Assembly: GCA_951406725.2 (NCBI GenBank)
Contig: OX597821.1
Location: 104,160,001-104,224,000 of the forward strand
DNA length: 64,000 nucleotides
Direction of reading: 5' to 3'
Source of the DNA: Octopus vulgaris
Taxonomy: Eukaryota
A model generated the notes under the pieces. That model was not told the DNA's origin, searched no databases, and worked only from the letters and a program-made list of their open reading frames with translations. The translations under genes and the position numbers were made by a program. This document shows positions 1 through 64,000 of this stretch, piece after piece (positions within the stretch are counted from its first letter, which is position 1; each line of letters begins with the position of its first letter).

Positions 1-179
1 AAAAATCATATGCTACATAGGAAAATCACTAAATTACTCCCTCAATTCTGAAATATCTTCCATAATATCTCATACAAAGAGAATAAAATTAAGTGATTAA
101 GTACTGACCGGAATACCAGGATTCATAATGCATCTTATCTGGTCTCCATGACATATAAGTGACCGAGATCACAAAATCC

Positions 180-356
180 CTCCTAAGGGGGGTGCCAGTC
201 CATTGCAGGTTTACTCATTTTCAACTGTGTGGACAGCAACAAAGTGGTAGGCAGTGTTTTGCTCAAGAATTCAAGGTGTTGCCGAGTCCAGATATCGAAA
301 ACACTATAGTACCACCGTGAGTTTATCACACCTTAATCACTAGATCACGTGCCTTC
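180..356 (-). mobile_element. Degenerate tRNA-derived SINE (CORE-like family), head fragment
   Basis: Minus strand begins GAAGGCACGTGATCTAGTGATTAAGG, followed by a B-box-like TTTCGATATC and CTTGAGCAAAACAC. It aligns with the better copy at 4697. Confidence 0.6.
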
Positions 357-787
357 GTACAGTGTATATAACTACCTCATGTTCAAGGAGGTGTGTTGGG
401 GAAAATAAGCAATTCTTGGTCAACTATTGACATTAATTATAATGGGGCTAGAAAAAACATGGTTAGAAACGTAGTATAATATTTACCGTATTAAGGGAAC
501 ATAAAACAAATTTTTATAAAATAATTTCTCATTATATTATGAAACTATATTGTATGAACGAGAATCTAAAATACGTCCAGGGTCAAGGTGAAAACTATGC
601 AAAAATCGACCTTCCAAAAGTATAAGATGAAAAAAAAAAATACTAGTCTGATCTAATATCTGCATAAAAATCAATTCCGGGCTAAAAAAAAAGGAGGGGA
701 ATTATTAATAAAGAAAAAAAGAATAATAGGGAAATATAATAAAATATTTTAATAATTGCATAAATACTTATTAGTTTCTCATTCGGA

Positions 788-810
788 ACATACATACATA
801 CAAACACATA

Positions 811-874
<64 letters not shown>

Positions 875-975
875 TACATACATACATACACACACTATAT
901 ATGCATATATATATATAGAGAGAGAGAGAGATGCTTATATGTATGTATATGTATATATACACACACACATATATA
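788..975. repeat. Compound microsatellite (CA)n/(TACA)n/(TA)n/(GA)n
   Basis: Directly visible. It is representative of many similar tracts, e.g. 3160-3590, 16793-17055, 28960-29405 and 62570-62830. Confidence 0.95.
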
Positions 976-1530
976 TTAGAATGATTCCCGATAATGTATC
1001 CATACTGTTGCTAGGTGATGTCCCATCTCTGTTGTAATCTACTTTATAATTTATATACCATACATTGGTTCTCATACTTATATAAGTTACGTTGGCTTTT
1101 GCTCATTTGTCTAGATACGTAAAGTTTGATGTTATCTGAATATTTATTGTTATTATATAAAAAAAAAATGTATTGATTCAATGCATGTAAAGCTGTATAT
1201 AAATATGACCATGGGCAACTGACTCTCGTCATGGATTGCTTTTACGAGATAACTACATCACAATTGATGAACAACAAATAAAGTTCGAGACCATGCAATG
1301 ATTAGATGGAGAGCTGGGTATTATGTTTGATTATAAGGACACCCGCGCTGTAGTGTATTTAGTTCTTATTACTGCTGAGATGACCAGTCAGTGCCCGCCA
1401 CCATAAGGCTGACTGTACGAAGTTATTACGTCCAGTTACGTAGTTCTACTTACTTAAGTATGACAAATATTAGACATGCACTAGGAGATGCCAACTATAT
1501 ACATACATACATACATGCATACATACATAC

Positions 1531-1561
<31 letters not shown>

Positions 1562-1578
1562 TACACGCACATACACAG

Positions 1579-1612
<34 letters not shown>

Positions 1613-1667
1613 TTATAAAAAAAAAGTTAGAAAACACTATTATATAAGATAAATTTTAATTTTCTTA

Positions 1668-1720
1668 GAAATTTTACGTTTCGGTTCTTCTTGAAAAAAC
1701 GAACCTTATCAAAAATATTT
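1668..1720 (-). ncRNA. Decayed minimal type I hammerhead ribozyme at the PLE 3' end
   Basis: Minus strand: TTGATAA (vs CTGATGA)-GGTTC...GAACC-GAAA-CGT-A. There are two core mutations. Confidence 0.55.
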
Positions 1721-1901
1721 TTAAAAGTGAAGTGTAATAAAAAAGTTCATAATTGTTCTTACTAGTCTCAACAGAGTCCACGTGGTGGTTTTTTTGTTGG
1801 GGAGAGCATAATAGCTGTCTTGTGTGTAGACTAGATTCTTCGGCTGTAGGTCGGGAAATGACCAGTGGCCGAAATAGCAGTAGTAGCAGTGACTGTTGGT
1901 C

Positions 1902-2057
<156 letters not shown>

Positions 2058-2879
2058 GAATTCCATTTTTCTTTTCGGAAAACCAATATATGGTTATAAT
2101 GTTTCTGGCCCAGGGTATTTAATCTTAGTCCGAATTTTCTAATAAAATAGAGTTCGTTATTATAACGCTGAGTGAAAGTTACGTTGTTACTGAACTGGTA
2201 AAGTGGAAAAGTTGTTGAATTTAGGATTTTTATTTGAAGCACATTTGTCTATGTGGCCGCTGACAGGTATTTTCCTGTATTCAGGATTCCTAATTTGGGA
2301 TTTATGTACTGCCATCCTTTTTCGAAGGCTGTTTTTTGTATGACCAATATATTGCCTATTGCACCCTGCGTATGTTAACACGTAAATTAAGTTTTCTGAT
2401 GCACAGGTGAAGTTTGTTCTAATGGTAAAATGATGGCCTTGTTCTAATGTGTATTCCGAAGCTTCTACTAAGATGACGCAGATTCCGCAGTTAGTCTTTC
2501 CACATTTTTTAACTGCTGATTTTGTGGTTGTTATTCGGTGCAGTTTAGCTTGGGTTAAAATCTTTTTTAAGGAATTTGGTTGCCGTTAACTCTTTATGAT
2601 GGTCTACGTTCGGAGGATTCGGTTCATCTTTGGGTTCCTTCAGACATGTTACTGAGATACAGGTCAGAAGTTTTTGAAGGTAGCAGGTAAATCGATGGCA
2701 CTAATACCTCGAATATTGCGGGTGTTACACTCAAAACCCCACGAAACACTACTGTACTCTTTTTAATTATTTTTATAATGTGTATATATTCATTTTTTTT
2801 TTATAAAGGCATAACTGCAGCACAGATGAATCGACGCAAGCTTGAACAATAAACAGAGATAGGCGAACCGTATACGGCA

Positions 2880-3045
2880 AGAGATTACTGTACATCTGTC
2901 CCAATACTTCACCGGTATTTAACCGCACGTAACCCGAAAGGCAGAATTGACCTCGGTAATATTCGAACTAAGTATGTAACGGGCAGAAAGAAATGCCGCT
3001 GAGCCTTATGTTTCATGTGCTACTGAATCTGCTAGCCTCGCCACC
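2880..3045 (-). mobile_element. tRNA-derived SINE, family with the GAGGTCGACTTTGCCTTTCATCC core (Meta-domain-like)
   Basis: Reverse complement aligns with copies at 37141, 44085, 46340 and 63570. Confidence 0.6.
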
Positions 3046-3158
3046 ATTGGTTTCTCAGTGTGTGTTCTTTTGGCACTGTTAATAAACATTTACTGTTCGT
3101 TGGGCTCTGTATATAATGTAGAGAGAAATTTATTGATGGTATTAATCAATATTTCGCG

Positions 3159-3244
<86 letters not shown>

Positions 3245-3865
3245 TATATATGTATATATACTTATATACATATGCTTACATACAGATATGCTTACATTTA
3301 TAAGTATATATATATATACTTATATATAGACATATATATACATATTTACATTTATAGATATATATATACATATACTTATATATATTTACATATATACATA
3401 CATTTGTGTGTGTGTATATATATATATATATGTATGTATATACATATACACACACACACACGCACACACATATACACGCATTCAAAAGTGTATATATATA
3501 TATATATGTATATGTGTATATATAGATACACATATATACATGCATACTATTCATACGTACACGCATATATATATATATATATATATAGGTCATTCAAAGA
3601 GAAATATATACAGTTTCTTTATCTTTCTCTCGGTTTAACGATTGGTAGAAGCACAATAGATCAATAGGATCTGGCAAATTATTAAACGGCTATGTAAAAA
3701 TAGTTTTGTAAATTCCGATGTCATTCAGGATGAAACTGGCCAATTGAGGCGCAGTGATGCTTTCATATCTACAACAAAGAAATGCAATTATACACTGAAA
3801 TACTCCGATGAAATCCTGTGCTGAATGCCAAGAACTCACACACACACTCACATACACACACACAG

Positions 3866-3920
<55 letters not shown>

Positions 3921-4696
3921 TATTGCCTAATTACTACCTTATAGAAGTGAAAGTATGGAAGCCAATTTATGAGAAATTAAGCCTTCTCGTATCTGTCGTA
4001 ATTAGCTTAACCACTCCTTTCAAGGGAATAATTATATACAGAGGTCTACATTTATACGTTTGGAAGCTGTATCGTCAGATCACCATCAAAACGTAGGAAA
4101 TTTCTCCTGAACTGAGCTAAATTTATCAGACCAGCTTCGCATATTTACATTGAATTACTTTTCAATCGCTTAATGATATGGACAAGGATGCCATAAATAT
4201 TCCATGGCCCCATATAACTTCGTAATGCTAAAAATAATTAGCTTCATCTGGACATCAGTATTTAAACTATAGAGGCTGGCTTATTTAGCCCCAGGTTAAA
4301 TATGTTCGAGCAGAAACCTGATTAAAGGGATTCCAGCCGTTATTATCTTTGAACTTTGCAGATATGTAGGATTATATTATCTTCTGTGTGCTGGTCTTAT
4401 ATAAAGATATGAGATGTATTGATTCCAGAGAGATATAGCTTTTACGACGTCCAGTGATTTGCTTGGTTATGTAGTAAAATGCACAACAGCAATTCATTAT
4501 AAAATATAATTATCTCACTCATTTTTCTCATGCGTTCACCCCATTCAGCCATCTGCCCATCCGTACGTCCATTTGTCTATCTGTCTGTTTTTCTGCCTAT
4601 CTGATTACCTCTCTTTCTCTCTCTCTCTCTCTCTCTCTGTATATATATATAGAGAGAGAGAGAGAAAGATACATATATATATAGAGAGAATTAAGT

Positions 4697-4976
4697 GAAG
4701 GCGCATGGATCAGTGGTTAGAGCGTCAAGCTTACGATCATGCGGTTGTGAATTCGAATCCTGGACCGGGCTGCGTGTTGTGTTCTTGAGCAAGACACTTT
4801 ATTTCACGTTCTCTCAACTGTAGAAATGAGTTGCGACGTCACAGGTCCCTGCCTTTCCCATTCCGGTATGCATGGACGACTGCTGGTCTTCCATAAACAA
4901 CCTTGCCCAGACTTGTGCCTGGGAGGGTAACTTTCTAGGTGCAAGCCCACGGTCAGTCATGACCGAAGGGGGCCTC
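4697..4976 (+). mobile_element. tRNA-derived SINE with CORE-like box
   Basis: A-box-like TGGATCAGTGG, B-box-like ATTCGAATCC and TGTGTTCTTGAGCAAGACACTTTA. Its 3' part matches 11660-11912 (-) and 23810-23875. Confidence 0.85.
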
Positions 4977-5219
4977 AATATAGTATTAAGAAAATATGTG
5001 ATGGAATGTGTAATAGACTTTATTGGGTACAACAAATGTTTCGACCTGTTCTGTGTCTCCTCAAGTCTCACTAGAGATTTCTGGAGTCAGCTAACATACC
5101 CTATAAGTCTATCAAATTCGAGAATGTGTAAAAAAACTCAAATATTGACGTTGAAAGTATACGTTCTAGTTTAGAGAAAGTGACGTAATCAGATGTTGTA
5201 ACTGTTAAGAGAAAGAACA

Positions 5220-5439
5220 GGAAGATATTAGACGAAAAATATTTTTGCTTGTGCTTAGACGCATATACACATACACACACACAAACAGGCCCAGACAGAT
5301 ACACACACACACATATATGTGCGTACATGTACATACGCGCTCACACAAGCACATCTAATTATATGGGCTTATACATACAACTAGATATACGCGCATACGT
5401 ACACGTATAGACGAATGTATAAAGATATGTATTTATGGG
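5220..5439 (+). repeat. Copy 1 of a ~217-bp local duplication (copy 2 at 6903-7119)
   Basis: Near-identical sequence GGAAGATATTAGACGAAAAAT...GATATGTATTTATGGG occurs at both sites. Confidence 0.9.
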
Positions 5440-5530
5440 AACTCGTATACGCAGGTACACACGTCTGTGCAAAGCTAGACACTAATTCAAATGTTAGTAC
5501 ACTCGCATATACATCTAAGTAAATGTGTAA

Positions 5531-5586
<56 letters not shown>

Positions 5587-5764
5587 CATATATATATATA
5601 TATATATAAATATGCATATACACATATAAACATACGCCCGCATACACGTGTGCACACTAAGTTACATACATACACCTACAAAAGCGCAAATGCGCCGATG
5701 ACTATATAATCCTTGCTGACCAATAACTTCCTCCCTTCCTACCTACCTAGTTACCTACCTATCC

Positions 5765-5816
<52 letters not shown>

Positions 5817-5825
5817 GTCTATCTT

Positions 5826-5857
<32 letters not shown>

Positions 5858-6414
5858 CCTACCTATCTACATATCTACCTATCTATCTATCTAGTGACGT
5901 TGTTGACCGAGGTTACCGTGGTCTTTTCCGTAGGCTTTTCTTTCCACGGATAAGCCTTATCTGCTTCCCCCTTTACATTTTACGTCATGACATTTCTGTG
6001 ATACACGATCCCTATTGATCGTGTTTTTTTTTCCTTTTGCCACCCCTTTTGATCGAAAACCTACCACATTTTTTTTTCTCCCCGAAAAGAAAAGCTCTAC
6101 TTTGTAATCTATCCCGTCTGTGTGCAGCCATGTGTGGCTAGTAAAGAAATATATCTATCTGTCTATCTCTCTACTTACCCATCTACCTATCCATTTATCA
6201 ATCTATCTGTCCATCTATCCATTTATTTATCTACCTACCAACCTATCTACCTTCCTACCTGACTACCTCCCTCCCTCCCTTCCTTCCTTACCTACCTACC
6301 TACCCACCTATCTACCTACGTACCTACCTGTCTACCTGTCTACCTACCCACCCACCTACCTACGTAACTACCTACATACGTACCTACCTACCTACATGAC
6401 TACCCTCTTTCAAT

Positions 6415-6720
6415 TTTGAGCATTTCCTACTGGGACAGCGTGAAAAACGAAGAGATGATAGGAAGATCTTACAGAGTTTTCAGAAAATGGTGACTAAACG
6501 ACGGAGGCTATTTACTGTCCAGATGCTTCGTCGGGTGAGATATAGCACCATCACAATTGAACGCATGCCGAAGCGGGGGTTGATCAAGTGGAAGACCAAG
6601 GAAGATGTGGCGCCGTACGTTCCAGGAACACATGAGAGCGAAGGGAGCCGGCCTGAGTGAAACTATGAAAACGAACACTCACGATAGCTGGAGAAGTCTC
6701 GTTGCCTTTTGTGCTGAGTT
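6415..6720 (+). mobile_element. RTE-like LINE 3' fragment
   Basis: Translates to ...SSGRPRKMWRRTFQEHMR, the GRPxxxW motif typical of the RTE ORF C-terminus. Degenerate. Confidence 0.5.
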
Positions 6721-6779
6721 TAAATCAAATTTAAATCAATCTCTCCAACAAAATTACTGGTCTTAGGCCAAAAGTGAAA

Positions 6780-7140
6780 CCGAACTAGCAGAATCATTAA
6801 CACACCGGGCGACATGCTTAGCGGCGTTTTGTCTGTCTTTATATCGTAATTCCAAATTCCACTAAAATCTACTTTATCTTTGAGAACGATGAGATAAATA
6901 CTAGGAAGATATTAGACGAAAAATCTTTTTGCTCGTGCTAAGACGCATATACACATACACACACAAACACACAGAGACAGATACACACACACATATATGT
7001 GCGTACATGTACATACGCGCTCACACAAGCACATCTAATTATATGGGCTTATACATACAACTAGATATACGCGCATACGTACACGTATAGGCGAATGTAT
7101 AAAGATATGTATTTATGGGTCGACATAACTGATTATCCGC
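6780..7140 (+). mobile_element. Meta-like SINE interrupted by the 6903-7119 duplicated segment
   Basis: Head CGAACTAGCAGAATCATTAACACACCGGGCG... runs to GATAAATACTAG, then resumes as GGGTCGACATAACTGA after the insert. Confidence 0.7.
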
Positions 7141-8029
7141 CCCACCCCCTCCCCGCCATCCCCCAAAATTTTGAATCCGTAACAACGTGATTGTCAACGG
7201 AAATATGTCTACTGTCTACCCATCTGCATGAACTGGATAAAATACATGTGGAACACACAAGTAATGTCGAGTTCTCGCTCAACTTCTTTTTACAATTCTC
7301 ACAAAATATTTTCTATTGATTGAAATAATGACCTTGCGTCCCCTGAAGTTTTAATCTAAAAACAATAATTAAAAAATGCGTTTTCTCATTACTACTTGTA
7401 TAATTAGAATCTTCAAAATTAAATTACAATTACATTATTCACAAATTATTAATTGAAATTAATTAAATATTAGCTTTTGTTTCCCAACATTAAATAATTG
7501 TATTTGTCTTGCAAGTTCCTTAATGTGAATTCGTGAGTTGAAACTAGTCTTTTTGTGTCCTGAGAGGGTCATTACGCTAATAATAATAGTAAGACACACG
7601 CTGATTTAATATCATTTCTAATAAACAACTAATTCATTCCACTGCTCAACAATTAACTGTTTGATGTCATATGAACTAAAGAAAATGAACTTTAAAACGC
7701 TTTTAACCCAGATTTCGAATCTGTTTTTAGAAGATTTCTATCAGACAGGGTTTTTATGTGATAGAGTAAATACATTATACCATAAATGTATTATATTAAT
7801 GCAGAAATGAGACTGACAACTATAATTGGTCAACAAAATCAAAAATTCTGTCCCACAAACAAAAGAATTGTATTTGCAGAATTCAACTTTGTTTTCAGAT
7901 TATTTCTATAAGTCATAGGTTTTCTTGATAGCATATGTCAATTGATAAACAATTGTATTTCATGAATTCAAAAATCAGGCTGATGTTACAAGGAAACATT
8001 TTTAAAACGTAGAGGGGTATGATTTTCGA

Positions 8030-9503
8030 CTGTATTTAGCTTCTGGAACGTCTCATAGCCAACATAGAAGAGCTCCACTTTCCTTGGTACCAGGTTTCCA
8101 TGTTCAGAATGTCCTGATGAAACTTCTCCCCGTGCTCGTCACTGACGGCCACAAGATTTTCAGGGGAAACGTGAGAGTTCAGAAGTTGATTTTTAGGCTC
8201 ATATTGCATCCCAAGGACTTGTATTATGTAGCTCTTTCACATTGTGCCAGAATAGTTCTCTGCACTGTGATTCCAAAAACCTCTCTGCAAATTTGCTTAA
8301 ATGAGAGCCATGCAGCTTTTACAACATCACTGAACTCTTCGTCAAACTTTTGGTCTATCATCAGCTCCCTAATCTGTGGAACAACAAAAATACCTTTCTT
8401 GATTTTTGCGTCACTTACTCTTGGAAATTTAGCCTTCAAATACGTGAATCCCTTGCCAGTTCTATTCATACCTTTGACAGAATTCTTCATCAACCCTAGC
8501 TTGATATGCAAAGGAGGCAGATAAATTTTCTCAGAATCAACAAGAAGAGGATTGATGAAATTCTTTTGTCCAGGAGTCAGAGATCGTATCGGCCACGCAT
8601 TAGTTTTGTAATGATTTTTCTTATCCTGTCTGTCCCACTCACAGAGAAAGCAACAAAGCTTGGTGTAACACAGGTGCATTCCATATAGAAGTGCCACAAC
8701 CTTTAGGTTACCAAAAATATTCCGCTTATTTACCTCATACTTAATTTTTTGCAACAGAATTTTCATACTTTCATTCATGTTAGTTGCATGGGCCGGAGGA
8801 AAAAAAGGAGACTTATTTCCATTATGGAGTAAAACTGCTTTCAATCTTACTTTGAGATGTCAATAGACAAACGCCCAACGTTCGTGCTATATTTGTGGTT
8901 AAGTTCCTCCATATCAGAATATACATGATTACAAAACACCACACCATCGACAAGTGAGAAGAAAATTACAAACTCATAATGCTGAGCACGATAAAAACTA
9001 ACTTTGGTTTCCTTCTGGAGAAGATTCCAGCCTTTTAACCTGGACGCAAGCAATTCAGCTTGCTTCATCGACATGTTTATATCCCGCACAAAGATCATTC
9101 AGATCTCCCTGATTCACCAAGTGTGACTCGCTTGAAGAACAGTCATGCTCAAAGTCCAAGTAATCTGTTTCTCTCTCTACATCTTCATTGCTCGACCCGT
9201 CGTCACTAAGTGTCATTTGTTTTGCTGTGTCAGGTGCAGGTAACTGTCTGAAACGTGATCTTTGGGCTCTCTCCAAACTATAGGGATAGCAAACGGCATA
9301 TGGCGTGAATCTTTTGTCCATGCTGTGAGAAACCTGACACAGGTTACACAATACATATGAGGGGCCCAGCTCTTATTCTGGTCACCCACATTTTTTAGTT
9401 AAAATAATGCTCATGGTGTTAAATGCCATCTTTGTAACGTGAATGTTAAGTCACCGCAAATATAGCAAATATCATTTACGAGGTTAATACAGTTTCTTGG
9501 CAT
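8030..9503 (-). pseudogene. Chapaev3-like transposase pseudogene
   Basis: Starts MPRNCINLVNDICYICG (ATG at 9503). It contains KAVLLHNGNK, GNLKVVALL..YTKLCCFLCEWD, LPPLHIKLGLMK and, near 8140, AVSDEHGEKFHQDI. Multiple frameshifts and stops. Confidence 0.85.
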
Positions 9504-9799
9504 TATGAAGGTGAATGGAATATGTGAACTTAGTACACAACCGCATGCCTACACTTTAAGCACTTACAAAGCATCGGTGACTCATTGACTCAGTGTTGTC
9601 AAGTTTCGGTGACTTATTGATCCAGATAGCTGGATTTATGATTTCATTAGGTTAATTCTGTTCATAAACATTCAAAGACAGATTAACTGTAATTTAGCCC
9701 ACGTAACAGGAACTGAGAGGGATATCGTGGAACAGAGAAACTGTGGGTGATACACATAATATGACATTATTTTTTGAATTCTGCAAAAACATATAAGAT

Positions 9800-10020
9800 A
9801 CAGGTAACTTAATAACTTTGATAACTTTAATAGTTTTCGGGCAGTATAGGTCCAGGCCATATCTAACTTAATAGCACCACATGGTGAAGTCTTTTAGTAT
9901 TATATTGGGTACCAAGGCCCACTCTAGCAAAGAGTTATTGTTGAAGATATATCCGGATGTTGGAGGTTGGTCCGGGATTTTTTTGAGCAATTTGTCCCGA
10001 GAACTTTAATTTTGACATGG
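9800..10020 (-). mobile_element. CR1-like LINE 3' tail nested in the Chapaev-like element
   Basis: GGTCCAGGCCATATCTAACTTAATAGCACCA matches the 3' end of the LINE at 47835. It ends in short tandem AAAGTTAT-like repeats. Confidence 0.65.
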
Positions 10021-11465
10021 TATTAAAGAGCACTGAACCGGTTGAGGTAAAGCTGTTGTGTTGTAGTGTTATGTGCCATGAGTTCGATTTTTCTAGATAC
10101 AAATTCTTTGTTGACCAGTGTTATTTAACCAGCACAGGACATTAAACAAACGACTGATTAGTTGGTTGATTAAATATTAAACCAATCGACCAACAATAAA
10201 GAATTGATATTAATGTGTTATTATTGTTGGTGTAATGTCCCTCTTAAGTCACAACAACGTTAAGTATGCTTGCTCTCAATTCAATATTCATTAGAAACCG
10301 AATTATTCTTCCACAAAATCATATAAAAGCATAGAAATTATGTTGTAGATATGTCGCCAAGACAGTCATCTGAAAAAATCAGTTTTAGATTCTTGTAATA
10401 TAATCCGAATAAAATATGAATAAAATCAATTTTATTTCGTCTTTTTATATTAAGTTGTCTATCATATTCATTCGTTTTTCTTATCTACTTCATTCGTTTC
10501 AATGTTATTAAAATCCACACGAAAAATACTTATATCGGACAGTTTTATCTTTGTTTTGTAGGTCTATGTGGTCCTCTACAATTTCCATTCATCTTTTCGA
10601 AATTTAAAAACAAAAACATCTCTTTTCAGATATACGACTATAGAATACGGAGTAAGGAAAAAGACGAACGAATTTATCCGACAGACTAATACAATACCAA
10701 ATAATTTGTTTAGTCTATTGACCTCGAGGATCATTTTATGACTGAGTGAACATAGCATAAAAACTTGTGATAAATTGGGTTTCGGTTAAGACCATTTAAC
10801 TATTAATTGAAGCAGTGTATCAAAGACTACAATATTCAACGCGTTTTTCTTTTGTGCAGGTGATCCTAATCATTTAACCTTACCCTCCATTAATTTATCA
10901 GTTCTCTGTAAATAGCCAGTCAGATAATTGCATGTATATTACACGAAGTTAGAGCCCTCTTAATTTAATTCGATACATGATAGATTCATCTCACAGTGTT
11001 ATTTATTACAAAGTTGTGAATGCCTTTCACTCTATAATTGTTTTTCATTATGATAAATATTCAGCATCAGTGATCCTGATTAAGAGAGATTCATTTTGAA
11101 ATTATCGTAAATTGGGAAACCAATTCACATATTCATCTAATCATTCGCCAGCTCTTACTATCTTTAGATAAATTAATAGAGACAGATCGCGTTCAGTAGG
11201 CACATAGTCAGACAGATACACGCATATGCATGTGTGCGTTCGCGTATGTATGTATGTATGTATGTATGTATGTATGTATAGTGAGAGAAAGGGAGGAGTG
11301 GAGAAACAAGGAGAGGAGATTTCACGGACTTGAAATTATGGGGAAATAGAATAATGGAATTTGGGAAGAGTGTGTGTGTGACTGAACTACATAAATGATT
11401 GCTAACTGTTGGCGTTAATACACATATATACGTACATACGTACGTACATACAAACATGATTCCAT

Positions 11466-11521
<56 letters not shown>

Positions 11522-11659
11522 ATATATATATACACGCGCACACATCCGCGTATAGTATCATTAATATGTACTTAGCTGCTTGGGGAGAATACCTGCATAT
11601 ATTTTATGAATATTCCTCAATTGATCCTTTATTGACTTCTTATAATCTAAATGGAAAAA

Positions 11660-11912
11660 AGGCCCCTTCGGTCATGAAAGACAATGAGATTGCACCTAGT
11701 AAGTTACCCTTCGAGGCAAAAGTCCGGGCAAGGTTGTTTATAGCTGACCAGCAATCGCAAGGGCTGATACAGTGTGGCACCAGCTGAGTGAAGTGGAGCA
11801 ACGAGACATAGAATATCTTCTTCAAGAATGCAACACTCAACCCGCTCAGGAATTGAACTCACTACCTCATGATTGTGAACCCGTCACTCTAACCACTGAG
11901 CCATGCACCTTC
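11660..11912 (-). mobile_element. tRNA-derived CORE-like SINE
   Basis: Reverse complement of the 4697 family: GAAGGTGCATGGCTCAGTGGTTAGAG head. Confidence 0.8.
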
Positions 11913-12139
11913 CGTTTACCCTTTACCAATTCTTCTGATCAAAACTCCTTTAAAATTCATTTCTACCCTCAAGTATTGCCAATGCCTAAATATGTCAAAA
12001 TTTAAACCTCTCATCATTTCCTATCTTTGTGGAATTTTATTGTGGAATTCTTGTTGACTCTTCTTAAGCTTCACTTGTCCCTTGTGTTATATTGCTCCCT
12101 TTTATTTTATGTTGGGCTCTTGTAACCAATAAAGAAAAC

Positions 12140-12195
<56 letters not shown>

Positions 12196-12196
<1 letters not shown>

Positions 12197-12725
12197 GAGT
12201 GAGAGAGCAGTGCATGCGATGAAAGTGACGCGATGAAAGCCCAGTATACCCATCATCACTACCCGTCAGATAAGGGTACAACAGGCACATGCATCACAAC
12301 CATATGTGCGCGACATGGTGATCTCATATCAAGATAAACAGCGCATGATCTTGCAGGTGGGGACCATTTAGAATTTTCGTCTGGTCGAATAGCCCATCCC
12401 GCTCAAAAGGTCCCTGAATAAGGATTGTTTAAGGATGTTGAAAAAAAAAACACCCGTGTTTCCAATGGTGAATTATCCAAACCTCCAAGAATTCCTTTCA
12501 ACACACGGTGATGATGCTCGGCCACTACTTCTTCTCGTGATCAGAGATGCACATGTCGTCAGCCACTAAGGGACATGCTCAACTGGTTAAGGTCAAACAA
12601 CTGACAGGCAAATCTGCGGTATTGAGCAGAATATTTGCTGTAGCCCATCTTTTATACCAAAACAAAACAACGTACATGGTAACACTTCCGACCAGTTAAG
12701 ATCAGAAGCCACTGCATCAAGGCAT
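12196..12725 (-). mobile_element. 3' UTR of an R4/Dong-like LINE inserted in (TTA)n
   Basis: Flanked by (TTA)n on both sides. Its reverse complement matches 45636-45781 and 38650-38870, and the latter lies directly downstream of an RLE-domain C-terminus. Confidence 0.7.
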
Positions 12726-12817
12726 TTTATTATTATTGTTATTGTTGTTGTTGTTGTCGTTGTTGTTATTGTTGTTGTTGTTGTTATGATTACTATTATT
12801 ATTATTATTATTATTAA

Positions 12818-12896
<79 letters not shown>

Positions 12897-13034
12897 ACAA
12901 AATGCTAAATAATAACAATATACTACCAATGCAATGCAAAAAACGAATACAAAAGAGCATGTACCCAAGGCGCATTCGAGCTGTACAGAGTTATGCATTG
13001 AAAGTACGTAATCACAATAATAATTACAGAGACG

Positions 13035-13094
13035 GTGATGATGATGATGATGATGAAGATGAAGATGAAGATGATGATGAAGATGATGAAGATC

Positions 13095-13150
<56 letters not shown>

Positions 13151-13308
13151 GGTGATGAAGATGATGATGAAGATGATGAAGATGATGAAGATGATGAAGA
13201 TGATGATGAAGATGATGAAGGTGATGATGAGATGATGATGAAGGTGATGATGATGATGATGATGATGAAGATGATGATGATGGTGATGATGAAGATGATG
13301 ATGATGAA

Positions 13309-13339
<31 letters not shown>

Positions 13340-13351
13340 TTGGTGGTGGTT

Positions 13352-13434
<83 letters not shown>

Positions 13435-13482
13435 GAGGATGATGATGAAGATGATGAAGATGATGATGATGACGATGATGAA

Positions 13483-13524
<42 letters not shown>

Positions 13525-13525
13525 A
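13035..13525. repeat. Compound (GAT)n/(GAA) trinucleotide tract
   Basis: Directly visible. It changes phase internally. Confidence 0.95.
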
Positions 13526-14489
13526 AAAATAACAATAATAAAAATAATAATAAATTTGCAATTATTTATATTTGTTGTTTTTTTTGTTATAATAACAGAT
13601 AAGTGATCACAAATTAATTTACAGAATGCTTGAGAAATGATGTTCGCTTCGATACGATTTGCTAGATTGTATTTGGATGAGAATTGTGAAAGAAATGATG
13701 CAGCCAATTAACGGACGCTATGTTATTTTTCTCTCTACCCCGGAAGCAAACGAATGATACAAACAGCTGGGGCACTTTTCTTGATATCAGGCTTCTTCGG
13801 TCTTGTGATTAATTGGACGGAGTTTTGAGCTGAGAGGCAACATCCCCCAGATGATATTAAAATATAATTAGCGAAATAAATACGTGAAAAATGGGTGTAA
13901 ATTTAACATTTTGAATTCATGCAACGCATGTTCGTTTGGTATTTCAGCATTCCTCCATGTCGTTTTTACACCTCATCCAACATGTCGCAATTTTCTCCCA
14001 TGCATTATTTTTTACCATTAGCCCATCATTCTTTCCAGCCTCTCTTATCCATACACACACACACATACATGCATACATACACACATATATGTATACATAT
14101 ATACATGCCTGCGTGCATAATACAGATATACATACATACACACGAACATACAGACATACATACATGCATACCTATATATATATATAAATAAATGCATGCA
14201 TACATATATACATACACACATACCTACATACATTTAATTCATAGATAAGCACATACATATATGAACACATATATATATATATGCCTGCGTGCATCCATAC
14301 ATGCATGCGCATACATACATATATACATACACACATACCTACATACATATAATTCATACATATGCACATACATACACGAACACATATATATATATATATG
14401 CTTGCGTGCATGCATTAATGCATACATGCATACATGCATAGAAACATACACACATGCATACATACATACATACATACATACATATAGAC

Positions 14490-14886
14490 ATACATGCGTA
14501 TTTTTTTATTTGCTTAAGCCATTTGAATGCAGCCAAGCTGGAGCACTGCTTTAAAGGGTTTCAGTCGAAGAAATCGATCCCTAGACTTATCCTCTGTATA
14601 CCTGGATCTTCTTGAATCTGATTGTTTTGTCCAAACAGAACACCAGCATCGTTTGTCAAGCGATGGAGGGGGTACACATACACACTCATATACACACGGG
14701 AACACTCACACACACACACATGTATACGGCTTCATTCAGTTTCCGTCTACCAAATCCACTCACAAATCCTTGATCGGCCCAGGGCTATTGTAGTATAGAC
14801 TTGCCCAATGAACCACGCAGTGAGAGCAACTGCAGATCCATGGGGTTGTTAAGCAAGCTTCTAAACACACAGCCACGCCTGCGCCT
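14490..14886 (-). mobile_element. tRNA-derived SINE (family GGCGxAGGxGTGGCTGTGT..., internal (GT)n)
   Basis: Reverse complement aligns with 50481-50872. Confidence 0.8.
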
Positions 14887-14934
<48 letters not shown>

Positions 14935-15021
14935 AGAGAGAGAGAGAGAGAGAGAGATAATATATATATTTGTATGTATATATATATGTATATATATATA
15001 TGTATATCTATATATCTCTAT

Positions 15022-15107
<86 letters not shown>

Positions 15108-15559
15108 TGAAACACATACCTACACAACTTGATTCAATCATTGGTCGCCTCCCAACCTGGGACACTATATTTTAGTCGAACAAGTCCTCTCTAGTACTTA
15201 TATTTTTAACATTCTCCATCGGCGAATCGCTAACGTGTGATATGCATGAACCAGTATCTGTTGTGAAGTCGTGATGGGAGTCAAACTCATAAGAAAGACA
15301 GAGAGAGATAAACAAATACATGCATACATTCATACTTACATACATTAATACATGCATACATACATGCGTGCATACATACATGCATGCATACATGCAAACA
15401 CACATACACACATATACACATACATATACATATATATATGATGGACTTTAAGTTGCCGTCTACGAAAGTTCGACCCGTGATTCAATACGTAAATACATAC
15501 ATACATAAATACATACATACATGCTTGCTAATTCGTACATTACAAATGCAATCTGTGAG

Positions 15560-16730
15560 TGGGACAATAAAATAGGCTATACTTTTTTCAAGTTCCAAAT
15601 GTGAATTTGTGTTAACTCTATCCCAGTTTACTGATGGCGGCTCATTGGTGGATGTTATCTACCTTGGTTTTGCTAAAGCCTTCAATTTTGTGCCATACAA
15701 ACAGTTCATGGAAAAACTCTCCGCGATGGCTGTGAAGGAAGATCTCTATAACTGGCTGAAGTCCTTTTTACTCGGCTAGGAACAGGTATTCACGGTTCTA
15801 TGGCATCGTTCTTCAACTTACAAGATGACGTCTGGTGTACCATAGGGATCCGTTCTTGGACCCTAATGTATGTTGCATATATTAATGACATAGATGTCAA
15901 TTTAAGGATGTTGCTCTGCTGATAGTGGCAGATGAGGTCAAGCTGTACATTGAAATATAAATAACAGGTCCTATACGCTATAGAACCTCCCTGCAAACAT
16001 ATCTGGACACAATGCAGCAATGGATCTCTGACTGGTAACTCAAGTTAGCTGTGGACAAGTGCATCACTAGGCATTTTATGAGGAAAAACTCTGTTTTTAC
16101 ATACTCCCTCAGCAACACCAATCTCAAGAAGTCTTCTAGTGCACATGATCTGGGCATTATTGTAAACAACAATAAGCGTTGAACGAACCACATCTCTAAG
16201 ATGGTCAAGAAGGCTGAGAGTGTCCTAGCATCACTCAGTAAGACATTTGCCAGGTCTCTCTAGTTATCAGTTTAAAACTGTATATGACAATGGTATTCGT
16301 ACTTGTAATTTGCAGTACCAGTCTGGAACCCCCATCTTGCTCAGAATATAAATCTCCTGGAAACCTCTGAAATGTGCAACAAAACGAATAACCGCACCTA
16401 TCATATTCTGAACGTCTTGCTTCCCTGAGTAAGGGAATATTGAAGCTCAGACATCTGGCAACCGAATTGATAGACACCCACAACGTTATCTACCATCTTT
16501 CCAACAACAACTTTGGGCACCTTTTTGAATTCCATATGTCAAACACTCGTGGACAGGCCTACGAAATAATTAAAAAAAAACAACACAGCATCCATTACTT
16601 TCGGGAAGATTTATTTTTCGTTCAGAAGTTTTGAAGCATGGTATAAATTACCTGTATCAGTCGCTAGGTGTCGCGATACTACATTCTTCAAATCTTCCAT
16701 GCTTCCTAAAATCCACCTACTACAGTACAA
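15560..16730 (+). mobile_element. CR1-clade LINE, 5'-truncated, degenerate RT
   Basis: VDVIYLGFAKAFNFVPYK (RT 'YLDFxKAFD' motif), DLGIIV, and a C-terminal TRGQAYEI. Many stops. Confidence 0.75.
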
Positions 16731-16788
16731 CTGATGTTTATCTTTTTTCTTTGTTGTAGGGGACTTCAGCATTGTATACAATAATTTC

Positions 16789-16917
<129 letters not shown>

Positions 16918-16918
16918 A

Positions 16919-16967
<49 letters not shown>

Positions 16968-16985
16968 TACATAAACACACACACA

Positions 16986-17057
<72 letters not shown>

Positions 17058-17111
17058 CATAAATAATAAGGGTGGCTTGTTAGTAATTTTTCAAACGAAA
17101 GGCAAAAATGC

Positions 17112-17540
17112 ATACGTTACTAAAACGACTGAGGAGGCGTTCTGTACCACTGTTGTTCTAAATAAGAGTCAAACCAACTTCTAGGTTGTATAAGAACCAT
17201 CTTACTGACTGACAAGGGAATTAAACTCCCGAAGCATCCGGCTCAAAAACTGATAACACGCCTCTCCTTATTATTTATAATTTACACCTTTTGCATTTAT
17301 GAATTCAGCGTATGATCTTATACGCTGACAAGGCAATTTGAGTTTATGTCACGTCGCTGGTAAGAGCCATTGATGTGCTTGAATGTAAATGCGAAATCAC
17401 TGGTGATCTGGATATGCCCGTTGGTTGCTTCCCTTGTCAGTCAAAAAGATGGTGCTTAATGTGGCTATGAGTTGTTTTGACTCTCTTATTTCTAGCAATA
17501 CTACTGCGGAATAGCGCCCTCTGTCACTTTAAAGACGTAT
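17112..17540. mobile_element. MITE-like element with ~110-130 bp imperfect terminal inverted repeats
   Basis: 17112-17245 matches the reverse complement of 17405-17540 (shared AAATAAGAG..GTCAAA, ACCATCTT..TGACTGACAAGGGAA). Confidence 0.65.
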
Positions 17541-17651
17541 ATCGAAGCACACACACACACATATATATGTGAGTGTGTGTGTGTGTGTGTGTGTGTGAGT
17601 GTATGTGTTTATATGTATATATGTATATATATATATTTATAAATATATATA

Positions 17652-17718
<67 letters not shown>

Positions 17719-18530
17719 AGATTTATATATATATATATATGCACACACGCGCACTCCCCCCCACACACACACACACAAGCACACCGCAAATGCAATGCGA
17801 GTATGTCTATGAGGCAAAAAAAGGAGAGAAGTGAATGGTGTCGAACTGTCGAATAAATGTGACTAAGAAAGACTAGGAATGTAAAGCAATAAAGAACAAG
17901 CAAAGAAATATATAAGTGTATAAATAAAGAAAAATACGCCTAAGGTAAAATCAGATCATAATGTAGCCTTTAAAGAAGCGAAGATAAGAGGAATAAAAGT
18001 GGCAAAAAAAATATTATATAAAAATACGTGATAGCTTTCTGAACACGTCTGCCAATATGCCAGGCTGGAATGAAAGCTATAAGCGGAAGAATATCACATG
18101 CAGATGGGACTCTGCTTCGATCAGATTGAGGAGAGATGTATGGAGAGAGAGAGAGAGAGAGAGGAGGAGAGAAAGAAAGGGAGAGACAGAGAGAGGGAGG
18201 GTGCGAGCGTGTAAAGAATAAGTGGCTAAGGAGGGAATATTGGGTGAGAGAGAAAGAGAGAAAGTGAGAGACCGAAGGCAAAGAAAGGAATGGAAAAGAT
18301 TAGAAAACTCTGAATATATTCTTAGCTTCTCAAATTATCTCCTTTTACATCCATATTTGTTAACAATGGCTATTAGGCTTATACCTTCCACTCTTTGTCC
18401 TCGCGAGAGATTTTGAATAAATTGCGAATCTAAACATCTATCCAGTATGATATTTAGTAAATACAATTTCGCTTTCTTTCTCACTCTGTCTTTATACATA
18501 TACGTACAATGCCCATCACCACTCGCCACA

Positions 18531-19811
18531 CATGAAGGTGTGTGGTCGTGGGACTATTTTCCGGACTAGTTCTGTAGCGCGCTAACAGATGATAGCACAC
18601 GAATGCGTACATAGTGAAAACAAGCAAAGAAATTTATGAGGCAGTGTGCTTACTACGTATGTTGTGAAATTTGTGATTTAGTTATCACGTGTATGCTCTA
18701 GCCCGCAATAATTGGCATGCACATGCAGTTGGAACAAAGAGCGAGCGTGAACGTGTCAACTTGGGACGTCAGCTACTGACTCATTGACGATGATTCAGTA
18801 ACCTTACGACGACGTGGCAATGGGTCATACACTATGTTTCGAATGGCATGGGCGCTTCCAAATATTAGGAACATTCTTAGAAGACGATGAGAGATCTGCA
18901 TGACCTGGCACGAGCGTAATCCTTGGAAATGTGGAGAAAAATCCATCACAAGAAGATTCCTTCTAGAACAATCAACGATATATCTGATGTTGGTTTGTCG
19001 TATGGGACCGTGCAGGTAATGCGAACATCTGATTTGAAAATGCAGCGTGTTTATCCCAAGTTTGCGCTTTCCATCGTTTGCTGATCATTGAAGAAAAAGA
19101 ACACCACGTCGAAATCTGTCAAGATCTCTGCCAGTGTGCCGCTGATGACCCAACCTTCATGTCGAGGATCACGAGCTGTGACGAGGTTGGGTCTACGGTT
19201 GTGACCCTGAGAAAAGCATCAGTCTTTACAATGGAAGAGCCTTACATCTCGGCAACAGAAAAGGCACAACAGATCCGCAGCCCAGTCAAGAGTATACTCA
19301 TCGTTTTTTATTTTTTTCTCGAAATCCAGGGAATTGAGCATTGAGAATTCATCTCCAGGATGAGACTGTCAAATGAAAGTTCTACTGCAAAGTTTTGAAG
19401 CGTTTGAGGGAGAACATTCGGCGAAATGGACTGGATTTGCGTTGCGCAAAGAATTAGATTCTTCACAACGACGTTGCACCCTTTCACCGAGCTTTCCGCA
19501 TTTGTGAGTTTCTCGCCAAGAGCAATATTGCTTTTGCACCTACCTGATTCATTAGGTTTAGCACATGTTGACTTCCACCTCTTCCTCAAAAGGGAATGGC
19601 AGCAAAAAGTGCGATCCAGAGCGAATCGCACAAGACCCTCGACTCGCTTACGGAAAACGAATTCCAGGCAAGATACCAAAAGTGGCAGGATCGCTGGGAC
19701 CGATGTATTGTTGCTCAAGTTGACAATTCTGAAGGAGATGATGTTAAAACCTAGATAAATTAATTATTTTTTTTTTGTAATTTTCTTGGAATATTTTGAT
19801 ACTACCTTGTA
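18531..19811 (+). mobile_element. Mariner-like transposon, degenerate full length
   Basis: Fragments LEQRASV, LEDDERS, GLSYGTVQ, VEICQDL..DDPTFMSRITSCDE and a PDxxxLAHVDFHLF motif. Ends CCTTG-TA. Length ~1.3 kb. Confidence 0.8.
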
Positions 19812-19834
19812 TAAATATATATATATATATATAT

Positions 19835-20900
19835 ACAGATATGCAGGAAGTAAATAGACATCTTTATTTTTTCAAAACCTTTTGTTTAATACGCAAAGTG
19901 AACAATTGAAATGTAATCGATAGTTAGGACTACAGTCTTTAGTATGTTGTTGACATTCCCTTTGCAGTTTTTAATTCAGAAACTCTTTCTGGCATGGAAC
20001 TGACGATCTTTGTGATTGTCTCTTGTGGAATTTCTGCCCACTTCCTCTTTTCACGCAACAGTCAAAACAATCCATCTTCAGATTTAGGTTTCTGTCAACT
20101 TTTTTCGTATAGCTCTATCTAGTATGATCCAAAGATCTTCAATTCGGTTCATGTCAGGAGATTGGCTCGGGCAAGGGAGCTTTTTGGACCCACTTTCAGT
20201 CAACCAATGTTGATTCTTTTTCGTTATGTTATCGTGTGAACACATCGGGAGTAGTCCTTGCTTAAGTATTTCAATGTATTTTTCGGAGTTTATTGTTCCA
20301 ACACATTCAATCAGCTCAGAACGACCATTGCTAATGACAGCTCCCCATACCATTACATATATACCGCCATGTTTCACAGTTGGTTGGAGTCGTTTCAAAT
20401 CAAATTCTTGATTAGAAAGCCTCCAGATCCAAACATGTCCACTGTCTGAAACTAATGCAAATCTGAGAAAATCACTCTATTCCCAAATGAACTGGATTTT
20501 TCTGGCATCTCCTTAGCCCATTTCTTACTATTCATGATATTAATTGGTTGAAGAAGAGGTTTTCTTCTAGCTGCTCGTCTATAATAACCAAGCTCATGCT
20601 TATATGTAACACACGTTCATGGACTAACTTCTAGCTCTTTTTCAATGTCAGAAGCCTTCGAACGGGGTTCGTTTTTCACGGTTCTATTCGAACAGCGAAG
20701 CTTTATTTCCGAGGGTCCACGTCGGTCGGGACGAGAATCTGTTGATTCTTTTCCTTGGCTTTTGAATTGCACTATAATTCTATTAACAGTAGCAAGAGGA
20801 ATTTGTAGATTTTCGGCAACTTTCCACTGGCTAAGACCAGTCTCAGATTGCCCAACAAATACCAGAGAATGGTAGAGCAGTGTAGATACAAAGGCTGGCA
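19835..20900 (-). mobile_element. Tc1-like transposon, degenerate transposase
   Basis: PTVKHGGIYVMVWG...INSEKYIEIL and PSQSPDMNRIEDLW. The left end starts TA-CAG. Confidence 0.85.
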
Positions 20901-22657
20901 GGCAATTCGCTGCTGGCGTGTTGTGGAGTATTTTTGTTTTTGTTTCTTGTCAGTGCAAAGAACTGGCTGGGCATAGGTTACTAACACAAGAAATGAGAGG
21001 GCCTGAAGTTACATCTCCGAAGCTGCAGAGAAGGCCACCAGATAGATTTGGATAAAGAAAGACTGACCAGTGGCTTGCTCTAATAGAACGCAAAGATAGA
21101 TATACATGTAAGGACGTGTGTATAAATGTATAATATGGCTGTTATATCGTGTATTCCTGTTTATAATAGAAAAAAAAAGAGAACTGCTAATCTAGCATTT
21201 CGTTTACTATGTGAGATTCAATTGTAAGTGAAGTTATTACCTTTATTTTTATCGTTGTGAAAGAAAACCGTTTATTTCGAATATTCTAAGAAAACTTTAG
21301 AGTTGCTTTTTTGTTTGTGTTCTCTACAACCTTGGTTTTCCTGGCTACTCAATCATTTTCATCGGATGATGTTTGTTCTGTTCTTTTTTTAAATGTCTAT
21401 GAGTGACATTATTAACTCGTTTTTCCTCTGTCTGCGAATTTTGTTTTTTCACAATATCGATCTGCGGTCTGTTTTTTTTTTCTTTTTCTTCTAAGATAAT
21501 TATTTTTACCTTGAATAAGAAGACAGTTTGGTTTGTGTATTTGTATACGAGATATATTTGGTGATAAATGCATACAATAGCCAGGTCATCGGCTGCTGTA
21601 TTTCCACTGTCATCTTGAAAAACGTTTTCCGGTACCTCTCTTCCTTGCCTCTTAATGGGAGAAAGGAAATATGTTTAGCGTTATTTTCTTCCAAAGAATG
21701 TGCTGGTACTTATCACTCAGACACTCATTTTTCTTCGTTGCAAATTTGAAGTTTATGGAATTTCCTACGATGTTCCGATTCCTTTACAATCTTCCAAAAT
21801 TTTCGCATAAATTCTCTTTATTTCTTTATTTCATTGTAGGTAGAACCAAAAATCAAACAACAAATGAAAAGGAAGAAATTCGATTGACCGACAGAAAATC
21901 CTGGTATTATATTATAGAACGAAAGGGGACTACCGTGGAACTATTTATATTATCCAGTCAATCTTTAGGAAGTAAATACATTGCTCTACTTAGTTGTGTC
22001 CCACAAATATGAGTTGACGACACCCGACAACATCAACGATATCTTATCATCCTATAAATACCCGTAATTAACCGGGGTCAATGAAACTGACGGCCAAACA
22101 ACCCACACAACAATCATTTATTTATATATATTGCTTTGGTGTAATGGCGAAAACACCTCTGTGAATTTAAGAGAGGTGGATTCGCGTCTCATGAGCGGCT
22201 TTCAATATTTTAGTCTCAGATATGGCTGCGTCGTTCAAGAAGGCCGGCTGGCAGCCACATGTATTCCTGTTCACTCCCATTGCATCAATGCCCTTTATTG
22301 TGCCTTACCGTTATATTTCCCTAGTAAAATCGATTGCCCGCATCCATGGTTTTTCTTAAAGGCAGGACTTCATTGTAAGTTGTTGAAAACTTTCAGTAAA
22401 CGCGTATTTCTGATATAAGTTTCATTAGGCGACATACTTTGAATTTTTATTTGATTTGTTTGTATATGAATATTTAAGAAAGGACTTAAACAGGTACTCA
22501 TTAATTGGTAGAAACATCGACCAAGGAATTTTAATAAGCACCACTATAAAATGAAACACTCTGAACTTTTGTACTCGCCGGCTTCAAATAAAAAAACACC
22601 CTTTGCACCCATAATTTATGAAGAGCGAACATAAATATTTTTATAAGCAGACTCCGG

Positions 22658-22731
<74 letters not shown>

Positions 22732-25115
22732 GTGTGTGTGTGTGTGTGTTTGTGTGTGGGTATACAGATATAAAGAAATACATTCGTATATAGAATTTCA
22801 GACATGTGTGCGTGTGTATGTTCGCTTGTGTGTGTACGTGTGTATATGTGTGTATGTGTGTGTGCGTGCGTGTGTGTGTACATGTGTGTAGGCGAGCGAC
22901 AATAAACCAACTTAAAACTGTGAGAACACGAACTGAATAATATATACTTCCTAAGTAAAAACATTTTAGATTTCAGACGCGATTATGGTGTGAAGTTTTT
23001 CAAGCCATAAATTTACCATTATACAAAAAAAATATTGTAATGCCACTTATTGTTTTAGCAAAATACCCATTAAATGTGATTGTAAATTTATTAGATTTCG
23101 TGTTGTATCCTATCTCCTATTTTCATAGATTCTGCGGATTAATATTTAAAACACTGGGTGTAAAATTTATCTTTTTTTTATCCATCACTAAATTATTTAC
23201 TTGAAAGAGTGTTTATACTTTGAAAATAACTTATGGGCAAAGGTATAACGATTCCCTAAGGCTTATAAAGAGAAGACAGGTGACTTATTGTTTAAGGTTT
23301 TGCCCCCAGGATTTCGAAGATACTTAACGGTGTTTTACGTTGGCTTTTAGCAAAGTTCTTCACTTTACGTTGCTCTCGTCCACTCAGTTGTAAAATATTA
23401 AGGCTGCATCGGGAGAATGTTATGATCCCGATTACTTATATGACACAGACACCGAATAACAGAGCTTATGAGTCGAAGGAGTCGACGAGGCAACTACATT
23501 GTGTATGACACATATGGAAAAGTTGATAAATTTGGTTTACAACGATTACGTTTCATTGCACCCCCACCCTGTCGAATAAGTACAAAATCGAAAATTTCCC
23601 CCTTTATAGTATGGCAGCTGAAATATATATTTTCTGCAATTTTATCAGTTCTATTATAGCTCGTAGAAGATAAGAGCAATATTGTTTTGGATACTCAGGT
23701 AAAATCTAAACTAGTAAATGCGCATGACGAGATATACAGATGTGTTTTAAGTACTGATATGTGGTCATGCTTGAGTTCTGCCTTGACGCCCTTCTTTTTA
23801 AAACCTGTCGGAACTTGTGATTCGGAGGGGCACTTTCTAGATGCAATCCCACTGTCATTCATGGCCGAAGGTGATCCTTTCCTTTCAAAGATATGTTGTA
23901 ATAAATATTAGGGTGCAGCATATATTTAACAATCCGAAAAGGAAAGACGCAATGCTAATATATGTATGAGCATTCAGAAGGGAGATTTCAAGATGCAACT
24001 CCATGGTCATTCATGACCGAAGAGTCCTTTAGCTTTGTTTTGAATTATCAACTTCAGAAATAAAGACAAAAGAGGGAACAACAACGTTCTTCTCCAAATA
24101 CGTTTGGTAGTTAAAGAAGTAAAACATCGAAATCACGTGAAACGGAAAATGCGAAAGCAACAGGCTATGCATATCAATTGCCAAATATAATCGTTTAGCA
24201 GAAGAGGAAAATGTTAATGAATCACGCTGGGCTACAACACAAATTATTTTTGGCTCGAACACAATGTTTAGAAAACGGAATTTATGGAATGCCCTAACCA
24301 CTGGGCCATTGCACATCCACATAAATGCTTACACCATTATGCAAAATGTCACAAATAGATAAAGCGATAGCGTGTCTCAATTTCAGCATTTCATGCTTTT
24401 CTTTTGTCTTCCCGTGTTACTTTGAAATTAGATCTAGTTTGGAATACACAGAAATCCATGAAACAGGTCGCTTTTGAAATCATATTCTCTCTTGGTTAAT
24501 CGGACCGATGACAAACATTGATTAATCCAAAGCCATCTAATCATATATTCACAAGTGTTTTATTTTTATCTTAGTTAACACTACTCACGCTCGCCCTCGT
24601 TTGCGAAGTTAGATTCTTATATACAAAAATTTATCAGCCATATCTGAAAAACATAACAAAATATTTATGTTATATGAACTACAGTAAAATTCGTGAAATC
24701 TGAGATTACTGAAAATAGATATATCTAAAGAATTCAATATATTTTAAATTTTAGACATAAACACAACACTTTTATTTAGTTTCGTAATATATTGATATTT
24801 TAATAAAATTCTTGGAAGAGATTTAGAGAAGATGAAGTGAGACAATGAAAACATCAGGAGAAACGAAAATAGAAGTATACACACACAAACGAAAATAGAA
24901 CTATACACATCGCAAAACGAAAATAGAAGTATACATACACACACGTATATATATATATATATACAACACACAAATGTGTGTGTGTGTATGTGTGCATATT
25001 TATATATATATATATAACATTTGGCGCGAGTGCGATGATTTGAAAATTTTAGGTCAGATATTGCCGAGGCAGGGATAGAGATGCCTCGTGATAATATCTG
25101 CTCGGATCTTGGCTG

Positions 25116-25220
25116 TTTCTTACTGACGAATCTATCGGCCTATGGAAGATTGGCTTGATTTAATTTAATCAGGTTAGTTTACCATTAAACAATAGATGAA
25201 ACGGTGCATCGTATAAGAAA
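25116..25220 (+). ncRNA. Type I hammerhead ribozyme, copy 1 (predicted cleavage after GUA, nt 25213)
   Basis: Stem I TTTCTTA(25116-22)/TAAGAAA(25214-20); core CTGACGA(25123-29); stem II ATCTAT(25130-35)/ATAGAT(25192-97); GAAA(25198-201); stem III ACGG-TGCA-TCGT; A25213. Confidence 0.92.
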
Positions 25221-25600
25221 TTAGAGGGTAAATGTTTTTTTAATTTTCTCCTGGTTTGCGGAATTGATGTTATTTTGCGGTTGAAGCTTTGGCTGTTATT
25301 TCTAGTGGGTGAATGGCCTATTGTGGCCATTCCTTGATTGTGATGTTGAACTTATAAATTGTCTATGACTATTTAATTTTTTCCCACTAGGCCGCTGGTG
25401 GCAAATAAATTCTACGAAATATTTTGCCACCCTATATTGATTAATTATGAATTTTCTGGTTAATTCCGTAATGGAATCGGCGGCTTATATTTGCTGCCGA
25501 TAAATTTGGCGCGAGTGCGATGATTTGAAAATTTTAGGTCAGATATTGCCGAGGCAGGGATAGAGATGCCTCGTGATAATATCTGCTCGGATCTTGGCTG

Positions 25601-25705
25601 TTTCTTACTGACGAATCTATCGGCCTATGGAAGATTGGCTTGATTTAATTTAATCAGGTTAGTTTACCATTAAACAATAGATGAAACGGTGCATCGTATA
25701 AGAAA
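25601..25705 (+). ncRNA. Type I hammerhead ribozyme, copy 2 (predicted cleavage after nt 25698)
   Basis: Identical to copy 1: CTGACGA at 25608-14, GAAA at 25683-86, GTA at 25696-98. Confidence 0.92.
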
Positions 25706-25926
25706 TTAGAGGGTAAATGTTTTTTTAATTTTCTCCTGGTTTGCGGAATTGATGTTATTTTGCGGTTGAAGCTTTGGCTGTTATTTCTAGTGGGTGAATG
25801 GCCTATTGTGGCCATTCCTTGATTGTGATGTTGAACTTATAAATGGCCTATGACTATTTAATTTTTTTCCCACTAGGCCGCTGGTGGCAAATAAATTCTA
25901 CGAAATTTTTTGCCACCCTATATTGA

Positions 25927-26004
<78 letters not shown>

Positions 26005-26008
26005 GTGT

Positions 26009-26039
<31 letters not shown>

Positions 26040-26528
26040 CAACACACAAATGTGTGTGTGCATGTGTGCATATTTATTTATATATACAACACACAAATGT
26101 GTGTGTGTGTATGTGTGCATATTTATGTATATATATATATATATACATATATACAATCACACACATTATTTATATAGTAATAACAAAAATGACTTCTGGA
26201 AGGAAATGTTATACCTTGTTAATAACGTATAAAGATTTCCATCCACAATACTTTTTTACGTTATTACTATATTTATCCTAAGTTGTAAGGAGTTCTGCAT
26301 ATATAACCATCCCATGGGAATACTCTGGAAGATGAGAATAATAGTGTAGCAGTACAGGAGCTTTTATGTATATGTAGTCGGTAGCTGAAAATGTACTGTA
26401 GCCTGCCAGAAATACTACGCCTTGTGTAACGTAACACACACATATATACACACGTATGTCTGTGTGTGTATTTATGATTGTTTGAAATCGCCCATTGTAG
26501 TTTCCCAAGAAAAGAAAATTATACTTAA

Positions 26529-26749
26529 CCTTTTTGTTACTGTATTTATTTTCAGATGCTTTCTGTGTCTTTCAATTACTTTAAATATAACTTAATTAAG
26601 ATAACTTAATTATAATTAAGCTAGTGTTATGCACATAAATTGTGACTAAGGTTTGGTGGAAGATATTAATACAGAACTTATGAAAACAAGACATTTGTAC
26701 TACAGAGCCAGAGCCAGAGCCAGTTTCAGCCGGGCTGGTAACGAAAGGA
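26529..26749. mobile_element. piggyBac-type MITE
   Basis: TTAA(26525-28)-CCTTTTTGTTAC ... GTAACGAAAGGA-TTAA(26750-53): imperfect 12-bp TIRs and a TTAA target duplication. Confidence 0.7.
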
Positions 26750-27601
26750 TTAAGCTGCATGTGACTGACTATCTCCTCACATTGTAGTCCGTAAGGTTTT
26801 GTCAGTGAACAGGTTGCAGTGTCGAAGCGAGTGGGAGAGGGGGTAAAAATTTAGATTACAATTTATTTTTTCTTACACCATGGACTACCCTTGTGTTACC
26901 TCAGCCTCATCATTCCATAAAAAAGTGTTTAATGAGAGGAAAAAACATCAATGCATGTGAGAGTGAAAAGGGAGGGTGGTTTAGGTTGTGCTAGAAACAA
27001 CAGCGAAAACCTTCCTTGAATTGTGTACCTTTTCTTCTGAATATATTTACAATTTGTTTTGTTTGTGTTTTTTTTTCTATAAAAAAGTGTCCATCTATGG
27101 CTTTTAAGTTAAAAAGGAAAATGGCCGAAAACAGTCCGGATAGTTTTTATTGTAAGGCTTATAACGTACCAAACAGTCATAACAACAAAATCACTTTAAA
27201 GTTTTTTTTAAATATATACGGGTATTTTAAAATATTTTCATTCAATAAATAATATTTCTACATTATGTATACATTAATAGAATATACTGTCGGTTTTCCA
27301 AATAGCGAATCAAAACTTGAAATGAAAAAAAAAATTAAAAGTAAAATTGAGACTTTGCAAGTAAAAATGAAATATTCCGCAGGGAATGCAATGGATATTG
27401 AAATTTGCGAAGAACTGGACGCAGTGAATGCAATGAATATTTAAATCTGCAAGAAATTCCAGATAAAAGAATTCAATAAACTTGAGAAATCGAAATTATA
27501 GGAAGTTTCTTAGAACTTGGGTTTATAAAAATATTTCCAGACAGTCAACCCTTTAATAACTACTTCCTTTTAGTACTTTTAGTAACTGTTACATGCCTAA
27601 T

Positions 27602-27972
27602 ACGTGGAGGCGCAATGGCCCAGTGGTTAGGGCAGCGGACTCGCGGTCGGAGGATCGCGGTTTCGATTCCCAGACCGGGCATTGTGAGTGTTTATTGAGC
27701 GAAAACACCTAAAGCGCCACGAGGCTCCGGCAGGATTGGTGGTGAACCCTGCTGTACTCTTTCACCACAACATTCTCTCGCTCTTTTTTCCTGTTTCTCT
27801 TGTACCTGTATTTTAAAGGGCCAGCCTTGTCACATCCTGTGTGTCACGCTGAATCTCCCTGAGAACTATGTTACGGGTACACGTGTCTGTGGAGTGCTCA
27901 GTCACTTGCACGTTAATATCACGAGCAAGCTGTTCCGTTGATCGTATCAGCTGGGACCCTCATCGTCGCTCC
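27602..27972 (+). mobile_element. tRNA(Arg)-like-headed SINE with 12-bp TSD
   Basis: TGGCCCAGTGG A box and GTTTCGATTCCC B box. TSD TACATGCCTAAT(27590-601)/TACATACCTAAT(27973-84). Paralogue at 40670-41025. Confidence 0.9.
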
Positions 27973-28049
27973 TACATACCTAATTCATAACCAGCTTTCT
28001 CCATAATAGTATATATATAATAGAAGATGTGTCAAATGTGTTAATTAGC

Positions 28050-28690
28050 GGTCTCTTTGATGCCGGTGACATATATTAAAAGTCCCTTATAGAACTATTT
28101 TCATAAGAATGTACGGAACTATATTATCACCCTCAAATTTGTGAAACAGCCACTCATAACATTTTTTTCCAAACTTCATTGCATGAGATTGATATCAAGA
28201 AAAACCTCGAATTAGCTCTTTCATTTAAGCTCAATTAAATTATAGATTGTTTTTAAAATAAAAAAAAAATATTTATGCTTAAATCCAATTATTTGTCTTA
28301 TATTTTTTCTCATAATATTTTGCCCCCAAAATGTTTGAAACAAATTCGTGTTGCATGAGGCCCAAACTAAGAAATTCTTCATACTTTATTCTAAGCTAAT
28401 ATAAATATTTTTTACTTTTAAAATAATAAAAGTTACTTAGATCTAAATTTCATTGGTGGCGTCATTTAACCTTCTATAATGTTGCTATTAATTTTGATGT
28501 AACTTTCTTTCAACTGGACAAAATCTCATTTTTTATGCCCAGATGTATCTAGAGAACAGTCCTTTTCAAAACTGTAAACAGTATTAAATTTGGTTAAGAA
28601 CCGAATTGGCGACAAACGCTGAAACCTGCTGCGTGGGAGTAAATTGCGGCCTTAAGAATATTATTCAGCTAAGACCATAGTTGAATGATA
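28050..28690. repeat. Dispersed DNA-transposon-like repeat
   Basis: 28050-28240 is the reverse complement of ~56800-56995. 28586-28690 is the reverse complement of the 57133-57423 units. Confidence 0.6.
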
Positions 28691-28958
28691 TATATATATT
28701 CCTATACATCTTTTTGTACATTCGTTCACACGCATGAATGTTTTCACGCGTCTGCATTAAGGTTTCTGTGAATAGCCGTCAATTAAATATGAGATTTTGA
28801 AATTTTTATTGGCAGCTGACATCTCGCTCATGTGGTGTGCATACAGCAATATATTCTGTCTGGAAATACATAGGAATATAACTTTAGAAGTCCTGAACCG
28901 AAGACATATTACTTGTTGGGTTAAGGCAAAATCACACACACACGTACACATACATAGA

Positions 28959-29059
<101 letters not shown>

Positions 29060-29280
29060 ATATATATACGCGAACATACATTTGTATACACAGTTAAATA
29101 TATGTATACGCATAGTCATACCTACAAACGAATATACATTCCTGCACACGCAGATACCTATATATATATACATACATATATACATACATAAATACATACA
29201 TACATACATATATACATATATATATATAGAGATGTATATATATATATTTATATATATATGCATATATATATATACATATA

Positions 29281-29329
<49 letters not shown>

Positions 29330-29895
29330 GTATATGAATACGTTATATACATATATATATATATATGTGCATATGTTATATGCATATATATGTATATATA
29401 TATATATGGTTAGGATTCTATTATATATGTTTATTTATATGAGGATAAAACTGCAACATGAATAATATAATAGAAATATCATGGCGTTAACTCGACATAG
29501 TTGCAATACTGTAAAGCAAGCGTCTACAGGGAATAGCAGAAAATTGGATTTAGTTTCTGTAGATGATCTCTCTAGTAAACAATATATCTCTGTTATTATG
29601 ACGGCCTAATGATCAACCATAAAACATTTCTGTTCTTTCTACAAGATTTACATGGAACATTAAAGCGAAAGTGTCAAGTGTAATTAGCAGGTAATTTGCT
29701 CAACGTATAATCAATAACTAAATTTAGGCTTCGTTTGTGTCGAAGTAAACAGTCATCTTCACACCTCTGGACATACACAGAAATATGTAGAATAACGCCT
29801 CCCTGCACATAAAACACTCCGTAATACAAATATGTTTACAAGCTATCTATCTATCTGTCTATCTATCTATCTGTCTATATATCTATGTATATATG

Positions 29896-29989
<94 letters not shown>

Positions 29990-30215
29990 AGCATGTATGC
30001 TATAGGTAGTGTGATGATCGTGTGCATGGTTTCTGTGTGTATGGATTCTGAATGTGAAATAAAGTTTTTAAACAAACTTAGCTGCCTGTTTATATTTACT
30101 TTCAAATTATTTTTGCTTTTTTAGTCATTTCTTCGTATAGAGAATAATGCACAAAAAAATAAAAATATTTCTTTTCTATTACACTTCATGTCACGAATAC
30201 GCACATACACACTAG

Positions 30216-30260
<45 letters not shown>

Positions 30261-30641
30261 TATATGAATGTATGTATATCCGTTTATATATATGCATATA
30301 TATATTGTAACGCATACGTTCTCTTTCTCACTGTCTCTCTATCTATAAATATATATACATATACATACATACATACATACATATATACATATATATATAC
30401 ATATATATATATATACATGTATGTAAGTGATATGTGTGTAGTGCAAGAGGGAGAGAGTGAGAAACAGAAAGCGAGATAGAGAGATAGAAGGAGAGAAAGA
30501 AACACTGAAGGAGTCGAGGGAAAAAAAAACTAGAAGCTAAAAGAAGATAGTTTTGTTAGAATATGTCTGTGTGTGCGTGTCTATATTGATTGATGTACGG
30601 TTAGGTGTGAAATATCATCAAACACCTCAACGAACATAAAC

Positions 30642-30697
<56 letters not shown>

Positions 30698-31219
30698 ACA
30701 CATATACATATTTATACACACACACACACATAGACAGAGAGAGAGACACACACACACATACACACAAATATATATATATATATATAGTCGCGTGTATATG
30801 CATGGACACGTGTACTGCTATATGTGTCCTCGTACTAACTGTATTTTTGTGTACAACTGGAGTACTTAAAATATTAACAATGCTAGACATCTTTCTGAAC
30901 ATGAGAGAAAACCTTTTTTCATTTGTCTACAAACAAAGCAATTCAGTTTTATATCCGAAAATCTGTCCGTGTCACACAAAATTATATAACGGAAAATGTA
31001 AATTCATAGAGTACTAAAGCATTCGAAATGGAAATATTAAATTTTAAACTTCGAAACCCAATGTGACCTCACAGATACGTTAATGTCATTAATAATACGT
31101 AGAATAATGGATCAAAAACAACTTGGACAGTTGCAAGAGAAACACAAATGCTGTAAAAATATGATAGACGAGGTTTTTATTATTTATTATTCTGCACGCT
31201 AATAATGACCAATTTAAAG

Positions 31220-31570
31220 ATGGCAATGAGCTGGCAGAACCATTAGCACGCCGGGGAAAATGATATGTGACATTTCGTCCGCCTTTGCGTTCAGAGTTCA
31301 AATTCTGCGGAAGTCAACTTTGTCTTTCATCCTGTCGGAGTCGCTGAAGTAAGTACTAGTTCATCACAGGGCTCGTTACAATCTACTTATCTCCGATCTG
31401 GTGGTCTTGTGGCAAAGTTTAAAACTAGTATTTATAACACTATAGAAGGTGGCGAGCTGGTGGAATCGTTAGCATGCCGGGAAATTGTTTGGTGTCAATT
31501 AGTCCAACCTAATGTTCCTAGTTCAAATTCCCCTGGGATCAACTTTATATTTCATCCTTTCAAGGTTCTT
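31220..31570 (+). mobile_element. Two adjacent Meta-like SINE copies
   Basis: Heads GAGCTGGCAGAACCATTAGCACGCCGG (31228) and GGCGAGCTGGTGGAATCGTTAGCATGCCGG (31451), each followed by the ...AACTTT...TTTCATCCT core. Confidence 0.75.
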
Positions 31571-33584
31571 AAAGAACCCGGAACCATGTTGTTGGTATGC
31601 AAGCTACTTACCACACAGCCACTCTTGCGCCTATATCTGTATATCGAACTTTGGGATGTGTGGATGGAATATAGAACAATATGTTATGTACCTAGCAAAG
31701 ACCTCTGATGTTGACTTGTGGTGCATAAGAGCACTCATATTTATGTCGTTGATAGAACTGCCACATTACATGATCTCACAATACTTAAGCTCCCAAGATT
31801 CTGATATCCGGTAGCAGCATAATGACTGAATCTTCCTATCAGACATATGCAGAATTTCATGTAAACTCAAGCACTGTTATCACAAATAACCCGTAATTAC
31901 TGATGACGGGCGTAACGTTTATACCGAGCGGCAATCTTTATATCCAGACATTAGTGTCTGAATCGACATTGAATTTCTATATAACATTGACAGGGATAGT
32001 CGGTTATGTCACTAATGGACGGCTGCCTCTGAAGAATCCTGACTTGTCCAACAAGTTCGGAGAAAGAAATAACCAAATACTTATTAAGCAACTCCGAACG
32101 ATAAAAAGTAAAAGCGACCCTGGTGACATTTGAACTCCGAACGCAAAGACCGATGAAATGCTGCTCAGCGTTCTGTCAGGCGTGTCAACTATTCAGTCGG
32201 TTCAGTGTCTTATAATGTTACAAGTACCAACAAATAAATTTATCTGCGTAACTCGTCGATTTGTACCAAATTTAATTTACCTTCGGTGACACATAACCAC
32301 AAAATAGTAATTAACTATCGTAATAGGAACATCTAGATATCTTTTCCGTTTACAATTTAATAACATGTATACAATGATATCTGTCATTCATCGTTCTATC
32401 TACCGATTCCTGCATTCCTTCTGCGTTATCTATGTCATGCGTTAGTGAAAAAGCTATTTCAAACGCATAATATAAATAACTACAAACCAAAGCTAATCTA
32501 TGGTACTATGTCGATTGGAGTCAAGACTTCACAAATGGTCCTCGTGTATTTTCTCTGCATATGTATATCGGTGAGGCATTCTGACATTCGAGTGCTACAA
32601 GCGCTAGTGTGGTTCACTTTACTGCATGTGGGAAATTCTGTCTGTGGGTGTGCTTGTTTGTGGAGCTTTGATGTAACTGGACACGTGAGTAACTCATGTC
32701 TAGAAACCTCCTGACATACTTAGATTATTGAAAAAAAATCGCTAATAGGGCCCCTGGAAGGGATCCTTATACCTTCTACAAATAATATATTTTATGTAAA
32801 CATCCAATGGAAATAACCCATAACACGTGCACTTACAATTATCAGTCTTTAGCGAAGCCATCAATATTTGATTCTTTTGATCAGCGGACCTAATTTTGCA
32901 TTTCACTACTCACAGTTTTGGACTGTTTAATCTCATTTAACTTTCTTGATTTTAGTCTTGAACCTTAAAGACTTCAGTCATACATTTATACATATATATA
33001 TTTTTGCGCTAACCTTATTATTGCACTTTCTTCATTTGAAACATAAAGACTTCATTCATACATTTATATACATATATACTTTTTTGAGCTTATATATACT
33101 ACAATTATATATTAGCTTTAATAAATTACCCTTGGTAAAGTTAACCTTTAAATTGCCACGACGAGTAAGAGTACGAGTGGGTATTTTTCTTCATAAGCTG
33201 CTCGAACGCGACAACGGCGATCTCAAGTAAGTCCCCGATTCCTCATATTTAATATTTACTAGATCAAACAATTACTCTCGTCTATTCTACTTCAATATCT
33301 AAACAGTTATATACATATTGCTGTAATTAATTTAGACATTGCATTAATAGACAATTTTCAACATCTCCAAATAACTAAATGCTGGCAATGCATGCAGGGT
33401 TTTCAATTAAATTTGATCATACTTTGAGTGCTCGTAACTCCGATAATTCTGCATTTTTACAGTTATATTATAAATTTATTCGTCTATGCATCCAACGGCA
33501 AAACCAAAAACATTGTGTATCACGAAGCCCTCCGAGAGTGAAATTTTGGAACAAAGATGCCTCTTCCTCTGACAACCTTTGCCG

Positions 33585-34045
33585 CCAAACTTCGACAACA
33601 TCTCTCGCCAACCTCCGAAAACCTCTCTCGCCAATCTCCGACAGTCTCTCTCGCCAACCTCCGAAAACCTCTCTCGCCAACCTCCGACAGTCTCTCTCGC
33701 CAACGTTCGATAACATCTTTCACTAACCTCCGAAAACCTCTCTCGCCAACCTCCGACAGTGTCTCCCGCCAACCTCCGACAGTGTCTCTCGCCAGCCTCT
33801 GACGTCTCTCTCGCCAACCTCCGACAGTCTCTCTCGCCAGCCTCCGACGTCTCTCTCGCCAACCTCCGACAATCTCTCTCGCCAACCTACGACAGTCTCT
33901 CTCGCCAATCCCCGAAAACCTCTCTCGCCAGCCTCCGAAGTCTCTCTCGCCAGCCTCCGACAGTCTCTCCCGCCAACCTCCGGTAGTCTCTCTCGCTAAC
34001 CTCCGACAACCTCTCTCGCGACTTCCGGAGACCTCTCTCACCAAC
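33585..34045. repeat. GC-rich minisatellite, ~21-23-bp unit CTCTCTCGCCAACCTCCGA(CAGT/AAAC), ~20 copies
   Basis: Directly visible. It accounts for the repetitive ARET/GERD ORFs. Confidence 0.95.
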
Positions 34046-34180
34046 CAACGACAATGCCTCCCTCCTCAAGCTGAGAGTTTTTTGGACATTTTCGCGATGG
34101 AAAATACACCTTTTGTGACAGTTATAACGGAATTGCTTTTTTATTATAGTAATAAGGCGATTAAATAGAACATCTTAACC

Positions 34181-34208
34181 CCCGGGAATTACCGGGTACA
34201 CCAGCTAG
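34181..34208 (+). mobile_element. Helitron-like 3' terminus
   Basis: Hairpin CCCGG-GAATTA-CCGGG, an 8-nt spacer, then CTAG followed by T. Confidence 0.6.
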
Positions 34209-35008
34209 TACATCGGTGACTCATGTATATGTAGAACTAGGACGAATGTATGTGCTTAGCAATGTTAGAGAATTTGATAATATTGACACTATGATATGTA
34301 CAACAAAGCAATTTTATTTGTTTCTCTGAAAACGTTCAATTGTCGTAAGGAATATGCACTTGCTGTCAACATCAGATGGATAATACCTATCCCGCTGTTA
34401 AATACGTAAATTAACTTATTTTATTTAACATTACTCCATATTAATGTGTTATGTTGTGGAATAATTTGTATCTGTCTCGATACGAAAGTTCTTATTGTTA
34501 ATAATTATACTAATTTGCGAACTGTCTAGAACTGTCGAATAATTAAACGGTATCATTAGAAAACAGAACCACATTCCGACTAAGAAAATCAGATGTTGTA
34601 GTTTCGATTCCCGACAGGCAACCGATTTGCTAAGGCTGTAACATAGACTTACACATCTGTATGATGTGCTAGAAAGAACAGCCAAACCTCTCGGGTATAA
34701 CCTTAGCAGTTACATTGTGGGTACATTAGATAATGCTATCTTAGATCCAACCTATTAGAAATAGCAAGAAACAACCGAATTTTCAGAATTGTCACGGCTG
34801 GCGGGCATTTTAAGCAGCATCGGTCTTTTAAGTAAGGCATAACCTAGAGCTCATAAACTATGATAATATGAAGTTCACAATATCCATTCATGCATTCATA
34901 TTCAAAATGAAACGATTCGGCGCAGCTGTTTGGATGCTGACAACGTGGCATAGCTTTAACGACATTATACTCTGGCTCTGGAGGAAACACACACGCGTCC
35001 AGAAATAT

Positions 35009-35055
<47 letters not shown>

Positions 35056-36282
35056 TGAGGGGGAGTGAGATTGAGACAGAAAACGAGAGACAGAGAGAAA
35101 GCGACTGATTTACACATACATATAAACATAATTAAATGCTCACAGAGATAAAGAAAGAGAAGTGAGAGAGATCAGAGAAATGAGACAGCGCACGAAAGAA
35201 ACACTAAAACGAGAAAAACATTGTATTGGCTCAAGTCAAATAAGTCTGCTTTATTCAGCATTACCAGCTAGGCAGTGTCAATTAGGCGGCGCCAATTATA
35301 GAGCGCCAATTAGGCGGCGGCAATATGGTTGTAGCAAAACGTCGTATATATTTTCTTTTTCTTCTGTAAATGGGAACCACGTACTATATAGCTTCTCGAA
35401 ATAAACTTTCACTTCTAACCATTTACGAGACAGGCATACTTTTTTTCTGGAACACTTTCTAAACGTATAAATTTATATCAGTGACAAAAATCTATATCGA
35501 AAGCAATATGTATTTATTGTTGTTATTATTAATATTAGTAAATATTTCATATGCTGTGCTATCAGTTATGGAAGAAGATGAAATTTTGTAATATTCTGAA
35601 ATTACATATTACGTATAGTTGGTAAATGTCTCAAAAGTGCTGTAACTAGAGATATGGAGCATAATATGACAGCTACTCTCAGATGACAGGATCAAATAAA
35701 ACATTCTAAAAAATTCTAATAGAGTGAGTTGGTATCGGAGAGTGTAACATTTAGACAAAAGTATAAAGGAAAAAAAAAACGGTTTTTAAAGAACGCATAT
35801 CTCAAAGCACATCATTGTTTTTTTTCTTTTATTTTGGCTTTAATATTAGTACATTTATTTATAAGTACATTGCATAATATACTTTCATGTAATCTAAAGC
35901 CGAGTAATTATATTTCCAAAATTATGAGCAGAATACATAGCGTATTCTGTTTATACTAATAATGTGTCTCTATAATTATAAACCTATTTAGGAATATTGT
36001 GTCTGGGCATAAATGTGAACGATAGTATATTATTCATGCATTTTCGTATAGATAAAGGAGATATATGAGTAAGGATAATATTGTTAATATGGAAGTTGTT
36101 TCGGCTGCACTAATCAGCTACTCTGATGTAACATAAGCTTTATGATGTATTAAATTATATTGCTTCTTGCATCTGTTCAATTATATTAATAATTTCATTT
36201 CCATTGATGCCATGGAATAACATGAATTTTTCATGAAAGGACTTGTTTTAGAACGGTTCTTTGCAACAATTTCATAGAGATA

Positions 36283-36354
<72 letters not shown>

Positions 36355-36526
36355 AGTATGCGTGTACGTATGTATATGTTCTAAATGAGACATATTACTA
36401 CATTCATTTGTGTGGACTACCACAAAGAACTATTGCAGATAGAACACGCTCGTACTAAATATTGTAAGATGTTTTATAATTGACCAGTAACTACATAACC
36501 AGTATTTTTAAATCTTACATTTAGAG

Positions 36527-36582
<56 letters not shown>

Positions 36583-37077
36583 CAGTTTATTTAAATAGAG
36601 GAAAACGTCGTGTCATGCATACAAAATACAAGGGGGTTAATTCTAAAAGTTTTGTAAAGTGGTTACTTCACTTATATGTTGTATATCCAATGTTAATAAA
36701 GAAGCCAGGGATTAATTAATTAGATAAATTCTATTTAATTACTCCCTTATGTAGAAATTATTGGATTAAGGTTGTTAGATATAAATCCATGTATTGTCTC
36801 CTCTGTTGTTTTGTGTTCAGTTTACCATTTTAAGTAAGGTGGCCTTCCAGTATTTCTACTTTTAATATTTGAAAGAAAAAACAATCTATTGATGAAGCTC
36901 TACACCAACGAGAAATTATGTACTGCACATTACTTACTCCACACATATTTATCTATCTATCTATATATCTATCGACCAGGTGACCTACATAATTATTTCT
37001 ATGGCTCTCTCTCTATCTCTCTCTGTCTCTCTCTGTTTCTCATTCTCTCTCTCACAGACACACACAAATACAGACAT

Positions 37078-37140
<63 letters not shown>

Positions 37141-37142
<2 letters not shown>

Positions 37143-37352
37143 AGAGCTGTCAGAATCGTTAGCCCACCGGACGAAATGCTCACCGGTATTTCGTCTGCAG
37201 TTACGTTCTGAGTTCAAATTCTGCCGAGGTCGACTTTGGCTTCCATCCTTTGAGAGTCGATTAAATAAGTAATAGTTACGCTCTGGGGTCGATGTAATCG
37301 ACTTAATTCTTTCGTTTGTCCCCTCTGTGTTTAGCCCCCTGTTGACAATAAA
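37141..37352 (+). mobile_element. Meta-like SINE, near full length, after (TA)n
   Basis: GGAGAGCTGTCAGAATCGTTAGC...GAGTTCAAATTC...GAGGTCGACTTTGGCTTCCATCC...TGTGTTTAGCCCC. Confidence 0.85.
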
Positions 37353-37399
37353 GATATGTGTGTATTTATATACATATATATACACCGTATGTATATATA

Positions 37400-38310
37400 T
37401 ATATATATGCATGTACAGGGACCGTAAATCAGAGCCCGAAGGGAGCTTCGCAGCATGCAAGCGAGACAGTGGGTGCAAAAAGCTGAAGAAGCGCAGCTGC
37501 ACATTGACGCCAAAAACTACAAGTTGCTGTACAGTGCTATGCAGGCCATTTATATCCCTTCCAGAAGCTGAATAGTCCTGCGGCGCCTGCTCATCGTTGA
37601 ATAATCATCAAATAAGGAATTAGAGCAAGAAGAGAGGAGCATTTAAATGAACTCCTAAACCGTCTCTCCACTTTCGACCAGGTAGCATTGCAGCAAATAT
37701 TCCAGAATATTCTACTCAAAGACCTTTTCCTGCCGTTTAGTGCAGAAGAGGCCTAGACGGCCATAAACTAAAAGATATGTGGCAAATCTGTGGAATCAGA
37801 TAGAATTCCTGTGTAGAATTGTAGAAGGGGTTGAAAACACGGCTTTTAATGACATCCACGAACTCGATTGGTTGGAGGAGTGTATGCTAAGAACAAGAAC
37901 AAAGGCATCAAATCAGACTGCCGAAATGATAGGGTGATTTATTTACTTTACATTATTTTGAAAATCCTGGCCCGCATCATCTTTAACAGGTACACCCCCA
38001 GCATCTCTGAGAGCAACTTGACTGAAGCTCAGACTGGCTTCCGCTCTAGCCGCAGTATAGTAGATATGAAGTTTGTTGTGTGTCAAGTCAAGGAAAAGTA
38101 TATTTAAGAACGGATAGATTTGTGCTCCGTAGCCATAAAACCTGACCAGAGCTTTAGACCAGTCTATAGAGAATCTTTGTGTACTATCCTAAGCTGGGCA
38201 GCCGACACAAGTTTACTGTACTGGTAAGGTATTTTCATGGCAACATGACCGATCGAGTTATTTGCAATAGTCACTACACCAAAGTTTCAATATCCCTATT
38301 GGCGTGAAAC
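37400..38310 (+). mobile_element. RTE-clade LINE RT fragment
   Basis: KGIKSDCRNDRVIYLL..KILARII..LTEAQTGFRSSRSIVDMKFVVCQVKEK, the N-terminal part of an RTE RT. Confidence 0.8.
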
Positions 38311-38319
38311 GAAATAGAG

Positions 38320-38880
38320 AACATGAAACCAGACAGTGTTAATGGAGAAAGAAATCAAACGATGCTGGATCATAGGTTAGCGTGGGAAGTTAAGCAAGCG
38401 TGGTCGATGAAAAAGGTGGCAGTAGTTCAAATAATTGGCGTAGCCTTGGAAACAGTGAGTAAAAATCTTAAATACAAGGAAGAAATAGGGACTGCATACT
38501 GCAACTTCTCTTATCCTTCACTCGCCCTAGGACACTGGGTGTGTATCGGTAAGTGACTGTAACAAATACGCAGATTAAGAGTAAATAATCATAATAACAA
38601 TAAGTCCTGATACGGTACCAATACCCTGATGCAGCACCAGGCACTAGCAATGCCTTGATACAGTAACAGGCACTGGTTCAAATGGTTTCTGGTCGTAACT
38701 GCTCGGAAGTGCATGTTTATCTTGGTATAAAAGATGGTAGTCGATACCACAGATTCACTTTTAAGTTATTTAACCTTAAACAGTTTAGCATGTTCCTTTG
38801 TAGGTAACGATATGTGCAACTTTAATCACGAGCAGAAGTAGTGGAGGAGCATTATAGCCATGTGGTAAGAGGAATTTTAA
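38320..38880 (+). mobile_element. R4/Dong-like LINE 3' fragment
   Basis: LAWEVKQAWSMKKVAVVQIIGVALETV (RLE C-terminus), followed by a 3' UTR homologous to 12196-12725. Confidence 0.65.
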
Positions 38881-40669
38881 TGTCTGTGTTGTATTACACG
38901 AAGATATTTCGCTACTGCCATTTCCCCTATCCAAGTTTCCATACTGTAGCATCTCTTTTCGTTGACTCGCCCTAAAAAGCTGGGTGTATCTTGGAAAGTG
39001 ATTGTATCAAACATGCAGATTAAAAGGGAAATAATAATAATAGCAACAATAATAATAGTAATAATAATAATATAGAAGAAGGAGAAGGAGATGAGTGGAA
39101 GACGTAGAACTTCAAGAAGTTGAAGCAGCAGAAATAGAAGAAAGGCAAAATTAATGTTTGAGACTTCGTATATTATTACAGATCAGATACATTTGCGGAA
39201 GACGGGATTATGAGCTTACCAGAAATAGCCAGGTCGTAAGGTTTCAATACAAACAGCTATTTAACAAATATGGCCGCCATCTTTATGTTTTGTCCATTTA
39301 TAAAGATTATCTAACCATTTATTACTAACATATCATATTTTATACGTTCTTTTCCATTGCATACGAATTAGAAAATATCATTTATAGTTAATAGATTTCT
39401 CTATCAGGTTATTAAAAGTGTCGGACAATGTTTTCAATCTTACTGCGTTTAAATATTTTGTATTGTTGTTTTATGTGATAGTTTTAACGAAAGATTTATA
39501 TATTCTATTTGTGGCAGTAAAATATAATCCGATAGGATAATGGAGCAATTGTAAATATTTAGTAACATTACCTTGGCCTCTGTGTAAATATTGATGCTTT
39601 GTTAACATTCATGAGATGGTTTTTTAATATGCAATGTTTCTTATATCACATCTCATGCATATGAGGTTTGCATTGGATTACGTTTCAGGAATAATATACA
39701 TATATATACATAAGCACATACATACATGTATATACATAGGCACACACAAACGTCTGTGTATATGCGTCTCCTTCTGTGTGCGTATATATGTGTATATATT
39801 ATATATTTATATATATAAATACATATATATATATATATATTATTTACGCATAACTACAGGTACTTATATATGTATATATACATTCATATATAACTGCTTT
39901 TTCTTTTTATTTCCAAAAATACAATTCCAACTGTCTCGTCATAGTTTACAGTGTTTATCTTCACTATTTCCCGTTTGAAGAAGTGATGTTTTGTTTGTAT
40001 TTCTACTATACAATAATCATATCGATCTGATAGTTTGAACCATGCAGAAAAAATACCATCTATGATATTTGACATAAAATGTCCAAAGGATGAGGCAGTT
40101 TCTAATTTTATAGCAAGTGAAATTACAAATCACATCCGTCGTATGCAGACACCAATATCAATACGTCTTTTTTGCAATCTCTTCTTGTGCCCTCATGCGT
40201 AAATCGTATTGCCTATAGTCTAGCTATAATCTAGCAGAGTGTCCATAAAATGTTGACGTTTATCATAGATAACAATCAGAAGTTAGTTTCAAATTGCTTG
40301 CAGCAAACAGCAGCATCAATTGCAATCACTAAAATACGATTAGTGTAATTAGTAAGTTAATGTTATTACTAAAGCTATCGGCTTAAACATTGCCTTTATC
40401 TTCCTTTAACAACAATATTTACACAGATACACAATGAATGTGAAACAAATGCTCCCGCCTTACCAAACAAGCTGAAGCGTTCACTGTATCTCTCAAAATC
40501 CTTGCAATGAATCTAGACTTGCCGAATATTTTAATACAGCATTCCTTCCCAAATAGGGATTGCAACCCCCTTGAATCGTGATATGACGTACGACTTCTCA
40601 TCTTCACTGATATATCTGAACTCTTAGGACATCAAACGTTCCTGATGTTCTCTTATTACTCTTCAACTA

Positions 40670-41025
40670 TGGAGACACAATGGCCCTGTGGTTAGGGCAG
40701 CGGACTCACTGTCGTACGATCGCTGTTTTGATTCCCAGACCGGGTGTTGTGAGCGAAGACACCTAAAGGTGCACAAGGCTCCGGCAGAGGGTGGTGCTGA
40801 ACCCTGGTGTGCTTTTTCACCACAACTTTCTCTCGCTCTTTCTTCCTGTTTCCGTTTCTGTATCTCAAAGGGTAAGCTTTGTCTGACTCTGCGTCAAGCT
40901 GAATCCTCCTGAGCACTACGTTAAGGGTATACGTTTCTGCCAGTTGCACGTTAATTTCATGAGCAGGCTGTTCCATTGATCAGATCAACTGGAACCTGCG
41001 TCGTCGGAACCGACGGAGAGCCGTC
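40670..41025 (+). mobile_element. tRNA(Arg)-like-headed SINE
   Basis: Aligns along its length with 27602-27972. Confidence 0.85.
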
Positions 41026-41149
41026 TTACTTTCCAGCTGTGCATCTTCAACAAGCACTCAACGATATCTCTATTCAATAATTCCTACGACCTCTTACAAT
41101 ATATGACTGCAAAGATAATGGCTAGTGCCTCTTAATCTGGCTGTAATTT

Positions 41150-42720
41150 TTATTCCGCCGATACTAATTCATGTGACACATGTGTGATCGGTTTTACATT
41201 ACTATTTTCCAACTTATGTAAGATTACTGTTTCGATCGCAGACTCTCTAGCATCTGAGGCTACAATTATTTTTAGTTTCGGATCAAAATATTAGTTGGAG
41301 GAGAGATATCTTTAATTGCGAGTGCCCTCGACGGGTCCAGTCGTCGTCTATTCCTGTCAATAATTTATCCTAAATACTTAATTTCAAGTAAGAAAAATTC
41401 GCACTTTCCTCAGTGTGAAACTGTAAGCTCTTATTTTTTCAATCAGAAGATTCACTTGTAATTAATATATCATCCAGGTATGGAATTGCGAATTCACAGT
41501 CCACTAACATTGTATCCATAATGTGTTGAAAAATCGTAGGTGCTACTTTTCTTCCGAAACGAAGTCGGGTAAACTTGTAGAACGCTTAGTGCGTGTTTAT
41601 CGTTAACAGACTAGAAGGTTCTTCGTCTACCTGCAGGTGTAAATAAGATTCTGATAAATCCAATTTAGAAAAGAGTTTGCTTCTATTAAGGTTTGCAAAA
41701 GCCTCCTCTGGACTTGGTAACGGTTAGTTATAAGTTTTCAAACATTCATTAAATATCGTCGAAAGATAGGCGCTGACACTTATTTTGATATTTTTCTTTT
41801 TAATGTACACAGTTGCTGCTGTCCATTCCGAATAGTCTAATTATCGAATTACAGCAATATTCTCAAGTCTTTTCAATTCTTTTACTAATTGATTCAGTGC
41901 CGCAAAAGGCACAGCTCTCGTTAGTTTGAACACCGGAACGGCAATTTTCTTTTAGTCGGAATTTCACTTTTTTTTCGTACAGGTACCAAGTTCTCCCGAT
42001 GTATTTTTTAAAATTTCATTTTTAACTTCCCACATGCTTTCTTCGAACTGGCATGCGACGCATTCACATTATTAAAGAAAGTACTTATTGGCAAATTCCA
42101 CAAATGAACTGTCTCCATCCAATCTGTACCAAACAGATTCGTTGTATTTTCTGATATACAGGCCTTCGATTTGAACATCTTCCCATGAAATGTTACATCT
42201 GGGGTCACTTCGGTCAGGAATCGAACCTGCTGAAACATTTTGTTGCCCTTTTCCTTTTTTCGCCCAACACTGCAACTCGTTATTACCCGTTCTTCCACAA
42301 ACAAAACATTATTCCTAAAGGGGCAGTCCCTTTTGAAGTGAAACTCGCCAAAACCATAACACGTTTTGGGCCTTGTTTGTTTTGTCATAAGTAGACACGC
42401 CTTGTTTGGGTCTTGTTTGCTTGTGATAAGTCGACATGCTTATACATTTATATTATTTTCAGGTTTTTCATAATCCTATATTAGGTTAATTAAACGTTGG
42501 CAATCTTCTATCACTTTTTGCAAGATCAGTTGTCTTGTGTCAATTTTTTGATATTCTCACTCGTATTTCTGCACCTTCACTTGCCGTTAGTACTTTGACA
42601 AACATTGAACATTTAAACATATCTGGGAACAACTCTAACTTGAAATTTTCGCATGCTGCGTTTACAATTCCTGGATATGTAAGAAAGACATCATTTCCAT
42701 TTTTAAAAAAAATTTAAGCG
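41150..42720 (-). mobile_element. Ty3/Gypsy LTR-retrotransposon gag-pol relic
   Basis: Zinc-knuckle-like CYGFGEFHFKRDC, protease-end NLFGTDW, and RT segments RAVPFAAL, SEWTAATV, PLPSPEEAFANL..FSKLDLSESY, LLTINTH and YLDDIL. No LTRs recognised. Confidence 0.8.
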
Positions 42721-43631
42721 GTGATTTAGGATTGCATAATTCAATAAAATACGTCAATATAAACGACTTTATGACATTGAGGACTCATAAGGACGGAGTG
42801 TTGTCCAGTACCTGTGCTGTACAACTGATAAAGATTCTAGAACTGACCCTCCCCTAAACTGAACGCCAGACCACCGTAGAATTATCTTCGAAGCAATTAC
42901 TAGCACTCACTTGCCGCTATGTGTGTGGGAGCAAAAGGAAAGAAGTGTTTTGCTCATAAACACAATGCACCTCTTGGCCCATGAATCGAAACCACTATCT
43001 TACGATGGCGAGTGAACGCCATAACCACTAGGTCACGCGCCTTCACCTGGTAAGTCATATTCATTTGAAAAAGGAACATTTCTAGAAACACTTCAGGTAG
43101 TTGTACATTAATGTCTAGCGCCCAGTATTATCGATACGACGAAAGAGTCAGTAGATTATAAAAGAGCCTGCTAAAAATAATAGTCAAAATCCATACACTA
43201 AATGTAATCCATACTATAAACATCTTACATAAAAAAAACACCATATTTTCAAAAGGCGCAAAGTGAATAACGTAACCAGGGTTTTGATATTGCGAGGAAA
43301 AAAGAATATTGGATTGTCAGGTTTAGAGCGATTTTGACTATTGATTTGCTGGTGTGACGCTGATCTACATAAAAGCGAAAACAGCAGGAAAGCAATAATA
43401 GCAACGCCATCTTTACCAATAACATTTGCACAAACAAAAAATCTTCTATCTGTGATTCATCGAGAAATAATAGCACTATACTAAGCAAGAAGTGAAAACT
43501 CGAAAAATCGATTAGCATTCGGACTAATATTGGTAGTAATAATAGTGATTACTTCAAATAGAAGGATACAATGAATAAAAGAATTGATTTATTTTCGGCC
43601 AGCATTAAATGCCCTATGTCTTTAGCAAAAG

Positions 43632-44059
43632 ATTTAATACCAGCAAATGCAACATAAGGGCCGAACTTATTCGAGGACACACGAGATGTTAAAAACAGCA
43701 GTTAAATATCTCACAAACTGACTTCCTGCGCTCATAAAAAAGTGAGGGATTCGTTGAAGCATTCTATTTAGATTTACGTTCTGGGGCAAATAGGAGACAG
43801 ACACGGTCGACACGCAATTTGATGGTAGCCATGCTTGAGTAAATTTAATACCAGCAAATGCAAAATAAGGCTCAAAATTATTCGTGGCCGCACGACATGT
43901 TAAAAACAACAGTTAAATATCTTACCAACTCATTTCCTGCCCTCATAAAAAAAGGAACGGATTCGTTGAAGAATTCTATTTAGATACACGGTCTGGGGAA
44001 AAGAGGAAACAGACAAGATTGGCGCGCAATTTGTTGGTAGCCATGCTCGAGTAAATTTA
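43632..44059. repeat. Diverged tandem dimer, ~211-bp period
   Basis: ATTTAATACCAGCAAATGCAA at 43632 and 43843. Both units end GGTAGCCATGCTyGAGTAAATTTA. Confidence 0.85.
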
Positions 44060-44084
44060 GTAACATTTAACTAAAATTTAAGGC

Positions 44085-44295
44085 GGGGAAAAGGCACAGT
44101 CGTTAGCACGCCGGGCAAAATACTTAGCGGATATTTCCTCTATGTTTACGTTCTGTGTTCAAATTCTGCCGAGATCCACTTTGCCTTTCATCCTTTTGGG
44201 GTTTAATAAAATACATACTAGTTGAAAACAGAGGACGATGTAATCGATTTAACCCCCTCTCTGAAATTGCTGGCCTTGTGCTAAAATTTGAAAAC
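44085..44295 (+). mobile_element. Meta-like SINE
   Basis: CGTTAGCACGCCGGGC...TTCAAATTCTGCCGAG...ACTTTGCCTTTCATCC. Confidence 0.75.
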
Positions 44296-44735
44296 AAAGA
44301 AAAGAGTGAAATAGCTTTGAAATCACACTTTGTTTAAGAAAGGTATATGTTGAGTAATGTACTACTGGATACAGAGTTTTGAAAAAATATTGAAGAAACA
44401 GCCACGGATGGAGTGTCATTCATCTTGGAAAGAACATCATTTACACCATTTTAAAATAAAACAGTTAAATTTTCCTTACAAGACACGGTCTAAAGGACAC
44501 ATATTTTGTATATTTTGTAATCCAAAATACAATCTCTGGAAGAAAAGGAAGAATGGTCATGCGCGGAACGCTCTTTGATCATAGCTCTGCTCGATCAAAG
44601 TCCTCGATTACTTGCAGCTTGATATTTATGTATAAGTGCTTCTTTGTACGTGTGAAAGGGTGAACAGCTATATGTTAATATATATATACATACATATCCG
44701 TACATACATACATACATACATACATAAATACATAC

Positions 44736-44769
<34 letters not shown>

Positions 44770-44842
44770 GAATGATATATATATATAATCGTATATATGT
44801 AGGCATCTCTTTCCTTCTAACCTCCTTCGCTCTCTCTCTCTC

Positions 44843-44893
<51 letters not shown>

Positions 44894-45459
44894 TTTAATG
44901 ATAGATGTGAGTATGTGTGTGTGTATGTGTGTGTGTGTATTATATATGTATGCATACATATACCTATGCGTTGTCAGTTCATATATTAAAATGATGCATT
45001 GCCAATTGTCTGTCCACTATGAAATAGGTTGCAACCATTATCAACTGTTCCGCAACATTGGACGAACGAAATAAATGATTTCCTTCATCTTAGCTGCCGA
45101 AAGTGAAGAAATTAAATGAAAGCTTTCACTTAGATATACACACATGTTTGCGTTTCTGCCTGTGTTTCTAATCAGTAGTTTATCGATTTTAAACACGTCT
45201 ATAATACAAGTGGCATTAGAAGTATTACGCAAATCGTTGACTTTTCCAGACAGAGCTTATGAGTTCTTCAGCTAAAGTACGCGGTTATGTTAATGATGCT
45301 TAGCATTGTGTAATCATTTTGTTCGGTGGTTTCCGGTACATTACGGAGCATGTACGGAAGGAGGAAGTAACAAACTTATTACATGACAATAACAAAAAGA
45401 AAGATGATGGTGATGACGATGTTGAAGATGATGATAATGGTGATGATGATGATAATAAT

Positions 45460-45490
<31 letters not shown>

Positions 45491-45511
45491 ATAATAATAA
45501 TAATAATAATG

Positions 45512-45609
<98 letters not shown>

Positions 45610-45635
45610 TATGATGATAATAATAATAATGATAA

Positions 45636-45914
<279 letters not shown>

Positions 45915-46023
45915 TAATAATAATAATAATCCTTTCTAAGAAAGGAGCAAGGCTTGGAACTACTACTAATACTACTATTACTACTGCTACTATTACTTCT
46001 ACTACAACTGCTGCTGCTACTAC

Positions 46024-46058
<35 letters not shown>

Positions 46059-46189
46059 GTACTAATACTACTGCGGCTGCTACTACTACTACTAACAATA
46101 ATAATAATAATAATAATAATAAAAATAATAATAATAATAATGATGATGATGGTGATGATAATTTCGAATTTTTGCCAAAAGAGCAACTT

Positions 46190-46556
46190 GAGGGAGGGGA
46201 TTAACTCAATTACATCACCCCACCCCTGTTCGCAGCTGGTACTTATTTTACACGAAAAGTGAAAGGCAAAGTCGACCTCGGCGTAATTTGAACTCAGAAC
46301 GTACAGGCGGACATAATACCACCAAGCATTTCGCTTGGCGGTATTTTGCTAACGTTACGTTGTGAGTTCAAATTCCGCCGAGGTCGACTTTGCCTTTCAT
46401 CCTTTCAAGGTCGATAAATTATGTACCAGTTACGCACTGGGGTCGATGAAATCGACTTAATACCTATGTCTGTCCTTGTTTGTCCCCTCTGTGTTTAGCC
46501 CCTTGTGGGTAATAAAGAAATAGGTATTTTGCTAACAATTCTGCTAGTTCACCACT
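46190..46556. mobile_element. Meta-like SINE (-) interrupted by a headless copy (+) of the same family
   Basis: The plus copy 46340-46536 is bounded by the direct repeat GGTATTTTGCTAAC. The minus-strand host resumes at 46531-46556. Confidence 0.75.
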
Positions 46557-46560
46557 TTTA

Positions 46561-46613
<53 letters not shown>

Positions 46614-46649
46614 TAATTATTATTATTATTATTATTATTATTATCATTA

Positions 46650-47170
46650 TTATTACTTTTTTTCTTCTTTCAAATTTTCTTCCATTTCTTGCCGAGTGTC
46701 TTCCCGACTCCTAGGGCAAAGAAACTCATAGTGTATATTGGTAGGCCATTAAACCAAACTCAGTAGTTCGTTCATTTTTATTTATTTATTTTTTTTTTTT
46801 AAGCTAAATTAAAATGCATGAGCAGCAACAGTTCTCACATCGACAATGCTCTTCTCAATAGTGTGATGTACCAGTTAAGACAATCTTTTGCACTTCTTGC
46901 AGGGATGGTAAGCCAGGGATCATTCTCATATAATTTTCGGTTCCCTTCTTGATCATTCCTAGTGCTCCTACGATCACTGGTATTGTAACCGCCTTGAGAT
47001 GCCACATTTTCTCAATTTCAATGAGTAGGTCTTTATATTTTCTGAGCTTGTCAAACTCTTTCGCTGAGATATTATGATCACAGGGGATGCTCATGTCGAT
47101 CAATAAGCAAACTTTATTGTTTTGGTCTTTCACAACAATATCTGGTTTATTGGCCTTGATGGTTCGGTCT
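46650..47170 (-). mobile_element. R4/Dong-like LINE 3' fragment (RLE endonuclease)
   Basis: TIKANKPDIVVKD..CLLIDMSIP..KEFDKLRKYKDL..IPVIVGALG (PD..D..K). Its 3' end abuts (TTA)n. Confidence 0.85.
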
Positions 47171-47731
47171 GAGGGTTTAGTGTATTAAACCGCCTCCTCA
47201 TAAGATTTCAGGAGATCAAATTAATATGAGATAAAAGTAAATAGTAATCCGTTCTTGTATCATCAAAAAATCGGAAGTTTTGTGGTAGAGGCCTAGTGGG
47301 TCCCCAGTGTATAAAGTTTTATATATGGAGAGAAGGCACTTGCACGCTAGAGAAGATTAAAAAAAGGCAGTTGAACCAAAACCACAAAAAGAAGGGATAC
47401 TTAAGGCAGGTTGCTACTTGGCACTAGAGTAAATATGAAAAATTAGTTAATCCTGTACTCCAATTTCGCTATTAATGACCAAATAAATCAATTTGGTATC
47501 TGCAGCTCGTCAGCGTGCCATAAGAATTACGTTTTTCTGTGGTCTGGGTTTAACTGACCTTTTTAGCATGTAAGAAGTCCTGTCAAGGGTCTTCTATATG
47601 TGTATGTCTTTTATATATACACTTTTATATATACACTTTTATATATAAAAATATTTTGTCTTATGACTTTTATTAAGCATGCGAAAAATTGGTGATAAAT
47701 TATTTAAATATTTGCCCTCATACTTGTATAT

Positions 47732-47807
<76 letters not shown>

Positions 47808-47834
47808 AACTTAGATATGTTTCGACAAATGATT

Positions 47835-49530
47835 GGTCCAGGCCATGTCTAACTTAATAGCACCAACTGAGAGGATTATTTGAATCCTGTTTAAGTCAAG
47901 TTTGGTTTATGGTCCATTCAAGTAGTGAGTTTTGGTTGGGTGAGTTGTATCCAATTATGGGTGGCTTATCTGGTATTCCTTCAAGGAATCTATCCAGACT
48001 CCGTTTAAAGTTGATGGGATCCTGTTCCTCTTTGGTCTCTTTCGGGACAATGTTAAAGAGGGCAGGGCCTGTTGAGGAAAAGAAATTATGGTGTAGTGTA
48101 CATGTATGCTGTGATCTTGAATTGGGCAGGGAACGTATGACCCGTGGTCCCAGTCTTGGATGAACCTTGAAGCTAATGTTCAGGTCGTTTGGGCAAAGTT
48201 GGCGGTATATTCTCCACATCATACAAATGATGTACCGCTCACGGCGCCGCTGGAGAGAGTAGAGTTTCAAGGCTTTAAGGCGATCCCAATAATCGAGAGC
48301 AGCCATGCCTTCAATTCGTTTAGTGAGTGCTCTCTAGGCTGATTCAATCCTCGAGATGTTTTGTCTAGTATGGGGAGACCACAGTGGGCAGCAGTATTCG
48401 AGGTGTGGCCGTACAAAGGAGGAGAAAAGTGGTATGATGACACCTTGTTCTCTGGACCGGAAAGTTCTTAAGATCCAGGAACTCATCCTACGAGCTATAT
48501 CGACCTTCTTGTTGATGTCTGCACTCCAACTGAGATCGTCATCAACAATTACACCCAGGTCTCTGATATTGTTAGAGGATGTGAGCGGTTCCCCTGAAGG
48601 AAGAGAGTATGGTTGTTTTAGTGAGGAATTTCTTCCAAAATGCATCAGCTCAAATTTTCCCTCGCTGGTGACTTTTGCTAGGAGTGAGTGGACTCCATCA
48701 ACTACAACATGTTGTGTTCTATTCGCCAGGAAATACTTGATCCAGTGTAGAACTTTTCCACGGATTCCAACATTTGCCAATTTTGAGAGTAGGATATTAT
48801 GGTCTACCCTGTCGAAAGCTTTACTGAAGTCAAGGTATATGACATCAGAGTTCGAACCTGTTCCCAAGGCTTTGAGTACATCTTCAATGTGGTGTAAGAG
48901 CTGTGTTAGACAGTCCCTGTCACAGCGAAAGCCATGCTGATTTGCATTTAGGAGTTTGTGGCTCTCCAGGAAGTCAGCTAGCCTTGATCTTAACACTCTT
49001 TCAAACACTTTGATGATGTGGGAGGTGAGTGAGATTGGGCGATAGTTGAGTGCGAGGGATCTGTTTCCCTGTTTGAAAACCGGGATGACTGCCTGGGATA
49101 GAAACTGTTTCGGTATATAACCTGCGTCTAACGAATTTCTCCAGAGATTGGTCAGAGGGACTGCAAGGAATGTCTACATTCTTTCAGGAGACTAGCGGGA
49201 AATCAATCAGGGCCTACAGCAGAGTAGTATTTGACCTCATTTATTGCTGCTATGATGTCAGTGGCAGTGAAGGTTATGTCTGAGATTTTATGTTGAGAGT
49301 AAACTTCGTTCGCTTCTCTTACGTGAATATCAGTGGGAACACTAAAGACAGAGCAGTATTGTTTCTGCAGTATTTCTGCCATTTCTTTAGCATCGTGTTG
49401 GGGAATGCCGTTATCATCAATCAATGGCCCAATGGGTGAGACAGTGGTTCTATGCTTATTTGCATAAGAATAGAACACTTTTGGGTTCTGTTTGATGTTT
49501 TTGATTACCTACTGTTCCTCCACAGCTCTT
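47835..49530 (-). mobile_element. CR1-clade LINE ORF2 fragment with internal deletion
   Basis: NYRPISLTSH, NQHGFR, YLDFSKAFDRVDH, IRDLGV, VRPHLEYCCPLWSP and LYSLQRRRER. The GVPQG..YADD block is missing at the KVTS|EGKF junction (~48661). Confidence 0.9.
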
Positions 49531-50031
49531 TGATTTATATATATATGTATGTATATACGTAAAGTTAGTTGGGGCAATTAAACGATGAGGTGTTTTATAA
49601 GCTTCACATCCGTTTATCTAACAATCGACATAATTGCTTCGAGTAAAAAAAATCTCCTTTCATGGTTTCTTCTATATTAACCCATTGTCTATTAGCAGTT
49701 ACTGGCATGAACGTACCATCCCTTGCATCAGTACCATCGGCTTCCCAGAATTGTTGTTTCTTAAACGTTCCTCTTACATTAAATCTACGGCAGCATACAT
49801 CAAAGTTAGCCATGTAAGAAGCAATTTTCCTTTCTCTATTTTGATAGAGTTTTATGTGTTGCTTCTTGCGCACAAGTGTCTGTAATTACAGTAAACTTTT
49901 TTTTTCCAGACTACAGCTATTGCATTGTTGCAGATAATAACTATACATGATTTTAGTACACTCCTATTTCTTCTTAACTGCTTGCGAAATTATAACATGA
50001 GATAATTTAGGAAACAATTCAATCTGGAAAC

Positions 50032-50137
<106 letters not shown>

Positions 50138-50480
50138 CATATATATATTCCATATAATCTTCGTTTCTTTCAGCAATGCATAGTAATGGCGTCATTCAAA
50201 GTGTTGACCTTTACAAGCGAATTATTGTTCCTCGCCTCCTCGCCTACATTCGTATATTAGTGATAATATACTCGAATTATTGAAGGCAAGACATTAGCTT
50301 TATATTTTGCTGACAAAGCGCTATATCTGTTTCGTGGAATGCGGCAAATCGTCTTGGCTGTTCGAGCGAAACTCACAGCTGACTAGTCATTCACACTGTC
50401 TCGGTGAGAGTTTGTGTGGCGGCACCCACACAAACATACACGCCCCACGGACATCATCAAATGCACAGAAATTTACGCAT

Positions 50481-50872
50481 AGGCGAAGATGTGGCTGTGT
50501 GCAAAGACGTGTGCTTCCCAACCACATGGTTCCGGGTTTAGTCGCAGTGTCTGGCACATTGAGCAGGTGTCTACTACTATAGTCTCTGGCAGACCAAAAG
50601 TTTGTGAGTTGGAATGCTAGACAAAAACTAAAAAACCCGTCCTATGTGTGTCTGTGTGTGTCTTTGTGACTCTGTCTCCCACCACTGCTTGGCAACCGGT
50701 GTCGGTGTGTTTCCGCCCTTGTAATCTTGCGGTTCGGCAAAAGAGACCGATAGAATAAGTATTAGACTTAAGAAACAATTCCTTGGGTCGATTTGCTTGA
50801 CTAAGTCATTCAAGGCGTTGCTCCAGCAAGGCAACAATCAAATGACTAAAACAAGTAAACGAATAAAAGAAT
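50481..50872 (+). mobile_element. tRNA-derived SINE (same family as 14490-14886)
   Basis: GGCGAAGATGTGGCTGTGTG..CCCAACCACATGGTTCCGGGTTTAGTC..; 3' GGTTCGGCAAAAGAGACCGATAGAATAAG..TGACTAAAACAAGTAAA. Confidence 0.85.
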
Positions 50873-52031
50873 ACATATAAAGAGATTGAAAGAAATAGAA
50901 ACGGAGAGAGGGTTGAGAAAGAGACATTTCCCGTATATACAAGTAAAATTAAATGGTGACACATACACCGAGATAGAATAAGAGACATTGAAGCAAGTGA
51001 AACGGGGGCAATATGAAAACATGTGATGCCAACTGAGTCAGGGTTATATCAGAGACGGCAAATAAGCGGTGCCGTAACAACTGCGCCAAATAGGTGGCTC
51101 CATAACAACTGCGCCAAAACGTCTCATGCTCGTATGATGCTTTCATTTGATCGGCATACGATAAAAACAAAATAATAGATGAAAGTCTGTAATACTTAGT
51201 TTAATATTTGCATAACTCAAACAAGTGAGTAAACTAAAGTAGCTCACGAGGAGTTTAACTGCGCAAATTATTTGATTTATATGTGTGATAATGTAGTAAA
51301 TGACACACAGAATAGATAAGGGGAAATCTCAGTGAATTAAAATTTGTCTCTTAGTTAATGAAAGCAATAAAAAATACTGGCTGCCATTATGAGCATATCG
51401 CAAAAAGAAGATTTTTCAAGAAATTTAAATAAATATCTCTGAGATTTATTAGTTTTTACGATTAGGAGCCAACGTCTATTTTTATTTATAACTGTCTATA
51501 CGGTGCATCTGATGTATCATTATGGAGCATTCCAGTAAGAGTCAGGCAGTCGGTGGACGGTGAGGTCTGAATCACAAGACTGTTTCTAATTACACTATAG
51601 CACCGTGTAATCACTCAGATATGTGTTATTGTTAACGAAATGTTTTTGAGAATCATGTGTTCCAACGTTCGATCGCATTGCGTTATCTATCTCACTTTAC
51701 ATTAATCTAGGTCGTCCAAATCTTTTTGAGTGGATTTTAGGTCTTATGAAGGTGTAGACGACACACGGATAGAAGCTACTGTCAATTCATAAATCTTCCC
51801 TTTTAACGATGTATCACGCTGTGACACTTTGATAATACTTGCGAATCTTGTTCCCTGTCGAATATTCCGACACTTCCTACGATAATATAACGCGTCATAT
51901 ACATTTCATTGAAGTATCGGCCACTTTTCCGTCGACATTGAGGTGAAAGTTTAAAATATAACCGAGAACTACATTGAACATTTCAGTATACATTACTAAA
52001 CCTTATTGTCTTGCTACTCAACACTATTGTA

Positions 52032-52573
52032 TTGGGTTGTCCGGAAAGTTCGTGCCGATATTTAAAGGAGAGAAAAAGGTCAATAAATACTTGCCATTAC
52101 ATTTTTAATCAACCAAATATGAAACATTGTGTTGCTCAATGCGTCTCCATCTTTCCTTTAACTTGAAAATACCCTCTTCCCAGAATTGAGGTGATTTCAT
52201 GGCAAAGAATTCATCAAGGTATCGTTTTACATCATCCAAGGAATTGAATTTTTACCATTAAGGCTATTCTGTAGAGACCTACCTGAATAAGTGAAAATCC
52301 GACGGAACAATATCTGGTGAATATGGAGGGTGGGTAACATATCCCAGCCGAGCTGCACCAATTTTTGTCTGATTACCAAAGCATCAAGTGCCGAAAATGA
52401 ACTTTCTTATCTTCCATTTTAAAGGGTTACAGAATTAACACATGTTATAGGAACATACACCTTCTTCCACGAAAATATAGCTTAAACTGTGCTCTAAATG
52501 GTCTCAATCATGTTCTAAAATAAGTCGAAAGGTAAGCTACTATAAATCGGTGCGAACTCTCCGGACAAGCCAA
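52032..52573 (-). mobile_element. Internally deleted mariner element
   Basis: TA-TTGGGTTGTCCGGAAAGTTCGTGCCGAT ... ATCGGTGCGAACTCTCCGGACAAGCCAA-TA TIRs. The minus strand encodes PPYSPDIVPSDFHLF. Confidence 0.9.
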
Positions 52574-53422
52574 TATTTCTGTATAGCCAGAAATCCTAAC
52601 GACCACCACTGAGAAGATGACCATGCCGGACAAGTTGGCAGGAGAGTAGCTACTGCTCCCCAGTATATATTGTTGGCTGTGTCAACAATAAATCTATCGA
52701 GTCTCTTGGCGTTGCATCTGTTTCTCTGCAGGTCAGTTCTTTACTTTTATTCAGTTGACTAAGAATCGTGGTACGTAATATTAATCTCCCCTGTTTTACT
52801 TTTGCTGAAACGAACCGCTACATTATTACTTTCAAAGATGTCACCTTCGTGAGTCCCATCAAAATTTTTATTTGCCTTCATCATCAGAATACATTGTTTG
52901 TTAATGTGGAATGGAAAATGAATCTTCTAAATTGCAACTAGCCAAATTTATTCTACTATTGACATCCAAAGAGCATTCATCAATCTGTATCCAATCATAG
53001 ATCATTCAACGAGAAATTAGGCATTTACAAAATAACATTTTATCAATTGCGCTCGTGATTTTCCAACACTGGGGCTCAATATAGTTACTAGAAAATCCTT
53101 CAATAATAGAAGGGTGGAGGATTTGAAGTACAACGTTAGTTGCGATTAGAAAACAGAACACGTAGTGTTGTATCTACCTGCGGAAATCACATAAGAAAAT
53201 TTAGTCGAATGAATGAATCAACCGAATTCTTCGGGAATTCATGTGCAGGATAGTAATAGGATGTGACACATAAACAAATGCATACCCGAATGTATAAACA
53301 CACAATTATGCGCATGTACAGATAGGCGCACACAGACGTACACCTACTCAATCATACATGTACATCTCAATCAGAATATGTATGTAAGTATTTAAGTTTG
53401 TATGTGAGCATGCATGTATATT

Positions 53423-53458
<36 letters not shown>

Positions 53459-54964
53459 CATACATACATACATACATACATACATACATACATGCATATA
53501 TGTATATATATATATATGTATACACATGTGTGCGTGTACGTATGAGTGTGTGTTAGTATGTATGTGCTATATGCTGAACTTATATATCATTAATAAGAAT
53601 GTTGTCTATATAGAAGCAGACGAATCAGTCTAGCGAATATTTCGTGTATTCTCGAATGAATATTGTATTTAATCGGATTTCAAACTATATGTAAACTATA
53701 ACGAGTCTTAAAAACATGTGACTTAGATCTTTTCAATTCTTTTATATATATATAAGCCATTTCAAGATATAACGTTAAGATAATATCTATATATCCAGTC
53801 TTCTTCATAAGGAGGAAGAACAAAAAAATAACATCAATATATCTACCGTTTTATATTCAATTTCTTTTTCAATATAGAGTTCACATAAATTCTTTGTGTC
53901 TTCATTTTCTTCAGCTACTTTTATTATAATAACTTTCTCTAGCGTGTTTTTTTTTCAATTTTGAGAAAAATGCATCAACAATAAGTGTAAGAGGAAGTCC
54001 CCTGTGTCCGGAAAAAATAAGCTAACCTATTGAAAGCATCTGTATTATCTACGAGAACAGTCCCCGAAGGGAACGTATTTCAACAGGAATTATAATTCAT
54101 AGACTCAATTTTGTGCCCAGCAAATATATCTCTTGGGGTTTCTTAAACGTTGCACGTACATTGTATTATCCTTGAATTTGTTAAAAATCATGGTAAACAT
54201 CATAAAGACTATCTAGGATCGCAATCACCTTTAATCAATCCAGCAAATAAAAATAAGCCATATTGTAGGGAAAGCGTAAATAAACAGCAAAGACCCTCTC
54301 CCCCCGCCTCCTATCATTTTTGGTTATTAACCTATTCTATTTCTTGCACCATGTTTCTTGCTATACTTCCGGGGATATTGCTTCACTATTAGCTTTGAAA
54401 CATGTCCATGTCTTATTTCCAGCTAATTAACGAGCTGTCATGGCGTCATGCTACAATCCGTGACAATAATATTAATACACGTTTCAAAATAAAGATTCTT
54501 TCTACCACGTGTGAAATTATTTAAAGCTTCGTAGATATCAGCCAATGATTTTTCAGATTTTCATTTAGATATTTTTCTCCTTACCTCATTGTACAAAGCG
54601 TGCCGTTATTGTTTGTTATGACAATTCATTAGTTTCGTACGATTAATGTGAATGTGACGTTATCAGTTGACAGTTATCGGCGTAGAAAAACAAACAACTT
54701 GCTTGCTAAAGATATAAACGAGAGCCACCATCTCTTGACGGATGCCTCTGCTTGATATGACACAACGACGACAAAATCCCAGATATCCCAGGATTCCCTA
54801 ACACTAAAGAATAGAGGGTATTATGAGCATTCGTCTTAAAGAAGTTGTTTTTCTTCAGATAAGACACACCAGCGATCAGCATATTAATGTTCATATCTAC
54901 TGTAGTTAATTGCAAATAAATATGAAAGGCATTGAAATATATCCGCGGCAGCATAAGGATTATG

Positions 54965-56687
<1,723 letters not shown>

Positions 56688-57132
56688 AACAGCCTGAGGA
56701 AAAATGCGTCAACTATTTTTTCAAAGAAAGCAAGATTAAGGAAAGTGGTGCAAAGAAAAAAGCATAACGGTATAACTGGCTAGTGAGTGGGACCAGGAAC
56801 ATTTAATTAAGCTTAAATGGTAGAGCTTAATTCGAGGAAGAAATTTCATGTTATCAATCTCATGCAGGGAAATTTTAAAAGAAAAGAATTATGAGCGTTT
56901 GTTTCTCAAATTTATGTGTGATAATATAGTTCTGTTCCTTTCTATGAATACTTTCCATAAGGGTACTTGTAATATATGTCACCGGCATCATTAAGGTAAG
57001 GAAACAAAATTAGCAATGACATTGCTAAATTGCAATTAGTTTAATTACCTCATCTGTATTAACTAATGCAATTATATCAGATAAAAACACTCCCGTAATT
57101 CCTGCAACGAGCAACAGAATCGTAGTAGTTAC

Positions 57133-57423
57133 ATTGACAGGAATTTCTCAGGTTTTAAGACTTTTCAAAGAACCACTCTACTACGGTAGTAGTCGAATAA
57201 TATTATTAAGGTCACAATTTATTCACACGCAGCATCTTTCAGAGTTTTGTCGCTAATTCATTTCTGAACCAAATTGAAATTGACAGGAATTTCTCAGTTT
57301 TGAAGACATCTCAAAGAATTATTCAAGTACAGTATTAGTTGAATAATATTCCTACGGCTGCAATTTACTCACACGCACCATCTTTCAGAGCTTTATCGCC
57401 AATTCAGTTGTTAACCAAATTGA
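57133..57423. repeat. Diverged tandem dimer, ~146-bp period, within the dispersed repeat 56800-57430
   Basis: ATTGACAGGAATTTCTCAG at 57133 and 57279. Confidence 0.85.
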
Positions 57424-57649
57424 GAACTGTTAACTTTTTTGAAGAGGACTAGTCCCTCTATGTGACGCCTCCAATGAAGCTTAGATGAAAATAATTTAAT
57501 TATTTTAAAAGTAAAATATATTTATCTTAGTTTCAATCATAGAAGAAAGTATGAGGAATTTTATAGTTTCGGTCCCTTGCAACAAAACTATGTATCCAAA
57601 AGTTGTGAGGTAAAATATCATAAAAAGCTATGTAACATTATTTATATTA

Positions 57650-57810
57650 TTTACACTTGACGGATATTTATCCTCATCTTCTTTGTTGTTAACACAACGT
57701 TATGGCTGATATACACTCCAGTCTTTATCAGGCGTCTTGCGGAAATTTCGAACCTAGGTTCTCATTCCTAAGGTATTTTTCGACGTTGTTATTATCATTA
57801 TCATTCTTAG

Positions 57811-57859
<49 letters not shown>

Positions 57860-58320
57860 ATCACTGCCAAGAATAGAACGCAGAATCTTGGGATTAGTAG
57901 TCCGCATTCCTAACCACTGCGCGATATACCCGTGGGCAATTATTGTGTGAATTTTAGGGCTTGTAATCTAATATGTTCCCATCATTCCTTAATACCAGTT
58001 CCCATATGCTGTTCATATCTACACTCGGTCTGCTTAGGAGGTTGTTGTGCCCTAGCATATGAGCTGCTTCATTTAGTTTTCGAATTTTCCAGTGGTGTTC
58101 TCTATCTATTATTTTAACTTCATCCCATAGGGGAATGTGATCTCCATTTTTCCATACACGATCTGCTATAACCGATTTATCAATATCTCCTCGTGTCACA
58201 GCTTTGTGATGTTCCTCTACCCTTATTTCGAGGGGGCCGCATGTTTCGTCTTTGCATAATCTACCACAGCTGCCTGGGATGGAGTACACGCATTTTTTGG
58301 TCATATTCTCTTCTATCTGT
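57650..58320 (-). mobile_element. Penelope-like element 3' fragment (GIY-YIG) with tRNA-like segment and decayed hammerhead
   Basis: CVYSIPGSCGRLCKDETCGPLEIRVEEH...HWKIRKLNEAAHM (GIY-YIG-like). The 3' region has a tRNA-like sequence at 57860-57937 and a decayed HHR at 57691-57736. Confidence 0.8.
57691..57736 (-). ncRNA. Decayed minimal type I hammerhead
   Basis: Minus strand: GACGC-CTGATAA-A-GACTG..CAGCC-ATAA(vs GAAA)-CGTT-GTGTT. Stems I and II still pair, but the core is mutated. Confidence 0.6.
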
Positions 58321-58754
58321 CAAATGTAAATAATGTAGATAATGCGCATATTTCCTCATCTCTTAAATATAGAAACGTAAAAAAAATATAATCAAGGCAA
58401 GAAATTAGATTTAAGTATGATTAACTACTTTTATTAAAAAAAACAGACTATGTTTTAATCAAGCTTAAATGGTAGAGCTTAATTCGAAGAATTTCATGGT
58501 TGCAATCCTATGAAATGAAGTTTTAAAGAAACCCCCACCAGAATTTGATATCACCCACCTGACATTTGTACCTCCTCCCCATCCCAGAAAGCCTCCTGAA
58601 TTTGCAAGTGGGTGGTCGGTGGTAACCCCTGTAAATTTTCAATTTCAATTTTATAATGGATCAATGTAAATAAAGTGCTCTTCTTCTTATGTTTATTTTT
58701 TAGATTGAAACTTTGTTTTTGGATTTGGCAAGATTCATTATGTTGAAGCATATT

Positions 58755-58968
58755 CTGTTCTGTCTGGGCAGAGTAATTCTCTTTCAGTTCCTTATAATTT
58801 AATAAACTCACCGGAAAAATTTCTACTCATTTACAACTATTGAAAAGTTTGCAAGACGCAACGAAAATTTTAGAGAAATAAAGACATAAATGAGTGTAAA
58901 TTTTACCGGTGAATGTGTTTAATTATAAGGCACTAAAAGAGAATGACTCTCCCCAGACACAACAGAAC
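58755..58968. repeat. Fold-back inverted repeat (~80-bp arms, ~55-bp spacer)
   Basis: GTCTGGGCAGAGTAATTCTCTTT..CACCGGAAAAATTT..CTCATTTA matches the reverse complement of 58887-58968. Confidence 0.8.
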
Positions 58969-60519
58969 GTTTTCTTTTAATTTAATAATCATAATAACTC
59001 ATTCACAAAATAAAAGCAATTAAAATATTATTTAGAAGTTTATTAAATTTATTATTCAATTTTAAATATTTATTATTCAATTTTCTTAAATTATTATTTG
59101 AAACATTATTAATTAGCATTATAGCGTAGCCTTGAAAAAACATGGAGCACATGGAAAAATACGAGCAAGAGAAATAATATTCTTCAGATTATTAAACTGG
59201 AAACATACAGGGTAATTATTACAAAGGATAACCATCATCTTGTTAAAATATTGACACACTAGAATACTTAAAAAATGAGAGCCAGATGTATCAATATAGC
59301 TAAAGTTTTATGCAAAGTAGAATCGTATTTATGGTAGGCAAATTCATAATGTAAAAAATAGGCATTGGGTCAAGACTAAAAATGTGAAGACTTGGCAACA
59401 ACTTAGGTAATAATGCCAGCAAATTTTACTATGAGTTTGTTGTTATAGGTAGATTTTCCTGTAATATATAACTAATTTTTGTATTATCCTATTTATTATA
59501 CTAACTATGTACTACTATTATATTTTATAAACTATTTTCAAATTTCTAATTATTAATTAATAATTTTTAAAAATGAAGTTTTTTAATGTGCAAAATATAT
59601 TTAAATTGATTTTTTTAATACAAGTAACAATTAATAATAAAATAGAATAACTTTGGATAAAATTTTAAAATTTCATAAAAGCTAATATTTTATAAGTCTA
59701 AATATTTTATTTGAAATTTTATTCTTAGCTGCAGTATTTTAAGTAAAAATGTTGTTGTTCTGTACTTTACCAGTTGGATTACCTAGTCCTGAACTTTTCC
59801 AAATGTAATAATTTGGCCTGTACTTTTCCAGGTTTATAATCTTAAGAATATATTTTCTCTCGCTCGCATTTTCCATATATGTGTGTGTGTGAGTGCACAC
59901 GCGTGTGTGCGTGTGCGTGCGTGTGTGCGTGTGTACGTGCGTGTGTGTGTGTGCCTGTGTGTTTGTGAAAGGAAAATAAGTCAAGCTAGAAAATACTAAA
60001 ATAACTTTAACATTAAATTCATTTTGTAAAAGTTAGTACCGGTTTTAGTCTTTTCGATGTTTTCGAATAATAATGAAAACAATAAAATTGAAGGAAAATG
60101 TTTAATGAAATGTTTCGTAAATATTCCCATAGACTTCAAATGGGTTGGACCTTTTCATTTCTCTCTCTCTCTCTTCATTTGTGAAGGCTCGCTTGGTAGC
60201 AGTAGTTCTGAAGAAATATTGTTTACAGGTGCATAGATATGTTTAGTTCTGATATTTCATGAGAAAGGTAGCAGCAGCCAAGGAAGGAGACGGCAAAGAA
60301 GGAGAAGATGAAGGAAAAGGAGAGGAAGAAAAAGAAAGAAAAGAAGAAAGCCGAAAGTGGTATGACCCTGTAGTTGAGCTGTTCATTGGAATCTGCTTTA
60401 ATAAGTGATCTAAATGTGACCTATTGTTGTTGTAGTAGTAGTGTTAAGAACTGTTCTAAATAAATTCACGGGTGGAGAGTGTTCTTAATATATTTATCGT
60501 TCCAATTATTTGTGTGAGT

Positions 60520-61427
60520 ATTATTCTAAGTTCATTGTAGTAGTGTCATATGAGGTGGAAGTATTCAAAAGAGGTTTATATTTTGCAATAAAATGTGACT
60601 CTTTGCTAAGGCGCTGATTATATGTTGCATCATCCTCAAATTTAGAGAGGGGAAATCTTCTGATGTTGGGTAGTTCGTTAGTAGCGCAAATGTTGATGTG
60701 TTCACTTAATGCTATTTTTCTGTATTCTCGTAGTTTAATCTGGGATCTATGCACGGTCATCCTTTGGTGTAGATTGTTTTTTGTTTCACCAATGTATTGC
60801 TCTCTACATTCTGAGCAAATTAAAACATATATTAGGTTTTCCGAAGCTCATGTGAGGTTGTTTTTCACTGTAAAACGTTGATCCTGTTTGAAGTAGAACT
60901 TCGATCTCTCAATTAGGTTGTTCCGCATTTGGTTCTAGTTAGTTTCATTCGTAAAATGAGCCATTTTAATTTTGCTCAGATTCCTTTCAATTTTGCTGTA
61001 TCAATGCAACTCTGAATTTTGATTACAATCAACCAATTACTCTATCTCGTAATTCAAAGAATCTGATGTTATTTGGAAGTTGGGAAATTTGGGTAATGTT
61101 AACCAAGCAACAGACGGCGTGGCATTGGCAACTTGTTACCACGACAACCACGTGCTGTGTTGTGTTTCACTTCAAACCACATGATTTTTTTCCACGCGCA
61201 TGTTTTGTTTTAATTTCTCTGTATGTTAGTATATTACATATTTTTTGTGTTTCTGTGTGTTAGTATTCTTCTGTGCTTTTTCTGTGTTTTAGTAATTTAA
61301 AATGTTTATCATTTCATATATTTTGGAGACAAATTCTTTGTAGACCAGTGTTATTCTTATTGAACTTTACAAATCAAAGCATGGGAAAGTTACTCAACTT
61401 TGGAGTTTTGGAGACAGACGCTCCTTC

Positions 61428-61466
<39 letters not shown>

Positions 61467-62540
61467 ATACACACACACACATACCTACACATCACTTATA
61501 TTTTAATGATGTGCGCAAATACATGACAGGTATACATAATACATAATAATGAGAGAGAGAAAAGTAACAAGAATATGATACATTTTGATTTTATTTGGTA
61601 TTTCTGTTTATTTAGAAGCCTACCGCTCCGCTAAACGCAGAAAGTCTCTGTCTGGTTAATTGCTAAAAATCACAGTTTTTTCGATTTTTAAATCTTTAAC
61701 TTTTTCCTCCAATTTCTTTTCTCCACAACATCATATCCTCATAGCAATAAGACTGGAAAACTACATAATTTAACCGATTTTTTTACTTCCTTTAAAAAAA
61801 ATGGATATTTTGGGAATCAGTTTAACTAGATCCCCGCATTTTTTTACTGTTGGTTTCCATGTTGGTAATGAGTGTGCTTGGGCCTGTGCTAGAAGATTTT
61901 TCATTGACTTAGGTTGTCATTTGTTCGTTAGGAAATTGTGCGTTTGGAGGATTTGCTTCATTCTGTGGTTCCATTTTAGAAAATGAATGTTATGGAGGAT
62001 GGTGTCGAAGGCCTCATTGTTTAGAAGGTTGTGTATGGATATGTATGGTAGGGCTTTTGGTTGTAATTCATTCTTCAGTTTGAGATGTCTGGATTCGTGG
62101 ATGTTGAGTTGTAGGGCACATTGAAAAACCGACATCGATTAGTGATGGTGGGTAATTCCTGCTGATGAGTGTATCCTTTAACTCATATAGTCGTCAGTCC
62201 CTGGTGCTTGTATCTGATACTATAGTGCAAATCCTGTTTGTCAAGTTCAAAGAGATATTCATTCTAGTGAGTTTGTTAGTGTAGCATGTGTTCAAAGGTA
62301 GATATTGCTTGGAGTCTGTGGTTTTATTGTACATGTCTGCCTCTATTTTGCTGTTGGAGTTCTTAATGACGATGTTGAAGAATGGGAGCTGTTGGTGGCT
62401 ACATTCCATCGTAAATTGAATGTTTATGTCAAGTCCATTTAAAAGTGCTTGAAATAATTTTATTCTGTCTATACCTCTATGCCAATGAATGAGGCAGTCA
62501 TCCAGATAACTCTTCTAGTTATTTTGTATGTAAAGGGAGA
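60520..62540 (-). mobile_element. Penelope-like element (RT plus GIY-YIG), degenerate, interrupted at ~60960-61800
   Basis: KSYLDDCLIHW (~62500), LPFFNIVI..MYNKTTDSKQYL..RICTIVSD. The GIY-YIG reads NLIYVLICSECREQYIGET..RMTVHRSQI..KESHFIAKYKPLLN. Confidence 0.85.
61330..61350 (+). mobile_element. Chapaev3-like terminus inside the PLE interruption
   Basis: ACAAATTCTTTGTAGACCAGTG-TTA is nearly identical to the TIR ending at 10120. Confidence 0.55.
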
Positions 62541-62790
62541 ATGAATTACCATATTTTCTTAGTACATTACGATATATATATGTGTATATATGTGTATGTA
62601 TATATACGCAAACATATATTTACATATGGGTGTATATATACATACATGTATACACACATATATGCATACATCAATGCTTGTATGCATGCATACATACATT
62701 CATCAATGTATGCATACGTACATATATGCATACATATATGCATGCATACATACATACATACATACATACATACATACATACATACATACA

Positions 62791-62824
<34 letters not shown>

Positions 62825-63569
62825 CACTCATGCGTATCTCTTCCGAAATCGTAAATAAGGATGATAAATACGGACGACTGCTTCTAACCCTTGTGATTGA
62901 ATATCAAGTAAATATATTCACATTTAGGCCAACACAAATTCTTTCACTTGCTCTTGTGAGAAAATGGCAATCTGTATAAGCTGAGGTTTGCAGAAAATTT
63001 TCACGATTATTTATAATACATTACTAATGCAACCCTACCAAGATATGCCTTGCTTTTTAGAAGTTTCATCATAGGATATATTTTCATCCATCCCTAAAAC
63101 CTTTTCTCTGATATCGTAGAAATACTCAGGATGTTGCTAAATATATTGCTAGACAGGATTGTATTTCTTAATTTTACAAGAATGTAAAAACACGTATCTT
63201 GTCCAATTGTAGCCTATAACTTTCGAGAATATCGCGACCTTGGCAATGCTCATCTTTATATCATTCGTGTTCTTGGCATATATTGGTTTTGTGTTCCTGC
63301 GTTCTAATATCTTTGCAACTTACTCAGTAAAGATAATAAGATGTAAGTTGAATTTTTTTTAGTGGGGGAGGTTAGGGGGGGGGCGAGGTTACTGAGTGAC
63401 AGAAACATTGAAATACACTCCAAAAAACTATAAATTATCAGTAACAGTAGAACAATTTCCTGTATTTCAGTTCAAAATAATGGCCTATAACGATGTCATG
63501 TTTTCTATGGGTCTGCGTCAGGGTATCTGAAATATTCTTTTCTACTCTTGGACCGACATTTTAGGAGAG

Positions 63570-64000
63570 GGGATCATTCGATTTGATCGACCCCAGTACG
63601 CAACTGGTACTTAATTTATCAACCCCGAAATGATGAAAGGCAAAGTTGACATCGGTGGAATTTGAACTCAGAATATAGCGGCAGACGAAATAGCTATTTC
63701 TTACTACCCACAAGGGGCTAAACACAGAGGGGACAATCAAGGACAGACAAACGGATTATGTCGATTACATCGACCCCAGTGCGTAACTGGTACTTAATTT
63801 ATCGACCCCGGAAGGATGAAAAGCAAAGTCGACCTCGGCGGGATTTGAACTCAGAACGTAACGGCAGACGAAATACTTATTTCTTTATTACCCACAAGGG
63901 GCTAAACACAGAGAGCACAAACAAGGACAGACAAAGGGATTAAGTCGATTACATCGACCTCAGTGCGTAACTGCCACTTAATTTATCGACCCCGGAAGGA
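63570..64000 (-). repeat. Head-to-tail array (~183-bp period) of the headless body of the Meta-like SINE
   Basis: TCGATT..ATCGACCyCAGT recurs at ~63578, 63761 and 63945. The array runs off the window end. Confidence 0.85.

Follow-up and report, generated by a model that had tools for sequence, protein, structure and literature searches.

A young non-LTR retrozyme family in Octopus vulgaris and its probable mobilisation by Neptune-type Penelope-like elements

Animal non-LTR retrozymes are, as far as the accessible text of PMC7229834 goes, units of 170-400 nt; their circles are abundant in coral, mussel and axolotl, the mussel circles match no database copy, and Penelope-like elements (PLEs) are only proposed as their helpers. 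A 2026 preprint (Li, Clavereau and Pollet, bioRxiv 10.64898/2026.07.22.740005) gives, in the part available, repeat lengths of 51-972 bp and reports 24 of 57 Xenopus families to be homologous to Repbase elements, nearly all of them PLE pLTRs, with local amplification as the favoured explanation. The autonomous mover of animal retrozymes and the circle as its template are called open in the available portions of both texts and of PMC7761336. PLEs are biased to (TA)n, as are the Naiads, which are reported to be long inactive in cephalopods (PMC8557442, available part), and their "tail" occurs at one end only (PMC8557442, PMC3846280, as far as available). In an anole PLE, the reverse transcriptase (RT) initiates at two internal positions; it cleaves AT-rich DNA, extends both strands and is a predicted dimer, and in vitro it accepts uncut RNA and hammerhead activity is dispensable (accessible text of PMC11167929). 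Here, we describe a tandem repeat from the octopus whose copies bear on the question of how retrozymes move.

The array and its hammerheads

The window, i.e. the whole stretch of 64 kb that was analysed, holds 1.9 head-to-tail copies (485 + 430 nt) of the repeat. Its parts are:

24935..25018, no strand: left flank, a 49-nt minisatellite unit running into (TA)n, the target
25019..25503, plus strand: copy 1 of the retrozyme unit, non-coding, with 485 nt and 37% GC; 25019 is unit position q1
25115..25221, plus strand: type I hammerhead 1, with stem I (25115-25122/25214-25221), CUGACGA (25123-25129), stem II (25130-25135/25192-25197), GAAA (25198-25201) and a predicted cut after A25213
25214..25698, plus strand: predicted cut-to-cut monomer of 485 nt, a putative linear and circular RNA presumed to arise by cleavage and ligation
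25504..25934, plus strand: retrozyme unit copy 2, q1-430, which terminates at the preferred 3' end site 2
25600..25706, plus strand: type I hammerhead 2, identical to hammerhead 1, with a predicted cut after A25698
25935..26135, no strand: right flank, a long (TA)n followed by more 49-nt minisatellite units

The array sits in (TA)n within the 49-nt minisatellite, in microsatellite-rich DNA, and no target-site duplication is readable at the right flank of the insertion (25935..26135). An earlier note on this DNA had described two near-identical head-to-tail copies with about four differences; indeed, we count 3 substitutions and 1 indel, the second copy being partial (q1-430). Tandem Repeats Finder did not detect the 1.9-copy array. 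The head-to-tail junction recurs at many other loci and is present in contigs of two public runs, X15 and X6, so the array is no assembly artefact.

Both hammerheads have the type I layout, with CTGACGA at 25123 and 25608, GAAA at 25198 and 25683, and GUA with predicted cuts after 25213 and 25698. These are the cuts that had been predicted to bound a 485-nt monomer. When the window was scanned on both strands for type I hammerheads, the two hammerheads and one weak, chance-like hit (stems of 5/3/3) were returned. Stems I, II and III have 8 (7 Watson-Crick and 1 G-U), 6 and 4 bp; stem II carries a 56-nt extension and stem III is closed by a palindromic UGCA loop. The pair closing stem II is A-U, whereas G10.1-C11.1 is typical according to the available part of PMC4209133. 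In view of this closing pair and of the extension, the description as "fully canonical" does not hold. The Rfam search that had been proposed as a check found no hammerhead at the gathering score or at E<=10, and other ribozymes were likewise absent; the miss is probably due to the 56-nt extension of stem II.

The conservation of the core was determined at 53 loci picked by their end junctions, with 23-27 loci covering each position. Loci picked by the hammerhead 20-mer were rejected as a basis for the 3' half of the core, since this 20-mer spans the cut and is biased. At the junction-picked loci, none of the 11 strict core positions varies, and variation is confined to N7 and H17; at 133 loci, all four bases occur at N7 (C, T, G and A in 58, 22, 12 and 9 loci), and H17 is A or C in 84 and 15 loci. 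If two of the 13 core positions vary, the random chance that they are exactly the permissive N7 and H17 is 1 in 78. Core invariance alone has a chance of about 0.12, because background variation is modest (85 of 484 positions at the junction-picked loci). Shared variants are rarer in paired columns (22/280) than in unpaired ones (31/203; p 0.012), and of those in pairs 13 of 21 keep the pair, most of them as wobbles, and 8 of 21 break it; the same alignment (A1) holds one compensatory pair only. The loop III palindrome changes from TGCA to TATA in 7 of the 133 loci and one stem II pair from A-U to G-C in 9; both changes belong to one lineage and each is a single event. Judged by this pattern of variation, the hammerhead looks to be under selection. 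The core is intact in 93 of 94 cut-to-cut monomers. In all 12 copies tested, the minimum-energy structure is more stable than the predicted active fold, by 2.2-10.4 kcal/mol, which speaks against easy cleavage; the pair probability of stem I is 0.01 in the full window unit. A search for a short-loop relative of the retrozyme hammerhead gave 3 matches versus 1 in the control.

The 485-nt monomer is predicted to fold better than its shuffles (z of -5.35 as a linear RNA, and of -5.6 as a circular RNA with 40 shuffles), into a branched, not a rod-like structure. In line with the lack of coding capacity reported earlier, the longest ATG frames around the circle are 25 aa on the plus and 53 aa on the minus strand. 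No tRNA and no Pol III A or B boxes were found in the unit, no terminal repeat was found on the retrozyme copies, and the minus strand of the unit has no hammerhead core. With a branched fold, a minus strand lacking the core and no Rfam ribozyme, the unit is not viroid-like by the sequence tests applied, and that label of the earlier note was overstated.

A dispersed family with paired insertion ends

The exact 20-mer over the hammerhead cut has 922 copies in the genome (control, 0), and exact junctions between the unit and (TA)n were found 744 times at site 2 (q430) and 451 times at site 1 (q326; controls, 0), on many contigs. In a DNA search across the 2.8 Gb genome, at least 193 matches came from the 40 candidates scored out of 1503. 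On contig C1, which makes up 8% of the genome, no fewer than 90 loci were counted, and 24 of them have two intact hammerheads one unit apart; scaling from C1 gives about 1,100 loci genome-wide and about 300 with two intact hammerheads. There are 274 intact hammerhead copies in 99 of 133 loci, and 94 full monomers are 481-493 nt long. When each of 69 well-covered loci is compared with its nearest neighbour, 0-10 substitutions separate the two (median 2). With the calibration in PMC13282606 (a distance of 0.09 for 25 million years), the within-locus divergence (median 0.6%) would place the age in the order of a million years, which is an upper guide because the distance includes RT errors. The earlier proposal of a young, multi-copy family is borne out by these numbers. 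The identification as a non-LTR retrozyme also stands: the units are tandem, with a type I hammerhead, non-coding, below 50% GC and dispersed with signs of retrotransposition. The window repeat is thus almost certainly one locus of a large, young non-LTR retrozyme family.

The end structure of the copies, the most informative feature, had been missed in the earlier reading of the window. Two sites stand out:

25334..25344, plus strand: site 1 (q326), TTGATTGTGAT, the family-wide preferred 3' end and presumed start of reverse transcription, 131 nt past the cut
25437..25448, plus strand: site 2 (q430), TTGATTAATTAT, the second preferred 3' end, 235 nt past the cut, used at 25934 in the window

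The sites are separated by 104 nt and neither coincides with the ribozyme cut (q195). Both finish in AT, lie downstream of a GC-rich hairpin and are preceded by TTGATT, the sole other copy of which lies inside the stem II extension. The hammerhead 20-mer was used to select 40 loci on contigs C1 and C2. Of their 69 outward 3' ends, 61 are within 5 nt of q326 or q430 and 66 have (TA)n after them; the unit holds 57 AT dinucleotides, yet the 3' ends cluster at two. The 5' ends of the copies at these 40 loci are scattered.

At most loci the copies form a head-to-head inversion, so that two ends face outward, and these ends follow a strict rule. Of 54 two-ended cases among a first set of 80 loci, 46 combine site 1 with site 2, none has the same site twice and 8 have an unclassified end; a further set of 53 loci gave 41 two-ended cases with 36, 0 and 5, respectively. 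Pooled, the 95 two-ended loci comprise 82 with one end at each site, 13 in which an end is unclassified and none with two like ends. The two arms overlap in sequence and have a common haplotype: opposite arms of one locus differ by a median of 0.6% (119 pairs), compared to 3.1% between loci (34,627 pairs). They usually join with a few bases of overlap or gap, and no arm-length bias between site 1 and site 2 was found (22/45). The window insertion is a one-armed case with its end at site 2.

Helper, template and rival readings

The earlier note had named three PLE relics in the window as candidate helpers. These are short fragments, but searches with them led to three Neptune-type families elsewhere in the genome that have intact frames of 781-784 aa with RT and GIY-YIG domains, a CX4CXXC linker and an upstream frame; one family has 22 copies that are 100% identical over the 262-aa RT query, among 146 matches listed. 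The idea of a PLE helper is supported, by way of intact families elsewhere and not of the relics themselves. The Neptune-type signature matches the retrozyme ends: the copies have two alternative termini, some 38-40 nt from each other and next to (TA)n, and in all seven inverted Neptune loci with both ends readable a short end is paired with a long end. The difference between short and long end corresponds to the PLE "tail". These ends lie downstream of a minimal hammerhead-like motif with a UUGANAA core. The motif may be the U3-A8 variant of the hammerhead core. A search of the literature gave no confirmation of such a variant. At 9 of 132 retrozyme loci there is a Neptune 3' end no more than about 400 bp away, a count without a chance control. 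No kinship of the unit to PLE 3' regions was detected (14 regions sampled from five PLE families), so the helper is assigned by signature only, and we rejected a pLTR origin for want of homology to the sampled regions (other PLE families may exist). A Poseidon-like helper was rejected as well: there is no intact one among the best 150 of 4080 candidates, the longest frame being 569 aa. Judged from these shared sequence features, PLE-type mobilisation of the retrozyme is very likely, and the Neptune-type families are probably its contemporary helpers.

What serves as template can be read in part from the arms. On C1, 68 of 92 junction-anchored arms come within 30 nt of the cut, 57 of the 68 cross it and 19 cross two. 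Given that 57 of the 68 read through, the majority of templates have no break at the cut, being either circles or uncut multimers. Eleven of the 68 stop at the cut versus 4.9 expected (P about 0.01, for a window picked after seeing the data), and a minority of templates may be cut monomers, or the enzyme may pause there. Earlier cut-crossing figures (58/69 arms; 1/69 5' ends at the cut) were dropped, as their loci had been picked by the cut-spanning 20-mer. Arrays of 8-11 units (loci L033, L062 and L063) hold periodic shared variants, as local duplication gives, and therefore array length was rejected as a proof of rolling-circle synthesis. At locus L093 a period-2 variant pattern continues into the second arm and may reflect a dimeric template.

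Expression was approached with 4 of 23 public runs, none of the 23 being recorded as RNA; the data are unstranded contigs from other individuals, and the run type RNA is a guess for X1, X2 and X6. Contigs of these three runs and of one unlabelled large run cover 28-29 of 29 bins of the unit. One X1 contig bridges the predicted cut; contigs cannot show circles, strand or level. In X1 the alleles 25081 G, 25103 T and a deletion at 25109 account for a depth of 2136 of about 2430. A 22-mer of this dominant haplotype has one copy in the assembly, and of 221 sampled units 3 carry the allele; for a second variant, seen in X1 and X2, none of 133 loci gives a full match. The dominance of one haplotype hints at transcription from few sources, with the proviso that individuals differ and the run type is guessed. 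A lower X1 contig depth near the cut was dropped as evidence, since contig depth cannot rank parts and X2 has no such dip. The window locus carries the private alleles 25224 G (q206 G, present in both its units) and 25360 T. They were not found in contigs of X1, X2 and X6, three runs whose RNA type is guessed, and the window locus is for this reason probably a passive copy.

The explanation that we favour, with moderate confidence, is that of a non-LTR retrozyme family parasitising Neptune-type PLEs. Loci with two hammerheads would be transcribed, the transcript would cleave itself into monomers of 485-493 nt and a host ligase would close these to circles (as in PMC7229834, to judge from its available part). 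A Neptune RT-endonuclease would then nick both strands of a (TA)n target, and two cDNAs would begin on one RNA, one at site 1 (q326) and the other at site 2 (q430), primed via AU microhomology of 2-3 nt. Both would extend toward the 5' side, mostly past the hammerhead junction and at times for more than one round, and the joining of their far ends would give a head-to-head inverted insertion, or, where one arm is negligible, a plain tandem as in the window. Long arrays would have been enlarged in part afterwards, in place. Coupled priming at two sites of one RNA is likely in our view, and the circle as main template somewhat less so, with the balance still in its favour; the combination of coupled two-site priming on one circular RNA, no kinship to the helper and no RNA-to-RNA replication is tentative.

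The closest rival keeps the family and the PLE helper, but has an uncut multimeric read-through transcript as template, with circles as by-products and arrays that grow by local recombination. The 57 of 68 arms that cross the cut are also allowed by it, the hammerhead fold is not the ground state, the periodic variants of the long arrays are as expected, and the use of unprocessed RNA in vitro by the anole PLE (PMC11167929, available part) means that an uncut multimer fits as well as a circle. However, an uncut template would not need the catalytic core, of which only N7 and H17 vary, so selection on the core favours a cut-and-ligated RNA. In addition, the excess of stops at the cut suggests that cut RNA exists, and circles are abundant for the retrozymes covered in the accessible text of PMC7229834. 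We consider the uncut multimer unlikely, yet it is the rival to be taken most seriously. At the other extreme, a tandem duplication in situ or an assembly error, together with a hammerhead-like motif that is there by chance, might be suggested by the microsatellite-rich surroundings and the missing Rfam call; it is refuted by hundreds of dispersed copies on many contigs with (TA)n junctions, by the unit junction in public runs and by the conserved core, and hardly deserves any credence. Dong/R4 elements target microsatellites, and a LINE of the Dong/R4 or RTE type, or another microsatellite-targeting non-LTR element, might move the retrozyme by L1-style twin priming. Such a helper would suit a unit without homology to PLE 3' regions, and an octopus genome shows recent activity of other LINEs (PMC13282606 Table 1). 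But two fixed internal ends, strict pairing of short with long and overlapping inverted arms match the co-resident Neptune copies, in which poly(A) or a shared tail is likewise missing. In L1 twin priming the arms do not overlap. This reading is very improbable.

Equally improbable is a viroid-like circle that also replicates from RNA to RNA, the genomic copies being captures of an RNA pool. The dominant X1 haplotype, nearly missing from the assembly, and the second variant that lacks a full match would agree with it, as would subfamilies that replace each other while the structure is kept, and the mussel circles are similar in matching no database copy (PMC7229834, available part). Against this, the minus strand has no hammerhead core, no other Rfam ribozyme is present and the fold is branched; the runs are contigs of other individuals with a guessed RNA type, and one strongly transcribed locus would explain the same pattern. 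It is tempting to speculate, although we give it little chance, that the circle is an independent viroid-like RNA, not derived from PLEs, which also multiplies as RNA and whose two bait sites evolved to attract a Neptune RT-endonuclease dimer. If so, the dimer would prime both nicked (TA)n strands on one circle, with two polymerases following each other round, and the roughly thousand insertions would be a dated record of an RNA population.

Under the favoured reading, a retrozyme family moved by Neptune-type PLEs, the family is an unusually sharp genomic answer to the question of the retrozyme mover. It also offers a ready in vitro system, in which the RNA of 485 nt with its two mapped start sites, the (TA)n target and the intact frames of the helpers all come from one genome. 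With the 82:0 pairing rule, the long-noted PLE "tail at one end" and the inverted copies would find a simple explanation in coupled priming of both strands on one RNA. In the available parts of PMC8557442, PMC11167929 and PMC3846280, the tail is optional at one end, no strand difference in the start site was found and strict coupling is not stated.

Comparison with known systems

No description of the octopus retrozyme family or of the pairing rule was found in the literature searched, and the main text of PMC13282606 has no occurrence of hammerhead or ribozyme; supplements, Repbase or Dfam may list the family. Its size had been called unusual, and 485 nt indeed exceeds the 170-400 nt of PMC7229834, but it falls within the 51-972 bp of bioRxiv 10.64898/2026.07.22.740005, so that "unusually large" does not hold (both sources as far as available).

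Like hammerhead viroids and viroid-like satellite RNAs (PMC7761336, available part), the octopus unit has a hammerhead, a similar size and a circle that is predicted to be self-paired. In contrast to them, its ribozyme is on one polarity only and it is genome-encoded in about a thousand copies. With Neptune-clade PLEs and the anole Poseidon element PAc, as far as these are covered by the available texts, it shares the (TA)n target, 5' truncation, an inverted 5' copy, two alternative 3' ends and a hammerhead upstream of these ends. It differs in having no ORF, a full-size instead of a minimal hammerhead and ends that are 104 nt apart versus 30-40 nt. The pLTR-derived retrozymes of Li et al. 2026 (available part) are likewise tandem type I hammerhead repeats of 51-972 bp that co-occur with PLEs, whereas the octopus unit has no homology to 14 PLE 3' regions and most of its arrays are ready-made insertions with paired ends.

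Nearest are the animal non-LTR retrozymes described in the accessible text of PMC7229834. Both are non-coding and below 50% GC, with tandem units, a type I hammerhead, a palindromic loop III and a strongly self-paired monomer (here by prediction), and in both cases PLEs co-exist. The octopus unit is set apart by its 481-493 nt, the 56-nt extension of stem II and the A-U closing pair. The kind of element is thus already known; what is new, and moderately surprising, is the evidence on how such elements move. Circles were demonstrated for the retrozymes of PMC7229834 and are predicted here, whereas insertion ends, target and inverted arms are resolved in the octopus family.

Retrozyme insertions, arrays and spread

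Neptune-type Penelope-like elements (PLEs) are the proposed helpers of the retrozyme, and at 9 of 132 loci a Neptune 3′ end lies no more than about 400 bp from a retrozyme insertion (L075, L077, L033, L079, L161, L052, L099, L175 and L074, all sampled genomic loci). At L075, L077 and L033, insertion and Neptune 3′ end have one (TA)n tract in common. Variants recur periodically in the long arrays of L033, L062, L063, L093 and L108, with a period of 4, 5 or 2, and the recurring variant of the L093 array is also present in the opposite, inverted arm of the insertion.

Within window positions 25037-25170, X1 and X2, two public sequencing runs presumed to be RNA, share a variant marked by 15 substitutions and 4 gaps; sampled genomic copies match this variant in part only. 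Matches to the unit occur under four organism labels and include runs X6 and X16-X20. X6, the one run compared under another organism label, covers 28 of the 29 bins of the unit. Therefore, the family is probably common to relatives.

PLE fragments and other repeats in the window

Three of the four PLE fragments in the window are Neptune-like; the remaining one is of another PLE type, which we take to be Poseidon-like.

Endonuclease and RT frame fragments of PLEs
2114-2663, minus strand
57954-58319, minus strand
60521-60919, minus strand
61776-62577, minus strand

Other repeats and transposon relics
8224-9372, minus strand: broken frame, presumably like another transposon protein
20084-20949, minus strand: broken frame, presumably Tc1-type transposase-like
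33566-34054: tandem repeat, 23-bp array of about 21 copies
47896-49508, minus strand: broken frame, presumably LINE reverse transcriptase-like
63578-64000: tandem repeat, 2.3 copies of 184 bp, which we assume to be similar to a common cephalopod SINE

Hammerhead-like motif and overlapping frames of Neptune

Four Neptune families carry a predicted minimal hammerhead-like motif, in which UUGANAA replaces CUGANGA and stem III is palindromic. The 3′ ends of these families lie 56-184 nt downstream of it.

Predicted minimal hammerhead-like motif (sequence motif)
L122:5750-5790
L136:6250-6290
L146:5955-6000
L077:3455-3490

In the young Neptune families the RT frame is overlapped by an upstream frame in the -1 register.

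Overlap of upstream and RT frames (frame reading)
L122:2685-2754
L136:3195-3258
L146:2739-2820

The overlap of families A and B contains TTTTTTA, which, judged from the sequence, is likely a frameshift site; the legend to Fig. 1 of PMC8557442 refers to a frameshifted ORF1.
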